This document shows positions 1 to 64,000 of a stretch of 64,000 nucleotides of DNA, piece after piece; the stretch's first letter is position 1, and each line of letters opens with the position of its first letter. Both the position numbers and the translations under genes were made by a program. The notes below the pieces were generated by a model. It was given only the letters and a program-made list of their open reading frames with translations. It was not told the DNA's origin and did not search any database. Where the stretch lies: the sequence record SRR22947727_495; one strand, written 5' to 3'.

Positions 1-57
1 TAGAGCATCGGTCTCCAAAACCGAGGGTCGTGGGTTCGAGTCCCTCAGCCCCTGCCA
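1..57 (+). tRNA. tRNA-Trp(CCA), 5' part outside the window
   Basis: Anticodon arm TCGGT-CTCCAAA-ACCGA, T-arm GTGGGTTCGAGTCCCTC, encoded 3' CCA at 55-57. Confidence 0.93.
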
Positions 58-112
58 GTTTTCCACCAAGGTTTTAGATATTGCTTCACGTGAGGCCTGT
101 ATAAAACATGCT

Positions 113-1438
113 CTAAAACGCATTTGTCAGCCCAATGAACATATCATGACTGCGGACGCGGAACATTTCGATATTGGCGTCACGATCAAGAAATGTGTAA
201 TTGAGCGAAGGGGTTAGGCCAAAATAGCTCACATTCGGGTTGCTCAGGTTCAATGAAATTTTGCGTTCGTGGACCCGCCTTTTTTCTGGGAAGGTGATCT
301 CCAGCTCTTTCCATTTTGCATAGGAAAGTGAGACATTAACGTTCAGAATGTAGGGCGATGCTTGAAAAATTGGGCGCCATCCCAGATCGATTTTCAGCTC
401 TTGATTGCCCACATCCACTGCATCGGAAAATCGGTTTGTGTAGCCAAGCCCAAGATTGAACTGATGAGAGGCGCTGGCCGGCCAATAGTGGCGCAAGCTG
501 GTTTTCAGCACCCGGCTGTCCTTGCCATCTGGGCGGGTGATGATATCGGCGCCAATGGTCCAATCGCGCAGGGCGGTTTGCCGGGGGTTTTGCGGATCTC
601 GAAGAGCATAGCGGCGCGACCAAGTTGAAGAAAATATACGCGATTCGAGGTTGTTGAATTGGTGAACGGCTGTGAAGGCTTGCGTCAAAGTGGTCTGGTG
701 TTGCGCGGCAGGCGTCAATGTCAGCCTATGATTGAAGCTCAATGAGCTGCGATTGAAACGCGGCTCATTATAAACATCGGCGGACAGATTGAGGCTCGTG
801 CTCTGCGTGCCAAATTGGGTCTTGGGCAGGGTGTAGCTCAATCCGCTCCAGAGCCGGAGGCCGGACCCGCTGCGTTGTGGTTCACTTGCCGTCCAAGGAA
901 TGGTCTGCAACGTTCCCGTGAGTGGGTTGATCGAGGTATGTGTGGTTGAATAGGAAATCTTGTTGATATTGCTGGAGGGGGCAATGCCCAGACCTCCAGA
1001 AATTTTAACCGCTAAGCCCGCTTGGATCTGTTGCAAAAGGCGGGTGACCATGAGCCGCTCGTTGCGCTCTGTGCTGAGGTCCAGGGCGCGGCGCAGGTGA
1101 AACATGGCCCGCCGCGGTTGGCCCAGGCCGTGCAGCGCCAGGGCCTTTAGGATGCGGGGACCCGCCAGCTTGGGCGCCAATCTCTGCGCGCGCGTGGCAG
1201 CTGCGCGCGCGTCTTGGAATTGCCTTAACTCCACATGAGCCCGAGCAGCGATCATAGCGCTGTCGAAGGGATGGGTCTCGGCAAGATCCTCGGCCTGCGC
1301 CAAAGCCAACTCAAATTGACGGGTTTGAAGGGCAATGCGTGCTGTGGTCAAATCCGCCAGCAGGGGTGAGGACAGCATGCAAACCACTGTCGCAAAAATG
1401 GTCACGACGCAGCAGCGGCGCAGAATGGAAAACGTCAT
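113..1438 (-). CDS. TPR-containing outer-membrane beta-barrel, Slam/DUF560-like (surface lipoprotein assembly modifier)
   Basis: Signal peptide, TPR-like helices, APSSNIN motif, amphipathic beta-strands, FGLTPSLNY near the end, terminal Phe. Confidence 0.7.
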   Translation of the reverse strand: MTFSILRRCCVVTIFATVVCMLSSPLLADLTTARIALQTRQFELALAQAEDLAETHPFDSAMIAARAHVELRQFQDARAAATRAQRLAPKLAGPRILKALALHGLGQPRRAMFHLRRALDLSTERNERLMVTRLLQQIQAGLAVKISGGLGIAPSSNINKISYSTTHTSINPLTGTLQTIPWTASEPQRSGSGLRLWSGLSYTLPKTQFGTQSTSLNLSADVYNEPRFNRSSLSFNHRLTLTPAAQHQTTLTQAFTAVHQFNNLESRIFSSTWSRRYALRDPQNPRQTALRDWTIGADIITRPDGKDSRVLKTSLRHYWPASASHQFNLGLGYTNRFSDAVDVGNQELKIDLGWRPIFQASPYILNVNVSLSYAKWKELEITFPEKRRVHERKISLNLSNPNVSYFGLTPSLNYTFLDRDANIEMFRVRSHDMFIGLTNAF

Positions 1439-1594
1439 GAAATGGCCTAAAATAAAAACGAATGTAAAATGGTAGTTTGTGAAAGATATTAAATTATTCT
1501 AACGATTTTTTCAGAATTTGAAATCAGATTTCTGTGCCTTGGCCAGAGTTTCCGGCCAAGGCAAGTTTTTGTGCGATGGTTGGCCTGTGCCGGG

Positions 1595-2761
1595 CTATTG
1601 TGCGGCGCCAAGTCGGGTTTCAGCCATTTCCACCCACCAGGAGCATCCAGCCGGAATGGCCTCGTCATTGAAGTTATATTCTGGATGATGCACGCTGGCG
1701 CCGTCGCCGTTGCCCATAAGAATATATGCGCCAGGGCGTTCTTCAAGCATATAGGAAAAGTCTTCACCCCCCATGACCAGAGGCGCAAAATCGCAATCCC
1801 CTGCGACCTTCGCGGCGGCCTCGGCGGCGAATTTGGTTTCAGCTTCATGATTGACTGTGGCTGGGTAGCCCTCGGTATAGGTGATATGCGCCATGCCGCC
1901 AAAGACGGCTGCGGTATGGGTGCAAATTTCATGAATTCGGTCGCGCCCCAATGCCCGCATTTCAGGGATCAAAGTTCGTACAGTGCCGCGCAAGGTCACC
2001 GACTGCGGGATGACGTTGAAGGCTTTGGACGAGCTTTCAAATGACGTCACCGACACAACGATTTGCTCCACAGGATCGGCGTTTCGGGCGGCTATGGTTT
2101 GTAAGGCGGTGACGCATTGTGCGGCCATAACGATAGAATCGACTGTTTCATTGGGTTTGGCCGCATGGCCGCCCTTGCCCTCGATGACAATTTCAAACGT
2201 GTCCGTTGCGGCAAAGAACGGACCGGGGCGAATGGCGAAAGTGCCAATGGGCCGGCCGGGCCAATTGTGCATGCCGTAGACTTCATCGATGCCAAACCGC
2301 TCCATCATGCCGTCTTTGCACATTTCAAGCCCGCCGCCGCCGCCTTCTTCGGCCGGCTGAAAGATCACCGCAACGGTTCCATCAAAATTGCGTGTTTCGG
2401 CGAGATATTTTGCAGCTCCCAGAAGCATGGCCGTGTGGCCATCATGGCCGCAGGCATGCATCACACCGGGGGTTTTGGAGGCATAGGGCAATCCGGTGGC
2501 CTCTTCTATCGGCAGCGCGTCCATATCTGCGCGCAGGCCCACAACTTTCCCTTGGCTGTCCGAGCGCCCTTTGATCAGCGCCACAACGCCCGTGCGGCCG
2601 ATGCCTGTGACGATCTCATCACAGCCAAATTCTGCGAGTCGATCGGCGACAAATTGCGATGTGCGGTGGGTCTCGAACAAAAGCTCGGGATTTTCGTGAA
2701 TGTCACGCCGCCAAGCGGTAATCTCGGGCAGCAGTTCTGAAAAACGGTTGCGAATGGCCAT
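1595..2761 (-). CDS. M20 family amidohydrolase (aminoacylase/hippurate hydrolase-like)
   Basis: RADMDALP, MHACGHDGH, FQPAEE, GGEDF and HHP motifs. Confidence 0.92.
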   Translation of the reverse strand: MAIRNRFSELLPEITAWRRDIHENPELLFETHRTSQFVADRLAEFGCDEIVTGIGRTGVVALIKGRSDSQGKVVGLRADMDALPIEEATGLPYASKTPGVMHACGHDGHTAMLLGAAKYLAETRNFDGTVAVIFQPAEEGGGGGLEMCKDGMMERFGIDEVYGMHNWPGRPIGTFAIRPGPFFAATDTFEIVIEGKGGHAAKPNETVDSIVMAAQCVTALQTIAARNADPVEQIVVSVTSFESSSKAFNVIPQSVTLRGTVRTLIPEMRALGRDRIHEICTHTAAVFGGMAHITYTEGYPATVNHEAETKFAAEAAAKVAGDCDFAPLVMGGEDFSYMLEERPGAYILMGNGDGASVHHPEYNFNDEAIPAGCSWWVEMAETRLGAAQ

Positions 2762-2775
2762 AGGGCACCTCTGGT

Positions 2776-4590
2776 TTACGAGTTAAGAATATAATGCTCG
2801 CCGCCCAAATGCGTGTATTCTGTTGGGCCGGGATCATAATCGAGCGGGTGAATAGGGGAGGGGATTGGCTTACTTTCAAAGTCAGCCTGCAGGGTTCTTT
2901 GCCGCGGGTCTGCGACCGGCACCGCGGCCATAAGTGTTTTGGTGTAATCATGTCTGGGGTCTTCGAAGACCTCTTGGCGCGTGCCGATCTCGACAATCCG
3001 CCCAAGATACATGACCGCAACGTGATGGCTCACGCGCTCAACCACGGCCATGTCATGGCTGATAAAGAGCATCGAGATGCCGAGCTCGGCCTGCAGCTCT
3101 AGCATAAGGTTCAAGACCTGCGCTTGAACCGAGACATCCAGTGCACTAACGGCCTCATCGGCAATCAGCAATTTGGGGTTGAGGGCCAAAGCGCGGGCAA
3201 TGGCGATGCGTTGGCGTTGACCGCCGGAAAGCTCATGGGGAAAGCGGCGCATGAAGGCGCGGGGCAATTCGACCCTATCGAATAACCCTGCCACGCGGTC
3301 CATCAGTTCAGAGCCCTGAGCCATATTGTAGTTTTTCATCGGTTCAGCGACTTGATCGGCGAGGGTCATTTGGGGATTCAATGAGGCAAAAGGATCCTGA
3401 AAGACCATCTGCATATCCCGCCTTGCCTCGCGAAGGCCGGCCGAATCCAGCGCCAAAATATCCCTATCGCCGAGCTTGATGGAGCCTGATTGCGGCTCTT
3501 CTAGGCGTAAAATTGAACGGCCACAGGTCGATTTTCCGGATCCTGACTCGCCAACCAAGCTTAGCGTGGCGCCTTTCTTGATCGAAAACGAGACATTCTC
3601 CAAAGCATGTACCCGCGCCACAGTGCGGCGAAAAAAGCCTCCTTTGACGTTAAAGCGCGTGGTTAAATTGCGCACATCAAGCAAGATCTCCTCCGTGGGC
3701 GGGACAGAGCCGATCAGCGATTTTTCTGGCTGGCCAATCAAGCTCAAGGGTTTCGGCGTGGGCTGGCCGCGCATTTCGCCCAGCTTGGGCACTGCGGCGA
3801 GTAAGTTTTGTGTGTAGGGGTGTTGTGGGTTTTCGAAGATATCTTCGACAAGGCCTTCTTCGACCTTCTCACCACGAAACATCACCACAACACGGTCGGC
3901 CATCTGCGCAACCACGGCCATATCATGGGTGATGAACATGACGGCGGTGCCGGTGTCCTTTTTCAACTTGTTCATCAGCCCAAGAATTTCCGCTTGGATG
4001 GTGACATCCAGGGCGGTGGTTGGCTCATCGGCAATCAAGAGCCGTGGCTCGCAGGCGAGTGCCATGGCAATGACCACCCTTTGGCGCATACCGCCGGATA
4101 ATTCATGGGGATATTGGCCCAACCGGCGTTCTGGTTCGGGGATTCGCACTTGCCGCAACAGGTCAATTGCCCGGCTGCGGGCGGCGGCCTTGCTCAGACC
4201 CATATGCAGCCGCAGACCTTCCATGAGTTGCCGTCCAATGGTGAAGACCGGATTCAGGGAGGTCATAGGTTCTTGGAAAATCATGCCAATCTCGCGGCCC
4301 CGAATGGCGCGCATGTCATTGGGGTTCATCGTCCGCAGATCAACCTGCCCGGCGGCGCCGCGGTCGAACAATAAGCGCCCATCCGAAATTTCTCCGCCGC
4401 CATATTCCACAAGGCGCATGAGGCTGAGGGATGACACAGACTTGCCGGAACCGCTTTCGCCTACGATGGCCACAGTCTCGCCAGCGGCAATGTCAAAGCT
4501 TACCCCTTTTACGGCTTCGACCGGCCCATCTTGAGTTTGAAACTCCACTTTCAAGTTTTCAAAACGCGCAATCGGATGATCTAGCATCAT
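2776..4590 (-). CDS. Peptide ABC transporter ATP-binding protein, fused double ATPase
   Basis: Two GESGSGKS Walker A motifs, two LSGG signatures, DEPTTALD and DEAVSALD. Confidence 0.95.
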   Translation of the reverse strand: MMLDHPIARFENLKVEFQTQDGPVEAVKGVSFDIAAGETVAIVGESGSGKSVSSLSLMRLVEYGGGEISDGRLLFDRGAAGQVDLRTMNPNDMRAIRGREIGMIFQEPMTSLNPVFTIGRQLMEGLRLHMGLSKAAARSRAIDLLRQVRIPEPERRLGQYPHELSGGMRQRVVIAMALACEPRLLIADEPTTALDVTIQAEILGLMNKLKKDTGTAVMFITHDMAVVAQMADRVVVMFRGEKVEEGLVEDIFENPQHPYTQNLLAAVPKLGEMRGQPTPKPLSLIGQPEKSLIGSVPPTEEILLDVRNLTTRFNVKGGFFRRTVARVHALENVSFSIKKGATLSLVGESGSGKSTCGRSILRLEEPQSGSIKLGDRDILALDSAGLREARRDMQMVFQDPFASLNPQMTLADQVAEPMKNYNMAQGSELMDRVAGLFDRVELPRAFMRRFPHELSGGQRQRIAIARALALNPKLLIADEAVSALDVSVQAQVLNLMLELQAELGISMLFISHDMAVVERVSHHVAVMYLGRIVEIGTRQEVFEDPRHDYTKTLMAAVPVADPRQRTLQADFESKPIPSPIHPLDYDPGPTEYTHLGGEHYILNS

Positions 4591-4857
4591 AGCCTCTTCA
4601 GGTGATCGGTTATATTTTCAAAGGATTACACACAAACTTGCCAGCTGTGTATTGGCTCCCACTGGGGTTACTCTGCGTTTGGCACTGTCACTTGTCTAGT
4701 TAAAGAATACTTGATTTTTCGGTCACGCCGGTTGTTCATGACTCTACGACGGGGATGCGGAGTGTGTTTTCTAGCCAAGTTCGACAAGAATTTTGCTCAA
4801 GATTTGAAAATGCTTTTTGAAAAATTCCCGCAGATGCGATTAATCAGGGAGAGAAAC

Positions 4858-6567
4858 ATGAAACATATTGCACTCATGTTCGGATCAGCGGCGCTGGTCG
4901 GGATGAGCACAATGGCGGTGGCCGGTGGCCATGAAGCCCGTGGAAGAGACGGCGAAGTTAAGATCATCTATTGGCAAGCGCCATCGATTCTTAATCCATT
5001 TTTGTCTGGTGGCACAAAGGATGTGGAAGCGGCATCTTTGGTGATTGAGCCATTGGCGCGCTATAATGAGAAAGGCGAATTGGTGCCTTGGCTCGTGGAC
5101 AGTGTTCCGACCGTAGCCAATGGTGGCGTGAGCGCAGATCTCACCTCCATCACCTGGAACATCACGCCCGGCATTATGTGGTCCGACGGCACGCCCTTCA
5201 CCTCTGCGGATGTGAAGTTCACTTATGACTATTGCACTGATCCCGATGGTGGCTGTGCGCAGGTGACAAAATTCAATGGCGTCAGCTCTGTTGAAACACC
5301 GGATGCACTGACCGTTGTTGTGAATTTTGAACAGCAAACACCCTTCCCCTACGGACCCTTCGTGGGCGGCGAAAGCCCAATTTTGCAAGCGGCGCAATTT
5401 GCCGATTGTGTGGGCGCAAAGGCATCAGAATGCACGGAAGAGAACTTTAACCCCGTCGGCACCGGGGCTTACGTTGTTGATGAATTCCGTCCCAATGACG
5501 TGATTGTTCTGTCAGCGAATGACAACTACCGCGAGGCGGGCAAGCCAGCCTTTGCCAAAGTCACCTTCAAAGGCGGCGGCGATGCGGCGGCCGCGGGTCG
5601 CTCGGTTATGGAAACTGGCGAATATGACTATGCTTGGAACCTGCAATTGGCACCGGATGTGATTGCGCAAATGGAAGCTGCTGGTAAAGGCACGCCTGTG
5701 GCTGGCTTTGGTCCTTTGGTCGAGCGCATCATGCTCAACCACACCAACCCAGATCCATCGCTAGGCCCGGATGAGCGTGCGGTGATCCGTCCGCATCCAT
5801 TCCTGCAAGATCCTGCGGTCTATAAAGCCTTGTCTTTGGCGATTGATCGGGAGCTTCTGGTTGAAATCGGCTATGGCAAAGCGGGCAAAGTGACTTGTAA
5901 CTGGGTGCCGGCGCCAGCGGCGGTGAATTCCGACACATTCGATTGCTCGACCCAAGATATCGCCGGTGCAAATGCGATGCTTGATGCGGCTGGTATTGTA
6001 GATACCGATGGCGATAGTGTGCGCGAAAAAGACGGCGTGCCGCTGCGCATGACCTATCAAACCTCCACAAATGCTGTGCGTCAGGACTTCCAAGCTCTGA
6101 TCAAACAGTGGTGGAGCGAGATTGGGGTTGACGTAGAATTGCGCAATATCAGCGCCTCTGTCTTCTTTGGCGGCGACCCTGGGTCACCTGATACATTCCA
6201 AAAATTCTATGCAGATTTGGAAATGTACGCCAATACCTTCAACGGTACAGATCCTCAGTCCTATCTGGCGAACCTTCTGTGTGACAAAGCGCCATCGCCT
6301 GCCTCACAATGGCAGGGTGAGAATATCTCGCGCTTCTGTTCGGCAGAGTATGACGCCTTGCACGCGCAATTGGCCACAACGGCCGATGCCGGCGAGCGCG
6401 CCTCCATTGCCCGCCAGCTGAACGATATGGCCGTCTCCGAAGGCGCGATGATCCCACTGGTTCATCGGGGCCGCTTGTCTGCCCATTCCAACACTCTGGG
6501 TGGTGTTGTCTTGAATGTTTGGGACAGCGAACTTTGGAATGCTGCCGATTGGCATCGTCTGAAGTGA
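4858..6567 (+). CDS. Peptide ABC transporter substrate-binding protein (family 5)
   Basis: ATG at 4858 after AGGGAGAG; signal peptide; WSDGTPFTSADVKFT; PVGTGAY. Confidence 0.92.
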   Translation: MKHIALMFGSAALVGMSTMAVAGGHEARGRDGEVKIIYWQAPSILNPFLSGGTKDVEAASLVIEPLARYNEKGELVPWLVDSVPTVANGGVSADLTSITWNITPGIMWSDGTPFTSADVKFTYDYCTDPDGGCAQVTKFNGVSSVETPDALTVVVNFEQQTPFPYGPFVGGESPILQAAQFADCVGAKASECTEENFNPVGTGAYVVDEFRPNDVIVLSANDNYREAGKPAFAKVTFKGGGDAAAAGRSVMETGEYDYAWNLQLAPDVIAQMEAAGKGTPVAGFGPLVERIMLNHTNPDPSLGPDERAVIRPHPFLQDPAVYKALSLAIDRELLVEIGYGKAGKVTCNWVPAPAAVNSDTFDCSTQDIAGANAMLDAAGIVDTDGDSVREKDGVPLRMTYQTSTNAVRQDFQALIKQWWSEIGVDVELRNISASVFFGGDPGSPDTFQKFYADLEMYANTFNGTDPQSYLANLLCDKAPSPASQWQGENISRFCSAEYDALHAQLATTADAGERASIARQLNDMAVSEGAMIPLVHRGRLSAHSNTLGGVVLNVWDSELWNAADWHRLK

Positions 6568-6573
6568 ATTTTG

Positions 6574-6602
6574 CGGCGCCCTGCCCGAGGGGTGGGGCGC
6601 CG
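6574..6602 (+). terminator. GC-rich stem-loop after the binding-protein gene (stabiliser or partial terminator)
   Basis: CGGCGCCCTGCCC pairs with GGTGGGGCGCCG; no strong U-tract. Confidence 0.55.
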
Positions 6603-6642
6603 ATTTAAACGACTGTTATCAAGAAAATGAGCTAAATCGCCG

Positions 6643-7650
6643 ATGCTAACATTTACCATTCGACGTCTTGTCCTAGCGATTCCGACGCTTTTGTTCATTT
6701 CCCTCGTGATCTTTTTGTTGCTGCAATTGGCCCCCGGAGATCCGATGGCGCAGGTGCCTTTGACCGTGCCGCCCGAGGTCAAGCAACAGATGCGCGAGGC
6801 GCTTGGCCTCGGCCAGCCGATCCATATTCAGTATTTCAAATGGATCATTCAGTTTTTTTGGATAGAGCCGCTCAATGGGATTGATGCGCTTTTCGGTACG
6901 GGCTTGGCCGAAGGACAGCTTAGAGTGATCTCCTGGCAGACCCGCTCGCCGGTGATTGACATCGTGATCCAGCGCTTGCCCCAGACGCTTTGGGTTGTGG
7001 GTGTGGCCTATGTGGTGGGTATTCTCATTGCCCTGCCGATTGGAATAATCTCGGCTTACCGGCAATATTCCATCTTTGACCAAGCCGGGACATTCATCAC
7101 GATGATCGGCTTTTCCGTGCCGCCATTTTTTTCCGGTGTCTTGGTGATTGTGATCTTTTCGGTGCAGCTGGGCTGGTTCCCGTCGATCTATGACACGATG
7201 CATGTGGTCGATGATTGGGCCAGTTTTAAAGTGCAGATTTGGCAGATGTTCCTGCCCGTCATGGTTCTTGCTTTGCAGATCACCAGCCAGATCAGCCGCT
7301 TCATGCGCGCCTCCATGCTCGACAACCTCAGCCATGACTATGTGCGCACCGCACGCGCCAAAGGGTTGAGCGAAGCCACGGTGGTCTTGGTGCATGTTCT
7401 GCGCAATTCGATGATCCCAGTGGTGACGGTGATTGCCCTTGGGGTGCCGTCGATTTTTGGCGGTGCGATCATCACCGAACAGGTTTTCAAAGTGAATGGC
7501 ATTGGCCAATTGCTCATCACGGCCATTCAGGCCAATGACCTGCCGATGGTGCAAACTTTGACCTTCATCTTCGCGATTTTAATCGTGCTGTTCAATTTGA
7601 TTGCCGATGTGCTCTATGGCCTTTTAGACCCAAGGATCCGCTATGACTGA
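6643..7650 (+). CDS. Peptide ABC transporter permease (DppB/OppB-like)
   Basis: APGDP, DYVRTARAKGL loop, DPRIRY end. Confidence 0.95.
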   Translation: MLTFTIRRLVLAIPTLLFISLVIFLLLQLAPGDPMAQVPLTVPPEVKQQMREALGLGQPIHIQYFKWIIQFFWIEPLNGIDALFGTGLAEGQLRVISWQTRSPVIDIVIQRLPQTLWVVGVAYVVGILIALPIGIISAYRQYSIFDQAGTFITMIGFSVPPFFSGVLVIVIFSVQLGWFPSIYDTMHVVDDWASFKVQIWQMFLPVMVLALQITSQISRFMRASMLDNLSHDYVRTARAKGLSEATVVLVHVLRNSMIPVVTVIALGVPSIFGGAIITEQVFKVNGIGQLLITAIQANDLPMVQTLTFIFAILIVLFNLIADVLYGLLDPRIRYD

Positions 7651-8608
7651 GATATCCGATCCCCTCGATATCGACCGCCCGCCGTCCAATCGTTGGGCAG
7701 AGGTTTGGCGGCAATTTCGCGCCCATAAGGGCGCGATGGCCGGAGCTGTGGTCTTTGGATTAATCATTGCCGGGGTGTTTCTCGGGCCTTTTATCTATCC
7801 GCATGACCCGCAATACCTGCCCTCTGGCCGTGATTTTATCACCCTGCGGGACACGCGGCCGATCTATGTTGCGCTCTGGGACCCGAGCGCGAAGGTGAAT
7901 TGGCACTATGTGCTGGGCACAGACAATCTGGGCCGGGACAATTTGGCCCGGTTTCTATCCGGGGGGCGGGTGTCAATTTCCGTGGGCTTGACCGCGATGA
8001 TTTTGTCGATTGTTCTTGGCACTTTCGTTGGGCTGATTGCAGGTTTCTTCCGGCTTTTTGACGGCCCCTTGATGCGCCTGACCGATCTGTTTTTGGCCCT
8101 GCCCATTTTGCCTTTGATCTTGGTGGCCTCTGTGCTGTTTCGAGAGAGCCTGGCGCTGTCGCTTGGACCCGAGATGGGCACGTTCCTGTTGATCGTCGGT
8201 TTGATTGGCCTGACCAGCTGGATGCAGACGGCGCGTATTGTGCGTGGCGATGTTTTGGCCCTCAAAGAGCGGGAATTCATCCTTGCGGCCCGTTCGATTG
8301 GCACCACACCGCGCAATCTGATTTTGAATCACATCCTGCCCAATGTCATGTCACCGATCTTAGTCTCCGCCACCCTGGGAATCGCCACGGCCATCATTAC
8401 TGAAAGTGCTTTGTCCTTTTTGGGCTTCGGTTTTCCCCCCGATTTCCCGACCTGGGGCAAATTGCTCAATGACGCGGTGGACCGGATGACGCTCTATCCC
8501 GAACGCGTCATATGGCCGGGGACATTAATCTCATTGACGGTTCTAAGTGTGAATTATCTTGGAGATGGCCTCAGGGATGCTCTGGATCCACGCAGCCGCA
8601 GCCGCTAG
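7643..8608 (+). CDS. Peptide ABC transporter permease (DppC/OppC-like)
   Basis: LGTDNLGRD, EFILAARSIG, GDGLRDALDP. Confidence 0.95.
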   Translation: MTEISDPLDIDRPPSNRWAEVWRQFRAHKGAMAGAVVFGLIIAGVFLGPFIYPHDPQYLPSGRDFITLRDTRPIYVALWDPSAKVNWHYVLGTDNLGRDNLARFLSGGRVSISVGLTAMILSIVLGTFVGLIAGFFRLFDGPLMRLTDLFLALPILPLILVASVLFRESLALSLGPEMGTFLLIVGLIGLTSWMQTARIVRGDVLALKEREFILAARSIGTTPRNLILNHILPNVMSPILVSATLGIATAIITESALSFLGFGFPPDFPTWGKLLNDAVDRMTLYPERVIWPGTLISLTVLSVNYLGDGLRDALDPRSRSR

Positions 8609-8708
8609 ACTATTGGCAAAGGCCGCCTGCGTCGCACCGTGAGGGGTTGTCATTCAGTGTCATTGGGTAAATGGGGTGTAGACCTGCCGAAGTGATAAGG
8701 GATCAAAT

Positions 8709-9638
8709 ATGTCGACCATCGTCTCCGTTCAAAATGTTCGCAAAACCTATGACGGTGGGTTCGAAGCCTTGAAGGGCGCGAGCCTGGATATTCAGGAGGG
8801 GGAAATCATCGCCCTGCTCGGCCCGAATGGGGCCGGGAAGACGACCTTGATTTCCACGATTTGCGGTATCTCTAGCCTGACATCAGGACGCATAACAGTT
8901 GCCGGCATGGATATCGGCCTTTGCTATCGCAAGGTGCGCGCGATGATTGGCTTGGTGCCGCAAGAAATCGCCCTTGAGCCGTTTGAGACTGTGATCAATT
9001 CGGTGCGCTTTTCACGAGGGTTATTCGGCAAGGCGAAGAATGAAGCCTACCTTGATGAAATTCTCAAAACGCTTTCCTTGTTCGACAAGAAAGACTCCAA
9101 AGTTATGGCGCTCTCCGGTGGGATGAAGCGCCGGGTCTTGATCGCCAAGGCCTTAGCCCATGAACCAAAGGTCCTGTTTTTGGATGAGCCAACCGCTGGC
9201 GTGGATGTGGAGCTGCGCAAAGATATGTGGAACACGGTGGCCAAGCTCAAAGGGCAGGGCGTCACCATCATTTTGACCACCCATTACATCGAGGAGGCAG
9301 AGGCGATTGCTGACCGTATTGCCGTGATCAACGGGGGTGAAATCCTCTTGGTTGAAGATAAAGCCGCATTGATGGCGCGTATGGGCAAAAAGCAAATTCG
9401 CATTGAACTTCTGGAGCCTGTGCAAGCGATCCCGATCAAGCTGGCCCCCTATGGGCTGGAGCTGGCGCCCGATGGCGGCGGCCTCACCTATACCTACGAT
9501 GTCAACGCTGAGCGCACTGGCATTACCGGCTTGCTCAATGATTTGCAGGCCGCTGGTCTGCAAATGCGAGATGTGCAAACCCAGCAATCGAGCCTGGAAG
9601 ATATTTTCGTCGATTTGGTTCAGGAGGATGGGGCATGA
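8709..9638 (+). CDS. ABC-2 type transporter ATP-binding protein (YadG-like)
   Basis: [26 protein letters not shown]. Confidence 0.93.
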
Positions 9639-10396
9639 ATTTTCAAGCAATCGCGGCGATCTACACATTTGAGATGGCGCGCTTTTTTCGAACGCTTAAG
9701 CAATCCTTCATTTCTCCCGTGCTGTCGACCAGCCTCTATTTCGTCGTCTTCGGTACCGCCATTGGCAGCCGAATGGAGGCGGTGGATGGCGTGGACTATG
9801 GGGCGTTTATTGTGCCGGGCCTGATCATGCTCTCGGTCATGACACAATCAATTTCAAATGCCAGTTTTGGAATTTATTTCCCAAAATTTATCGGGACGAT
9901 TTATGAGCTGCTGTCAGCGCCGGTGAATTTCCTGGAGATTGTCATCGGTTATGTGGGGGCCGCGGCGACAAAGAGCCTATTTATCGGGTTGGTCATTCTT
10001 GGAACAGCCTATCTTTTTGTCGATTTGGATATCCAACACCCCATCGCGATGATGAGCTTTTTGCTCCTAACCTGCCTGTCGTTCTCGCTCTTGGGTTTTA
10101 TCATCGGAATTTGGGCGGGGAACTTTGAGCAGCTCAATCTCGTGCCAATGCTGGTGGTGACACCTTTGGTATTTTTGGGCGGATCCTTTTACTCGATCTC
10201 AATGCTTCCAGAAATTTGGCAAACCGTCACCCTGTTTAACCCGGTCGTCTATCTCATATCTGGGTTTCGCTGGGCGTTCTTTGGAACCGCGGATGTGGCG
10301 ATTGGCATCAGCCTTGGGGCAATTGGCCTGTTTACGCTCGCTTGTATGGGCTTCATTTGGTGGATTTTCAAAACTGGATGGCGCATTCGCAGCTAA
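9635..10396 (+). CDS. ABC-2 type transporter permease (YadH-like)
   Basis: Multiple TM segments, [23 protein letters not shown] overlap with the ATPase gene. Confidence 0.9.
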
Positions 10397-10446
10397 ATTT
10401 TGCCGCTTGCCTTGTTCCAGGGCGAGAGGTGTCTTATCTGGCATGT

Positions 10447-11232
10447 ATGAAACTGAAAAATCCCTTTCGCCGTGACGTCAATACCGTCTGTGTTGTGCGT
10501 TTGAACGGTATGATCTCCACGGGCCGCGGTCTTAATGATGCCGGTCTGGCCCCCGTGCTGCAAAAAGCTTTTGCAAAGAAACCTGCCGCAGTGGCTTTGT
10601 CGATCAATTCACCAGGCGGCAGCCCGGTGCAATCGTCGTTGATTGGCGCGCGCATCCGGCGATTAGCCCAAGAGTTTGAAACGCCGGTCTATGCTTTTGT
10701 GGAAGATGTGGCCGCCTCGGGTGGCTATTGGCTGGCGGCCAGTGCCGATGAAATTTATATCGATGCCTCTTCCGTGGTTGGGTCCATCGGCGTGATTTCG
10801 TCCGGATTTGGCTTGAACCAATTTATCGAAAGACATGGGATTGAACGCCGTGTCCATACGGCGGGCAGCTCGAAATCCATGCTCGATCCCTTCCAACCGC
10901 AGAAAAAAGCGGATGTGACCCGGTTGAAATCCATACTTGATGGGGTCCATCAGACCTTTAAAGATCATATTATTGACCGGCGTGGCGCAAAATTGGTGGA
11001 GCGTGATGTGTTTACCGGTGAGATATGGGTCGGACAAAAGGCAATTGATGATGGTCTTGCCGATGCCATTGGTCACCTGGTGCCGACGATGAAGGAAAAA
11101 TTTGGTGAAAAAATCCGCTTTCGGGTTTTGGGTCAAAAGAAACCTCTGCTGTCCCGATTTGGCATGTCTCTTTTGAGCGATGTCACCCATAGCATTGAGG
11201 AACGCGCCGCCTTTGCCCGTTTTGGGATGTAG
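10447..11232 (+). CDS. S49 family peptidase (SppA/SohB-like)
   Basis: INSPGGS, AASGGY, GSIGV; start moved to ATG 10447. Confidence 0.92.
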   Translation: MKLKNPFRRDVNTVCVVRLNGMISTGRGLNDAGLAPVLQKAFAKKPAAVALSINSPGGSPVQSSLIGARIRRLAQEFETPVYAFVEDVAASGGYWLAASADEIYIDASSVVGSIGVISSGFGLNQFIERHGIERRVHTAGSSKSMLDPFQPQKKADVTRLKSILDGVHQTFKDHIIDRRGAKLVERDVFTGEIWVGQKAIDDGLADAIGHLVPTMKEKFGEKIRFRVLGQKKPLLSRFGMSLLSDVTHSIEERAAFARFGM

Positions 11233-11235
11233 GGA

Positions 11236-11412
11236 ATGTTGGTTAAAGCTGTCACCTTCTTTTTGATCGCCATTGCCATTTTGGCGATGTTTGGGCGCTT
11301 GCGGTTTCCCGGACAAACGCGATTGAAGAACGCAAAATGCGGCAAATGTGGGCGTTATTCTATTGGAAAAGGCCCCTGTTCCTGTGGCCATATTGGTCAT
11401 CGCAAAGGATAG
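11236..11412 (+). CDS. Small membrane protein with Cys-rich tail (58 aa; absent from the ORF track)
   Basis: MLVKAVTFFLIAIAILAMFGRLRFPGQTRLKNAKCGKCGRYSIGKGPCSCGHIGHRKG; fills the gap between two co-oriented genes. Confidence 0.8.
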   Translation: MLVKAVTFFLIAIAILAMFGRLRFPGQTRLKNAKCGKCGRYSIGKGPCSCGHIGHRKG

Positions 11413-11415
11413 AAA

Positions 11416-12375
11416 TTGGCTTGGATTTTTGTGGCTTTGGGTCTGGTCACCCTCTTGTTGGCTGGAGATTTTTTGGTGCGCGGCGCTGTCAATTTGGCGC
11501 TGCGTCTTGGGATCTCTGCACTGCTGGTGAGTTTGACCGTGGTGGCGTTTGGGACTTCAGCGCCTGAGCTCTTGATTGTTTTGTCTGCTATGGCCGATGG
11601 CGCATCGGGCTTGGCGATGGGCAATGTGATCGGCTCGAATACCGCAAATATTTTGCTGGTTTTGGGCCTGCCGGCTCTGATCGCCGGGCTGCATACAGCC
11701 GATTTTTTCCCGAAGAAATCATTTTTGCTGATGATCCTGGCCACGGTTTTGTTCATCGGACTGGCCTTCTTTGGGCCGTTTACATGGTGGCATGGCGGCA
11801 TTTTATTGGCGGTTTTGTTGAGCATTCTATGGGACCAGGGACGCAGCGAGCAGCGAGACAGACAAGCGGCGAAAACCGCAGCGCTGGTGGCCGTTGAGGA
11901 GGACGGGCTCGAGGGCGTGGATCCCACAATGCCGGGATGGAAAATTGCGCTGTATTTGATGTTTGGCCTTGTGGGGCTTCCCATTGGTGCGCGGGTTTTG
12001 GTGGTCAATGCGGAACTTATCGCCAAAGATTACGGTGTGCCAGAGACCGCCATTGGTTTGACGTTGATTGCCGTTGGAACTTCTTTGCCTGAGCTGGCCA
12101 CGACCACAATTGCGGCGTTTCGGCGGCAAGGCGATGTGGCTTTGGGGAATGTCATCGGGTCAAATATGTTTAATTTGCTGGCAATCATCGGGATTGCAGC
12201 TTTTGTTGCGCCGATCCCGGTCGATGCGGCCTTCCTACGGTTTGACCTTTGGATCATGCTTGCCGCGTCACTTCTGTTGTTCCCCATGGTGTTTTTCAAG
12301 ATAAATTTCACGCGGATGTGGGGCGCGGGCTTGACGCTGCTGTATATGGCATATCTCTTTGTGGTACTGCTCTGA
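11416..12375 (+). CDS. Calcium/sodium antiporter (YrbG/CaCA family)
   Basis: Two alpha repeats: GTSAPEL...GNVIGSN and GTSLPEL...GNVIGSN. Confidence 0.93.
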   Translation: MAWIFVALGLVTLLLAGDFLVRGAVNLALRLGISALLVSLTVVAFGTSAPELLIVLSAMADGASGLAMGNVIGSNTANILLVLGLPALIAGLHTADFFPKKSFLLMILATVLFIGLAFFGPFTWWHGGILLAVLLSILWDQGRSEQRDRQAAKTAALVAVEEDGLEGVDPTMPGWKIALYLMFGLVGLPIGARVLVVNAELIAKDYGVPETAIGLTLIAVGTSLPELATTTIAAFRRQGDVALGNVIGSNMFNLLAIIGIAAFVAPIPVDAAFLRFDLWIMLAASLLLFPMVFFKINFTRMWGAGLTLLYMAYLFVVLL

Positions 12376-12386
12376 GGAGGGATCAC

Positions 12387-13163
12387 ATGCGTGCATTGGT
12401 AACTGGTGGGGCCATTCGGTTGGGCCGCGAAATGGCCTTGTATCTGGCGGAGCAAGGCTATGACGTGGCTGTCCATTACGCGCAATCTGACGCGGCGGCC
12501 TTGCAGACCTGTGCGCAGATCACAGCATTGGGACGTAAGTCTGTTGCACTACAGGCCGATTTATTGAGCGATGCCGGCTCACAGCCCTTGGTTGCGCGCG
12601 CCGCGGAGGCGCTTGGCGGTCCGCTGACTGTCTTGGTCAATAATGCTTCGATTTTTGAGCATGACACGCTTGAGACCGCGACCCGGTCCAGTTGGGACCG
12701 GCATATTGAAAGCAATCTGCGCGCGCCCTTTGTGCTGACGCAGGAATTTGCCAAGCAAGTGCCGCAGGCGCAAGAGGATGCGGCCGGTGAGCCGATCGCC
12801 TCGGGGCTAGTGATCAATATGCTCGATCAAAGAGTGCGCAAACTGACGCCAGATTTTGCCAGCTATACGGTGGCAAAAATGGGTCTTTGGGCCTTAACCC
12901 AAACTGCGGCAAGAGGGCTGGCGCCGCATGTGCGTGTAAATGCAATTGGACCTGGCCCCACGATGCAAGGGGTGCGGCAATCGGATCAACACTTTACACG
13001 GCAACGTGCGGCCACGGTTTTAGGGCGTGGCTCGAATCCCAACGATATTACCGCCGCTTTGGGGTATTTTTTGAACGCGCCGGCGGTTTCTGGACAGTTG
13101 CTTTGCGTAGATGGTGGGCAGCATTTGGCCTGGCAAACGCCGGATGTTTTGGGCCTTGATTGA
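12387..13163 (+). CDS. Short-chain dehydrogenase/reductase (pteridine reductase-like)
   Basis: GAGGAGG RBS then ATG 12387; TGGAIRLG, NNAS, YTVAK. Confidence 0.88.
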   Translation: MRALVTGGAIRLGREMALYLAEQGYDVAVHYAQSDAAALQTCAQITALGRKSVALQADLLSDAGSQPLVARAAEALGGPLTVLVNNASIFEHDTLETATRSSWDRHIESNLRAPFVLTQEFAKQVPQAQEDAAGEPIASGLVINMLDQRVRKLTPDFASYTVAKMGLWALTQTAARGLAPHVRVNAIGPGPTMQGVRQSDQHFTRQRAATVLGRGSNPNDITAALGYFLNAPAVSGQLLCVDGGQHLAWQTPDVLGLD

Positions 13164-13366
13164 GAAATTATGAGTAAAGTTGTGCACTTTTGATCCGTGT
13201 GATGGCCGGAAATTGGAAAAAGTAAATAATTACAAAAACTTGCCAAATATACTAATTTTTTTCATTTAATTACAAGCCATTATTTATGTGCGTGGAAATT
13301 GTGCAGTTTCGGGATTCACCTTCGAAACATGGGTTTCACGCACTGATTTCCAATTTACCCTCAGAC

Positions 13367-13389
13367 TTATCCACAGAAAATGTGGATGG
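13367..13389. promoter_or_regulatory. Oppositely oriented DnaA box pair upstream of uvrC
   Basis: Perfect TTATCCACA at 13367-13375; inverted TGTGGATGG (7/9) at 13381-13389. Confidence 0.6.
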
Positions 13390-13456
13390 GTTATTTCTTG
13401 CAGCCAGCGTTATTTCGATGCAGCCGCTTCGCGAATCGCATAGAGCTAAAGTCGTA

Positions 13457-15313
13457 ATGACAGATGATACACCGCCTTTGACGGGCCACGATCTGATTGC
13501 TGATTATTTGACCCGCCTAGATGGCTCGCCGGGCGTCTATCGCATGCTCGATCGAGAGAGCCGCGTGCTTTATGTTGGCAAGGCTAAAAGCCTCAAAAAT
13601 CGCGTGTCGAGTTATGCCAGACCGCAGGGACATTCGGCCCGCATCAGCCGCATGATCAGCGAAACCACCAGTATGATGTTTTTGACCACCAAGACCGAAA
13701 CCGAAGCGCTCTTGTTGGAACAAAATTTGATCAAACAGCTTAAGCCAAAATATAATGTGCTTTTGCGAGATGATAAATCTTTTCCAAATATTTTGGTCAG
13801 CCGGGAACATGGGTTTCCACAAATCAAAAAACATCGCGGGGCGAAAACGGAGAAAGGTACTTATTACGGCCCTTTCGCCAGCGCGGGCGCGGTCAACCGG
13901 ACGCTGAATCAATTGCAGCGTTTCTTTTTGCTGCGCGATTGTTCTGACAGCCAGTTTGACACACGCACGCGGCCCTGTTTGCAATATCAAATCAAGCGTT
14001 GCTGTGCGCCCTGCGTTGGTTATGTCACCGCAGAGGACTATGCGGTTTTGGTCAGAGATGCGGAGCGATTTTTAGGCGGAAAATCCACGCATATTCAGGC
14101 AGAGCTTGCCCAAGAAATGCAGACCGCCTCTGAGAATATGGAATTTGAACGGGCCGCCGCCCTGCGCGACCGCATCAAAGCGATGACCCAAGTGCAAACA
14201 GCGCAAGGGATCAATCCGCAGAGCGTGCCAGAGGCGGATGTGATTGCGGTGCATATGGAGGGCGGGCAGGCCTGCGTTCAGGTCTTCTTTATTCGGGGCA
14301 ATCAAAACTGGGGCAATCGCGATTACTATCCAAGGGTTGGGGGCGATGTCTCGATCACTGAGGTGATGCAGGCCTTTGTGGGGCAATTTTATTCGGATCG
14401 TGAGCCGCCGCGTGTGATCTTACTGTCTGATGCAATTGAAGATCCTGAATTGATGGCCGAGGCGCTGAGTGGAAAACTGGGCCGAAGGGTTCAGATTTCC
14501 GTGCCGCAGCGCGGGGAAAAACTGGATCTGGTGGCAGGTGCGCAGCGTAACGCTCGTGAGAGCTTGGCGCGGCGCATGTCGGAGAAAGCCTCGCAGATGA
14601 AGTTGCTCCAAGGATTGGCAGAGGCATTTGAGCTGCCTGAGGTGCCGCGCCGCATTGAGGTCTATGACAACAGCCACATCCAAGGTGCCCACGCGGTTGG
14701 GGCGATGATTGTGGCGGGTGCGGAAGGTCTGCTCAAGTCACAGTACCGAAAATTTAATATCAAGGGTGATGATCTCACGCCTGGTGATGATTTTGGCATG
14801 ATGAAAGAAGTTCTCGGCCGCCGCTTCAAACGGCTTTTGAAAGAAGATCCCGAGCGCAAATCTGAGGCTTGGCCGGATTTGCTGTTGATCGACGGCGGGG
14901 CGGGACAAGTGAGCGCTGTGCGCGAGATCATGCGGGAGTGGGGTGTGGAAAATATCGCCATGATCGGCGTGGCCAAGGGCGTTGACCGCGATGCAGGCAA
15001 GGAAGAATTCTATCGCACCGGCAAACCTGTCATGGCGCTGCGGCATAATGATCCTGTATTGTATTTCGTGCAGCGTTTGCGCGATGAGGCACACCGTTTT
15101 GCCATCGGCACACACCGCGCCAAACGCGCTAAAGCCAATTTGAAAAATCCCTTGGATGATATTGATGGCATCGGTCCCAAACGCAAAAAAGCGCTGCTGG
15201 CACATTTTGGCTCGGCTAAGGCTGTCATGCGGGCCAATTTGGTGGATCTCAAAGCTGTTGATGGGGTGTCAGATGCGATGGCGGAGCAGATCTTTAACCA
15301 TTTCCAACCCTAG
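13457..15313 (+). CDS. uvrC: Excinuclease ABC subunit C
   Basis: GIY-YIG (PGVYRM, YVGKAK), UVR domain [23 protein letters not shown], HhH GIGPKR; start ATG 13457. Confidence 0.97.
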
Positions 15314-15441
15314 GTTGAGGCTCCGAACGCCGTGCGCGCAATGCCTCGGACGGTTTGCGCGTGCAAAAAACTATGATGGAATGCGCAGAATCCCTTCGAT
15401 ACCACTGGCACGCAGATTCGAACCCGGTTAAGTTTCCCGGT

Positions 15442-16098
15442 ATGTGGAGTTTGCCAAATATATTGACTGTGATCCGATTGGTCGCTGCGCCTATGGTGGC
15501 TGTGATGTTTTTGTATTTCACGCGTCCCTATGCCGATTTGGCCGCGCTGGTGCTATTTGTTGGTGCGGCGCTGACCGATTGGGTTGATGGCTACCTGGCG
15601 CGTGCTTGGAAACAAGAAAGCAAGATAGGCGCCATGTTGGATCCGATTGCCGATAAGGCGATGGTTGTGATCGCACTATTGGTTTTGGCCAGCGTCTTCG
15701 GTTTGGATGCCGTGATTCTTCTGCCCGCCGCATTGATCGTGTTCCGCGAAGTTTTTGTGTCTGGTTTGCGTGAATTTTTGGGCGATGTGGCCGGTACCTT
15801 GAAGGTCACAAAACTCGCCAAGTGGAAAACCACCGTGCAGATGTTGGCGATTGCTTTGCTTTTTGCCGTGGGAATTTTTGAGCATTATCTGGTGATGGGC
15901 ATTGCGGGCATGGATGGTGAGATTGTCTCTGGAATTTTGGATGCCACACTCGAAGATCCGTCGCATTTGCGGCTGATCTACCATGGCATGTATGTCACTT
16001 GGTACAGCGGTCTGGCCTTGCTTTGGATCGCGGCTGCTTTGACGATCATCACAGGAGCTGATTATTTCCGCAAAGCCCTGCCGCATTTGCGAGATTGA
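15442..16098 (+). CDS. pgsA: CDP-diacylglycerol--glycerol-3-phosphate 3-phosphatidyltransferase
   Basis: PNILT, DWVDGYLAR, LDPIADK, KWKTTVQM; uvrC-pgsA order. Confidence 0.95.
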   Translation: MWSLPNILTVIRLVAAPMVAVMFLYFTRPYADLAALVLFVGAALTDWVDGYLARAWKQESKIGAMLDPIADKAMVVIALLVLASVFGLDAVILLPAALIVFREVFVSGLREFLGDVAGTLKVTKLAKWKTTVQMLAIALLFAVGIFEHYLVMGIAGMDGEIVSGILDATLEDPSHLRLIYHGMYVTWYSGLALLWIAAALTIITGADYFRKALPHLRD

Positions 16099-16103
16099 AC
16101 GTC

Positions 16104-16355
16104 ATGAAATTGGATATTCTCTATTTTGCCTGGGTGCGCGAACGGGTCGGCCACAGCCAAGAGACCTATGAGACTTCTGCCGCAACGGTCGCCGATCTGA
16201 TCGCCGAGCTTGTGGCGCGGGATGCCGGATATGCCGCGGCCTTTGCAGATTTATCTGCGATTTGTGTTGCGGTGGATCAAGAGCTTTGTGATTTTACCAC
16301 CCCGCTTGTTGATTGCCGCGAAGTGGCGTTCTTTCCACCCATGACGGGAGGTTGA
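16104..16355 (+). CDS. moaD: Molybdopterin synthase sulfur carrier subunit
   Basis: LYFAWVRE and C-terminal FFPPMTGG. Confidence 0.95.
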   Translation: MKLDILYFAWVRERVGHSQETYETSAATVADLIAELVARDAGYAAAFADLSAICVAVDQELCDFTTPLVDCREVAFFPPMTGG

Positions 16356-16356
16356 G

Positions 16357-16824
16357 ATGTCGGCACGGGTGCAAGAGGCCGCGTTTGACTTTGCGGCGGA
16401 AGTGACCGCGTTTCAATCGACGTTAACCCGGTCTGGGGCGGTGGTCAGCTTCACTGGTGTGGTGCGTGATGACACGGGCAGTCTCGATCATATGTTCATT
16501 GAACACTACCCTGGCATGACCCATGCTGCGCTTCAAAAATTTGCCGATCAAGCAGTTGAGAAGTTTGGATTGGAAAAAGCTTTGGTCATCCATCGCTATG
16601 GGCGGTTGCAGCCCGGTGAGGCGATCATGATGGTGGCCACAGCTGCAGCTCACCGTAAAGATGCCTTTGCGGGTGCCGATTATCTCATGGACTATCTCAA
16701 ATCTCGCGCGCCATTTTGGAAAAAAGAACTGTCTAAAGAGTCGGCCACTTGGGTGGCAGCCAAAGATCAAGATGAAGCTGCCCTGGCCGCATGGAGCTCT
16801 GAGAGCGCCGCGAAAGAGAGCTGA
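16357..16824 (+). CDS. moaE: Molybdopterin synthase catalytic subunit
   Basis: GAVVSFTGVVR, EHYPGM, MDYLKSRAPFWKKE. Confidence 0.95.
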   Translation: MSARVQEAAFDFAAEVTAFQSTLTRSGAVVSFTGVVRDDTGSLDHMFIEHYPGMTHAALQKFADQAVEKFGLEKALVIHRYGRLQPGEAIMMVATAAAHRKDAFAGADYLMDYLKSRAPFWKKELSKESATWVAAKDQDEAALAAWSSESAAKES

Positions 16825-16833
16825 GCGCGGGGG

Positions 16834-17163
16834 CTATCCGCCAGAGTTTTGCCGTTCAATATAACTGCGCAATTCCTCGGCTTCCGTCCTTGCGACACGC
16901 AGACCTTCCATTGCCGCGCCGAGCTCCGCTTCGGTTTGTGACAATTTATTGCTCATTTCGGCTTCACGCTGCTCCATATAGGCGATGGCCTTGTCGCGCA
17001 TGTCTTCGGCCTCATGCACCGATTGGGCCAATTTATCCAATTCGCCAATATCGGATTGGCTGACGCGGCTAAAGCGATGAACCAGCCAATTCGCGAACCA
17101 TCCCAAGCAAAATGCTACAAAGAGGATGATTGCGATTGTGACGATAAACTCGGTTCTATTCAT
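16834..17163 (-). CDS. Membrane-anchored coiled-coil hypothetical protein
   Basis: Start MNRTEF at 17163; one TM helix then a charged helical region; overlaps the end of the OmpA gene. Confidence 0.8.
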   Translation of the reverse strand: MNRTEFIVTIAIILFVAFCLGWFANWLVHRFSRVSQSDIGELDKLAQSVHEAEDMRDKAIAYMEQREAEMSNKLSQTEAELGAAMEGLRVARTEAEELRSYIERQNSGG

Positions 17164-19045
17164 TGCTGGTCTCCTCAGCGGTGGCCGTATCGGATGTTTC
17201 GGACTGCGTTTCTGGCGCCTCAAGAGTGGCAGGCGTCACAAGGCGAAACTCAATGCGCCGGTTGGCTTCTCGGCCCTCTTCGGTACCGTTATCGGCGATG
17301 GGTTGGGTTTCCCCATAGCCTTCTGCTGTTAAGGACTTGAGTTTGACACGGGCGCCACGCAAAGCCGTGAGCACGGCCTCCGCGCGGCCCTTGCTGAGGT
17401 TGAGGTTCATTTCCTCACGCCCTTGGCTGTCGGTATGGCCGCCGATCTCAATGGGAGCTTCGAGGCAACGCTCAAACACCTCTGCAATGGCTTGCACCGT
17501 GTCGCGGCTGTCGCCGTCAAGGGTGGCAGAGCCTGGCTCGAATTTGATTTTATTTTGACTGGCCAAGTCGGTGATTTCGGCCACACATTCCGCACCGTTC
17601 AACATCCGGGCCAGAGGGTCCAGCTCTTCTAGGTAGGTCACCTCGAGCTCAAACTCCGCCCCATCGCCGAGGCGATCAATTAAAATTTGCGCAATATCGG
17701 TTTTTGCCGAGCGGCGGCCTGTCAACCCAGTGATGTCAATGGCATTGGGAGAGACTGTGGCAATACCAGAGTTGAGTTTGCTGAGACCCGCCAAACTTGC
17801 CAAGCTGCGCACCATCCAACCTTCGGGCAGATTGTCTTGCAGCTTGGTTGATAGGTAAACATCCTCACTTCCAAAAACCGCATAGGCAAAGGTCTGCAGA
17901 GTCCGTTGCGCGCGGGGGCTGATGACGGGCCCGCGAATTTGTACCTGGCCCTCGGGTGAGAGGGTGGCGACCATTTCCGGGATGGCCGCGTCATCTTCTG
18001 GGGTTTCAGGGGCGACCAATAGGATGGGATTGAGCGCAAAGACCTCTGGCAAATCGCCGTCCAGCCGGCTGGCGATCGTGTCAAACAGGGCTGGATCAGT
18101 TCCGGCGGGGGCAGTGAGCGTTACATCGGCATCGCTCAGGGTTACAGATCCGCTGCCCAGTTTGGCAAGGGCCGCAATGGCCTGTGTTGCCGCCTTGCTC
18201 CACAAGGGGGACGGCACACCAAGACCCTGCCGGCAGATGGCCTCTTCGGCCAGGCCCGCCGCCTTTGCCGCGGCCAGAATCTGCACGGCGGCTTCCGGGC
18301 TGTCTGCACTGCAGGCGTCGAAGGAGGCGCCATCGGCGGTGATGCGAAACCGTAATGTGAAGGGGGTGATCACAGGGCGCGGTGCACTGATGCCAATCTT
18401 TGAGGTGATATCGGCAGGGGTGCGGCGGGTCAGCTCCTCCAAAAGCTTGGATTTTTGCGCGTCGGACTCGCCAATGGCTTCAATTGTGACTTGTGTCTCG
18501 CCAATTGAAATCTTCGAGTGTTCCAATCGCTCCAAAGCCAAAAGACCATAGGATATAACCGAGGACCAGGCGTCCGGCACCGGATAATCTGCGGTTTCGA
18601 GAAAATCGGCTACGGGTAAATCGCCGGCTATGCGGGCGACTCGGTCTTTGAAATTGGCATTGTCAGCTTTGGTGGGAACCAATCCGATCAGAGAAATACT
18701 TTTGTCATTGCGCAATATTTCGACGGAAAACTTGGGCGCTACGGGTGGGCGGCTGTCGGTGATGGTGAAATTATCAATCACCCGCGCGGCCTCAACGATC
18801 TGCCCCGCCGCGGCCAAGGCCTTAAAACGCAGGGCCTCAGAGGCGGCTTCACCTTCCAAAACGACCTTCAACCCATCGGTTTGTACGCTGGCCCAGCCAA
18901 AGCCTTCCAAGGCCAGGCGTTTCTCGACGGCCGTGGCCGAGCTATTTTCAATCCAAGACACAGTGAGGCCCGCGGCAAAATATGCCCCAACGCCTGCAGC
19001 TGCGAAGGCAAGTGCCGATAAAATCACTGGAATAATGCGCATCAA
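17156..19045 (-). CDS. OmpA-family peptidoglycan-binding protein with repeated BON-like domains
   Basis: N-terminal TM; C-terminal IGGHTDSQG, NLNLSKGRA, GYGE, NRRIEF. Confidence 0.88.
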   Translation of the reverse strand: MMRIIPVILSALAFAAAGVGAYFAAGLTVSWIENSSATAVEKRLALEGFGWASVQTDGLKVVLEGEAASEALRFKALAAAGQIVEAARVIDNFTITDSRPPVAPKFSVEILRNDKSISLIGLVPTKADNANFKDRVARIAGDLPVADFLETADYPVPDAWSSVISYGLLALERLEHSKISIGETQVTIEAIGESDAQKSKLLEELTRRTPADITSKIGISAPRPVITPFTLRFRITADGASFDACSADSPEAAVQILAAAKAAGLAEEAICRQGLGVPSPLWSKAATQAIAALAKLGSGSVTLSDADVTLTAPAGTDPALFDTIASRLDGDLPEVFALNPILLVAPETPEDDAAIPEMVATLSPEGQVQIRGPVISPRAQRTLQTFAYAVFGSEDVYLSTKLQDNLPEGWMVRSLASLAGLSKLNSGIATVSPNAIDITGLTGRRSAKTDIAQILIDRLGDGAEFELEVTYLEELDPLARMLNGAECVAEITDLASQNKIKFEPGSATLDGDSRDTVQAIAEVFERCLEAPIEIGGHTDSQGREEMNLNLSKGRAEAVLTALRGARVKLKSLTAEGYGETQPIADNGTEEGREANRRIEFRLVTPATLEAPETQSETSDTATAEETSNE

Positions 19046-19095
19046 TTTGTCCTACGTTCCCGAAGCCTTCTAGAACGGGACCGCCGTGGGATCAA

Positions 19096-20055
19096 TCACA
19101 GCATAACAGTGACGGCGAAAAACAGCACAGGGATCAGGCCCGCCTCCCGATTCGCGCGAAACAGCTGGAGCAGCAAGGGCACATTGTCGATATCGAGCTG
19201 ACGCATTTGCCAAAGCATATGGGCCGCAAACCCTGCTGTGCCCATTTGGGCGATGATCATTTGTGCCGGGCTGGCGGCACGGAGGGCGACATAGATTGCC
19301 AGCGCCATCAAACCAGCGCTCAGAACGGCAAAGGCGCGCAGCCATTGCGGGCTGCTGTTCCCAAACAGGCGCGCAGTAGATTTCACGCCAATCAGCGCGT
19401 CATCCTCTGTGTCTTGATGCGCATAGATCGTGTCATAAAACAGGGTCCAGGCAATGCCGGCAAGATATAGAAGCACGGCGGGCCAATCCAATCGGCCACT
19501 ATGGGCCACCCATCCCAGCAAAGCGCCCCAATTAAATGCCAGGCCGAGAAACACCTGCGGCCACCAGGTGAACCGCTTGGCAAAGGGGTAAATCGCAACA
19601 AAGCCAAGACTGGCAACGCCAATCAGAACTGCAGGCATGCCAAAGCTGATCAGAATGCAAAATGCAATGAGCGCCTGGGCCACCATCCAAAGCAGCGCGC
19701 CGCGCACCGTAACCTGCCCCGATGGAAGAGGGCGCGAGCGGGTGCGGGCGACCTGGGCATCAAATTTTCGGTCGGTGATGTCATTCCATGTGCACCCCGC
19801 GCCGCGCATTAACCAGGCGCCGGCGCCGCAGCCAACGATCAACCACAAGTCCCAGCTCTGGAAATCTCCCGCCTGGAGCGCCGCCAAAAGGATGCCCCAA
19901 ATACAGGGGATATATAGCAGCCAAGTGCCGATGGGACGGTCGGCTCGGGACAGGCGCAAATAGGGGCGGCTGGCCTCTGGCGCATGGCGATCGACCCAAT
20001 TATCTTTTACCGCATCGGCAACTTGCCCCTCTGGTGATTTGCCCGATTGCGTCAT
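19096..20055 (-). CDS. ubiA: 4-hydroxybenzoate polyprenyltransferase
   Basis: RADRPIG, NDITDRKFDAQVARTRSRP, YDTIYAHQD. Confidence 0.96.
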   Translation of the reverse strand: MTQSGKSPEGQVADAVKDNWVDRHAPEASRPYLRLSRADRPIGTWLLYIPCIWGILLAALQAGDFQSWDLWLIVGCGAGAWLMRGAGCTWNDITDRKFDAQVARTRSRPLPSGQVTVRGALLWMVAQALIAFCILISFGMPAVLIGVASLGFVAIYPFAKRFTWWPQVFLGLAFNWGALLGWVAHSGRLDWPAVLLYLAGIAWTLFYDTIYAHQDTEDDALIGVKSTARLFGNSSPQWLRAFAVLSAGLMALAIYVALRAASPAQMIIAQMGTAGFAAHMLWQMRQLDIDNVPLLLQLFRANREAGLIPVLFFAVTVML

Positions 20056-20067
20056 ATCCTATGCTCC

Positions 20068-20787
20068 ATGGCTTCAGTTATTCGACTCTATGTAAATCAC
20101 CCGCTGGGGGCGGGGCAATCGGTTCCTTTGAGCCGCGAGCAATCTCATTACCTTTTCGGTGTGATGCGCAAAGACGTGGGCGAGGTTCTTGAACTGTTCA
20201 ACGGTTGCGACGGTGAGTGGTTGGGGCGTGTGGTGCAGGCTGGCAAACGCAATGGAATCTTGCTTTGTGAACGCCAGTCCAAGCCGATGCAGCTGCCGCC
20301 TGATCTGTGGTTGATCTTCGCACCCATCAAAAAGGCGCGTACGGATTTCATCGTCGAAAAAGCCACAGAGATGGGCGCGGCGCAGATCCTGCCGGTGCAG
20401 AGTGATTTTACCAATTCTGAGCGCATTCGCCAAGATCGCTTGCAAAATCATGCCGTGGAGGCTGCCGAGCAATGCGGTGGCACCTATGTGCCTGTGGTGC
20501 ATGAGCTGCAAAAACTCTCGAAGCTGCTGGACGGGTGGGACGTGCAGCGCCAGATCATGTTTTGTGATGAAACCCGTCTTGGATCCGGTGAGGCCTTGCC
20601 ATCTCTCGCGGGTCCTTGGGCGGTTTTGATCGGACCGGAGGGGGGATTTAGCCCAGCCGAACGGCGGCGGCTCAATGAGATGCCCGAGGCGCATGGGGTG
20701 TCGCTCGGTCCCAGGATTTTGCGTGCGGATACGGCCGCAGTGGCGGCATTGACCCTGTGGCAGAGTGCTTTGGGGGATTGGCAATGA
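20068..20787 (+). CDS. rsmE: 16S rRNA m3U1498 methyltransferase
   Basis: EKATEMG, EAAEQC, IGPEGGF, LGPRILRADTA. Confidence 0.95.
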   Translation: MASVIRLYVNHPLGAGQSVPLSREQSHYLFGVMRKDVGEVLELFNGCDGEWLGRVVQAGKRNGILLCERQSKPMQLPPDLWLIFAPIKKARTDFIVEKATEMGAAQILPVQSDFTNSERIRQDRLQNHAVEAAEQCGGTYVPVVHELQKLSKLLDGWDVQRQIMFCDETRLGSGEALPSLAGPWAVLIGPEGGFSPAERRRLNEMPEAHGVSLGPRILRADTAAVAALTLWQSALGDWQ

Positions 20788-21296
20788 GCTTTATCCGTCC
20801 CGAAGCACTTCGCAGTTTGCGAAAATATCGGGGATTTATCTTTGCCGGATTGGTCCTGACGACCGGGCTGATGATCGTGGTCAGCAGCTTTGGCACGACC
20901 CGGCTTGCAGGCGCGGTGATCGCCGTTATGGGCGCATTGATCGGCCATGACGCCTATCGCCGCTTCAAATTCCCTGCAGGCCAAGGCGGGGCTGGGGTGG
21001 TGGAGGTCGATGAACGGCAAGTGAGCTATTTGGCCGCTGGTACGGGCCGCTCCATATCACTCGACACTCTGGAGCGCATTGAGTTGCATCGCAACATGCG
21101 CGGCCGCACCACTTGGGTCTTTTTTGGCCCCGAGGGGATGCTGTCTGTGCCGGGAGATGCAGAGGGCACGGGCAAGCTCTTTGATGCTTTGGTGGCCCTG
21201 CCTGGGGTGAATTATGCCCAAGCGGAGGCCGCCAGTCAGGGGCGCGGCCCGGATTTATTTCTCATCTGGCAACGCAATCGCCGGAAACTTCATTAA
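20784..21296 (+). CDS. Hypothetical membrane protein
   Basis: MSFIRPE start overlaps the rsmE stop (ATGA); two TM segments; GVVEVDERQVSY. Confidence 0.75.
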   Translation: MSFIRPEALRSLRKYRGFIFAGLVLTTGLMIVVSSFGTTRLAGAVIAVMGALIGHDAYRRFKFPAGQGGAGVVEVDERQVSYLAAGTGRSISLDTLERIELHRNMRGRTTWVFFGPEGMLSVPGDAEGTGKLFDALVALPGVNYAQAEAASQGRGPDLFLIWQRNRRKLH

Positions 21297-21368
21297 CCCT
21301 GTCTTGACTTGCCCTGTGGGAGGGGCCACCTGTGAAGGGTAAACATTACGAAAAGCGGAGTCTCCCCT

Positions 21369-22739
21369 ATGTCTATTCCACAATCTGGCGGAGGCCCGAT
21401 CGAAAGCTTTGACCAATTGGCCTTGTTGCTTGAAAAGGGCAATAAACCGAAAAGCGATTGGCGCATTGGCACGGAACATGAAAAATTTGGCTATTGCAAA
21501 GACACGCTGGCGCCCTTGCCCTATGAGGGCGAGCGCTCTGTGCTCTCTATTTTGCAAGGGCTACGCGATCAGTTTAACTGGGCGCCAGTCGAGGAAAATG
21601 GCTATCTCATCGGATTGACGAACGACGGCGCCAATGTGAGCCTTGAGCCGGGCGGCGCGCTAGAGCTTTCGGGGGCTCCGCTTGAAACCATTCATGAAAC
21701 CTGTGACGAGGTGAATGTGCACCTGCGTGAGGTGAAGGAAATCGCCGATAAAATTGGTGTTGGCTTCATCGGCCTTGGCGCCGCGCCTATCTGGAAGCAT
21801 GAAGACGTGAGCTTGATGCCAAAGGGCCGGTATCAGTTGATGGACGCCTATATGGGCAAGGTTGGCACAATGGGCCGCACGATGATGCGGCGCACTTGTA
21901 CAGTTCAGGTTAATCTCGATTTTGCCTCAGAGGCGGATATGGTGCAAAAATTTCGCGTGGCTCTGGCTCTGCAACCGGTCGCGACCGCGCTTTTTGCCAA
22001 TTCTCCCTTCTTTGAGGGTCAGCTGAATGGCCATAAATCCTGGCGCGCGCGGGTCTGGCGGGATTTGGATGCAGACCGCACAGGGATGCTGCCCTTTGTG
22101 TTTGAAGATGGGATGGGATTTCAGCGCTATGTGGACTATGCCTTAGATGTGCCGATGTATTTTGTCTATCGTGATGGAAAATATATCAATGCCTTAGGCC
22201 AATCTTTCCGCGACTTCCTCAAAGGTAAATTGCCTGCGCTGCCTGGCGAAGTGCCCACGCTCAGCGATTGGGCCGATCATCTGACGACCATCTTCCCGGA
22301 AGCGCGGATCAAGCAATTCATGGAAATGCGCGGCGCGGATGGTGGGCCATGGCGACGTCTTTGCGCGTTGCCAGCCTTTTGGGTTGGGCTGTTGTACGAT
22401 CAAACTGCGCTGGATGCGGCTTGGGATTTGGTGAAAGGCATGGATGCGCAAACCCGTGATGACTTGCGGATTGCAGCCTCCGTCGATGGGTTGCAAGCCG
22501 AGGCTGGCGGGGTCAAAATGATGGATCTGGCCCGGCAAGCGGTGGCGATTTCACATGCAGGCCTCACCGCGCGTGGGCGCAGTGGGGCAGGTGGGCTTGT
22601 GCCAGATGAAACCCATTTTCTAAATGCGCTGCAAGACAGTCTTGAGACCGGCCAAACTCCTGCCGATGAGCTTTTGGCGCGCTACCATAGCGATTGGCAA
22701 GGGGATTTGACCCGGATTTACGCAGATTATTCCTACTGA
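21369..22739 (+). CDS. gshA: Glutamate--cysteine ligase
   Basis: IGTEHEKF, SLEPGG, TCTVQVNLD, FANSPF, EMRGADGG. Confidence 0.95.
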   Translation: MSIPQSGGGPIESFDQLALLLEKGNKPKSDWRIGTEHEKFGYCKDTLAPLPYEGERSVLSILQGLRDQFNWAPVEENGYLIGLTNDGANVSLEPGGALELSGAPLETIHETCDEVNVHLREVKEIADKIGVGFIGLGAAPIWKHEDVSLMPKGRYQLMDAYMGKVGTMGRTMMRRTCTVQVNLDFASEADMVQKFRVALALQPVATALFANSPFFEGQLNGHKSWRARVWRDLDADRTGMLPFVFEDGMGFQRYVDYALDVPMYFVYRDGKYINALGQSFRDFLKGKLPALPGEVPTLSDWADHLTTIFPEARIKQFMEMRGADGGPWRRLCALPAFWVGLLYDQTALDAAWDLVKGMDAQTRDDLRIAASVDGLQAEAGGVKMMDLARQAVAISHAGLTARGRSGAGGLVPDETHFLNALQDSLETGQTPADELLARYHSDWQGDLTRIYADYSY

Positions 22740-22771
22740 AGACCTCTGCATAACCCAGCCGCGAAGCCCCT

Positions 22772-23380
22772 CTATTTTTGCCCGATTTTGCTCTCTTGCC
22801 CGCGGATCAAGCGGATAATATTCTCTCTATGGCGCCAATAAATCACCCCGGTGAGACAGAGGGACAGCAAAAATAAACTATTGAAGCCCATAAGGATGAT
22901 CCAAAGAGGCGTCATCACAGCGGTGAGAAGTGCGGCGAGGCTGGAAAAACGAAAAATGGCTGCAGCGGCGAGCCATGTGGCGCCGGCGGCGACACCAATC
23001 GGCCAGGCCAGGGCAAAGAGCAGGCCAAAGAAGGTGGCCACGCCTTTCCCGCCTTTGAATTTCAGCCAAATCGGATAGCAATGCCCCAGAAAGGCGGCGA
23101 AGCCGGCAATTTGCGCCGCATCTTCGGCGGCCAATGCGCGGGCCAAAAGCACCGCGGCACCCGCTTTGCCCGCATCACCGATCAAGGTTAAAGCCGCGCC
23201 GAGTTTGGAGCCGGTCCGCAGCACGTTCGTGGCCCCGATATTGCCCGAGCCAATTTGCCGTAAATCTCCAAGGCCCAAGACGCGCGCCGTGACGATGCCA
23301 AAGGGGATTGCGCCGAGCAAATATCCGGCAATGGCCCAAAAGGCCAAGAGTTCAGCTGCGCTGGTTAGTTCAAAATTCAT
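22772..23380 (-). CDS. plsY: Glycerol-3-phosphate acyltransferase
   Basis: GSGNIGATNVLR, FKGGKGVAT, RHRENI. Confidence 0.96.
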   Translation of the reverse strand: MNFELTSAAELLAFWAIAGYLLGAIPFGIVTARVLGLGDLRQIGSGNIGATNVLRTGSKLGAALTLIGDAGKAGAAVLLARALAAEDAAQIAGFAAFLGHCYPIWLKFKGGKGVATFFGLLFALAWPIGVAAGATWLAAAAIFRFSSLAALLTAVMTPLWIILMGFNSLFLLSLCLTGVIYWRHRENIIRLIRGQESKIGQK

Positions 23381-24636
23381 CTTGCGTAGACTTCCCTGCC
23401 CCCGACGAATGTCGCCAAAACACGGCCCTGCAGGCGTTGCCCATCAAAAGGAGTATTTTTAGATTTAGACCGGAGCGAAAAGCGATCCAGAACGAAGGGC
23501 ACATCGGGATCAAATAAGATGAGATCGCCAGGAGCCCCGAGGCTCAGGCGACCACTGTCCAGACCCAAGCGCCGCGAGGGGTTGAGGGACAGGGCCCGGA
23601 ACAACTGTGGCAAGCTCAACTGCTCGGCATGGTAAAGGCGCAAGGCAGCCGGCAAAACTGTCTCCAATGCCACAGCCCCAGAGGCGGCTTGCTCATAGGG
23701 CAGACGTTTGGACTCTTCATCCTGCGGCGTATGCATGGAGCTGATGATGTCAATCAACCCGCTTGCAAGCGCAGAAACCATCGCCAGCCGATCCTCTTCG
23801 GAGCGCAACGGGGGTTTGACTTTAAAAAAGCTGCGATAATCGGCGACGTCCAACTCGTTGAGCGTTAGGTGATGAATGCTGACCCCGGCGGTGACATCCA
23901 AACCTTGTTGTTTGGCCCGCTCTAAGGCCGGCAGGGCGAGGGCGGTGGAGAGTTGATCGGCATGATATTTCGCGCCGGTCATCTCTACCATGGCCAAATC
24001 CCGCTCAAGCCCCAGACGCTCAGCCATGGGCGAGACCGCCGGGATCGCACGCAGGGTTGCAAATTTGCCAGAGGTGGCCGCAGCCCCCTGTGACAGGCCT
24101 GGATCTTGCGGGTGTCCAATGACCAAAGCCCCCAATTGCCGCGCATAGGTAAGCGCGCGCGACAGGACTTTGGTATTGGTGACAACCGCGTCACAATCGG
24201 AAAAGGCAATTGCTCCAGCGTCTTGCAAAAACCCAATTTCGGTCATTTCCTTACCCAAACGCCCTTTTGTGAGCGCCGCCATTTGATAGCTGCGTACGGC
24301 GCAGGTGGCCTGCGCCCTGCGGTTGGCAAATTCAAGGGTTTCGGGGCTGTCAATGGCCGGCTCTGTGTCTGGCCGAGTGATCAAAGTGGTCACCCCGCCG
24401 GCGGCAGCGGACAGGCCAGCGGAGCGAAAGCTTTCCTTATGCCGCTCGCCCGGCTCGCAGACCTTTGCGCCAATGTCGACAATGCCTGGCGCAAGATATT
24501 TGCCCTGGCCGTCTCGGCTCGGCAGGGTCGGATCATCGGCGGCAATGCGGCCATTTTTGATGCTCAAATTGCCCAGCTCGACGGTCTGTCTCTCTGGGTC
24601 AACCAGGTGAACATTTGTAATGCGCAGTGAGGTCAT
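23377..24636 (-). CDS. pyrC: Dihydroorotase or dihydroorotase-like protein
   Basis: AAAGGVTT, KVKPPLR; pyrB-pyrC-plsY order; PGIVDIG stands where the metal-binding HxH normally is; start ATG 24636. Confidence 0.85.
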   Translation of the reverse strand: MTSLRITNVHLVDPERQTVELGNLSIKNGRIAADDPTLPSRDGQGKYLAPGIVDIGAKVCEPGERHKESFRSAGLSAAAGGVTTLITRPDTEPAIDSPETLEFANRRAQATCAVRSYQMAALTKGRLGKEMTEIGFLQDAGAIAFSDCDAVVTNTKVLSRALTYARQLGALVIGHPQDPGLSQGAAATSGKFATLRAIPAVSPMAERLGLERDLAMVEMTGAKYHADQLSTALALPALERAKQQGLDVTAGVSIHHLTLNELDVADYRSFFKVKPPLRSEEDRLAMVSALASGLIDIISSMHTPQDEESKRLPYEQAASGAVALETVLPAALRLYHAEQLSLPQLFRALSLNPSRRLGLDSGRLSLGAPGDLILFDPDVPFVLDRFSLRSKSKNTPFDGQRLQGRVLATFVGGREVYAR

Positions 24637-24734
24637 CCGGCCACCCACACCATCAAAGCCACCAAAGCGGCACTGAAAATCAGGACATACATGGCAATTT
24701 TTCCCGACATGCGGGGATCTTTGGGTTCGTTCAT
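24633..24734 (-). CDS. 33-aa single-TM small protein (absent from the ORF track)
   Basis: MNEPKDPRMSGKIAMYVLIFSAALVALMVWVAG; AGGAG RBS upstream; stop overlaps the pyrC ATG. Confidence 0.65.
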   Translation of the reverse strand: MNEPKDPRMSGKIAMYVLIFSAALVALMVWVAG

Positions 24735-24777
24735 TCGCACAGTCTCCTGTCAAGGGGGACGCAAAGGAGGCTTTGGG

Positions 24778-25722
24778 TCATGCCTGCGCCTCTTTTGCAG
24801 CTTGGCGCCTGTTGCGCATCAATATATCCATGGCCGCCATGCGCACTGCCACACCCATCTCAACCTGTTCTTGTATGACGCTGCGGTTCAAATCGTCGGC
24901 GATTTCCCCGTCGATTTCAACGCCGCGGTTCATTGGGCCCGGGTGCATAACAATGGCATCTGGCTTGGCGTGGCTCAGTTTCTCAGCATTCAAACCATAG
25001 CGGTGATAATATTCGCGTTCGGAGGGGATGAAGCCGCCGTCCATACGCTCGCGTTGCAGGCGCAGCATCATCACCACATCCACATCCTTCAAACCCTCTT
25101 GCATATCGTGAAAGACTTCCGCACCAAACTCTCCAATTCCCGCCGGCATCAGCGTTGCTGGGCCGATAAGGCGAATGCGGTTTTCCATTTTGCCCAGCAA
25201 AATGAGGTTAGAGCGGGCCACGCGGCTGTGGGCAATATCGCCGCAAATGGCGATGTTGAGGCGGTGCAAGCGGCCTTTGGACCGGCGGATGGTGAGCGCA
25301 TCCAGCAGGGCTTGCGTGGGGTGTTCATGCCGCCCGTCCCCTGCGTTGAGCACCGCGCAATTGACTTTCTGCGCCAAGAGATCGACGGCGCCAGAATGCG
25401 GATGGCGCACCACCAGAAGATCGGGGTGCATGGCATTGAGTGTCAGCGCTGTATCAATGAGGGTCTCACCTTTTTTGATTGAGCTGGCTTGCATGGCCAT
25501 ATTCATCACATCCGCCCCCAATCTCTTGCCTGCGATTTCAAAGCTGGCTTGAGTGCGGGTTGAGTTTTCGAAAAACATATTGATCTGAGTGCAGCCAGCC
25601 AGGGCTTTACTGTCGCGCGCACGGGATCTGTTTTGATCGGCATAATGATCTGCCAAATCTAATATTTCGGTGATGCTTTGGGGATGTAGGGGTTCTATCC
25701 CCAATAGATGCTGAAGCTGCAT
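24778..25722 (-). CDS. pyrB: Aspartate carbamoyltransferase catalytic subunit
   Basis: [33 protein letters not shown]. Confidence 0.97.
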
Positions 25723-25881
25723 ATAGACCTCTCCGGTTGGCGTTTTATAGAAAGAGTGGCGGCCCACGGCAAGGGCAGGGGGCAAGGAAATGTCATTTGA
25801 GCCTGAGGCGGGTTATTTTTGACGCGCTGCGTCACTGATTGAATGATTTACCTTCCTCTCAGAAGGGCATAGTTTGAGGCC

Positions 25882-26694
25882 ATGGATCAATTGGATTGGC
25901 ATATGGCACGCGCCGCGTTGCAGTGGCAGGCAGAGCTCGGAGTGAGCGATGCCGTGGGTGATGTGCCCATTGACCGCTATGAGGTGCCGGCGCAAAACCC
26001 CAAACGATCCACTGCAGCGGCGGCACCCACCGAGGCGCCACAGGCTGCGGAGCGGCCTCCGGCTGTGATGGCAGCCGCGCCGGCTGTGGACCCTGTTGCA
26101 CTGGCCGAAGAGGCTGCAGCTGCGGCGGGGGATTTGCCGGCGTTGAAACTTGCGCTGCAAAATTTTTCCCATTGTGATTTGCGCCGCGGAGCCCGCAATT
26201 TGGTGTTTGGTGGGGGCAGGGCTGGGGCTCGGGTGATGATCTTGGAAGATGCGCCCGGGCGGGCGGAGGATCTGCAAGGTCTGCCTTTCGCAGGCCCCGC
26301 CGGTCAATTGCTGGGCAAAATGTGCGCCGCTATTGGTTTGGACCGGGCCGAGGAGGTCTATGCAGCCTCAGTGATTCCTTGGCGCCCACCGCAGGACCGA
26401 GAGGCCAGCGCGGCTGAAATCGCCATGATGCAGCCTTTCTTGCACCGTCATATTATCTTGGCCGCGCCGCAGGTTGTGATCTGTATGGGCAATATCAGTT
26501 GTCAGGCGGTTTTGGGCAAACGCGGCCTGAGCAAGCTGCGCGGAGCCTGGCAAGAGGGTTTTGCCCTGCCAGTTTTGCCGATGGTGCATCCGCAGGGCCT
26601 GTTGCGCCAGCCTAATCGGAAGAAACAGGCATGGCAGGATTTGTTGATGCTCAAGGCTTGGCTGCGCGCGCAATCTGAAGGGGGCAAGACATGA
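25882..26694 (+). CDS. Uracil-DNA glycosylase family 4-like protein
   Basis: DAPG...PFAGPAGQLL, WRPP, HPQGLLR, AWQDL. Confidence 0.85.
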   Translation: MDQLDWHMARAALQWQAELGVSDAVGDVPIDRYEVPAQNPKRSTAAAAPTEAPQAAERPPAVMAAAPAVDPVALAEEAAAAAGDLPALKLALQNFSHCDLRRGARNLVFGGGRAGARVMILEDAPGRAEDLQGLPFAGPAGQLLGKMCAAIGLDRAEEVYAASVIPWRPPQDREASAAEIAMMQPFLHRHIILAAPQVVICMGNISCQAVLGKRGLSKLRGAWQEGFALPVLPMVHPQGLLRQPNRKKQAWQDLLMLKAWLRAQSEGGKT

Positions 26695-27233
26695 CCAATG
26701 CACCAGAAAAAACAGAGTTTGTCGCGGTGCGCATCGCGGTTTTAACCCTGTCCGACAGCCGCAGTTTGAGTGATGATAAATCCGGCGACACGCTGGTTGC
26801 GCGCTTGCAAGCGGCCGGACATATCCTGGCCGACCGTGACATTCTCCCCGATGATCGCGCAGCGATTGCCGAAAAATTGCGTCAATGGTCGCGCGATCCG
26901 TCTATTGATGTGGTTCTGAGCACGGGCGGCACTGGGCTCACGGGCCGTGATGTGAGCGTCGAGGCGCATCGGGATGTCTATGAAAAAGAGATTGACGCGT
27001 TCTCAACTCTCTTCACCTTTGTTTCCATGCAAAAAATTGGCACATCTGCGGTTCAGAGCCGAGCAACGGGCGGTGTGGCCAATGGCACTTATATGTTTGC
27101 ATTGCCGGGCAGTCCGGGCGCCTGCAAAGATGCTTGGGACGAAATACTCGTCAAGCAATTGGATATAAGACATAAACCCTGCAATTTTGTCGAAATCATG
27201 CCACGGCTTGATGAGCATCTGCAAAGAAAATAA
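26691..27233 (+). CDS. moaB: Molybdenum cofactor biosynthesis protein B
   Basis: DKSG, TGGTGLTGRD, QSRA, LPGSPGAC, PCNF. Confidence 0.95.
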   Translation: MTNAPEKTEFVAVRIAVLTLSDSRSLSDDKSGDTLVARLQAAGHILADRDILPDDRAAIAEKLRQWSRDPSIDVVLSTGGTGLTGRDVSVEAHRDVYEKEIDAFSTLFTFVSMQKIGTSAVQSRATGGVANGTYMFALPGSPGACKDAWDEILVKQLDIRHKPCNFVEIMPRLDEHLQRK

Positions 27234-27310
27234 GCCCCGCTGTCGAATCTGCGTGACGCGGAGAAGTTTTGTACTAGAACAACTGTAATGATGATCGAGA
27301 GGGCTGTCGT

Positions 27311-28768
27311 ATGCGGTTTCTACGCAAAAGTTTAATGGGGTTGTTCTTACTGGCGGCGACTCTGGCGCTGTTTGCCTATGCCATCATGATGGTTCGGGGC
27401 GCGATTGAGAACAAAGGTGACGATCAGCGGCGCGGTGGCGGTGGTCGTGAGAGAGTTTTTGCAGTGAATGCCGTGCCCTTTGAGCCGGGCCAGCATATTC
27501 CGGTCCTACAGGTTTTTGGCGAGGTGCAAAGCCAACGTAGCCTTGATATTCGGCCGGCGGTTGGCGGAACGGTCATTGAGTTGCACCCGAATTTTCAAAA
27601 TGGCGGTTCTGTTTTGGAGGGCGATGTACTCCTGAGAATTGATCCGTCAAATGCACAAACCGCCTTGGCTTTGGTACAGGCCGATATGGCCGATGCTCAA
27701 GCGGATTTGCGAGAGGCGATGCGGGCGCTAGACTTGGCCAAGGATGAGATCAGCGCCGCGCAAGAGCAAGCAGCCCTGCGCCAAAAAGCATTGGCCCGGC
27801 AACAAGATCTCGTGACCCGTGGGGTTGGCACTGCGGCCTCTGTGGAGGCTGCGGAACTGGCTGCTTCCTCGGCGCGCCAATCCGTTCTGGCGCGGCGCCA
27901 AGCTTTGCAGGCCGCTGAGGCGCGTTTGGATCAAGCGCGTGCGCGGGTCACTCGGGTGGATATTTCTCTAGCCGAAGCGGAGCGCAATCTGCGTGACACC
28001 GTTGTACGCGCGGCCTTTTCTGGGCTGCTGGCCAATGCCACTATTCTGCAGGGCGGAACTGTGACCAACAATGAAAAAATTGGTCAATTGGTGGATCCAT
28101 TGGCTCTGGAAGTGGCCTTTCGTGTGAGCACCTCCCAGCATCGGCGACTGCTCGATGATGCGGGCAAGTTGCGGGCGGCTGAGGTCACGGTGACGCTGGA
28201 TCTGCTCGGCGCGGAGATGAGCTCAAGCGGCCAGATCACCCGCGAAGCTGCTGTCGTGGGCGAAGGTTTGACGGGGAGGCTGCTCTTTGCCAGCCTTGCA
28301 ACCTCCAAGGGTCTGCGGCCGGGTGATTTTGTGACTGTAAACATAACGGAGCCCGCCTTGAATTGGGTTGCCCGCCTGCCGGCCACGGCCGTGAGCGGGA
28401 ATAACAAGGTTCTGGTTGTGGGCGAAGATGAGCGCCTGTCGGAGGCCGATGTGACCCTTGTGCGCCGTCAGGGGGATGATGTTTTGGTGCGCTCGCGTGA
28501 GCTGAGCGGAGCGCAAATTGTAGCGGAACGATCCCCATTGCTGGGTGCGGGCATCAAGGTGCGCGTGTTGAGCGCTGAGGGAAATGCGCCACAGGCGGCC
28601 CCAGAGACCATCGCGCTTGATCCAGAGCGGCGGGCCAAGTTGATTGCCTTTGTCGAGGCCAATAAACGCATGCCCAAACAGGCCAAGGAGCGGGTCTTGG
28701 CGCAGTTGCAAGAGCCCGAAGTGCGCAAAGAATTGGTTGAGCGGCTGGAAGGCCGGATGGGGGGATAA
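27311..28768 (+). CDS. RND efflux periplasmic adaptor subunit
   Basis: N-terminal TM, lipoyl-like halves flanking a long coiled-coil hairpin, GLRPGDFV. Confidence 0.88.
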   Translation: MRFLRKSLMGLFLLAATLALFAYAIMMVRGAIENKGDDQRRGGGGRERVFAVNAVPFEPGQHIPVLQVFGEVQSQRSLDIRPAVGGTVIELHPNFQNGGSVLEGDVLLRIDPSNAQTALALVQADMADAQADLREAMRALDLAKDEISAAQEQAALRQKALARQQDLVTRGVGTAASVEAAELAASSARQSVLARRQALQAAEARLDQARARVTRVDISLAEAERNLRDTVVRAAFSGLLANATILQGGTVTNNEKIGQLVDPLALEVAFRVSTSQHRRLLDDAGKLRAAEVTVTLDLLGAEMSSSGQITREAAVVGEGLTGRLLFASLATSKGLRPGDFVTVNITEPALNWVARLPATAVSGNNKVLVVGEDERLSEADVTLVRRQGDDVLVRSRELSGAQIVAERSPLLGAGIKVRVLSAEGNAPQAAPETIALDPERRAKLIAFVEANKRMPKQAKERVLAQLQEPEVRKELVERLEGRMGG

Positions 28769-28771
28769 GGG

Positions 28772-31700
28772 ATGTCTGTGATACGCACCGCCACTGGCGG
28801 GATTTTATCTTACATGACCCGACATCGCACCGCGGCAAACCTTTTCTTGCTTATTATGCTGGTCGCCGGGGCTGTTTCTTTTCCGCAAATGCGGGCGCAG
28901 TTTTTTCCCGATGTGATTATTGACCGCGTCACGGTCAGCGTGCGGTGGGATGGCGCTGGACCGGAGGATGTTGACCGGGCAATTGTGCAGGTGGTTGAAC
29001 CGGCGTTGCTTGGGGTTGAAGGGGTAAACAGCACCTCTGCCACCTCCTCGGAAGGCTCTGCGCGGATTACCATGGAATTTGAGCCCGGCTGGGATATGGC
29101 CCGTGGCACCGATGATGCCCAAATCGCCGTTGATTCCGTCGCCAACCAGTTCCCCGATGATGCTGATGATCCAAAAGTCACCCGTGGGGTCTGGCGCGAC
29201 CGGGTCACAGATGTGGTGATCTCCGGTCCGGTTGGGGTGGCGCAATTGGCTCTATTTGCCGATGAGTTCGTCACAAGGCTTTTCGCCGCAGGCGTGACCC
29301 GCACCACTATTCGCGGCGTGGCTGCGGGCTCAACCATCGTGGAAGTCGACAGCTTGTCGCTTATTCGTCATGACGTGAGCATGGCACAGATCGCCAGTGC
29401 CATCGCTGAGGAAGCTGAGGCGGATCCCGCAGGCGATGTGGCCGGGAGTGCGCGCATTCGTACAGGGATCGCCAAACGCAGCGCCCGGGATATCAGGCAG
29501 ATTGTCTTGCGTTCCAATGCCGATGGCTCGTCGCTCACCGTGGGCGATGTGGCGCGGGTGACGGAAGAGGGGGTTGACCGAGATCGCGCCTATTTCGTGG
29601 GCGCGGCGTCGGCCATTTCCATCCGCATTGACCGCTCTGATCAGGGCGACGCGATTGAAATCCAGGAGCAGGTTCAAACCACCGCTGCTGCGATGATGGA
29701 ATCCTTGCCCCCTGATGTGAATGTCGAATTGATCCGCACCCGATCAGAGGCGATTTCTGCGCGGCTGGCCATGCTGTTGGAAAATGGCCTTCAAGGGCTT
29801 GGGCTTGTGCTTTTGCTGTTATTTTTGTTTTTGAATGTGCGAACGGCCTTTTGGGTGGCCGCAGGAATTCCGGCGGCTATGGCGGCGGCTTTGGCGCTGA
29901 TGTATCTATCAGGGCTGACGATCAATATGATCTCGCTTTTTGCTTTGATCATTACCCTTGGGATTGTGGTCGATGATGCCATTGTTGTGGGGGAACACGC
30001 AGATTTTCGCGCGCGTGTTTTGGGGGAAAGCCCTGTCGTGGCGGCGGAGAATGCAGCCAAGCGCATGTTCACCCCGGTATTTTCGGCAACGCTGACGACC
30101 GTCATCGCCTTTTTTGGCTTGGTGGCGATTGGTGGGCGGTTTGGGGATTTGATTGCCGATATTCCTTTTACCGTCATCGTGGTTTTGATTGCCTCGCTAG
30201 CCGAATGCTTTTTGGTTTTGCCCCATCACATGGCGCATTCTATATCCGTCGGCTCACGGATCCGTTGGTATGACATGCCGTCACACTTCATGAACTACCT
30301 GCTGGATCAATTTAAGTTCTACCTGTTCCGCCCGTTTATCAGATTGGTCATTTGGGCGCGATATCCGGTGTTTGCAGCTGTGGTGGTGGCCTTGGCCAGT
30401 CAAGCGGTGCTGTTCATCAATGGGGATGTGCAATGGCGGTTTTTCAACGCTCCTGAGCGCGGCTCGGTGACGGGTAATTTCGCGATGGCCCCGGGGGCAA
30501 CGCGGGAGGATTCCCTTGAGCAAATGCGCGCGTTTCAAACGGCTGTAGAAGCCGTTGGCGCGCAATATGAAGAGAAATATGGCCGCAATCCAGTGGATTT
30601 CTCCATGGCCGAAATTGGGGGCAATACCGGCCGTGGCTTGGCGGGCGCTGATACCAAAGATGCCGATCAATTGGGCTCTATTGCCGTTGAGTTGATTGAT
30701 GCGGATTTGCGGCCCTATTCGTCCTTTGCCTTTGTCGCGGATTTGCAAGATGCGGTGATTAGGCATCCTCGGGTGGAGACGATTAGCTTTCGCGGTTGGC
30801 GCTCCGGTCCAGGCGGCGATGCGCTCGATGTGCAATTTTCCGGGGCTGATGCGCGCCGACTTAAAGCCGCCTCTGAGGCCTTGCAAACCGCTTTGGCACG
30901 ATATCCAGAAGTCTCAGCTGTTGAGGACACGCTCTCTTACGACAAAGAGGAATTGGTGTTGGAGTTGACGCCGCAGGGGCAATCTTTGGGGCTTACCATC
31001 GACACATTGGGCCGGGTGTTGCGCAATCGCCTCAATGGGATTGAGGCGGCGAGCTTCCCCGATGGGCCGCGCTCGGCCACGATCCGTGTGGAATTGCCGG
31101 CCGGTGAATTGACGGCTGATTTCACCGATCGCATGCTGATCCGCACACCGAACGGGGGCTATGTGCCGCTGGCAGATATTGTCACCGTGCAGCAGCGCAC
31201 CGGTTTTTCAACCGTGCGGCGTGAGAATGGCATCCAGGTGATTTCAGTGACGGGCGATATTTCTGAGGATGACCCGGCGCGCGCGCAGGCGATTGTGGCG
31301 GAATTGGAAGAGACAGTTTTGCCAAGAATCGCTGAGGAAACTCAAGTTGCCTTCACCCTGGCTGGATTGGCGGAACAGGAAGATGATTTCCGCAATGACG
31401 CCACACGGGGTTTGATTTTGACCTTGGCCGGGATCTTCATGACGTTGGCTTGGATTTTCTCCAGCTGGACACGCCCCTTGGTGGTGATGGCCATTATTCC
31501 GTTTGGCTTGATCGGGACGATTTATGGCCATTGGTGGTATGACATCCCGCTTTCGCTGTTTTCTGTGGTTGGGTTGATTGGCATGGTGGGGATTATCATC
31601 AACGATTCCATTGTTTTGGTGACGACGATTGATGAATATTCCAAAGAGCGGGGCCTATTTCCAGCGATTGTTGATGGGGTAACAGATCGGCTGAGACCGG

Positions 31701-32164
31701 TGTTGTTGACGACATTGACCACGGTGCTCGGCCTGTCCCCTTTGCTTTACGAAACCTCGTCACAAGCGCAGTTTCTCAAGCCAACGGTGATAACCTTAGT
31801 CTATGGGCTTGGGTTTGGGGTGATCTTAGTATTGATCGTCGTGCCAGCCTTGATGGCGATGCAAGCGGATGTGGGCGCGCAGGTGGCGAGCGTCAAACGG
31901 GCCCTGCGCGGCCTCTGGCGTGGCCGCGGACCGCGCTTGCCCATTGTTGCAGCGCTGATCAGCCTGACCGCCCTTTTCGCCGCGACCCTTGGGGCGGTGA
32001 TCGTGAGTGGAGGGGTGCCGCAGTTTTGGATGGGGTTGCCATTGGCGGCCCATCTGTCGCCCTTGCCATTTGGGCTTGCGCTATTTTTGAGCGGCTCAGC
32101 GCTCGTTGTGTTGTTGCTTTACGCGGTGTCAGCCGTGATCTTTGCGCGGAATTTGCGGCGCTAG
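28772..32164 (+). CDS. RND efflux permease (AcrB/AcrD/AcrF family)
   Basis: GIVVDDAIVVGE, NDSIV, RLRPVLLTTLTT. Confidence 0.93.
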   Translation: MSVIRTATGGILSYMTRHRTAANLFLLIMLVAGAVSFPQMRAQFFPDVIIDRVTVSVRWDGAGPEDVDRAIVQVVEPALLGVEGVNSTSATSSEGSARITMEFEPGWDMARGTDDAQIAVDSVANQFPDDADDPKVTRGVWRDRVTDVVISGPVGVAQLALFADEFVTRLFAAGVTRTTIRGVAAGSTIVEVDSLSLIRHDVSMAQIASAIAEEAEADPAGDVAGSARIRTGIAKRSARDIRQIVLRSNADGSSLTVGDVARVTEEGVDRDRAYFVGAASAISIRIDRSDQGDAIEIQEQVQTTAAAMMESLPPDVNVELIRTRSEAISARLAMLLENGLQGLGLVLLLLFLFLNVRTAFWVAAGIPAAMAAALALMYLSGLTINMISLFALIITLGIVVDDAIVVGEHADFRARVLGESPVVAAENAAKRMFTPVFSATLTTVIAFFGLVAIGGRFGDLIADIPFTVIVVLIASLAECFLVLPHHMAHSISVGSRIRWYDMPSHFMNYLLDQFKFYLFRPFIRLVIWARYPVFAAVVVALASQAVLFINGDVQWRFFNAPERGSVTGNFAMAPGATREDSLEQMRAFQTAVEAVGAQYEEKYGRNPVDFSMAEIGGNTGRGLAGADTKDADQLGSIAVELIDADLRPYSSFAFVADLQDAVIRHPRVETISFRGWRSGPGGDALDVQFSGADARRLKAASEALQTALARYPEVSAVEDTLSYDKEELVLELTPQGQSLGLTIDTLGRVLRNRLNGIEAASFPDGPRSATIRVELPAGELTADFTDRMLIRTPNGGYVPLADIVTVQQRTGFSTVRRENGIQVISVTGDISEDDPARAQAIVAELEETVLPRIAEETQVAFTLAGLAEQEDDFRNDATRGLILTLAGIFMTLAWIFSSWTRPLVVMAIIPFGLIGTIYGHWWYDIPLSLFSVVGLIGMVGIIINDSIVLVTTIDEYSKERGLFPAIVDGVTDRLRPVLLTTLTTVLGLSPLLYETSSQAQFLKPTVITLVYGLGFGVILVLIVVPALMAMQADVGAQVASVKRALRGLWRGRGPRLPIVAALISLTALFAATLGAVIVSGGVPQFWMGLPLAAHLSPLPFGLALFLSGSALVVLLLYAVSAVIFARNLRR

Positions 32165-32955
32165 GCGCCCAGGCAGCCACGATATTCGGTGGCTCCGTCG
32201 GGCGCAAATAGCGTGGTTGTCACCCCGTCGCGCCCGATGGCCATGGGCTGACCCGTGGGGGTCATGATTTGGGCGGTGACATTCAACCGCCCATCGCGCA
32301 GCTCAAGCTTGGGCGTTTTGACCCAAAGACGCGGGTTGTCCAGTTCAATGGCCGCATTGTCAAAGGCGCGATCGGGGGATGGCAAAACAATCTTTAGCTC
32401 CATGCCATCGTCTGCTGCTGAAAAAGCGCAGGTGATCTGACCCGCGCCGGGTTTTGGCACAGCGGCGCGTGCGGCTTTAATCAGAAGGTCAACAGGCGCC
32501 TGTGCGGATAATTGCGCGGACAGATCAAGCGTAACAGGGATGCACAGCTCCCGGCACACACCGATCTCAATACGCCCGATCAAGGTGATGTCTGCAGCGC
32601 GGTCCACGGAGAGTTGCACCGGAAAAATGATCTGCTCTTCATATCCGATGTTGCGGCTGCTCCCGAGCCACGAAATTTCTGGCGTTGGGTAAAAAACCTC
32701 GAAGGCCTGAACACCCACAGATTGAGAAAAATCAAAGCGCGGCGGGATGCCACTGTCTCCCGGCTGGCGCCAATAGGTTTTCCACCCCGGCGCCATATCG
32801 AGTTGAAGCGCCGCCATATGGATACCATCCTCAGTGCGCCATCCTGGCCGCAATTCGGCCTGCAAAATATCGTCCAGATCCTGTGCGAGGGCGGCAGGGG
32901 CGAGGCAAAAAGCGCAGAGGAGGAATGTGGTGATGCGGTGCACAGTGTGTTTCAT
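32161..32955 (-). CDS. Exported protein with a DsbD N-terminal-like domain
   Basis: Signal peptide, PGWKTYWRQPGDSGIPP, CRELCIP; start ATG 32955. Confidence 0.85.
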   Translation of the reverse strand: MKHTVHRITTFLLCAFCLAPAALAQDLDDILQAELRPGWRTEDGIHMAALQLDMAPGWKTYWRQPGDSGIPPRFDFSQSVGVQAFEVFYPTPEISWLGSSRNIGYEEQIIFPVQLSVDRAADITLIGRIEIGVCRELCIPVTLDLSAQLSAQAPVDLLIKAARAAVPKPGAGQITCAFSAADDGMELKIVLPSPDRAFDNAAIELDNPRLWVKTPKLELRDGRLNVTAQIMTPTGQPMAIGRDGVTTTLFAPDGATEYRGCLGA

Positions 32956-33085
32956 GGGGTTCCTTCTAACGTATTTACGCTGAAATACGAACTCACTTTT
33001 TATTGAGCAAGCCCGTCTTCGCAAGGGGTGGCTTGGGCGGGCGGCCGGCACAATTTGGCGCAGGCCACTGCGGCGTGGAAAAATC

Positions 33086-33110
33086 CGGCCTTATGTAGCA
33101 AACGCACCAA
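33086..33110 (+). repeat. Left terminal inverted repeat
   Basis: CGGCCTTATGTAGCAAACGCACCAA. Confidence 0.88.
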
Positions 33111-33112
33111 AG

Positions 33113-33286
33113 GGCCAGCATCACCACGTGTCACCACAGCACCTTGCACAATACGCAAACCGCGCTGCACGGTTAGAAGATAACCGGCGCGTTGATAATG
33201 GTGGTCTGGTGCACAAGTTGGTTGTCAATTCAATGGAAGCCCCAGTGTCACGCAACTGGAAAGGGTATTGGCAGCGGGCGGCTTGA
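33113..33286 (+). pseudogene. C-terminal 57-aa remnant of an IS1595-type transposase
   Basis: GQHHHVSPQHLAQYANRAARLEDNRRVDNG...PVSRNWKGYWQRAA*; no start codon at its 5' end; abuts the left TIR. Confidence 0.8.
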
Positions 33287-33360
33287 ACCACAATTACTTG
33301 TGTGCACACAACGGGAACGCCGCTAGACTCAGGGTTGTGACACATGGTAAACGAAAAATT

Positions 33361-33391
33361 GAGGCGGTCAGGTCACAACACCTGCCGCCTC
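33361..33391. terminator. Hairpin inside the element (minus-strand terminator-like, or leader structure)
   Basis: GAGGCGG-T-CAGGT, loop CACAAC, ACCTG-CCGCCTC; A-run on the left gives a U-tract on the minus strand. Confidence 0.5.
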
Positions 33392-33405
33392 TATTTGCAA
33401 CCTAG

Positions 33406-33669
33406 AGCATCCTTTGCGGCGCTTGTCGCGTACCGATTGAAGGCCCCGCTAATCCGAAATCTGATGACATGTTTACCTGCCCTGAGTGCGGGCGAAGTGA
33501 CACACTCAAACACGTCATCGATTCCGCCACGGCTTACGTCACAGAACTCGCGCAACTTAGACTCCAAGAATCCATGAGGAAGGCTGCGAGGGGTAGCAAG
33601 TTAATGAAGTTCGAGGGCAAGCCCATCCCAAAGAAGACTCATCGGTTTATTACTGATCATAAGTTTTAA
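33406..33669 (+). pseudogene. Zinc-ribbon passenger ORF, probably 5'-truncated
   Basis: Frame open from 33406: SILCGACRVPIEGPANPKSDDMFTCPECG...; the first CxxC lies upstream of the first ATG (33469); in-frame TAG at 33403. Confidence 0.55.
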
Positions 33670-33688
33670 ATCCTCTACTGCTGACCCT

Positions 33689-34024
33689 TCATTGGGTCAG
33701 CATCCACAAACACCCATCATGGGCAACAGCCTCAATTTCCCGCAGCTTACGCAAACACTGATAAGCACGGTTATAAGCTGACTTGTCGGTCATATCGGGA
33801 TGCGTCTTGTGAATATGATCTGCAATCTGTCGTGTGGTCTTTGGCCCTGTTTCCAGCATAGCTAGCACCATGCGCCGTGTATGCCCGCGCCTGAGTCGTC
33901 TTAACTGGCGTACATCGGGTATCCGCAACTCACGGATCATAAGCACTGCACGGGCAAGATTGCCCCGTATTCCGTCATCGCGTTCTAAAGCCAGTAGTGC
34001 GTTGTTTAAGTTTCTATCCTGCAT
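33689..34024 (-). CDS. Basic winged-HTH-like passenger protein
   Basis: VLAMLETGPKTTRQIADHI...AYQCLRKL...GCLWML resembles a wHTH; reads inward from the right TIR. Confidence 0.7.
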   Translation of the reverse strand: MQDRNLNNALLALERDDGIRGNLARAVLMIRELRIPDVRQLRRLRRGHTRRMVLAMLETGPKTTRQIADHIHKTHPDMTDKSAYNRAYQCLRKLREIEAVAHDGCLWMLTQ

Positions 34025-34066
34025 GTCTGCATTATATCAAAGCTGCTGGTTTATGCGTCTGAATTG

Positions 34067-34091
34067 TTGGTGCATTTGCCACCTAAGGCCG
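34067..34091 (-). repeat. Right terminal inverted repeat
   Basis: Reverse complement is CGGCCTTAGGTGGCAAATGCACCAA. Confidence 0.88.
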
Positions 34092-34147
34092 AAAAAATCT
34101 CAGTGACAGCACTTGTTGTTTTGATCTTTCCTATTCATGTTCTTGGC

Positions 34148-34717
34148 ATGACTGACGCGCAGACGACTCTTGTTGGAAAACTCTTGGTGGCCATGCCGGG
34201 CATGGGTGATCCGCGATTTGAGCATTCGGTCGTCTATATCAGCGCCCATTCCGAGGATGGCGCCATGGGGCTCATTGTGAATAAGGCCAATGCGGCCTTA
34301 GATCTAAAAGCGCTTCTTGGGCATCTCGATATCCCCATCGGCGCTTTTACCCCGGAGGTTGCTGTGCATTTTGGCGGACCGGTCGAACCTTCGCGCGGAT
34401 TTTTACTGCATACGGCAGATTATGTTGGCGATCCTGATACCTTGCGGATTGACGACCGCTTTGCGGTGACGGCCACGGTCGATGCGATCAAAGATTTGTC
34501 GCGGGGTTTGGGACCAAAGACCAGTTTGTTGGCGCTGGGCTATGCGGGCTGGGCGGCCGGGCAGCTGGAGGCGGAAATTCGGGCCAATGGTTGGTTGATT
34601 TGTGAGGCTGAGTTTGACTTGGTTTTCAGCCCGGACAATGGTGCCAAATGGGCGGCGGCTCTGGCCTCAATCGGGGTCGATCCAACCCTATTGTCGGGGC
34701 AAGCGGGCCGGGCCTGA
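34148..34717 (+). CDS. YqgE/AlgH family protein
   Basis: LLVAMPGMGDPRF, GAMGLIVN, FGGPVE, GYAGWAAGQLE, GQAGRA end. Confidence 0.93.
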   Translation: MTDAQTTLVGKLLVAMPGMGDPRFEHSVVYISAHSEDGAMGLIVNKANAALDLKALLGHLDIPIGAFTPEVAVHFGGPVEPSRGFLLHTADYVGDPDTLRIDDRFAVTATVDAIKDLSRGLGPKTSLLALGYAGWAAGQLEAEIRANGWLICEAEFDLVFSPDNGAKWAAALASIGVDPTLLSGQAGRA

Positions 34718-34805
34718 CGCGGCGTTTCGGCCGATAGCTATTTCCTTGTGCCAGCGGCTTGGGTAAGACGCTGTTAATAGATTACTGCCATCCTTGGAGT
34801 TCCTC

Positions 34806-36506
34806 ATGCCCTATCAAGCCCCTGTCAGCGAATATCAGTTCATTTTCGACCAAGTGGTGCCCTTGGCGCCGGTGGTGGCCAATGAGTGTTTCTCGGAAGC
34901 GACACAGGATTTGACGGATGCGGTTTTAAATGAATGCGGTAAGATGTGCGATACAGTGATGGCGCCGCTGCAACGGCCCGGGGATTTGCATCCTGCCAAA
35001 TTGGAAAACGGCGTTGTGCGCACCCCGCCGGGCTTTGCCGATGGCTATGCGGCGATCGCCGAAAGTGGCTGGGTCGGTATTTCTGCCACGCCAGAGCATG
35101 GTGGCATGGGCTTGCCGATGGCTTTGAACACGGCGATGCATGATATGATGTGCGGCGCCTGTATCTCTCTCAATCTCTGCCCACTTTTGTCGCAGGGTCA
35201 GATTGAGGCGCTGGAACACCACGCCAATGCTGATTTGCAGGCGCTGTATTTGCCAAAGCTCATTTCTGGTGAATGGACCGGCACGATGAATCTGACAGAA
35301 GCCCATGCCGGCTCCGATGTGGGCGCATTGAGCAGTAAGGCCGAGCCGCAAGCCGATGGCAGCTATAAAATTTCAGGCCAGAAAATCTTTATCACCTGGG
35401 GTGAACATGATGTGGCAGAGAATATTTGCCATTTGGTTTTGGCCCGGCTTCCGGGTGCCAAGCCCGGTCCCAAGGGGATCAGCCTGTTTTTGGTGCCAAA
35501 ATTCATCCCCCATGCCGATGGCAGTCTTGGCGCGCGCAATGATCTGCGCTGTGTCAGCTTGGAGCATAAGCTGGGCATTCACGGCAGTCCGACCGCGGTT
35601 ATGGAGTTTTCGGGCGCAACTGGTTGGCTAGTGGGCGAAGAACACAACGGCATGGCCTGTATGTTCACCATGATGAACAACGCCCGCCTGGCTGTGGGGA
35701 TGCAGGGCGTTGGGGTGGCCGAGGGCGCCTATCAACACGCGCTGGCTTATGCGATGGACCGCAAACAGGGGCGCGCGCCCATTGCCGATGGCACTGGAAC
35801 AATTATCGATCACGCCGATGTGCGGCGGATGTTGGCGCAGATGAAGGCCGATATTTTTGCGGCGCGTTCCATTGGAGTGGCCTGTGCGATTGCGATTGAT
35901 ATGGCCAAAGCCACGGGCGATACCGATTGGCAGGCACGTGCCGCGCTTTTGACCCCCATTGCCAAATCCTTTGGCAGCGACACAGGCGTCGCCGTGGCCG
36001 ATCTTGGGGTGCAAATTCACGGCGGTATGGGTTTTGTCGAGGAAACCGCAGCGGCGCAATATCTGCGCGACGCGCGGATCACCCCGATTTATGAAGGCAC
36101 AAATGGAATTCAATCTATGGATCTTGTGGCGCGCAAGATGATGGATGGGGGTGCCGCCGCCTTTGCTCTGATGGATGATATGGAAGCGCTGGCCTCCGCC
36201 TCAAACAGTGATTTGGCCAAAGCGGTTTTGGCAGCTATTGCGCAGTTACGCGCCACCACGCAATGGGTGGTGTCCCAGGAGCTCAATGAGCGGTTTGCGG
36301 GCTCTGTGGCCTATCAAAAAGCCTTTGCCCGGGTGTTGGGCGGATATTTTCATCTGGTGGCGTCTATGTCTGGCCAAGCCAAGCGCCAGCGTTTGGCGCG
36401 GGTCTATATCAACAGCCTTTTGCCGGAGGCTGCTTCTCTGTGTGCTCAGGCGCAGGCGGGCGCGGCAGATCTTTATGCGCTTGAGCTTGATGATTTTGCC
36501 GCGTAA
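34806..36506 (+). CDS. Acyl-CoA dehydrogenase (DmdC-like subfamily)
   Basis: TMNLTEAHAGSD, GQKIFITWGEHD, EHKLGIHGSPT, QIHGGMGF, IYEGTNGIQ. Confidence 0.92.
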   Translation: MPYQAPVSEYQFIFDQVVPLAPVVANECFSEATQDLTDAVLNECGKMCDTVMAPLQRPGDLHPAKLENGVVRTPPGFADGYAAIAESGWVGISATPEHGGMGLPMALNTAMHDMMCGACISLNLCPLLSQGQIEALEHHANADLQALYLPKLISGEWTGTMNLTEAHAGSDVGALSSKAEPQADGSYKISGQKIFITWGEHDVAENICHLVLARLPGAKPGPKGISLFLVPKFIPHADGSLGARNDLRCVSLEHKLGIHGSPTAVMEFSGATGWLVGEEHNGMACMFTMMNNARLAVGMQGVGVAEGAYQHALAYAMDRKQGRAPIADGTGTIIDHADVRRMLAQMKADIFAARSIGVACAIAIDMAKATGDTDWQARAALLTPIAKSFGSDTGVAVADLGVQIHGGMGFVEETAAAQYLRDARITPIYEGTNGIQSMDLVARKMMDGGAAAFALMDDMEALASASNSDLAKAVLAAIAQLRATTQWVVSQELNERFAGSVAYQKAFARVLGGYFHLVASMSGQAKRQRLARVYINSLLPEAASLCAQAQAGAADLYALELDDFAA

Positions 36507-36515
36507 CCCCAGCCT

Positions 36516-37544
36516 ATGACAACGATAAGATACCCTTGGGAAACGCCCCCTGAAAATGGCGAGATGATCGAAATTGCCGAGGGGGTGCATTGGCTGCGGC
36601 TGCCTTTGCCGATGAAATTGGATCATGTGAACATCTATGTGCTGGATGACGGTGACGGTTGGACGCTGATCGACACGGGGATGAAATCGCGCAGGGTGCA
36701 GGCGATGTGGCAAGCCGTGCTTGACGGGCCTTTGCGCGGCAAGCCGGTTAAGCGGGTCGTGGCAACCCATCACCACCCTGATCATATTGGGTTTCATGGC
36801 TGGTTTGTTGAAGAGTTTGGCGCGGAATATGTCTCAACGCAGGTGGCCTATCTGATGGGACGTATGCTCACAATGGATATTCAGGAGCGCTATACCGAGG
36901 GTCAGATTGAGTTTTACCGCCGCGCTGGGATGCGGGCTGATTTACTCGCGGCCCGGCAGGATGAGCGCCCCTTCAATTTTTCTGACATCGTGCATCCCAT
37001 TCCCATTGGGTTTACCCGCATTGAAGAGGGTGACGTGATTGAAATGGGCGGGCGTAGTTGGGATGTTCGCGTCGATCATGGGCATGCGCCCGATCATGCG
37101 ACGTTCTGGAGCCGGGATGATAATTTGGTGCTTTGCGGCGATCAGGTCATTGCGTCCATTAGCTCAAATATCGGGGTCTACCCCACTGAGCCGGATGCGA
37201 ATCCTTTGGCGGACTGGCTTGACAGCTGTGCGCGATTGCAAAACTTTGCCCGCGCCGATCATTTGGCATTGCCCGGTCATAAATTGCCCTTTGTCGGCAT
37301 GCCCCTGCGGCTGCGGCAATTGGAGGAAAACCACCACGGCGCTTTGACGCGGCTGCGGGCCGATTTGAAAACTCCAAAAACCGCCGGAGAGGTCATGATG
37401 GCCGTCTTCAAGCGCCAAATCGGCGATGGAGAATATGGGCTTGGTCTGGTCGAGGCTTTGGCCCATTGCAATTATCTGTGGCATGCCGGTGAGGTGACCC
37501 GCAGTTTGCACCAAGACGGCGCTTATCGCTGGGTGATGAATTAG
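36516..37544 (+). CDS. MBL-fold metallo-hydrolase
   Basis: THHHPDHIG, GHAPDH, GDQV, PGH. Confidence 0.9.
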   Translation: MTTIRYPWETPPENGEMIEIAEGVHWLRLPLPMKLDHVNIYVLDDGDGWTLIDTGMKSRRVQAMWQAVLDGPLRGKPVKRVVATHHHPDHIGFHGWFVEEFGAEYVSTQVAYLMGRMLTMDIQERYTEGQIEFYRRAGMRADLLAARQDERPFNFSDIVHPIPIGFTRIEEGDVIEMGGRSWDVRVDHGHAPDHATFWSRDDNLVLCGDQVIASISSNIGVYPTEPDANPLADWLDSCARLQNFARADHLALPGHKLPFVGMPLRLRQLEENHHGALTRLRADLKTPKTAGEVMMAVFKRQIGDGEYGLGLVEALAHCNYLWHAGEVTRSLHQDGAYRWVMN

Positions 37545-37646
37545 CGCAGGCTGACGCGCGCTTTTTTGCCGCTGGGCGGGTCTGCGCGCGTGACAAATGC
37601 GGCGTTGGAGGCTAGGGAGTGCGAAACACAAAATGGAGTTGTCGCT

Positions 37647-37787
37647 ATGGCTGACCAAAAACACGAACACGGCACAATGAATACAGACGTGCAAGAAAAG
37701 ACTTTTGCAGGTTTTATGGGCCTCGTGTCGAAAAGCACAGTTGTGATCCTCGTGGCCCTGGTGCTTTTGTATCTCATAAACGGTTAA
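37647..37787 (+). CDS. aa3-type cytochrome c oxidase subunit IV
   Basis: HEHGTMN...QEKTFAGF then one TM helix; 46 aa; GGAG upstream. Confidence 0.88.
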   Translation: MADQKHEHGTMNTDVQEKTFAGFMGLVSKSTVVILVALVLLYLING

Positions 37788-37791
37788 ATCG

Positions 37792-38409
37792 ATGAGATAT
37801 GCTGCATTGACCTTGGCGCTTTTGTGCCTTGTCGGATGCAGCGCGGCCTTTAGGGGCGATGCCATGCGCGAGGCTGATCTGCCGCGTTATCGGCATTCTG
37901 GCGGCGCAAAAGTGACTTTGATCACTGTGCTGAGCACGCAAGACGGCAGCGGCGCACATTCTGCTTTGATCGTGAATGGCCAGCAGAGGGTCATTTTTGA
38001 TCCGGCTGGGAGTCTGTCACATGCGAGTTTGGCAGAGCGCGGCGATGTGATCTACGGTGCCAACCCGGCGGTTGTGGACAGTTATATCGATTACCACACC
38101 CGCAACACCCATGACACAGTGGCGCAAACCCGAGATGTCACCGATGCGGTGGCCGGCGATCTTCTTGCTCGCGTGATGGATCATGGGCCGGTGATGCAAT
38201 CCTTCTGTGCGCAGAATGTGAGCGCGCTCTTGCGCGCCACTCCGGGCTTTGAGGCCATAGGTCCGACGTTTTTTCCCAAGACGCTTATGGAGCGTTTTGC
38301 GGCGTTACCCGGTGTGAGAACGGTGCGATTCTCGCAACCAGAGGACAGGGATAAACGCACGGATTTTTACGGCTGGATCGGTCAAAAGCCGAAGTTTAAC
38401 ATTGAATAA
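37792..38409 (+). CDS. Putative lipoprotein
   Basis: Lipobox LVGC; GAHSALIVNG, FDPAGS, FCAQ. Confidence 0.75.
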   Translation: MRYAALTLALLCLVGCSAAFRGDAMREADLPRYRHSGGAKVTLITVLSTQDGSGAHSALIVNGQQRVIFDPAGSLSHASLAERGDVIYGANPAVVDSYIDYHTRNTHDTVAQTRDVTDAVAGDLLARVMDHGPVMQSFCAQNVSALLRATPGFEAIGPTFFPKTLMERFAALPGVRTVRFSQPEDRDKRTDFYGWIGQKPKFNIE

Positions 38410-38711
38410 AGCGTAACGCCGCCGGCTGCGATCGCCAGCAAGAGATTACCTTTCCAAACGCCCACCAAAAGCGTCACCAGCGCTGCTAAAAATCGCGGCA
38501 GATCAAAGGCCCCATCTGTCGCGCGCGGCATGAAAACCAGGGGTGCGATAATGCCCGGCATGACAGCCACAAGCGTATAGCGAAGATGGCGTTTGACCCA
38601 TTCGGGCAGCTCCTTGTTGCCGATGATACCCAAAAACGAAAAGCGCAGGAGCCAAGAACCAAAGGCCAGCCCTGCAATCGCAAGCCAAAGTGTTGCGATC
38701 GAAATGCTCAT
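38382..38711 (-). CDS. AzlD domain membrane protein
   Basis: Small hydrophobic ORF coupled to the AzlC-like gene. Confidence 0.82.
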   Translation of the reverse strand: MSISIATLWLAIAGLAFGSWLLRFSFLGIIGNKELPEWVKRHLRYTLVAVMPGIIAPLVFMPRATDGAFDLPRFLAALVTLLVGVWKGNLLLAIAAGGVTLYSMLNFGF

Positions 38712-39409
38712 GATCTCGCCCCCATGCGTCGCTCCACCTCAGCGCCCAAAACGAGGGCGATCAATGCTGCAATGATCAAGCCAAGCCCATAGGGTGCGGG
38801 CGCAAGGAGGAGTGACAGTGTCGCTGCGGTGAAAGCGGCAACCACATGCGGTAAGCTGCGCAGCGCTGGGGCCACTAAGGCTATGAAGGCGATGGGCATG
38901 GCGAAATCCAAGGCCAGCCAATCGGGAATGCGCGTGCCCAGCCAGGCGCCAAAACCTGTACCCACAACCCAGATCACCGCCATCAAACTTGTGGCGCCGA
39001 AATAAAAGGCCAATTTGCGGGGCAGGCTCATGTCAGGTTCATTTTGGTACTTCTGATCGGCGAGGGCGAAACTGTGATCTAAAATTGCATAGGCGACGAA
39101 GGCGCGGGTCCAAAATGGGGCGGCGCCCAAATGGGTGGCCAGCGTCGCCGAATAGAGCGCCATGCGCAGATTGACGGCCAGGCCGACAATAATCACAATG
39201 AAAACCGGCGCTTGATCTTGCATGAGCGATAGAGCAGTGAATTGCGCGGCACCGGCGATCACAGCCATGGAAAAGGCCACTGCGGTGAAAATATCCAGGC
39301 CAGATTCGGCGGCTAGGACACCGAAAACCATCCCATAGGGGGCGACAACGATGCAAAATGGCAAGGCCCCCCAGAGCCCAGCCCAAAAGTCATGTCTGGA
39401 GGATTGCAT
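38708..39409 (-). CDS. AzlC family branched-chain amino acid export permease
   Basis: AGAAQF, VNLRMALYS, LDFAMP. Confidence 0.9.
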   Translation of the reverse strand: MQSSRHDFWAGLWGALPFCIVVAPYGMVFGVLAAESGLDIFTAVAFSMAVIAGAAQFTALSLMQDQAPVFIVIIVGLAVNLRMALYSATLATHLGAAPFWTRAFVAYAILDHSFALADQKYQNEPDMSLPRKLAFYFGATSLMAVIWVVGTGFGAWLGTRIPDWLALDFAMPIAFIALVAPALRSLPHVVAAFTAATLSLLLAPAPYGLGLIIAALIALVLGAEVERRMGARS

Positions 39410-39463
39410 ATGCTTGACCTATCTGTCCGGAGTGTCATTGTATGCGCTGTATAGGAGATTTCC

Positions 39464-40333
39464 ATGATCCAAGCCAAGCCTTGTTTGATTGCCCCGAACC
39501 CTCAGGCAAAAGGGTTGACGCGGCAGGTCGCAGGTCTGGACCACCTGGGCGCGGAAATTTCGTTGAATGTGGTGGAGGAGCGGCCGCTTACCATCTGGCT
39601 CAATGGTCAAGAGATCGTGACCGCCATGACGATTGGCGATTATCCCGAATATCTGGCGCAGGGTTTTTTAAGCAATCAAGGCATGTTGACCAAAGACGAG
39701 ATCGTTGAGGCGGTCGATTTTGACGCAGAGTTGGAAACCGTGGTGGTACGCACCAATCGGCCAACCAATTATGAGGCCAAACTCAAGAAAAAGACCCGCA
39801 CCTCTGGCTGTGCGGTGGGCACTGTTTTTGGCGACATCATGGAGGGGATCGAGGGGCTATGTTTGCCGCCGGCGTTGCTGCGGACCTCTTGGCTCTATAG
39901 CCTTTCGCACCAGATCAACCAAATGCCGAGCCTCTATCTCAGCGCGGGCGCGATCCATGGCACGGTGCTTTGCCTCCGCGACGCGCCCTTGGTCTATATG
40001 GAAGACGTGGGGCGACACAATGCGGTGGATAAGGTGGCCGGATGGATGCGGGCGACGCAAACCTCAGGCGCCGATAAGATTCTCTATACCACCGGGCGCT
40101 TGACCTCTGAGATGGTGATCAAATGCGCTTTGATGGGCATTCCGGTATTGGCGAGCCGCTCGGGGTTTACCGCCTGGGGCGTCGAATTGGCGCGGCAGGT
40201 CGGCCTGACATTAATCGGACGGATGCGCGGGCAAAGGTTTCAATGCTTATCGGGCCAGGAGCGGCTCGTTTTTGATGCGGATCCCTCCTCGGAAGAAGAG
40301 GACCGCAAGCACCGCCGGAAATCCGCGCAATGA
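39464..40333 (+). CDS. fdhD: Formate dehydrogenase accessory sulfurtransferase
   Basis: ERPLTI, TSGCAVG, EDVGRHNAVDK, TGRLTSEMVIK. Confidence 0.93.
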   Translation: MIQAKPCLIAPNPQAKGLTRQVAGLDHLGAEISLNVVEERPLTIWLNGQEIVTAMTIGDYPEYLAQGFLSNQGMLTKDEIVEAVDFDAELETVVVRTNRPTNYEAKLKKKTRTSGCAVGTVFGDIMEGIEGLCLPPALLRTSWLYSLSHQINQMPSLYLSAGAIHGTVLCLRDAPLVYMEDVGRHNAVDKVAGWMRATQTSGADKILYTTGRLTSEMVIKCALMGIPVLASRSGFTAWGVELARQVGLTLIGRMRGQRFQCLSGQERLVFDADPSSEEEDRKHRRKSAQ

Positions 40334-40935
40334 CTGCGCCTCTTGGGGTAATTCTCGCCGGCGGGCGGGCCAGCCGCATGGGCGGGGGGGATAAATCTCT
40401 ACGCCCTCTGGCCGGACGACGGGTGATTGATCATGTTCTCGAGCGATTGCGCCCGCAGGTGGCTCACATGGCGCTGAGTGCCAATGGCGATCCGGCACGT
40501 TTTGAATCTCTTGATCTGCCTGTGATTGCCGATTCTATGGCGGAATTTCCAGGGCCTTTGGCGGGGGTCTTGGCCGGAATGGATTGGGCGGCCGACCAGG
40601 GCGCAGAGCATATCCTGACCGTGGCGGCAGACACGCCGTTTTTCCCTGCGGATCTTCAGGCACGTTTGGCGGATGCTCGGGAGGTGGCGGGGGTTCCGAT
40701 TGCTTTGGCGGCAACGCCCGGGCCCGATAGGATATACCGTCACCCCACCTTCGGACTTTGGCCCGTGGCGCTGCGTGAGGATTTGCGGCGCGCTTTGAGG
40801 GGCGGTCTGCGCAAAGTGGTGCTTTGGACCGATCAACACGGCTGCGCCGAGGCGCTGTTCGCGGTGGATCCCCATGATCCCTTCTTCAATATCAATCGGC
40901 CAGAAGACCTGGCGCAGGCTGAGGCGATGGCATGA
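40330..40935 (+). CDS. mobA: Molybdenum cofactor guanylyltransferase
   Basis: LAGGRASRMGGGDK, GPLAG, DTPF, FFNINRPEDL. Confidence 0.95.
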   Translation: MTAPLGVILAGGRASRMGGGDKSLRPLAGRRVIDHVLERLRPQVAHMALSANGDPARFESLDLPVIADSMAEFPGPLAGVLAGMDWAADQGAEHILTVAADTPFFPADLQARLADAREVAGVPIALAATPGPDRIYRHPTFGLWPVALREDLRRALRGGLRKVVLWTDQHGCAEALFAVDPHDPFFNINRPEDLAQAEAMA

Positions 40936-41429
40936 ATGTATTTGGCGTAACTGGCTGGAAAAATGCTGGTAAAACCGGCTTGATGGAACGGTTGGTGGCG
41001 GAGTTTTGTGGCCGGGGTTTGCGGGTCTCAACCCTCAAACATGCCCATCACAGCTTTGACGTGGATCACCCGGGAAAGGACAGCCACCGGCATCGTATGG
41101 CGGGCGCGTCACAGGTTCTGCTGGCTTCAACAGAGCGCTGGGCTTTAATGAACGAGCATCGCGGTGCGCCGGAGCCGAGCTTGACCGCGCTTTTGGCCAA
41201 ATTGGATCCGGTAGATCTGGTGCTGATCGAGGGTTGGAAGCGCGATAAACATCCGAAAGTTGAGGCATGGCGGGCGGAAACCGGCAACCCGCTGATTGCG
41301 CCGAATGATCCAACGATTTTAGCTGTCGCCAGTGACACCGCTCTAGAGCTTGATCGCCCGGTGTTTGATCTGGATGACACGGCGGCAGTGGCCGATTTTA
41401 TTCTAGCGTATTTGGAGATGGCCAGGTGA
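40932..41429 (+). CDS. mobB: Molybdopterin-guanine dinucleotide biosynthesis protein B
   Basis: GWKNAGKT, KHAHH, DLVLIEGWK. Confidence 0.95.
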   Translation: MNVFGVTGWKNAGKTGLMERLVAEFCGRGLRVSTLKHAHHSFDVDHPGKDSHRHRMAGASQVLLASTERWALMNEHRGAPEPSLTALLAKLDPVDLVLIEGWKRDKHPKVEAWRAETGNPLIAPNDPTILAVASDTALELDRPVFDLDDTAAVADFILAYLEMAR

Positions 41430-42682
41430 GCGCGCCAAGCAAACTGAGCAATGATTGTTTTGCACTGCCTGCCGGGGTGCATTGGACACCGGTGAGCGAG
41501 GCGCTCCGCCTTTTGGAACAGCGCTTGCAGTGCTGTGTTCCGGTGGAGCAATCTGCCGTTGAGGACAGCGATGGGCGGATTTTGGCACATGCGGTCATTG
41601 CCGCAAGATCGCATCCGCCCTGTGCCAACTCAGCGGTGGATGGCTATGCCTTCGCTGGCGGTCTGCAGGCGGGTGCGCAGAGTTTGCAACTGCGGGACGG
41701 GCGCTCTGCGGCTGGAGAGGCCTTTAAAGGGCGGCTCTTGCCCGGCCAAGCCCTGCGCATACTCACAGGCGCGGCTTTGCCGGGTGGTGCCGATACGGTG
41801 GTGTTGCAAGAAGATGTTCGGATAGACGACGGCCGGCTTCAGGTTACAGGTCCGCTCAAAGCAGGGGCCAATGCCCGCGCGGCTGGCGAAGATATGCAAC
41901 AAGGGGCCCAGATTTTTCCGGCAGGCCATCAACTCAGGCCGGAAGATCTTGGGGTGATCGCCGCGGCGGGTCTGGGCGAGGTTTCTGTATTCAAGCCCCT
42001 AAAGGTCGCAGTGATCTCCACAGGTGCGGAATTGCGCGCGCCAGGGCAAGCGGCGCGTGTCGACCAAATTTTTGATGCCAACCGACCGATGCTCTGCGCG
42101 GTGCTGCGACGCTGGGGTATGGAGGTGGTGGATCTTGGTATTGTGCCCGATGAGGCCGCCGCTGTGCGCGCGGCGCTTGACCGGGCCAAAGACTGCGCGG
42201 ATGTCATCATGACCTCGGGGGGGGCGAGCGCCGGGGATGAGGATCACATGTCCGCGGTGTTGCGCGCGAGCGGCGGTATGGCGCTTTGGCGGATTGCGGT
42301 GAAGCCGGGACGGCCTTTGGCTTTGGGCGTTTGGGGCGGGGTGCCGGTTTTTGGCCTGCCGGGCAATCCGGTGGCAGCCTTTGTCTGTACGTTGATTTTC
42401 GCCCGCCCCGCGTTGTTGCAACTGGCGGGGGCCGGATTCCAAGTCCCGCAAGCGCTGCATATGCCAGCTGCATTTTCAAAAACGAAAAAAGCTGGGCGTC
42501 GCGAATATCTGCGGGCACGCTTGCGCGATGGCGCGGCCCATGTCTTCGCGTCTGAAGGATCGGGCCGGGTCTCAGGCCTGTCTTGGGCAGAAGGCCTTGT
42601 AGAATTACCAGAGGCGGCGGCCGAGATTAAACCCGGCCAAACGGTATGTTTTTTGCCCTACGCCAGTTTTGGCCTGCCATAA
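41426..42682 (+). CDS. moeA: Molybdopterin molybdotransferase
   Basis: SAVDGYA, RILTGA, SGGASAG, KPGRP, LPGNPV. Confidence 0.94.
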   Translation: MSAPSKLSNDCFALPAGVHWTPVSEALRLLEQRLQCCVPVEQSAVEDSDGRILAHAVIAARSHPPCANSAVDGYAFAGGLQAGAQSLQLRDGRSAAGEAFKGRLLPGQALRILTGAALPGGADTVVLQEDVRIDDGRLQVTGPLKAGANARAAGEDMQQGAQIFPAGHQLRPEDLGVIAAAGLGEVSVFKPLKVAVISTGAELRAPGQAARVDQIFDANRPMLCAVLRRWGMEVVDLGIVPDEAAAVRAALDRAKDCADVIMTSGGASAGDEDHMSAVLRASGGMALWRIAVKPGRPLALGVWGGVPVFGLPGNPVAAFVCTLIFARPALLQLAGAGFQVPQALHMPAAFSKTKKAGRREYLRARLRDGAAHVFASEGSGRVSGLSWAEGLVELPEAAAEIKPGQTVCFLPYASFGLP

Positions 42683-42701
42683 AAGCCCCGGGAGCCGGGG
42701 C
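42681..42701 (-). terminator. Intrinsic terminator between the convergent moeA and greA
   Basis: AAAA-GCCCCGG-GAG-CCGGGGC. Confidence 0.6.
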
Positions 42702-42716
42702 GCCAGGCTTGCCGTG

Positions 42717-43187
42717 TCAGATGAATTCGACTTTTAAGATTTCATAGGAGCGCGCACCGCCAGGCGTGCGCACTTCAATGCTGTCGCCTTCGTCCTTGCC
42801 AATCAAAGCCCGGGCCAATGGTGAGCGCATGTTGAGCTTGCCACTCTCAATATCCGCCTCTGGCTCTCCCACGACTTGATAAATTTTCTCTTCATCGGTG
42901 TCCTCATCGACCAAAGTCACCGTCGCACCGAATTTCACCGACCCGGACAATTTGGCCGGATCAATGATATCGGCTCGGCCCAAGATGGCTTCCAGCTCTT
43001 TGATTCGTCCTTCAATGAATCCCTGCTTTTCGCGCGCCGAGTGATATTCGGCGTTCTCTTTCAAATCGCCCAATTCCCGCGCTTCCGCAATCGCCTTGAT
43101 GATGGTTGGGCGTTCTACAGATTTCAAGGTCTTCATTTCAGCCTCCAGCTGAACGGCACCTGATCTGGTTAACGGGATTTTTTCCAT
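42717..43187 (-). CDS. greA: Transcription elongation factor GreA
   Basis: [22 protein letters not shown]; start MEKIP at 43187. Confidence 0.97.
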
Positions 43188-43496
43188 TGAAACAACACTC
43201 ATGATTGAAGGTTGATCTACCTGACCGAAGGCGACGCGGTTTGGCAAGGGGTTAGATTACGATTGCCATGTTTTTTTTGTGACTGCGCACCAATTGATCT
43301 TATTTTAAACAGTTCCTTCAGAAATAGAGGCCTTTGGCTCGGCCGGTGCCTGTGAGAAATGCGAAATAACGTCGCCTTTGGCCTTGGAAAGCCGCGTCAC
43401 GATTGACCTGCGTTTGAATCATGGCATAAACCTTTCAGCGAGTTTGAAAATTTTGCCCATTTTTTCACGAGATGGGCCGGCAGCAAGGGAAGTAAT

Positions 43497-45149
43497 ATGT
43501 CAGATATTCAACGTGAGACCATGGACTATGACGTGGTGATTGTGGGCGCCGGTCCTTCGGGATTGTCTGCTGCGATCCGCTTGAAACAGTTGAATGCCGA
43601 CCTTGAGGTTGTGGTGCTGGAGAAAGGCTCAGAAGTGGGTGCGCATATCCTCTCTGGCGCCGTGCTGGATCCCGCGGCCCTCAACGCATTGATCCCAGAT
43701 TGGAAAGCCAAGGGCGCGCCCTTGAATACCGAAGTGAAGGAAGACAACTTCTATGTCTTGGGCGAGGCGGGGCAAATACGTCTGCCCAATGCGATCATGC
43801 CACCTTTGATGAACAATCACGGCAATTACATCGTTTCGATGGGCAATGTGTGCCGTTGGCTCGCCGAACAGGCCGAAGAGTTGGGCGTTGAAATTTTCCC
43901 GGGCATGGCCTGTTCCGAGCTGTTGTTTCATGACGATGGCGCGGTGAAAGGTGTGGTGGCCGGTGAATTTGGCAAGAATGGCGATGGCAGCCCGTCCGAG
44001 GCCTATGAGCCCGGCATGGAGCTCAATGGCAAATATGTGTTCCTCTCTGAAGGTGTGCGCGGTTCATTGTCAAAGCAGGTCATTGCCAAATATAATTTGG
44101 ACGCGGCCTGCGATGTGCCAAAGTTTGGCCTTGGCATGAAAGAGATCTGGGAAGTGAAGCCGGAAAACCATAACCAGGGCGAGGTCACCCATTCTATGGG
44201 CTGGCCGATGGGCTTCAAACAATCTGGCGGCTCCTTCATGTATCATTTAGAAAATAATCAAGTCTATGTCGGCTTCATTATTGATTTAAATTACAAAAAT
44301 CCGCATCTCTTTCCCTATATGGAATTCCAGCGATTTAAGCATCACCCGCGGATTGCGAAGGTTTTAGAGGGCGGAAAGCGGGTGGCCTATGGCGCGCGCG
44401 CGGTCACCAAAGGGGGATTTCAATCTATGCCGCAAGCGGCCTTCCCGGGGGGCGCGATGCTGGGCTGTTCGGTCGGGCTGGTGAACCTGCCGCGTATTAA
44501 AGGCAATCACAATGCGATGCATTCGGGCGTGGCGGCGGCAGAGGCGGCTTTTGCCGCGATCAGCGCGGGGCGTTCTGGCGATGTGCTCGAGAGCTATGAC
44601 GCGGCTTTGCGTTCGGGTCCTGTCGGTAAAGATCTTAAGGTTGTGCGCAATGTGGCCCCGCTCGCCGCGCGCTTTGGACCTTTGGGCGGATTGGCCTTGG
44701 GCGGCTTTGATATGTGGTTCCAATCCATCTTCAAATTTAGCCTGTTTGGCACGGTCAAACATGGCAAAACCGATGCGCAATCCACCGGAAAAGCCGGAGA
44801 TCATGCGCCGATTGACTATCCGAAGCCCGATGGGAAACTGTCCTTTGACCGGTTGACCAATGTCAGCTTTGCCATGACAAACCACGAGGAAAGCCAGCCG
44901 CCACATTTGCAACTGACTGACCCTGATGTGCCGATCTTGGTGAACCTGCCGGACTATGCTGAGCCTGCGCAGCGCTATTGCCCGGCCGGGGTCTATGAGG
45001 TGGTGCAGGAAGAGGGCAAAGAGGCCCGCTTTGTGGTCAACTTCCAAAACTGCGTTCATTGCAAAACCTGTGACATCAAAGACCCAAGTCAAAACATCAC
45101 ATGGGTGACGCCGCAGGGTGGGGATGGGCCGAATTATCCAAATATGTAA
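43497..45149 (+). CDS. Electron transfer flavoprotein-ubiquinone oxidoreductase
   Basis: GAGPSG FAD motif, CPAGVYE, NCVHCKTCDIKDP. Confidence 0.96.
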   Translation: MSDIQRETMDYDVVIVGAGPSGLSAAIRLKQLNADLEVVVLEKGSEVGAHILSGAVLDPAALNALIPDWKAKGAPLNTEVKEDNFYVLGEAGQIRLPNAIMPPLMNNHGNYIVSMGNVCRWLAEQAEELGVEIFPGMACSELLFHDDGAVKGVVAGEFGKNGDGSPSEAYEPGMELNGKYVFLSEGVRGSLSKQVIAKYNLDAACDVPKFGLGMKEIWEVKPENHNQGEVTHSMGWPMGFKQSGGSFMYHLENNQVYVGFIIDLNYKNPHLFPYMEFQRFKHHPRIAKVLEGGKRVAYGARAVTKGGFQSMPQAAFPGGAMLGCSVGLVNLPRIKGNHNAMHSGVAAAEAAFAAISAGRSGDVLESYDAALRSGPVGKDLKVVRNVAPLAARFGPLGGLALGGFDMWFQSIFKFSLFGTVKHGKTDAQSTGKAGDHAPIDYPKPDGKLSFDRLTNVSFAMTNHEESQPPHLQLTDPDVPILVNLPDYAEPAQRYCPAGVYEVVQEEGKEARFVVNFQNCVHCKTCDIKDPSQNITWVTPQGGDGPNYPNM

Positions 45150-45172
45150 CCACGCCAAAGCGTGATCTTTGA

Positions 45173-45210
45173 GGGCCGCCAGCAAAAAGCTGCGCGGCCC
45201 AATTGTTTTT
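45173..45210 (+). terminator. Hairpin after the ETF-QO gene
   Basis: GGGCCGC-CAGC-AAAAA-GCTG-C-GCGGCCC followed by AATTGTTTTT. Confidence 0.5.
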
Positions 45211-46963
45211 GCCCAAGGCTCAGCCTAAGAATGACCTATCAGGGAGGCCGGTTTTGAAACGATCTGCAAAAATAATTTATGTGATGCTGCTGAGCATGAC
45301 GCTCGGGGCCAGCGCAGCGGCGCAACAGGCCTCTGGTCCCTATATTGCGGCGCGCCAAGCGGCTCTTGCGCATGATTACCAACCCGCTGCAGATTATTTC
45401 GCCCGCGCTTTGGCGCAATCTCCACGCGATTCTGTCTTGGTGTCGCAAACCATGACGGCCTTTCTGGCCTCGGGTGATGTGAAAAAAGCCCATGCTTTGG
45501 CGCGTCTGTTGGTGGCCGGTGAGGGCAGCTATCCTTTGGCTGAGGTTTTGGTGCTGTCGGAACATTTCAAACGCAATGACTATCAGGCAGCGCTGGATCA
45601 TCTGGAGGCGACAACCGTCGTTGGCCGGGCCATTGATGAGTTGCTTGAAGGCTGGGCGCTCGTCGGCTTGGGGCAAATGGCTGAGGCGTTGCGCCGCTTT
45701 GATGCCGTCATTCCGGTGGAGGGTATGCGCAGCTTTGCGCTGTATCAAAAAGGTCTCGCGCTGACTTTGGTGGGAGATTTTGAAGGTGCAGCGGCAAGCT
45801 TTAGCGGCCAGGGGCAGGCAGCACCCGCCTTGAATTATCGCGGCAGTTTGGTCTGGGCGCAGATATTGGTGCAGTTGGACAGGTCAGATGACGCCCTGGC
45901 GTTTTTGCGTGATTTTCATGGATCTGGTGCGGATCACGCGGTCAACAGTTTGATGGCGCAAATTGAGGCCGGCGCATTGGTCGAGTTTGATCTGCTGCGC
46001 AACGCCAGCGAAGGCGCCGGTGAAGTTTTGCACCTCTTGGCGCAGGCTTTGCAAAATGGCGAAGGTCAAGACGGGCTGCTGCTGTACACGCGCCTGGCCA
46101 GCCATATGGCCCCGCGCAATATGCAGGCAGTTTTGCTGTCAGCGCAGCTGCTCGAACAGCTTGGCAATCCGCAGTTGGCGATTGAAACCTATGCGCAGGT
46201 GCCGCGCAGCCATCCGACCTATGTCCAGGCCGAATTGGGCCGGGCGCAGGCGTTGCAAGAGATCGGCGAAGCCACAACTGCGATTGAGGTTTTGACACAA
46301 TTGGCTGGATCTTTTGAGAATCTGCGCTCTATTCACATGACCTTGGGCGATTTTTTACGCCAAGATGAGCAATATGCGCGCGCGGTGCGCAGTTATGACA
46401 GGGCGATTGCGTTGATTGATCAACCGGCGCGGGGGCATTGGTATTTGCATTATGTCAGAGGCACAGCGCATGATCGGCTGGGAGATTGGGCTGCGGCGAT
46501 GCGTGATTTTGATCGTGCCTTGGAGCTGGCGCCCGATCAATTTCAGGTGCTGAACTATGTGGGCTATACTCTGGTGGATCGCAGTGAACAGCTCGATGAG
46601 GCGCTTGAGATGATCCAAAAGGCCGTCGCGGCACAGCCCGATGCAGGCTATATCATCGACAGTCTTGGATGGGCGCAGTATCGGCTTGGCTTTTACAACG
46701 AGGCCGTGGTGCATATGGAGCGCGCGGCGGAGTTAATGGCGACAGATCCAATTGTGAATGACCACCTGGGCGATGTTTATTGGGCCGTTGGGCGCAAAAC
46801 CGAGGCGCAATTTCAATGGCGACGGGCCTTGAGCTTTGCCATCGATTACTCTGGCCCAGAGGCGGTTGATCCAAAGCGCATTCAACGCAAGCTAGAGGTG
46901 GGTCTCGCGGAGGTCTTGGCTGAGGAGGGGGCGGCGCCTCTGAAAGTGGCTGATGGCGATTAG
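45203..46963 (+). CDS. Exported tetratricopeptide repeat protein (start probably further downstream)
   Basis: VLNYVGY, DSLGW, NDHLGDVYWAVGR; precedes ispE. Confidence 0.88.
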   Translation: MFLPKAQPKNDLSGRPVLKRSAKIIYVMLLSMTLGASAAAQQASGPYIAARQAALAHDYQPAADYFARALAQSPRDSVLVSQTMTAFLASGDVKKAHALARLLVAGEGSYPLAEVLVLSEHFKRNDYQAALDHLEATTVVGRAIDELLEGWALVGLGQMAEALRRFDAVIPVEGMRSFALYQKGLALTLVGDFEGAAASFSGQGQAAPALNYRGSLVWAQILVQLDRSDDALAFLRDFHGSGADHAVNSLMAQIEAGALVEFDLLRNASEGAGEVLHLLAQALQNGEGQDGLLLYTRLASHMAPRNMQAVLLSAQLLEQLGNPQLAIETYAQVPRSHPTYVQAELGRAQALQEIGEATTAIEVLTQLAGSFENLRSIHMTLGDFLRQDEQYARAVRSYDRAIALIDQPARGHWYLHYVRGTAHDRLGDWAAAMRDFDRALELAPDQFQVLNYVGYTLVDRSEQLDEALEMIQKAVAAQPDAGYIIDSLGWAQYRLGFYNEAVVHMERAAELMATDPIVNDHLGDVYWAVGRKTEAQFQWRRALSFAIDYSGPEAVDPKRIQRKLEVGLAEVLAEEGAAPLKVADGD

Positions 46964-47780
46964 GCGCAGCGCTGCGGCAAAGATCAATCTCTGCCTGCAT
47001 GTTGTGGGACAACGTGCCGATGGGTTGCATAACTTGCAAAGTGCCGTCGCCTTTCTTGATTGCGGTGAATGGGTGGAGGTGAGAAAATCTGGTCGCACCC
47101 AGCTGAACATCCTTGGCCCAAAGGCCGCAGAGCTTCCTCGGCAGGATGATAATTTGATCCTAAAGGCTGCCGCGCTCTTTCCGCGCCACTGTCAGACCGA
47201 CATCCGGCTGCATAAAACCATGCCGGTTGCCTCTGGTATTGGTGGGGGCAGCGCGGACGCGGCGGCGACATTGAATGCGATGGCCGCGCTTTGGGATCTT
47301 CCTCTGCCCGATGTGGCGGCGCAGGTGCTATTGGGCGCTGATGTGCCTGTTTGTATGGGGCGTTCACCGGTTTTGATGCAGGGCATTGGTGCGCAGATAT
47401 CCCCCTTGGGTGATGTGCCGGCTCTATTTGCGTGCTTGGTCAACCCAGGGCGTGGTTTGTCCACCGCGCGGGTGTTTGAACAATTGGCGTCCAAATCTAA
47501 CCCGCCGCTTGAACCGCCACCACCCGCGGCCAGAGAATTTTGCGCCTGGCTCAAACGGCAGCGCAATGATCTGCAAGCGCCAGCTCTGGCGGCCGAGCCG
47601 ATGATTGCTGATGTTCTGGAGGCTTTGGCTGCACAGGCGCCGCTTTTGGCGCGCATGTCCGGGTCGGGTGCCACGTGTTTTGCTCTGTTTGAGAGCTTGG
47701 CCGCCGCGCAAGACTGTGCCGCCGCCATTCAAGCCAAACAGCCCGGCTGGTGGGTGGCCAGCGGCGCGCTCTTGATCTGA
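46953..47780 (+). CDS. ispE: 4-(cytidine 5'-diphospho)-2-C-methyl-D-erythritol kinase
   Basis: AKINLCLHV, PVASGIGGGSADAA, GADVP, MSGSGATCF. Confidence 0.95.
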   Translation: MAIRRSAAAKINLCLHVVGQRADGLHNLQSAVAFLDCGEWVEVRKSGRTQLNILGPKAAELPRQDDNLILKAAALFPRHCQTDIRLHKTMPVASGIGGGSADAAATLNAMAALWDLPLPDVAAQVLLGADVPVCMGRSPVLMQGIGAQISPLGDVPALFACLVNPGRGLSTARVFEQLASKSNPPLEPPPPAAREFCAWLKRQRNDLQAPALAAEPMIADVLEALAAQAPLLARMSGSGATCFALFESLAAAQDCAAAIQAKQPGWWVASGALLI

Positions 47781-47796
47781 CTGGTCTTTCGGGGCG

Positions 47797-48795
47797 TTAG
47801 TTTAAGCGGGCCACGACGTAATCGCTGAGATCCGTGAGTACGGGCTTCAGCGGGTGATCTGGCAAGTCACTGAGGGCGGATTTGGCTTGCTCAGCCCAAT
47901 AAAGGGCTTGGGCCCGGGTGGCCTCAAGCGTGCCGTGGCGTGTCATTAGGGCGATGGCATGGGGTAAATCCTCCGCCTCTTGTTGGCCCTTAGCAATGCA
48001 TTTATGCCAAAATGCCCGCTCAGTGTCATCTGCGGCAGCAATTGCTTTGATCACAGGCAGGGTCAGTTTGCGCTCTCTGAAGTCATCGCCAATGTTTTTA
48101 CCCGTCGCTGTGCTGCCAGTGTAATCTAAGAGGTCATCAACGATTTGAAAGGAAATGCCCAAAGCGTCACCATAGGCTGCAAGGGCCCGGACCGTTTGAT
48201 CTTCTTTGCCCGCAATGACCGCGCCCACTTCGCAGGCGGCTGCAAAGAGTGCGGCGGTTTTTCCACGGATGACTTTGAAATAGATTTCTTCGCTGGTCGT
48301 AATGTCTTGCGCGGCCGTGAGCTGCAGCACCTCGCCCTCTGCAATGGTGGCAGAGGCATTGGCCAAAATGTCCAAAACGCGCAGGCTTCCAGTTTCCACC
48401 ATCAGTTGAAAGGAGCGAGAAAACAGATAGTCGCCAACCAAAACGCTGGATTGATTGTCCCAAAGCAAATTCGCGGTGGGCCTGCCGCGGCGTTGGGCGC
48501 TGTCGTCCACCACATCGTCATGCAGCAAAGTGGCGGTATGGATGAACTCAACCGTCGCTGCCAAATGGATGTGATAAGGCCCAGTATAGCCGCACATCCG
48601 TGCTGTGGCCAAGGTCAGCATTGGGCGCAGGCGTTTGCCCCCGGCCTCAACCAAATGGGCGGTGACCTCAGGTATGCGGGGGGCATGCTCGGAGGCCATG
48701 CGTTGGCGGATCAAATGATTGACGGCGGTCAGATCTTCGGCCAAGGCCTTTGCCAAGCGATCATGGGGTTTTGATACTGCATCGTCCAACGACAT
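47797..48795 (-). CDS. Long-chain polyprenyl diphosphate synthase (IspB/DdsA-like)
   Basis: GGKRLRP, HDDVVD, FQIVDDLLD. Confidence 0.93.
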   Translation of the reverse strand: MSLDDAVSKPHDRLAKALAEDLTAVNHLIRQRMASEHAPRIPEVTAHLVEAGGKRLRPMLTLATARMCGYTGPYHIHLAATVEFIHTATLLHDDVVDDSAQRRGRPTANLLWDNQSSVLVGDYLFSRSFQLMVETGSLRVLDILANASATIAEGEVLQLTAAQDITTSEEIYFKVIRGKTAALFAAACEVGAVIAGKEDQTVRALAAYGDALGISFQIVDDLLDYTGSTATGKNIGDDFRERKLTLPVIKAIAAADDTERAFWHKCIAKGQQEAEDLPHAIALMTRHGTLEATRAQALYWAEQAKSALSDLPDHPLKPVLTDLSDYVVARLN

Positions 48796-48853
48796 GTTCG
48801 AATTTCCTCAAGGCTCTCGACAAACCCGCATATCAGACCCTATGTCATAGGGC

Positions 48854-49069
48854 ATGAAAGAATTATTACGCACCACCGATCCGACGCTTATGGCCTTCGC
48901 GCAAATGCTGCTTCGCGGGGAAGACATAGCTTGCTTCGAATTTGACGTAAATACCAGCATTATCGAAGGCAGCATTGGCATTTTGCCGCGCCGGCTGATG
49001 GTGGCTGATAGAGACCATTTTGTCGCTGCCGCTGTGATGCGCGACAATGATGTAGATTTGGGGCAATAG
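48854..49069 (+). CDS. DUF2007-like small protein
   Basis: MKELLRTTDP, SIIEGSIGILPRRLMV. Confidence 0.82.
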   Translation: MKELLRTTDPTLMAFAQMLLRGEDIACFEFDVNTSIIEGSIGILPRRLMVADRDHFVAAAVMRDNDVDLGQ

Positions 49070-49818
49070 TGCAGGTCACCGTTGATGGATTTTTGGGTGG
49101 TCAGCTGCGTTTGGCACAGCCAAAAACCGGCTATCGCGCGGGCATTGATCCGGTGCTTCTTGCGGCCGCCTGTCCGGCGCAAAGCGGGCAAGAGGTGTTA
49201 GAGCTGGGCTGCGGCGTTGGCGTGGCCAGCCTTTGTTTGGGGCGGCGCGTGCCGGGCCTTGCGCTCAACGGGGTCGAGATTTTGGGCGAATATGCGCAAA
49301 TTGCGCGTGAAAACGCCGCTCGAAATGACATCGAATTTGACGTGCGTCAGGGGGATGTGTCTGCGCGGCCGACGCCGTTTTTCGACCGTAGTTTTCACCA
49401 TGTGATCATGAATCCCCCCTATTTTGCGGCGGAGGCCTCCTCCATATCACCTGAAGCTGGGCGCGCCTCGGGACGTTCGGAGCAAGTGGCCTTGTCCCAT
49501 TGGGTGGACATGGCCGCCAAGCGGTTGCGCCCAAAGGGATATTTGACCGTCATTCAAAGGGCGGAGCGTCTGCCGGATCTGCTGGCGGCGCTTGAAGGGT
49601 GCTTGGGGTCAATTGTCGTGCAGCCGCTTGCCCCGCGGGCCGGACGGCCGGCGCATTTGATCCTCCTACGGGCGCGGAAATCTGGACGGGCCGCTTTTCA
49701 GCTCTTGTCGGCGCAGAGCCTGCATTCGGGGGGCGCACATGTTCAGGGGCAGCCAGATTATGCGCCAGAGGTCTCGGCGATACTGCGCGACGGCGCGGCT
49801 TTTTCTTGGCGCAATTAA
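49069..49818 (+). CDS. SAM-dependent methyltransferase (tRNA1(Val) m6A37-like)
   Basis: GYRAGIDPVLLA, LELGCGVG, NPPY. Confidence 0.88.
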   Translation: MQVTVDGFLGGQLRLAQPKTGYRAGIDPVLLAAACPAQSGQEVLELGCGVGVASLCLGRRVPGLALNGVEILGEYAQIARENAARNDIEFDVRQGDVSARPTPFFDRSFHHVIMNPPYFAAEASSISPEAGRASGRSEQVALSHWVDMAAKRLRPKGYLTVIQRAERLPDLLAALEGCLGSIVVQPLAPRAGRPAHLILLRARKSGRAAFQLLSAQSLHSGGAHVQGQPDYAPEVSAILRDGAAFSWRN

Positions 49819-49935
49819 CCTTTGAGCAAGCTTTTGCGCATTTACTACGCGGGTAGCACCCCAGGAAAAGCAATGCGTGACAGCCTGTCAGGAATATGCT
49901 CGACTGATGTTATAGGCAAATCAAGAGGAGGAACC

Positions 49936-50112
49936 ATGACCTTAAATTCCCGAATCTCCGAGTTGCAACGCAAGCATATGAGCCTATCTCAAGCCGTGGA
50001 GATCGCACAGAAATCCCCAGCGTCAGATCAGTTCCATGTGGCGGAATTGAAAAAGAAAAAACTCCTCCTAAAAGAAGAGATTTCCCGTTTGTCCGGTGGA
50101 TCAGGGGGATAG
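49936..50112 (+). CDS. DUF465/YdcH family small protein
   Basis: GAGGAGG RBS; ELQRKHMSL...LKKKKLLLKEEI. Confidence 0.85.
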   Translation: MTLNSRISELQRKHMSLSQAVEIAQKSPASDQFHVAELKKKKLLLKEEISRLSGGSGG

Positions 50113-50137
50113 CGGCGGCGGCGCCGCCTTTAGGACT

Positions 50138-50167
50138 AAAAACGGCCACCCGATAGGATGGCCGTCT
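50138..50167 (-). terminator. Intrinsic terminator for phbB, possibly bidirectional
   Basis: A-run then ACGGCCA...TGGCCGT stem. Confidence 0.6.
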
Positions 50168-50193
50168 GGGAAATATTCGTATGATCGCAGCGA

Positions 50194-50916
50194 TCAGCTC
50201 ATATATTGCCCGCCATTGGCGGTCATTGTGGAGCCTGTAATGAAGCCCGCATCGTCGGAGGCGAGAAAGACCACACAGCGCGCGATTTCTGAGGCTTCGC
50301 CGAGGCGACCCGCTGGGATTTGTGCGATGATGCTATCGCGTACCTTCTCTGGCACGGCCATCACCATTTCTGTTGCGATGTAGCCCGGGCAAATCGCGTT
50401 CACGGTAATGCCAGCCCGCGCGCCCTCTTGGGCCAGCGCCTTGGTGAACCCAATGTCGCCAGCTTTGGCTGCGGAATAGTTGGCCTGTGCGAATTGGCCT
50501 TTTTGCCCATTGATCGAGGAGATATTGATAATGCGACCAAATTTGCGCTCGCGCATGCCATTCCAAAGCGGATGGGTCATGTTGAATACGCCGTCAAGAT
50601 TCGTGCGCATCACATCAGTCCACTGATCGCGGGACATCTTGTGAAACGGCGCATCGCGGGTGATGCCTGCATTGTTGACCAAAATATCAACCGGACCCAA
50701 GTCGGCTTCCACAGCGGCAATGCCGGCGGCGCAGGCGTCATAGTCAGAGACATCCCATTTATAGGTCTTGATGCCAGTTTCGGCGGTGAATGCGGCAGCC
50801 TTTTCATCATTACCTGCATAGGTGGCCGCGACAGTGTAGCCTGCGGCTTGCAGGGCAGTGGAAATGGCGGCACCGATCCCTCGGGAGCCTCCAGTGACGA
50901 GTGCGATACGGGACAT
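50194..50916 (-). CDS. phbB: Acetoacetyl-CoA reductase
   Basis: TGGSRGIG, NNAGITRD, SSINGQKGQF, NYSAAK. Confidence 0.96.
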   Translation of the reverse strand: MSRIALVTGGSRGIGAAISTALQAAGYTVAATYAGNDEKAAAFTAETGIKTYKWDVSDYDACAAGIAAVEADLGPVDILVNNAGITRDAPFHKMSRDQWTDVMRTNLDGVFNMTHPLWNGMRERKFGRIINISSINGQKGQFAQANYSAAKAGDIGFTKALAQEGARAGITVNAICPGYIATEMVMAVPEKVRDSIIAQIPAGRLGEASEIARCVVFLASDDAGFITGSTMTANGGQYMS

Positions 50917-51021
50917 TTTTCTTCCTATGTGTTTTTATTGCGCAATAAAATTACAAGATGTGATCTTAATTGGCAATAATGTTTCGTGCGGAAATTCATA
51001 CTTTGCTTGGAGAGGGGCAGC

Positions 51022-52200
51022 TTAGGGCCGCTCGAGGCACATTGCGACACCCATGCCACCACCGATACACAGCGTGGCCAGGCCGCGTTTGGCTTGGCGT
51101 CGCTGCATTTCAAACAGCAAAGTGTTCAAGATCCGGCAGCCGGAGGCGCCGATGGGGTGACCGATGGCAATCGCGCCGCCGTTGACGTTCACAATAGCTG
51201 GATCCCAGCCCATGTCTTTATTCACCGCACAGGCTTGAGCGGCGAAGGCTTCATTGGCTTCGACCAAGTCCAGATCGCCGACAGACCAACCTGCTTTGTC
51301 TAGGGCCTTGCGGCTGGCGTAGATCGGGCCGACCCCCATAACCGTTGGGTCAAGCCCGGCCGTGGCATAGCTGGCGATGCGGGCCAATGGTTCAAGGCCA
51401 CGCTTTTCGGCCTCCTCTGCGGTCATGAGCAACACTGCGGCGGCGCCGTCGTTGAGGCCGGAGGCATTGGCTGCGGTGACTGTGCCGCCATCGCGCAGAA
51501 AGGCGGGCCGCATTTTTTGCATGGCCTCGAGAGTGGCGCCATGTCGGATATATTCATCGGCCTCAACAATGATGTCGCCCTTGCGGGTGGACACAGTGAA
51601 AGGGGTGATTTCGTCGGCAAACTTACCGGATTTTTGCGCAGCTTCCGCTTTGTTCTGGCTGGCCACGGCGAATTCATCTTGTGCATCGCGGCTGATTTGC
51701 CATTGGGCTGCGACGTTTTCAGCGGTTTGGCCCATGTGGTAGTTGTTGAATGCGTCCCACAAGCCGTCACGGATCATGCTGTCGATGTATTTGACATCAC
51801 CCATTTTGGTGCCGCTGCGCAGATGCGCAACATGGGGAGAGAGGGTCATATTCTCTTGTCCACCCGCGGCCACGATATCTGCATCGCCCAGTTGGATGTG
51901 CTGTGCGGCCAAAGCGACGGCGCGCAATCCTGACCCGCAGACTTGGTTGATGCTCCATGCCGCCGATTCGATTGGCAGACCGGCATTAATATGGGCTTGG
52001 CGGGCCGGGTTTTGGCCTTGGCCGGCTGTCAGGACTTGGCCGAGGATGGTCTCGCTGACTTCTGAAGGGTCGATGCCTGCGCGTTCCACGATAGCTTTCA
52101 AGACAGATGTGCCAAGGGCATCGGCTGGTGTATTAGCGAAGGCGCCCCCAAAGCTGCCGACAGCGGTCCGGGCGGCGGATACGATTACGATATTTGTCAC
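51022..52200 (-). CDS. phbA: Acetyl-CoA C-acetyltransferase (beta-ketothiolase)
   Basis: [27 protein letters not shown] start at 52200 after GAGGAG. Confidence 0.96.
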
Positions 52201-52326
52201 AAAGTTTCTCCTCATTGATGAGGTCAACCTTCGGCACAGGAATCCTTCACTATGCGCAGTCTGGTCCTCATTTCCGCGCGTTTGTATGTATTATTTAACC
52301 CATTGACAATGCCATAGCGGTGAAAA

Positions 52327-52366
52327 ATGCTGCAAATGCGAAAATAATTGCTGCAGTGCGGCAATT
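52327..52366. promoter_or_regulatory. Tandem TGC-rich sites upstream of phbA (candidate PhaR operators)
   Basis: ATGCTGCAAATGCGAAA and near-palindrome AATTGCTGCAGTGCGGCAATT. Confidence 0.5.
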
Positions 52367-52394
52367 TGAGGGCGAAAACCGGCGGCCTTTTCGG

Positions 52395-53180
52395 CTACTG
52401 CCGCCAGGGTGGGGTTAAGGTTGGGACGCCCAAATGGTAGCCCTGCAGGCAGTCAACGCCCAGTGTGGTTAACACCTCTGCATCCGAGGCTGTTTCAACA
52501 TTTTGCGCCACGCAAAACATTTCAAAACTTCCGGCTATCCCGATAACATCTTGAATTAATGCCTTATTGTCAGCCGATTGCGCCAAGTTCTTGGTGAATT
52601 GCCCATCCATCTTGATAATGTCAAAATAAAAATCGCGCAGCTGCACCAGCGACGTTTGTCCAGCGCCAAAGTTGTCTATGGCGAAACACAGCCCCAGTTT
52701 TTGCATGTCGTTCATGAAATATCGCGCGACTTCTGGCGCGGCCATGACGCTTTTCTCAGTCATTTCCAGAATGAGGTTTCTTGCCAAATCTGGCGATCTT
52801 TGCAGACCATCCTCAAGCGTGCGCACCCATTTGGGGTAACCAATAGATTGCGCCGACATGTTCACTGAAAGCCGCACGTTGGGCTGCTCGGCCAATGTTG
52901 CCAGGCCCAGTTGCAATGTGGCGCAGTCAATCAGTCGTCCCAGCTCGGTATTTTCAACCTCTGCAATGAAATCGCGCGCCGGGATATGGCGTCCCGCGGG
53001 ATCAATAATCCGGATCAAACCCTCATAAAACACCACATTTTGGGGCGCACCGGCTTGAATGACCGGTTGGAAAGCCAAGGCCGTTCGTCCGTATTTCAGT
53101 GAATCACGGACGGTCTCAAGGACATTCGCGTCCTGTTTCGCCACCGCAGCACTCAATGGGTCGGAGAAATTCTGGTCCAT
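52395..53180 (-). CDS. Stand-alone EAL domain protein (degenerate)
   Basis: FQPV, YEGLIR, SVNMS, LEMTE, DNFGAG, KMD, QGY. Confidence 0.88.
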   Translation of the reverse strand: MDQNFSDPLSAAVAKQDANVLETVRDSLKYGRTALAFQPVIQAGAPQNVVFYEGLIRIIDPAGRHIPARDFIAEVENTELGRLIDCATLQLGLATLAEQPNVRLSVNMSAQSIGYPKWVRTLEDGLQRSPDLARNLILEMTEKSVMAAPEVARYFMNDMQKLGLCFAIDNFGAGQTSLVQLRDFYFDIIKMDGQFTKNLAQSADNKALIQDVIGIAGSFEMFCVAQNVETASDAEVLTTLGVDCLQGYHLGVPTLTPPWRQ

Positions 53181-53270
53181 CGGGATGTCTTCGCCCTTGT
53201 GTGAAGGTCTCGGTCATAGTGCTTGGCAGCATCGGCGCAGAGCCCTAATATGAGGTAAATTGGAGGCGAA

Positions 53271-53840
53271 ATGGACCGCTGTACTTGGATTGGAATAGAT
53301 AAAATTTATCAAGACTACCATGACATGGAATGGGGCGTGCCGGAATATGACAGCCGGGCTCTATGGGAAAAACTGATTTTAGATGGCTTCCAAGCGGGGT
53401 TGAGTTGGATCACGATCCTAAAAAAACGCCCGGCTTTCCGCTCGGCTTTTGCGGGATTTGATCCGCATCAAATTGCGGGCTGGGGTGCAGCTGAGGTGGA
53501 GGTTTTGCTGCAAAACCCTGGTATTGTGCGCCATCGTGGCAAGATTGAAGCCACCATCGGCAATGCGCAGGCCTATTTGCGCTTGGCCGAAGAGATGCCC
53601 TTTTCTGACCGGATGTGGGCCTATGTGGACGGGCGCCCGATTGTCGCTGGTTATGAGACATTGGCACAAGTGCCCACGCAATCACCGCTGAGCCAAAAGA
53701 TTTCAAAAGATCTCAAAGCCGCCGGGTTCAAGTTTTGTGGCCCGACCATCGTTTATGCTTGGATGGAGGCTTGTGGTCTGTTCAACAATCACATCCTAAG
53801 CTGTCATCGTCACCATGCGGTCACGGCTCTTGCGCGATAA
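53271..53840 (+). CDS. tag: DNA-3-methyladenine glycosylase I
   Basis: YHDMEWG, QAGLSWITIL, GFKFCGPTIVYA. Confidence 0.94.
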   Translation: MDRCTWIGIDKIYQDYHDMEWGVPEYDSRALWEKLILDGFQAGLSWITILKKRPAFRSAFAGFDPHQIAGWGAAEVEVLLQNPGIVRHRGKIEATIGNAQAYLRLAEEMPFSDRMWAYVDGRPIVAGYETLAQVPTQSPLSQKISKDLKAAGFKFCGPTIVYAWMEACGLFNNHILSCHRHHAVTALAR

Positions 53841-54372
53841 CGGCCTTTAGTATCGCCAAGGCACTGTCGCTGTGCCAATTGGCATCGCCCAAAAGTCGCG
53901 CAATCTCCGCGCCATCGCGATTCAAGATCGCAGTGACCGGCAGGCCCAAGACATTCATGGCGCGGGCCAGGCTTTGGCGCGGGTCTCGATGAGCCGGCAG
54001 ATTGCTCACGCCGATTTGGTCGAAAAATTCGGCGATTTTAGCCGGTGGGTTGGGACCCGTGGCAACGGTAAGCACTGTTAAATCACCGCCGCCTAAGGTC
54101 TTTTGCAGAGCAGAGAGCTCGGGCATTTCCTTGCGGCAGGGCGCGCACCAGGTGGCCCAAAAATTCAGAACCACGACTTTGCCTCGATAATCGGACAGGC
54201 GCAGCTCTGACCCGTCTGCATGCAGAAAAACCGTATCGGGTGCAGGGCGCGCCGCGCTGTGAATCTGCAATTTTCGCATATCTCCCGCGCGCAGCGCTTC
54301 AAGATCGCTCATGTCTGCATTTGCAGTGGCGGCGAGGGCCGTATAGAGAACAGCAGCAAGCAAGTAACGCAT
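53821..54372 (-). CDS. TlpA family thiol:disulfide reductase
   Basis: Signal peptide; [15 protein letters not shown]. Confidence 0.92.
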
Positions 54373-54396
54373 ATCATACTCCCAAAGGGTTCACTC

Positions 54397-55785
54397 ATGA
54401 CCAAATCCCAAAATCAAATGTGGGGCGGACGCTTCGCCGCTGGACCAGATGCCATCATGGAGGCGATCAATGCCTCGATTGGTTTCGACCAACGGATGGC
54501 GGCTCAAGATATCCAAGGCAGCCGCGCCCACGCCGCCATGTTGGGGGCAGCCGGTATCATTTCAAATAGCGACAGTGAGGCCATTCGGGAAGGGCTCCTC
54601 ACGGTTTTGTCAGAAATTAAGTCGGGCAATTTTCCGTTTCGGGTGGATTTGGAAGATATTCACATGAATGTTGAGCAACGCCTGAAAGAGGTAATCGGCG
54701 CGCCTGCGGGCCGGTTGCACACGGGCCGCAGCCGCAATGACCAAGTGGCGACGGATTTTCGTCTTTGGGTCCGCGATCAAACCGATGCAGCCATTGAAGG
54801 CATTGAGGCGCTGATGAAGGCCTTTTTGCAGCAAGCCAAGGCGGGTGCCGATTGGGTGATGCCGGGTTTTACCCATCTGCAAACTGCGCAACCGGTGACC
54901 TGGGGGCATCATATGATGGCCTATGTAGAGATGTTGGCCCGCGACAAATCGCGCTTTGAAGATGCGCGCCGCCGGATGAATGAAAGCCCGCTGGGCGCGG
55001 CGGCGCTTGCGGGCACCTCTTTTCCGATTGACCGGGATATGACCGCGGCGGCTTTGGGGTTTGACCGTCCGGCCGCCAACTCTTTAGATGCGGTCTCGGA
55101 TCGCGATTTCGCTTTGGAATATCTCAGCTGCGCCAGCATCTGCGCCATGCACCTCAGCCGCTTTGCCGAGGAGCTGGTGATTTGGTCCTCAGCGCAATTT
55201 CGCTTCGTCACCCTTTCGGATCGGTTTTCAACAGGCTCGTCGATCATGCCGCAAAAGAAGAACCCCGATGCCGCGGAATTGATTCGGGCAAAGATTGGCC
55301 GGATCTTCGGCGCCAATGTGGCTATGATGATGGTGATGAAAGGCTTGCCGCTGACCTATTCCAAGGACATGCAAGAAGACAAAGAGCAACTCTTTGATGC
55401 CGCAGATAATTTAATGCTGGCATTGGCGGCGATGAGCGGCATGGTTGGCGATATGACTGCCAATCAAGAGAGCCTCAAAACGGCTGCCGCCTCTGGGTTC
55501 TCTACCGCCACCGATTTGGCCGATTGGCTGGTGCGTGCCCTGGGCATGCCGTTTCGCGATGCCCATCATGTTACGGGCAGCCTGGTTGCCATGGCCGAAG
55601 AGCAAGGCTGCGATCTGCCGGATTTGACCTTGGCGCAGATGCAATCTGTGCACCCGCAGATCACGTCGAATGTCTTTGAGGTGTTGGGCGTCGAGAATTC
55701 AGTAGCCTCGCGCCTGTCCTACGGCGGCACAGCGCCCGCACAGGTGCGCAGTCAAATTGCACGCTGGGAGGCGATCTTGTCATGA
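54397..55785 (+). CDS. argH: Argininosuccinate lyase
   Basis: [27 protein letters not shown]. Confidence 0.97.
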
Positions 55786-55895
55786 GATATCTGCGCCTGT
55801 TCATCTTTGCGCTTCTCTGTGCCTGCGGAGCCGATGGGCCGCCAGAACGGCCAGCACGCGCGGCGTCAGCTTTGGCCGTTCAGGCTGCGTCATAA
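55782..55895 (+). CDS. 37-aa small lipoprotein (absent from the ORF track)
   Basis: [37 protein letters not shown]; lipobox; ATGA overlap with the argH stop. Confidence 0.72.
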
Positions 55896-55909
55896 GAGGA
55901 GAGATAGCC

Positions 55910-56227
55910 ATGCGACATGTATTTCTGGGATTGACCATCTGGGGCGCCATTCACCCGATGTATTATTTCATCACTTGGTTTCGAGCCGAGGGGTGGAATT
56001 TGGGCGATATGGTGCAGGCCTGGCATGTGAATGCGGCCAGTAGCGGCTTGGTTTGGGATCTGACCATTGCTGCCACGGCCCTGAGCCTATGGATTATTGC
56101 AGAGGTTATTAGAAACCGAAAATTTTTCCATTTGGTCGCCATTGCCGCCACCTTTGGCATCGGTGTGAGCTGCGGTTTGCCGCTCTACCTCTATCTGCGC
56201 AGCGCGCCCGATCGTGACCCCCGGTGA
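55910..56227 (+). CDS. DUF2834-like membrane protein
   Basis: GAGGAG RBS; GLVWDLTIAA, GIGVSCGLPLYLYLR. Confidence 0.8.
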   Translation: MRHVFLGLTIWGAIHPMYYFITWFRAEGWNLGDMVQAWHVNAASSGLVWDLTIAATALSLWIIAEVIRNRKFFHLVAIAATFGIGVSCGLPLYLYLRSAPDRDPR

Positions 56228-56312
56228 CGCCAGCGGCAAGAATAATGGGGCAAGGGTGTTGCCTGTTTTTGTAAGCGTGATATGCGCAAGTTTTGGGGAG
56301 TGAGGCGAAAAG

Positions 56313-57578
56313 ATGGATCACTTTTTATACCGGGACGGATGTTTGCATGCCGAAGATGTTGCGATTTCACAGATTGCAGCAGAAGTTGGCACGCCGTTTT
56401 ATCTCTATTCCTCTGCCACATTGCTGCGCCATTTTAAGCTGTTTGACGACGCTTTGGCCGGTATGGATCACCTGATTTGCTACGCGATGAAGGCGGCCTC
56501 GAACCAAGCCATTTTGACCCTTCTGGGCGCGGTAGGCGCTGGGATGGATGTGGTGTCGGGCGGTGAATATGCCCGCGCCCGCGCTGCCGGCATCCCGGGC
56601 GATCGCATTGTCTTTTCCGGTGTCGGCAAAACCCGGGCGGAAATGACCGAGGTTTTGACCGGCGGCGTGCGGCAATTCAATGTGGAAAGCGAGCCGGAAA
56701 TGCGCGCGCTGTCGGAGGTGGCATCCATGCTGGGCAAAACCGCGCCCATCACCATCCGGGTCAATCCCGATGTGGATGCCAAAACCCATGCGAAAATTTC
56801 GACGGGTAAAAAAGAAGACAAATTTGGCATCCCAATTTCGCGGGCCCGCGAGGTCTATGCCATGGCGGCGCGTCTGCCGGGGCTGGAGGTTGTGGGCATT
56901 GATGTGCATATCGGCTCGCAGCTGACGGATTTGGCGCCCTATGGGGTGGCCTATGAAAAGGTTGCTGAGCTCACAGAACTTCTGCGCGCCGATGGCCATG
57001 ACATCCGCCGCCTCGACCTGGGTGGCGGGCTTGGCATCCCCTATGAGAGCAACAACCACCACCCGCCCAGCCCTGAGGACTATTGCGCCTTGATCGCCGA
57101 GAAGGTGGGCCATTTGGGCTGTGAAATCGAGATCGAACCGGGCCGCTTTATTGCCGGCAATGCCGGGGTGTTTGTGTCAGAAGTCATCTACGTCAAACAG
57201 GGTGAAGATCGCGAGTTTTTGATCGTGGATGGGGCAATGAACGATCTTATTCGTCCGGCCATGTATGATGCACATCATGACATCGTGCCGATCAAGGCGC
57301 CGGCTGCTGGGACCGAATATCAAGCCTATGATGTGGTGGGACCTGTTTGTGAAAGCGGGGATACTTTCGCCAAAGGGCGTGCTTTGGCGCCGCTGAAGGC
57401 TGGCGATCTCATCGCCTTTCGCAGCGCTGGGGCCTATGGGGCTGTGATGGCCAGCGAATACAACACCCGCCCTCTGGTGCCTGAGGTCATGGTGAAGGGG
57501 GATCAATTTGCGGTGATCCGCCCAAGACCGAGCTTGGAAGATATCATTAACCGCGATATAATCCCTCAGTGGCATTAA
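56313..57578 (+). CDS. lysA: Diaminopimelate decarboxylase
   Basis: YAMKA, DVVSGGE, HIGSQ, EPGR, GPVCESGD, GAYG. Confidence 0.97.
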   Translation: MDHFLYRDGCLHAEDVAISQIAAEVGTPFYLYSSATLLRHFKLFDDALAGMDHLICYAMKAASNQAILTLLGAVGAGMDVVSGGEYARARAAGIPGDRIVFSGVGKTRAEMTEVLTGGVRQFNVESEPEMRALSEVASMLGKTAPITIRVNPDVDAKTHAKISTGKKEDKFGIPISRAREVYAMAARLPGLEVVGIDVHIGSQLTDLAPYGVAYEKVAELTELLRADGHDIRRLDLGGGLGIPYESNNHHPPSPEDYCALIAEKVGHLGCEIEIEPGRFIAGNAGVFVSEVIYVKQGEDREFLIVDGAMNDLIRPAMYDAHHDIVPIKAPAAGTEYQAYDVVGPVCESGDTFAKGRALAPLKAGDLIAFRSAGAYGAVMASEYNTRPLVPEVMVKGDQFAVIRPRPSLEDIINRDIIPQWH

Positions 57579-57599
57579 GAGGCCATGTCATGAGGGGCT

Positions 57600-60071
57600 T
57601 TGATGGCCAAACTGTTCTCGCGTAGGATAATTTTTGCTCTTTGGTTGACCTTTGTCGGCCTTTGGGCGGAACGCATTATGCGCGCAGCCTGGCCGCTGCT
57701 CTCAACACTGGTTTTGGGGATTGGGGTGCTGCTTTTGGCCGCGCCAGATCTCTGGCCGCTTGTCGTGCTTAAGCTGGCGGGGGGGATTTGGCTTCTCAGC
57801 GGGCTTTACGGGCTATGGTATTTTTTCCGGCGATTTGCAGCGCCGACCCTCGGCGCGGCGCGTGCGCGTCTGGATCAGAACCTACCGGACCGCCCCTTGG
57901 CGGCGCTGCGCGATATTCAGGCTCTCGGTCAAGGTGATCCGGCCTCGGCGGCGTTGTGGCGGGCGCATTTGGCGCAAATGCGCGCTGCTGCCGCCAAGGC
58001 ATCGGCTGTTGGGCCGCAGTTGGACTTGGCACCGCGGGATCCGTTTGCCCTTCGATATATCGCGCTTTTGGTGTTTGTCATTGGCGGGCTTTTCGGCTCT
58101 GTGCAGGCGATGCGCACAGGGCTGGGGGATGCCTCAGTGCCGATTGCGGCAGGCCCGCAATGGGAGGTCTGGTTGCAACCGCCTGCCAATACCCGCCGCC
58201 CGGTGATATATCTCAATGATGTGAAGGGCGTTGAGTTGAGCGTGCCGCAAGACACGGTGGTTCTGGTGCGCCTTTACGGGGATGCGGGCCTGCACGCGAT
58301 TGAGGAAACGCTGTCCGGCCGACCCAGCGACACGTTTGATGCGGCAGAGCCCAGTCAGAAATTTCTCGTGACCCGGTCGGGTCGATTGGCCATTTCTGGG
58401 CCTGATGGCGCCGAATGGTGGGTGTCCATGTTGCCTGATGCGCCGCCAGAAGTGGAGGTCATAGGCGAGGTTGCACGCGATGCGGAGGGCAGTTTTTCCC
58501 TGAGCTTCACGGCGCGGGACGATGTCGCGGTCACTGCGGGCCGGGCATGGGTGTATCTGAATATAGACGAGGTGGATCGCCGCTATGGGCTGGCGGTTGA
58601 ACCTGCGCCGCAGCCCGATATCGAACTGACCCTGCCATTGACCATTTCGGGTGATCGCGCGGCGTTCACGGAGGTCTTAACCGAGGATCTGTCCAAACAT
58701 GTCTGGGCGCATTTGCCGGTCTCGCTCCGTCTCGAAGTGGAAGACATGCGCGGGCAATTGGGGCAATCGGCGGCGTTGGAATTGGCTTTGCCAGCCCGCA
58801 ATTTCTTTGACCCCCTTGCCAAGGCTTTGGTTGAGCAGCGCCGCGATTTGCTGTGGTCTCCCGATAACCGCAGACGCGTGTCGCAACTATTGCGCGCGAT
58901 ATCACAGGCCCCTGAAACTCTGTTCCGCGACGCGCAGGATGCCGAAATCCTGTCCAATATAATCCGCGATCTTGAGGCGGGTACGGATCTTGAGCCCGCA
59001 GCCGAGCTGCTTTGGATATTGGCGCTTGAGGTCGAGGACGGCGATTTGGAGCAGGCGGCACAAAAGCTCGCGCGCGCGCAAGATAAACTGGCCGAAGCGA
59101 TTAAAAACGGGGCCACGCCAGAAGAAATTGCCCGGCTGATGGATGAATTGCGCCAAGCACAGCGGGAATATTTCAAAGAATTCGCGGAACGCAATCCGCC
59201 CTCCGAGCAACCCGAGCGCCTGCCGGATGATGAGGCCGTGTCAGAGGATCAGTTGCAAGAGATGATGGACCGTTTGCAAAAGCTCATGGAAGAGGGTCGC
59301 ATGGCCGAGGCGCAAGAGCTGTTGGAAGAGATTAACCGTTTGATGCAAAATCTTCAAATGACACTCGGGCAATCGGGTGGAGAAGGGCAGGAGGGTCAAG
59401 AGGGCGGCGGGCAACAGATGGAAGATCTCGCCGATAGTTTGCGCCAGCAGCAGGAGCTCTCGGACCAAACCTTCCGTGATTTGCAGGGCCAAACCCCCGG
59501 CGATCAGCTCGGCGGCGGTGGCGCCGAGGGCGGCAATGACGCTGGCGAAGAGGGGCCATCCTCCCAAGACAGTTTAGCCGAGCAGCAAAAACAATTGGAA
59601 CGTTACGTTGAACGGCAAAGGGGCAATTTGCCCGGCACGGGCACCGAAGCGGGGCAAGCGGCCCGCCGGGCGCTGGATGAGGCCGCTGAGGCCATGGATC
59701 AAGCCGCGGAAGATTTGCGCGCCGGAGATCTTCCGGGCGCATTGGACAATCAATCGGAGGCCATCGACGCGCTGCGTGAAGGCATGCGCCGTTTGGGCGA
59801 AACACTGGATGAGCAGGCCGCGCCCGGACAGGGGGCCACCCCCAATGACCGCCGCGCCGAGGGGCAATCGCAAAGCCCATCTAGGCGTGATCCTCTGGGA
59901 CGGGATATTGGGGGCAATGGCCAATTGGGTGCTGGCGAGCAGATGGTGCCGCAAGAAGAATTGCGTTTGCGCTCACAAGAATTGATGGAAGAAATTCGTC
60001 GCCGGGCCGGGTCGCTCGAACGTCCCAAAGAGGAGCGCAATTATCTCCAACGGCTGCTGGATCGCTTTTAA
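57600..60071 (+). CDS. TIGR02302/DUF4175 family membrane-anchored protein
   Basis: N-terminal TMs, RDPFALR, Q/G-rich coiled coils, RDPLGR, YLQRLL end; follows lysA. Confidence 0.88.
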   Translation: MMAKLFSRRIIFALWLTFVGLWAERIMRAAWPLLSTLVLGIGVLLLAAPDLWPLVVLKLAGGIWLLSGLYGLWYFFRRFAAPTLGAARARLDQNLPDRPLAALRDIQALGQGDPASAALWRAHLAQMRAAAAKASAVGPQLDLAPRDPFALRYIALLVFVIGGLFGSVQAMRTGLGDASVPIAAGPQWEVWLQPPANTRRPVIYLNDVKGVELSVPQDTVVLVRLYGDAGLHAIEETLSGRPSDTFDAAEPSQKFLVTRSGRLAISGPDGAEWWVSMLPDAPPEVEVIGEVARDAEGSFSLSFTARDDVAVTAGRAWVYLNIDEVDRRYGLAVEPAPQPDIELTLPLTISGDRAAFTEVLTEDLSKHVWAHLPVSLRLEVEDMRGQLGQSAALELALPARNFFDPLAKALVEQRRDLLWSPDNRRRVSQLLRAISQAPETLFRDAQDAEILSNIIRDLEAGTDLEPAAELLWILALEVEDGDLEQAAQKLARAQDKLAEAIKNGATPEEIARLMDELRQAQREYFKEFAERNPPSEQPERLPDDEAVSEDQLQEMMDRLQKLMEEGRMAEAQELLEEINRLMQNLQMTLGQSGGEGQEGQEGGGQQMEDLADSLRQQQELSDQTFRDLQGQTPGDQLGGGGAEGGNDAGEEGPSSQDSLAEQQKQLERYVERQRGNLPGTGTEAGQAARRALDEAAEAMDQAAEDLRAGDLPGALDNQSEAIDALREGMRRLGETLDEQAAPGQGATPNDRRAEGQSQSPSRRDPLGRDIGGNGQLGAGEQMVPQEELRLRSQELMEEIRRRAGSLERPKEERNYLQRLLDRF

Positions 60072-60102
60072 TTGGGGGCCTGCCCAAAAGGCGGTGCCGC
60101 TC

Positions 60103-60765
60103 TTAAAGGCTGAAACTCATGCGATAGTCCAAAATGGCCTGCAAGCCATGCTGAAGCCGCTGGCGCATATCATCGACCCAAAACACATAGGCGTTAATCC
60201 GATCTGTTTGGCTGGGAAAATTCTCTGTGATTTGCGGCGCAAAGATATATATCGCGGTCAACACGGCCAAAATCAAAAACGCCGCGACTGTGCCGCGTTG
60301 CCGGCTGTCGAGCGGTGCAACTTCCTCTGGTGCTTTGCTTGGCATCACAGGCTTTGTCAGGGGTGCTGCATCATCAGTTGCGCTGACGAGTGAGGAAATT
60401 TTGACCGTATCAATCGGCGGCAAATTCTTAGAGGTCGGCGCGGCCATTGGTTGTGGGCGCGGCTCTATAGGCGGCTTGGCTGGGGGCGGCGGTCTGTCCA
60501 GCCCTCGCGTTGCAGGGGCTTGCTCAGGCTCTGTGTCATGGGCCACGCGCTTTTCGGCCTTGCGCGCCTCCATCTCACGCTGCACCTCTTGTTGTAGGAT
60601 GCTGCTGACCTTGGGATCAATCGTGGTGCGCTCGGGGGGCGGAGTGTTGGCTGGAACAAACCAAGTCTCTTGGCAACCAGAGCATTGCACGTCCCGTCCC
60701 TCTGCGGGAATTACATCGTCGGGGATTTCATATTCCGCATCGCATTTTGGGCAGAGTAAACGCAC
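60103..60765 (-). CDS. Zinc-ribbon domain membrane protein (MJ0042-like)
   Basis: GTG start; CPKC...YEIPD...GRDVQCSGCQETWF, Pro-rich linker, C-terminal TM. Confidence 0.85.
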   Translation of the reverse strand: MRLLCPKCDAEYEIPDDVIPAEGRDVQCSGCQETWFVPANTPPPERTTIDPKVSSILQQEVQREMEARKAEKRVAHDTEPEQAPATRGLDRPPPPAKPPIEPRPQPMAAPTSKNLPPIDTVKISSLVSATDDAAPLTKPVMPSKAPEEVAPLDSRQRGTVAAFLILAVLTAIYIFAPQITENFPSQTDRINAYVFWVDDMRQRLQHGLQAILDYRMSFSL

Positions 60766-60982
60766 CGAGGCCTCGATTCTATTTCGTGTCCAGGATGTAG
60801 ACGATATCGATACGATAACGCTACAGCTGACGTGCTTAAAATACCACTGTTTATGCGTCACCTGCAGATTCCTGCCGATGTCGCGAGACGGGTTTTCACA
60901 CGGCGGTAAATACGCCCAATGACGCTGGTTTTGCAACGCGTTTGCTCCTATACCAAGGGCAAGAAACCGATAAGGAGCCGTT

Positions 60983-61711
60983 ATGGCCTATGCAGTGCAA
61001 TGGATTCGCTCTTTGCTGTTCAACATTCAGATGTATGTGGCAATGGTCATCGTGGCTATCGTCTTTCTGATTCCCATGATCTTCAGCCAAAAAGGCGCCT
61101 CGCTTGCGGCCAATGTCTATTGCTGGTGGGTGGTATGGTCAGCCCGTTGGATGATTGGACTCAAAGTCCAAGTGCGCGGCACGGTTCCAACAGGCGAAGT
61201 CTTGATCGCCGCCAAACACCAATCCTTTTTCGATATCATTGTGATTTTCAACTGCCTGGAGCGGTCGAAGTTCATCATGAAGCGACAACTGCTGTTTACG
61301 CCCATTGTTGGCCAATACGCCTATCGTTTGGGATGCATTCCTGTGAATCGTGGCAAGGGAGCGGCTGCCATACGCAAAATGCTTGCCGATGTTGCCTCCG
61401 GCCGCGTGGCGCCAGGGCAATTGGTGATCTACCCGCAAGGCACGCGGGTCGCGCCAGGCGACAAGAAGGTCTATAAGATGGGCTCGGGTGTTTTGTATCG
61501 TGAATTGCAGCAAGATTGCGTGCCGGTGGCTCTGAATACGGGGATTTTTTGGCCAAAACGCAGCATTTACCGCAAGCCGGGCATCGCGACCGTCGAGTTC
61601 ATGGAGCCGATCCCAAAGGGCAAACCTGTGGCGGAGTTCATGGAATTGATGGAAGCGGCCGTGGAAGGGCGCTCACGCGAATTGATGGCCGAAGTGGGGT
61701 TCTACGAGTGA
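60983..61711 (+). CDS. plsC: 1-acyl-sn-glycerol-3-phosphate acyltransferase
   Basis: KHQSFFD, IYPQGTR, VPVALN. Confidence 0.88.
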   Translation: MAYAVQWIRSLLFNIQMYVAMVIVAIVFLIPMIFSQKGASLAANVYCWWVVWSARWMIGLKVQVRGTVPTGEVLIAAKHQSFFDIIVIFNCLERSKFIMKRQLLFTPIVGQYAYRLGCIPVNRGKGAAAIRKMLADVASGRVAPGQLVIYPQGTRVAPGDKKVYKMGSGVLYRELQQDCVPVALNTGIFWPKRSIYRKPGIATVEFMEPIPKGKPVAEFMELMEAAVEGRSRELMAEVGFYE

Positions 61712-61970
61712 GGCTGCGCCACGGGTTGGCGATGAACCCGTCGCGGAATTCTAAGACAATAAGGTTCAAATCGGACATGGCGTAGCATCGCTGCGCCCGT
61801 TTCAGATTCAGTGCATGGTGTGAAAATCAGCGTCGCGTATAATGTGTGAAAGGCCGGGCAAGCTGGCTCTGCGTGATGGGTTTTGCGGAAATTGGTTGAC
61901 GTGAGTTTTGCCTTGAAATCGGGTGTCCTGGCTTCTACGGTTTCACATAATACACCACAAGGAGCGTAAA

Positions 61971-62360
61971 ATGTACTTTGGATACAGCATTATATATGTT
62001 GCAAGTGTTCCTGAAACCCTGGCCTTCTATGACAAGGCGTTTGGATTGCAAACGGGTTTCCTCCATGAAAGTGAACTTTATGGAGAGCTCAAAACCGGTG
62101 CCACAACCCTGGCTTTTGCGGCCGATGAAATGGCAAAGGTAAATGGCTTGCCTATGCGCCCCAATCGCGCTGATGAGAGACCTGCGGGCTATGAGATTGC
62201 CTTGGTCACGGATGACCCGGAAAGCGCTTTTGACAAGGCCGTGAGTGCCGGCGCTGTGGCTGTGACCGCACCGCAAGCAAAGCCTTGGGGGCAAATTGTA
62301 GGTTACCTGCGCGATAATAATGGGTGTCTTGTCGAAATTTGTTCGCGGATCGGGGGATGA
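61971..62360 (+). CDS. VOC/glyoxalase family protein
   Basis: AAGGAG RBS; AFYDKAFG, KPWGQIVGYLRDNNGCLVEI. Confidence 0.88.
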   Translation: MYFGYSIIYVASVPETLAFYDKAFGLQTGFLHESELYGELKTGATTLAFAADEMAKVNGLPMRPNRADERPAGYEIALVTDDPESAFDKAVSAGAVAVTAPQAKPWGQIVGYLRDNNGCLVEICSRIGG

Positions 62361-62400
62361 CAGATGCTGCCTTCGAAATTTCAAAGCAACTGGGGGCGCC

Positions 62401-63024
62401 ATGAGTGATCGGATTTTAAATTTGGCGCAGCTTGAGGCGCTTTATGACGAGCCTTCGCGCAACAGCTTGGTCAAAGTCGCGCGACATATTACGCCGGAAT
62501 ATGGCGCTTGGATCGAGGCCGCGCGGTTTTGTGTATTGAGCACAGTGGGCCCTGACGGCACCGATGGCAGCCCGCGCGGGGATGCGGATCCAGTTGTGCA
62601 TATCCAAGATCCGCAGACCCTCCTTATGCCCGATTGGCGCGGCAATAACCGTTTGGATTCCCTGCGCAATATAGTCGAAGATGGCCGGGTGTCTCTCATG
62701 TTCATGGTGCCCGGAAATTCGAATGTGGTACGCGTCAATGGCGATGCGCATCTTTCGGTGTCGGCGGCGCATCTTGCAAGGTTTGAGCGCAATGGCCAGC
62801 ACCCACGCAGCCTGGTCGTGATATCCGTATCGGAGGTTTACAGCCAATGCGCCCGGGCGATCTTGCGGTCGGGGCTTTGGCAGGGGCAGGCTGCGCCTGA
62901 TCTGCCGAGCATGGGCGATATTTTGCAAGCTCAAACTGCCGCAGCGGCCGAGCAGTCGGCACGGATCGACAGTGCGACCTATGAAAAAGACTGGCAGGCC
63001 CGGGTGACAAAATCTATGTGGTGA
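62401..63024 (+). CDS. Pyridoxamine 5'-phosphate oxidase family FMN-binding protein
   Basis: DGSPRGD, PDWRGNNRLDSLRNI, QCARAILRSGLW. Confidence 0.88.
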   Translation: MSDRILNLAQLEALYDEPSRNSLVKVARHITPEYGAWIEAARFCVLSTVGPDGTDGSPRGDADPVVHIQDPQTLLMPDWRGNNRLDSLRNIVEDGRVSLMFMVPGNSNVVRVNGDAHLSVSAAHLARFERNGQHPRSLVVISVSEVYSQCARAILRSGLWQGQAAPDLPSMGDILQAQTAAAAEQSARIDSATYEKDWQARVTKSMW

Positions 63025-63038
63025 GCTGGGGTCGGCCC

Positions 63039-64000
63039 TTAGCTTGCCAAACCCTTGGTGCCCATATCTAGGAATTTTTGCCGCCGATCTTTCATCAAAC
63101 TGTCTGGCTTTTTCTTGCCAAGCTCGTCGAGCAATTTGGCCAAAGTCTGTCCAACCGCTTGCATGGTGGATTTCGGGTCGCGATGCGCGCCGCCCTTTGG
63201 CTCTGCAATGATTTGATCGCAAATGCCTAATGTCGTGAGGTCCTGCGCTGTGAGACGCAGCGCCTCAGCCGCTTCGCGCATTTTTTCGGCGTCTTTCCAA
63301 AGGATGGAAGCGCAGCCCTCCGGGCTGATGACCGAGTAAATCGAATGCTCAAGCATCACCAAACGGTTGGCCGTAGCAAAGGCCACCGCCCCACCTGATC
63401 CGCCTTCGCCAATAATGACAGAGATCAGAGGCACTGTCAGCTGCAAGCATTTTTCTGTTGATCGGGCAATAGCTTCGGATTGACCGCGCTCTTCTGCGCC
63501 CTTGCCGGGAAAGGCGCCGGGGGTATCGACCAGGGAGATGACGGGCAGGCCAAACCGGTTGGCCAGATCCATCAAGCGGATGGCTTTGCGATAGCCTTCT
63601 GGCCGCGCCATGCCAAAATTGCGGGCGATGCGCGATTTGGTATCATGCCCTTTTTCATGACCAATGACCACAACAGGCCGGTCACCCAAACGGGCCAACC
63701 CGCCCATGATGGAATGATCATCGGCAAAATTGCGATCCCCGGCCAGCGGGGTGTATTCTTGGAACAGCTCTTGAATATAATCTTTACAATGGGGCCGATC
63801 AGGATGGCGCGCCACCTGGCATTTGCGCCAAGGGGTGAGCTTGGCATAAAGCTCATCGAGCAAGGCACGCGCTTTTTTGTCCAGCGCTTTGGCCTCAGCC
63901 TCAATGTCCATATCCTCATTATCACGGCCCATAGCGCGCAGCTCTTCAGCCTTGCCTTCGATCTCTGCTAAGGGGCGTTCAAATTCAAGATAGTTGGTCA
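63039..64000 (-). CDS. accA: Acetyl-CoA carboxylase carboxyltransferase subunit alpha; only the first base of the probable ATG lies beyond the window
   Basis: (M)[44 protein letters not shown]. Confidence 0.96.

Follow-up and report, generated by a model that had tools for sequence, protein, structure and literature searches.

The window analyzed here is a 64,000-nucleotide stretch of DNA from a marine Rhodobacterales bacterium. About midway along it, between two housekeeping genes that encode a DsbD_N-domain protein and an AlgH/DUF179 (yqgE-like) protein, lies a 1,006-bp segment (positions 33086 to 34091) that is bounded by two 25-bp inverted repeats and flanked by two copies of an 8-bp sequence. 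Within these boundaries are the 3′ remnant of a transposase gene fused to the left end, a spacer, a truncated zinc-ribbon open reading frame (ORF) and, on the opposite strand, an intact ORF for a small winged-helix (wHTH) protein (Table 1). The segment is very probably a transposase-less, nonautonomous relic of an IS1595-family element resembling ISRssp2.

Table 1. Features of the relic and its neighbors (positions in the window)
Feature	Positions	Strand	Remarks
DsbD_N-domain protein gene (left neighbor)	32164..32955	-	Pfam PF11412, 7.7e-15; start 122 nt from the insertion
Left target-duplication copy, GAAAAATC	33078..33085		Read directly; identical to the single copy in the G001 empty site
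Left inverted repeat (IRL), 25 bp, CGGCCTTATGTAGCAAACGCACCAA	33086..33110	+	Identical to one of two common variants of the family terminus
Transposase stub	33111..33286	+	Last 57 codons plus stop, fused directly to IRL; zinc ribbon and DDE domain missing
Spacer after the transposase stop	33287..33403		Collinear with positions 202-318 of the 1,467-bp variant A
Truncated C4 zinc-ribbon cargo ORF	33404..33669	+	The 461-bp deletion took the start and the first 6 codons
wHTH ORF, 111 aa, intact	33689..34024	-	Reads inward from IRR; putative conserved accessory gene of this IS group
Extended -10-like motif, TGATATAAT	34031..34039	-	Ends 6 nt upstream of the wHTH ATG; read directly
Right inverted repeat (IRR), 25 bp, reverse complement CGGCCTTAGGTGGCAAATGCACCAA	34067..34091	-	3 changes from the family terminus
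Right target-duplication copy, AAAAAATC	34092..34099		G>A change; the left copy and the empty site have G
AlgH/DUF179 (yqgE-like) gene (right neighbor)	34148..34717	+	Pfam PF02622, 3e-44; ATG 48 nt from the insertion

The two inverted repeats match at 22 of 25 positions, with mismatches at positions 9, 12, and 18, and the flanking direct repeat formed by GAAAAATC and AAAAAATC matches at 7 of 8; the preliminary description of this locus had reported the same ends and repeat, and its letters were confirmed at the positions it quoted. A repeat scan with a seed of 9 missed the pair of ends because their longest exact run is 8. A degenerate two-arm pattern, allowing up to 3 mismatches, had exactly two matches in the 64-kb window, namely, the two ends, with 0 expected from 100 dinucleotide-preserving shuffles; even when up to 7 mismatches were allowed, the window contained no copies beyond these two ends. 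The left end recurs at 0 mismatches in some relatives from other genera (for example, L016, L024, L040, and L054). The three changes in the right end, which are identical in the contigs of variant A (a longer allele of the same insertion), all fall on conserved positions: among the ends of the relatives, 20 of 20 have T at position 9, 20 of 20 have A at position 12, and 19 of 20 have C at position 18. The duplicated sequence GAAAAATC fits the target preference of the family, S-A-W-A-T-W-T-S, which was derived from 165 ends.

A precise empty site is carried by close relatives and by most of the natural population. The nearest genome (G001), with flanks 98% identical to the window, has a single copy of GAAAAATC and lacks the element. 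In 4 of 4 marine sequencing runs, a contig with a depth of 57 to 168 skips from position 33081 to position 34096, that is, exactly 1,014 bases (1,006 + 8), and a second empty haplotype is present at a depth of 20 to 54; the element itself has a depth of 6.6 to 18.4, the filled allele being the minority in all four runs. The preliminary description had anticipated an empty site with one (G/A)AAAAATC copy in relatives, and such a site was indeed found, both in G001 and as the abundant allele in the four public runs. In another genome of the same genus (G198), the two neighbor genes lie ∼1.1 kb closer together. The 10 nucleotides to the left of the duplication differ between the window and G001, and a link between these differences and the insertion was considered and rejected, given that the main empty-site contig has the bases of the window.

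The window element is a defective derivative rather than an autonomous member of its group because only the last 57 codons of the transposase gene remain. In a tblastn search, the window matched only residues 261 to 321 of a 321-residue transposase (E value of 3e-23), and the stub DNA (33113-33286) is 66 to 76% identical to the 3′ ends of the transposase genes of relatives. The stub protein retrieved 476 proteins at an E value of ≤0.001, the best of them 84% identical; the best 120 of these 476 all carry PF12762, and the full-length, 320-aa proteins among them also carry PF12760. The deletion that removed the rest of the gene stops within 1 to 2 nt of the inner edge of the left end, a position that is unexpected for a random in situ deletion.

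Metagenome contigs place the element at the same site in 9 of 9 cases, and every contig that includes the left end shows the same transposase-deletion junction. Four of these contigs represent variant A, which is 1,467 bp long (461 bp longer than the window copy), and the other five represent variant B, with different cargo that includes an ImmA/IrrE-type peptidase; the right end of variant B is missing from every contig. Because both variants share the transposase-deletion junction of the window copy and variant A contains an additional 461 bp, the window copy has been deleted twice. The second junction (33403|33404) lies at an ACC(T/C) microhomology. The zinc-ribbon ORF that it truncates is complete (93 aa) in variant A, has a homolog in the element of genome G251, and yields only subthreshold zinc-ribbon matches in Pfam; in the window, the largest remaining ATG-initiated ORF (33469-33669) encodes 66 aa and keeps only the second CxxC pair. 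The TAG codon that precedes “SILCGAC” in this frame was considered as a nonsense mutation, a reading rejected on the evidence of variant A, which shows that the 461-bp deletion junction lies there. Thus, the internal deletion proposed in the preliminary description is borne out by the 57 codons fused to the left end, and its term “cargo cassette” needs the qualification that the cargo of the window copy has been cut by the second deletion. The 1,006-bp form itself was not seen in the contigs of the four runs or in the 9 metagenome contigs, which, as contigs, drop rare variants. The parts shared by variants A and B differ by 4 to 6%, compared with an identity of ≥99.2% for the flanks, a short patch excepted. 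At presumably neutral positions, the two variants differ at 25 of 480 sites, 2.6-fold above the synonymous sites of the flanks (7 of 348), an excess that a single recent insertion alone does not explain.

Matches to the element were found in 25 of 301 genomes of the same family. All 10 related elements that were fetched possess both ends and a perfect 8-bp duplication, as do 24 of the 30 same-contig pairs of ends detected in a scan of the collection, where the elements range from 202 to 4,633 bp. The same ends occur in many genera of Alphaproteobacteria, bounding elements of 0.2 to 4.6 kb. The 320-aa transposase of the relatives matches the Pfam families DDE_Tnp_IS1595 (1.6e-36) and Zn_ribbon_IS1595 (1.1e-13) as well as NCBIfam NF033547 (143 bits against a cutoff of 75). 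The ends that the preliminary description called IS1595 type are therefore correctly named, bounding as they do elements that encode a protein with both of these domains. All the checks proposed in that description turned out in favor of its reading. The literature (PMC8101967) lists, as features of the IS1595 family, duplications of 8 bp, a zinc finger at the N terminus, and DDE_Tnp_IS1595. The cargo within the family is diverse, including KilA-N, SocA/Panacea, HicB-like, and ImmA/IrrE proteins and DUF4258 together with an XRE-type protein.

The nearest named relative is ISRssp2, which appears in the NCBI product name [quoted passage not shown] and is not mentioned in the literature searched. 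The 56-aa stub of the window is 80% identical to the C terminus of this 320-aa protein, which in turn shares 84% identity across 320 residues with the transposase of G251, a relative whose element has the same 25-bp ends. On a Roseovarius sp. 217 contig, the same ends lie 4,633 bp apart and are flanked by a perfect 8-bp duplication, GAAATGTC. Compared with ISRssp2, the window copy has a mutated right end and lacks ∼82% of the transposase gene and most of the cargo; in DNA sequence, the closest sampled elements are only ∼71 to 76% identical to the window copy.

The ISNha5 group of the IS1595 family was reportedly described by Siguier, Gagnevin, and Chandler in 2009. The features of the relic and its relatives fit this group, which makes it a candidate assignment based on general features of the subgroup. 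The ends begin with CGGCCTT, which would fit the CGGnnTT quoted for the ISNha5 subgroup in the preliminary description; this motif was not found in the literature searched. Likenesses to the group are the 8-bp duplication and the passenger genes, among them one for a DNA-binding, regulator-like protein; conversely, the full-length relatives, at 1.8 to 4.6 kb, overlap only in part with the 3.45 to 7.9 kb range of the group. ISNha5 itself carries a transcription regulator as a passenger, according to a review (PMC11891212). Searches of plasmids identified IS1595-family transposases with up to 59% identity among the best 40 of 329 records, along with 7 weak matches to the end; no Nitrobacter record and no record named ISNha5 was found among those best 40 of 329 or among the 7 end matches. 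The relic also resembles miniature inverted-repeat elements (MITEs) in possessing two terminal inverted repeats and a target duplication without a transposase, and it has sister forms as short as 202 bp. However, MITEs are defined by multiple dispersed copies, whereas one site is known here, and the relic is longer than typical MITEs and still contains an ORF.

Taken together with the empty sites, these comparisons point to the following history. An element evidently inserted into GAAAAATC between the DsbD_N-domain gene and algH/yqgE, with duplication of 8 bp. The insertion was presumably catalyzed by a DDE transposase with an N-terminal zinc ribbon, which would have bound the ends, and 8-bp staggered cuts would have been made at the A/T-rich, palindrome-like target S-A-W-A-T-W-T-S. 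A first deletion, common to all alleles seen, took out everything between the left end and approximately codon 264 of the 320-codon transposase gene, and a second, of 461 bp and seen only in the window, removed a small cargo ORF along with the start of the zinc-ribbon ORF. The lack of a transposase, the failure to detect a helper in the window or in G001, and the mutations at conserved positions of the right end lead us to infer that the relic is now immobile; the present-day mobility of the window copy is accordingly doubtful.

The preliminary description had instead envisaged a MITE-like element that is still active and could be moved if the cell supplied a related transposase of the IS1595 family from another locus. 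The two ends and the duplication can still be recognized, and short forms with the same ends and perfect duplications exist in other genomes (L083, 202 bp; L104, 1,304 bp; L103, 1,312 bp; L026, 1,261 bp; and L027, 1,548 bp). The stop of the first deletion at the inner edge of the left end would also be expected if only forms with complete ends survive, and the deleted form could have been selected for mobility before it landed at this site. Such activity nevertheless appears unlikely. All 9 metagenome contigs and all 4 runs place the element at one chromosomal site, with no other insertion site found in either, and the junction between the stub and the left end is absent from 165 other distinct ends at other loci. 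Neither the 64-kb window nor G001, the nearest genome, yielded a match to a transposase. Even the best transposases from any source share no more than 84% identity with the stub, and all 3 changes in the right end affect conserved positions. Furthermore, transposase-less forms need not imply mobilization in trans because the genomes that hold two of them, L026 and L027, show no transposase either.

The contrast between variants A and B raises the question of whether they descend from one insertion or whether two elements, both already deprived of the transposase, inserted independently into one hot-spot target. The two variants carry entirely different cargo in the interval from the transposase stub to the wHTH gene, the parts that they share have diverged well beyond the flanks, and insertion hot spots are plausible given the marked target preference of the family. 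Independent insertions are nonetheless improbable: the left-end junction and the left copy of the duplication are identical in A and B, and the deleted form would have to be mobile, yet no second site is known. The right copy of the duplication offers no comparison, since the right end of variant B is in no contig, and the same data are explained by an old insertion with flanks homogenized by recombination or by cargo swapped through recombination with another element. A broader version of the latter, in which the slot between the 3′ end of the transposase gene and the wHTH gene is a general cargo-exchange site, where a stationary relic swaps its cargo by homologous recombination, is itself rather unlikely. 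If true, it would explain the A and B alleles, and the slot would ferry small toxin-antitoxin or defense-like modules among marine Alphaproteobacteria, those seen being Panacea and HicB antitoxins, XRE/DUF4258, ImmA/IrrE, and KilA-N; the locus would then be a miniature, stationary “defense-island” platform derived from an IS.

The wHTH ORF forms one cluster with 35 related ORFs, and an alignment of the family comprises 26 sequences. In Pfam, it matches only HTH_5, at 1.5e-3 and below the cutoff, and a profile search of solved structures returned only weak winged-helix matches (E values of at least 0.19). An AlphaFold2 model (mean pLDDT of 79.7, >90 over residues ∼50 to 110) predicts three helices and a beta hairpin, and its best Foldseek neighbors are wHTH proteins of the MarR, ArsR, PadR, and Fur types (best E value of 0.018). 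The gene is also present in the smallest transposase-bearing elements (1,826 to 1,844 bp) and looks like a core gene of the IS group rather than a passenger, presumably the element's own DNA-binding accessory or regulatory gene. The motif TGATATAAT may be the promoter of a leaderless or near-leaderless wHTH mRNA; a promoter and terminator scan of positions 32900 to 34250 called 0 sites, and the motif went uncalled because it has no -35 match. Between the window and variant B, pN/pS is 0.69 for the wHTH ORF (only 4 synonymous and 9 nonsynonymous differences) and 1.45 for the stub, compared with 0.09 to 0.22 for the flanking genes. With so few differences behind the value of 0.69, some constraint on the wHTH ORF is still compatible with it.

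An intact ORF with TGATATAAT just upstream, in an element that lies within the shared promoter region of its neighbors, 48 nt upstream of algH and 122 nt upstream of the divergent gene, might suggest that the relic has been domesticated, with either the winged-helix protein or a promoter that reads outward from the right end regulating algH/yqgE or the DsbD_N-domain gene. Such a role is highly unlikely. The filled allele is the minority in 4 of 4 runs, at a depth far below that of the main empty allele; the ORF, intact in both the window copy and variant A, has a frameshifted C terminus in variant B, where the nearly invariant tryptophan is lost; and both the pN/pS of 0.69 and the absence of a called promoter speak against it. 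The element is present in contigs from RNA libraries as well, but these do not show transcription because the ratio of element depth to flank depth equals that of the DNA runs. The wHTH gene in this lineage is probably drifting rather than serving the host. Finally, the reading of the segment as conserved intergenic DNA with a chance or structural palindrome, which only its small size and missing transposase recommend, is refuted by the precise empty sites (in G001 and the four runs) and by the identical ends that bound transposase-bearing elements in many genera, the end pattern being expected 0 times by chance.

For annotation, 1 kb of “hypothetical” intergenic DNA is thus explained as the stub of a transposase pseudogene, a zinc-ribbon ORF that has been truncated, and a winged-helix gene carried by the IS. 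These findings leave the current understanding of transposition unchanged. They mark a site at which near-identical strains of an abundant marine Rhodobacterales lineage differ in the presence or absence of the element, and they provide a natural series of decay at one locus, from the empty site through variants B and A to the doubly deleted form in the window. They also document a widespread, barely described subgroup of IS1595 with near-invariant 25-bp ends across several alphaproteobacterial orders, the traits of which are the target S-A-W-A-T-W-T-S, a winged-helix gene conserved beside one end, and variable, often toxin-antitoxin-like cargo.

The 1006-bp stretch from position 33086 to 34091 is a defective derivative of an ISRssp2-like element of the IS1595 family. 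Its ends, with the right one reverse complemented, are identical at 22 of 25 positions (mismatches at 9, 12, and 18), and the inverted ends and the 8-mers flanking them (Table) were confirmed in sequence and position as the preliminary description had given them. A two-arm pattern matched the window twice, both times at these ends, against an expectation of 0 from 100 shuffles; no third copy of the end was found in the window, even when up to 7 mismatches were allowed.

When 301 genomes of the same family were searched at the DNA level, the element was matched in 25, with the 25-bp end at 93 to 100% identity and element positions 28 to 201 at 66 to 76%; positions 315 to 633 were matched, at 71%, in two genomes. 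All 10 loci that were fetched carried inverted end pairs and a perfect 8-bp duplication (elements of 1261 to 3696 bp). In the relatives, positions 28 to 201 are the 3' end of an ∼320-codon gene, the product of which matches DDE_Tnp_IS1595 (1.6e-36) and Zn_ribbon_IS1595 (1.1e-13) and scores 143 bits with the NCBIfam IS1595 model (cutoff, 75). The window retains only residues 261 to 321 of this transposase (tblastn E value, 3e-23), as a stub fused to the left end, and tblastn found no match beyond the stub in the 64 kb. A database search with the 56-aa stub matched 476 proteins; PF12762 was present in all of the best 120, and PF12760 as well in the full-length 320-aa proteins among these. Among the best 120 is an [quoted passage not shown] which shares 84% identity with the transposase of a relative (G251). 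Thus, the initial assignment to a transposase-less, internally deleted IS1595-type element is borne out by ends that match those of transposase-bearing relatives and by the residual transposase segment. Ends of the ISNha5 subgroup follow a CGGnnTT rule, and the subgroup has its own size range; the literature searched yielded neither point, nor any mention of ISRssp2. The features of the element fit the ISNha5 group, a putative subgroup assignment. For IS1595-family members, 8-bp duplications, a zinc-finger N terminus, and a DDE_Tnp_IS1595 domain are described (PMC8101967); ISNha5 is presented as a “transporter IS” with a transcription regulator aboard (PMC11891212).

The copy consists of the left end, stub, spacer, zinc-ribbon ORF, 111-aa ORF, and right end, in that order. 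The 111-aa protein aligned end to end with 25 relatives and had no match above the Pfam and NCBIfam cutoffs. Its AlphaFold2 model (mean pLDDT, 79.7; >90 for residues ∼50 to 110) confidently predicts a C-terminal winged helix, and the nearest solved folds in Foldseek were MarR, ArsR, PadR, and Fur-type winged-helix proteins, all with E values of 0.001 or more. A TGATATAAT motif lies 6 nt upstream of the ATG, and a promoter scan called nothing there; the sequence hints at a leaderless transcript, with a promoter that would overlap the inverted end. In relatives, “GTGAATCC.ATAAT” is conserved at this position.

Table. Features of the element, its neighbors, and compared loci
Feature	Location	Strand	Remark
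DsbD_N-domain gene	32164-32955	minus	neighbor; Pfam 7.7e-15
Hypervariable patch	33018-33077		60 nt, directly left of insertion
Left flanking 8-mer	33078-33085		GAAAAATC
Left end	33086-33110		25 bp
Transposase stub	33111-33286		last 57 codons
Spacer after stub			117 nt
Zinc-ribbon ORF without start	33404-33669		longest ATG ORF, 66 aa
Winged-helix ORF	33689-34024	minus	111 aa
TGATATAAT motif	34031-34039	minus
Right end	34067-34091		25 bp
Right flanking 8-mer	34092-34099		AAAAAATC
AlgH/DUF179 gene	34148-34717	plus	neighbor; Pfam 3e-44
Variant B 134-aa ORF	L183:408-812	minus	no family match
Variant B Peptidase_M78/IrrE-domain (ImmA/IrrE) protein	L183:805-1344	minus	2.1e-20
Distant transposase frame	G198:C27:718-1476		one internal TAA
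Toxin-antitoxin-like or phage-like cargo	L027:953-1773; L029:1116-1628; L053:649-1224; L054:1270-1983; L057:2440-2799; L101:732-1523
Conserved ∼280-aa ORF	L030:1260-2102; L029:3287-4147; L031:1833-2669; L026:961-1920
202-bp element	L083:2000-2201		Rhodomicrobium MAG contig

The proposed insertion is further supported by empty sites. In G001, the nearest genome compared, the flanks are 98% identical to those of the window with only 12 bases between them; base by base, a single GAAAAATC is followed by the right flank as in the window. In G198, a more diverged genome of the same genus, the DsbD_N and AlgH genes lie ∼1.1 kb nearer each other. The region was also compared in contigs of four public runs, two from DNA and two from RNA libraries. 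Because a contig in each run joins position 33081 to 34096 (depth, 57 to 168), skipping exactly 1014 bases (1006 + 8), a precise empty site exists between flanks of the same haplotype as in the window. Each run also contains another empty haplotype, like that of G001 (depth, 20 to 54). With a depth of 6.6 to 18.4 for the element itself, the filled allele is apparently the less common one, although contig depths give only an approximate picture.

Relatives of the 111-aa protein show 99, 93, 93, and 87% identity, and one of them, a hypothetical protein, bears the source name Planktomarina temperata. All nine metagenome contigs encoding close relatives carry them at the window's chromosomal site, and every such contig that has the left end shows the same left duplication and end/stub junction. 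Two further filled alleles, variants A and B, are represented. Variant A, seen in four contigs, measures 1467 bp; it matches the window element, with >99% identity in the common parts, and has a further 461 bp. This extra DNA includes an ORF of 116 to 139 aa with a sub-threshold GIY-YIG match (0.0035) and supplies six initial codons, with which the zinc-ribbon ORF is complete at 93 aa. Microhomology, ACC(T/C), is seen at the junction of the 461-bp deletion. Variant A is present in all four runs, among the contigs of which the 1006-bp form was not found. In variant B (five contigs), unrelated cargo of ∼1.1 kb separates the stub (94% identical to that of the window) from the winged-helix gene (96%), the C terminus of which is frameshifted, with a nearly invariant tryptophan gone. 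The end/stub junction is the same in A and B contigs, and therefore the transposase deletion is old and common to the alleles. The 461-bp deletion is later and so far seen in the window only.

A single old insertion underlying A, B, and the window allele is the preferred explanation: the cargo would have been altered afterward by recombination or deletion, and the alleles would later have moved between lineages via homologous recombination of the flanks. The rival is that A and B are independent insertions of two already-deleted elements. Between the window and variant B, 25 of 480 positions differ in the element parts and 7 of ∼348 synonymous sites in the flanks, a divergence roughly 2.6-fold higher in the element. 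Mismatches between A and B are distributed evenly over the stub, from position 40 onward, and no recombination breakpoint was seen within it. Synonymous and nonsynonymous differences between the window and variant B number 2 and 10 in the stub (pN/pS, 1.45) and 4 and 9 in the winged-helix ORF (0.69); for the flanking genes, pS is 0.015 to 0.026 and the ratio is 0.09 to 0.22. In the hypervariable patch, outside which all alleles share at least 99.2% identity over the 1.5-kb flank, one haplotype at 33018 to 33047 is common to the window and variant A and another to variant B and G001. At 33067 to 33077, CTGCGGCGTG is found in the window, A, B, and the main empty-site contig, and CCAGGGTACA in G001 and the second empty-site contig. 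The patch may represent mosaic recombination tracts.

Present-day mobilization of the element, which the preliminary description had proposed for a transposase supplied in trans, is improbable. The transposase deletion does stop precisely at the left end's inner edge, and short forms that have perfect duplications are known from other genomes (202, 1261, 1304, 1312, and 1548 bp). However, the element is known from one site only, no transposase was found in the window or in G001, and identity to the stub does not exceed 84% among the best 120 of the 476 matches. In both the window and variant A, the right end is altered where the ends of relatives have T (20/20), A (20/20), and C (19/20). Nor was a transposase found in the genomes of the 1261- and 1548-bp forms, although G028 is just 85% complete. 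The IS1595-family transposase frame in G198 is distant, with 32% identity to the query, and is not plausible as a helper.

A scan of species-representative genomes for the end core matched at least 143 stretches. Among the matches listed, most stretches with the core are in Rhodobacterales, and other hosts are Hyphomicrobiales, Caulobacterales/Maricaulales, Rhodomicrobium, and Magnetovibrio. The 25-bp end was also seen on single MAG contigs labeled Halioglobus (Gammaproteobacteria; L105) and Blastopirellula (Planctomycetota; L165), reflecting either transfer outside Alphaproteobacteria or mis-binned contigs. Same-contig end pairs among the matches listed have identical outer 8-mers in 24 of 30 cases (elements of 202 to 4633 bp). 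The duplication is mismatched in six (L041/L042, L092, L113/L114, L136/L137, L045, and L074), with flanking 8-mers that are reverse complements of each other in one; such pairs suggest recombination between copies, or decay. The target consensus from 165 distinct ends is S-A-W-A-T-W-T-S (by position: G70/C54, A104, T63/A66, A117, T119, T76/A51, T108, and C78/G43), with which the window's GAAAAATC agrees.

Most elements have a small ORF beginning 25 to 45 nt inside one end, with the N terminus “MQDKTI.NALLALRKQII...” or, in a second subtype, “MEHTI.GLIKKRGE...”; 35 small ORFs formed one cluster, and the transposase cluster numbered 32. The smallest transposase-bearing elements (1826 and 1844 bp) contain only these two genes, convergently oriented. 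Related elements often carry toxin-antitoxin-like or phage-like cargo. Pfam matches among 60 representative ORFs, a few of them probably chromosomal or another IS's, were KilA-N, SocA/Panacea (three), a HicB-like antitoxin, DUF6471, and a ParA-like ATPase; most of the 60 had no Pfam family. A domain scan of relatives added DUF4258 with an XRE-type HTH protein, and KilA-N. Several elements carry a conserved ∼280-aa ORF beside the transposase-side end, with no Pfam or NCBIfam match; in L026 (1261 bp), it is the sole gene between the ends. A true MITE of the group is found in L083: its 202-bp element amounts to scarcely more than the pair of 25-bp ends and is flanked by a perfect GATTTTTT duplication.

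The feature is real and its original interpretation correct, and it is an ordinary further example of a known element type. Modest interest is added by the natural decay series at a single locus and by an IS group, poorly described so far, in which a winged-helix gene is conserved and the cargo is toxin-antitoxin-like.
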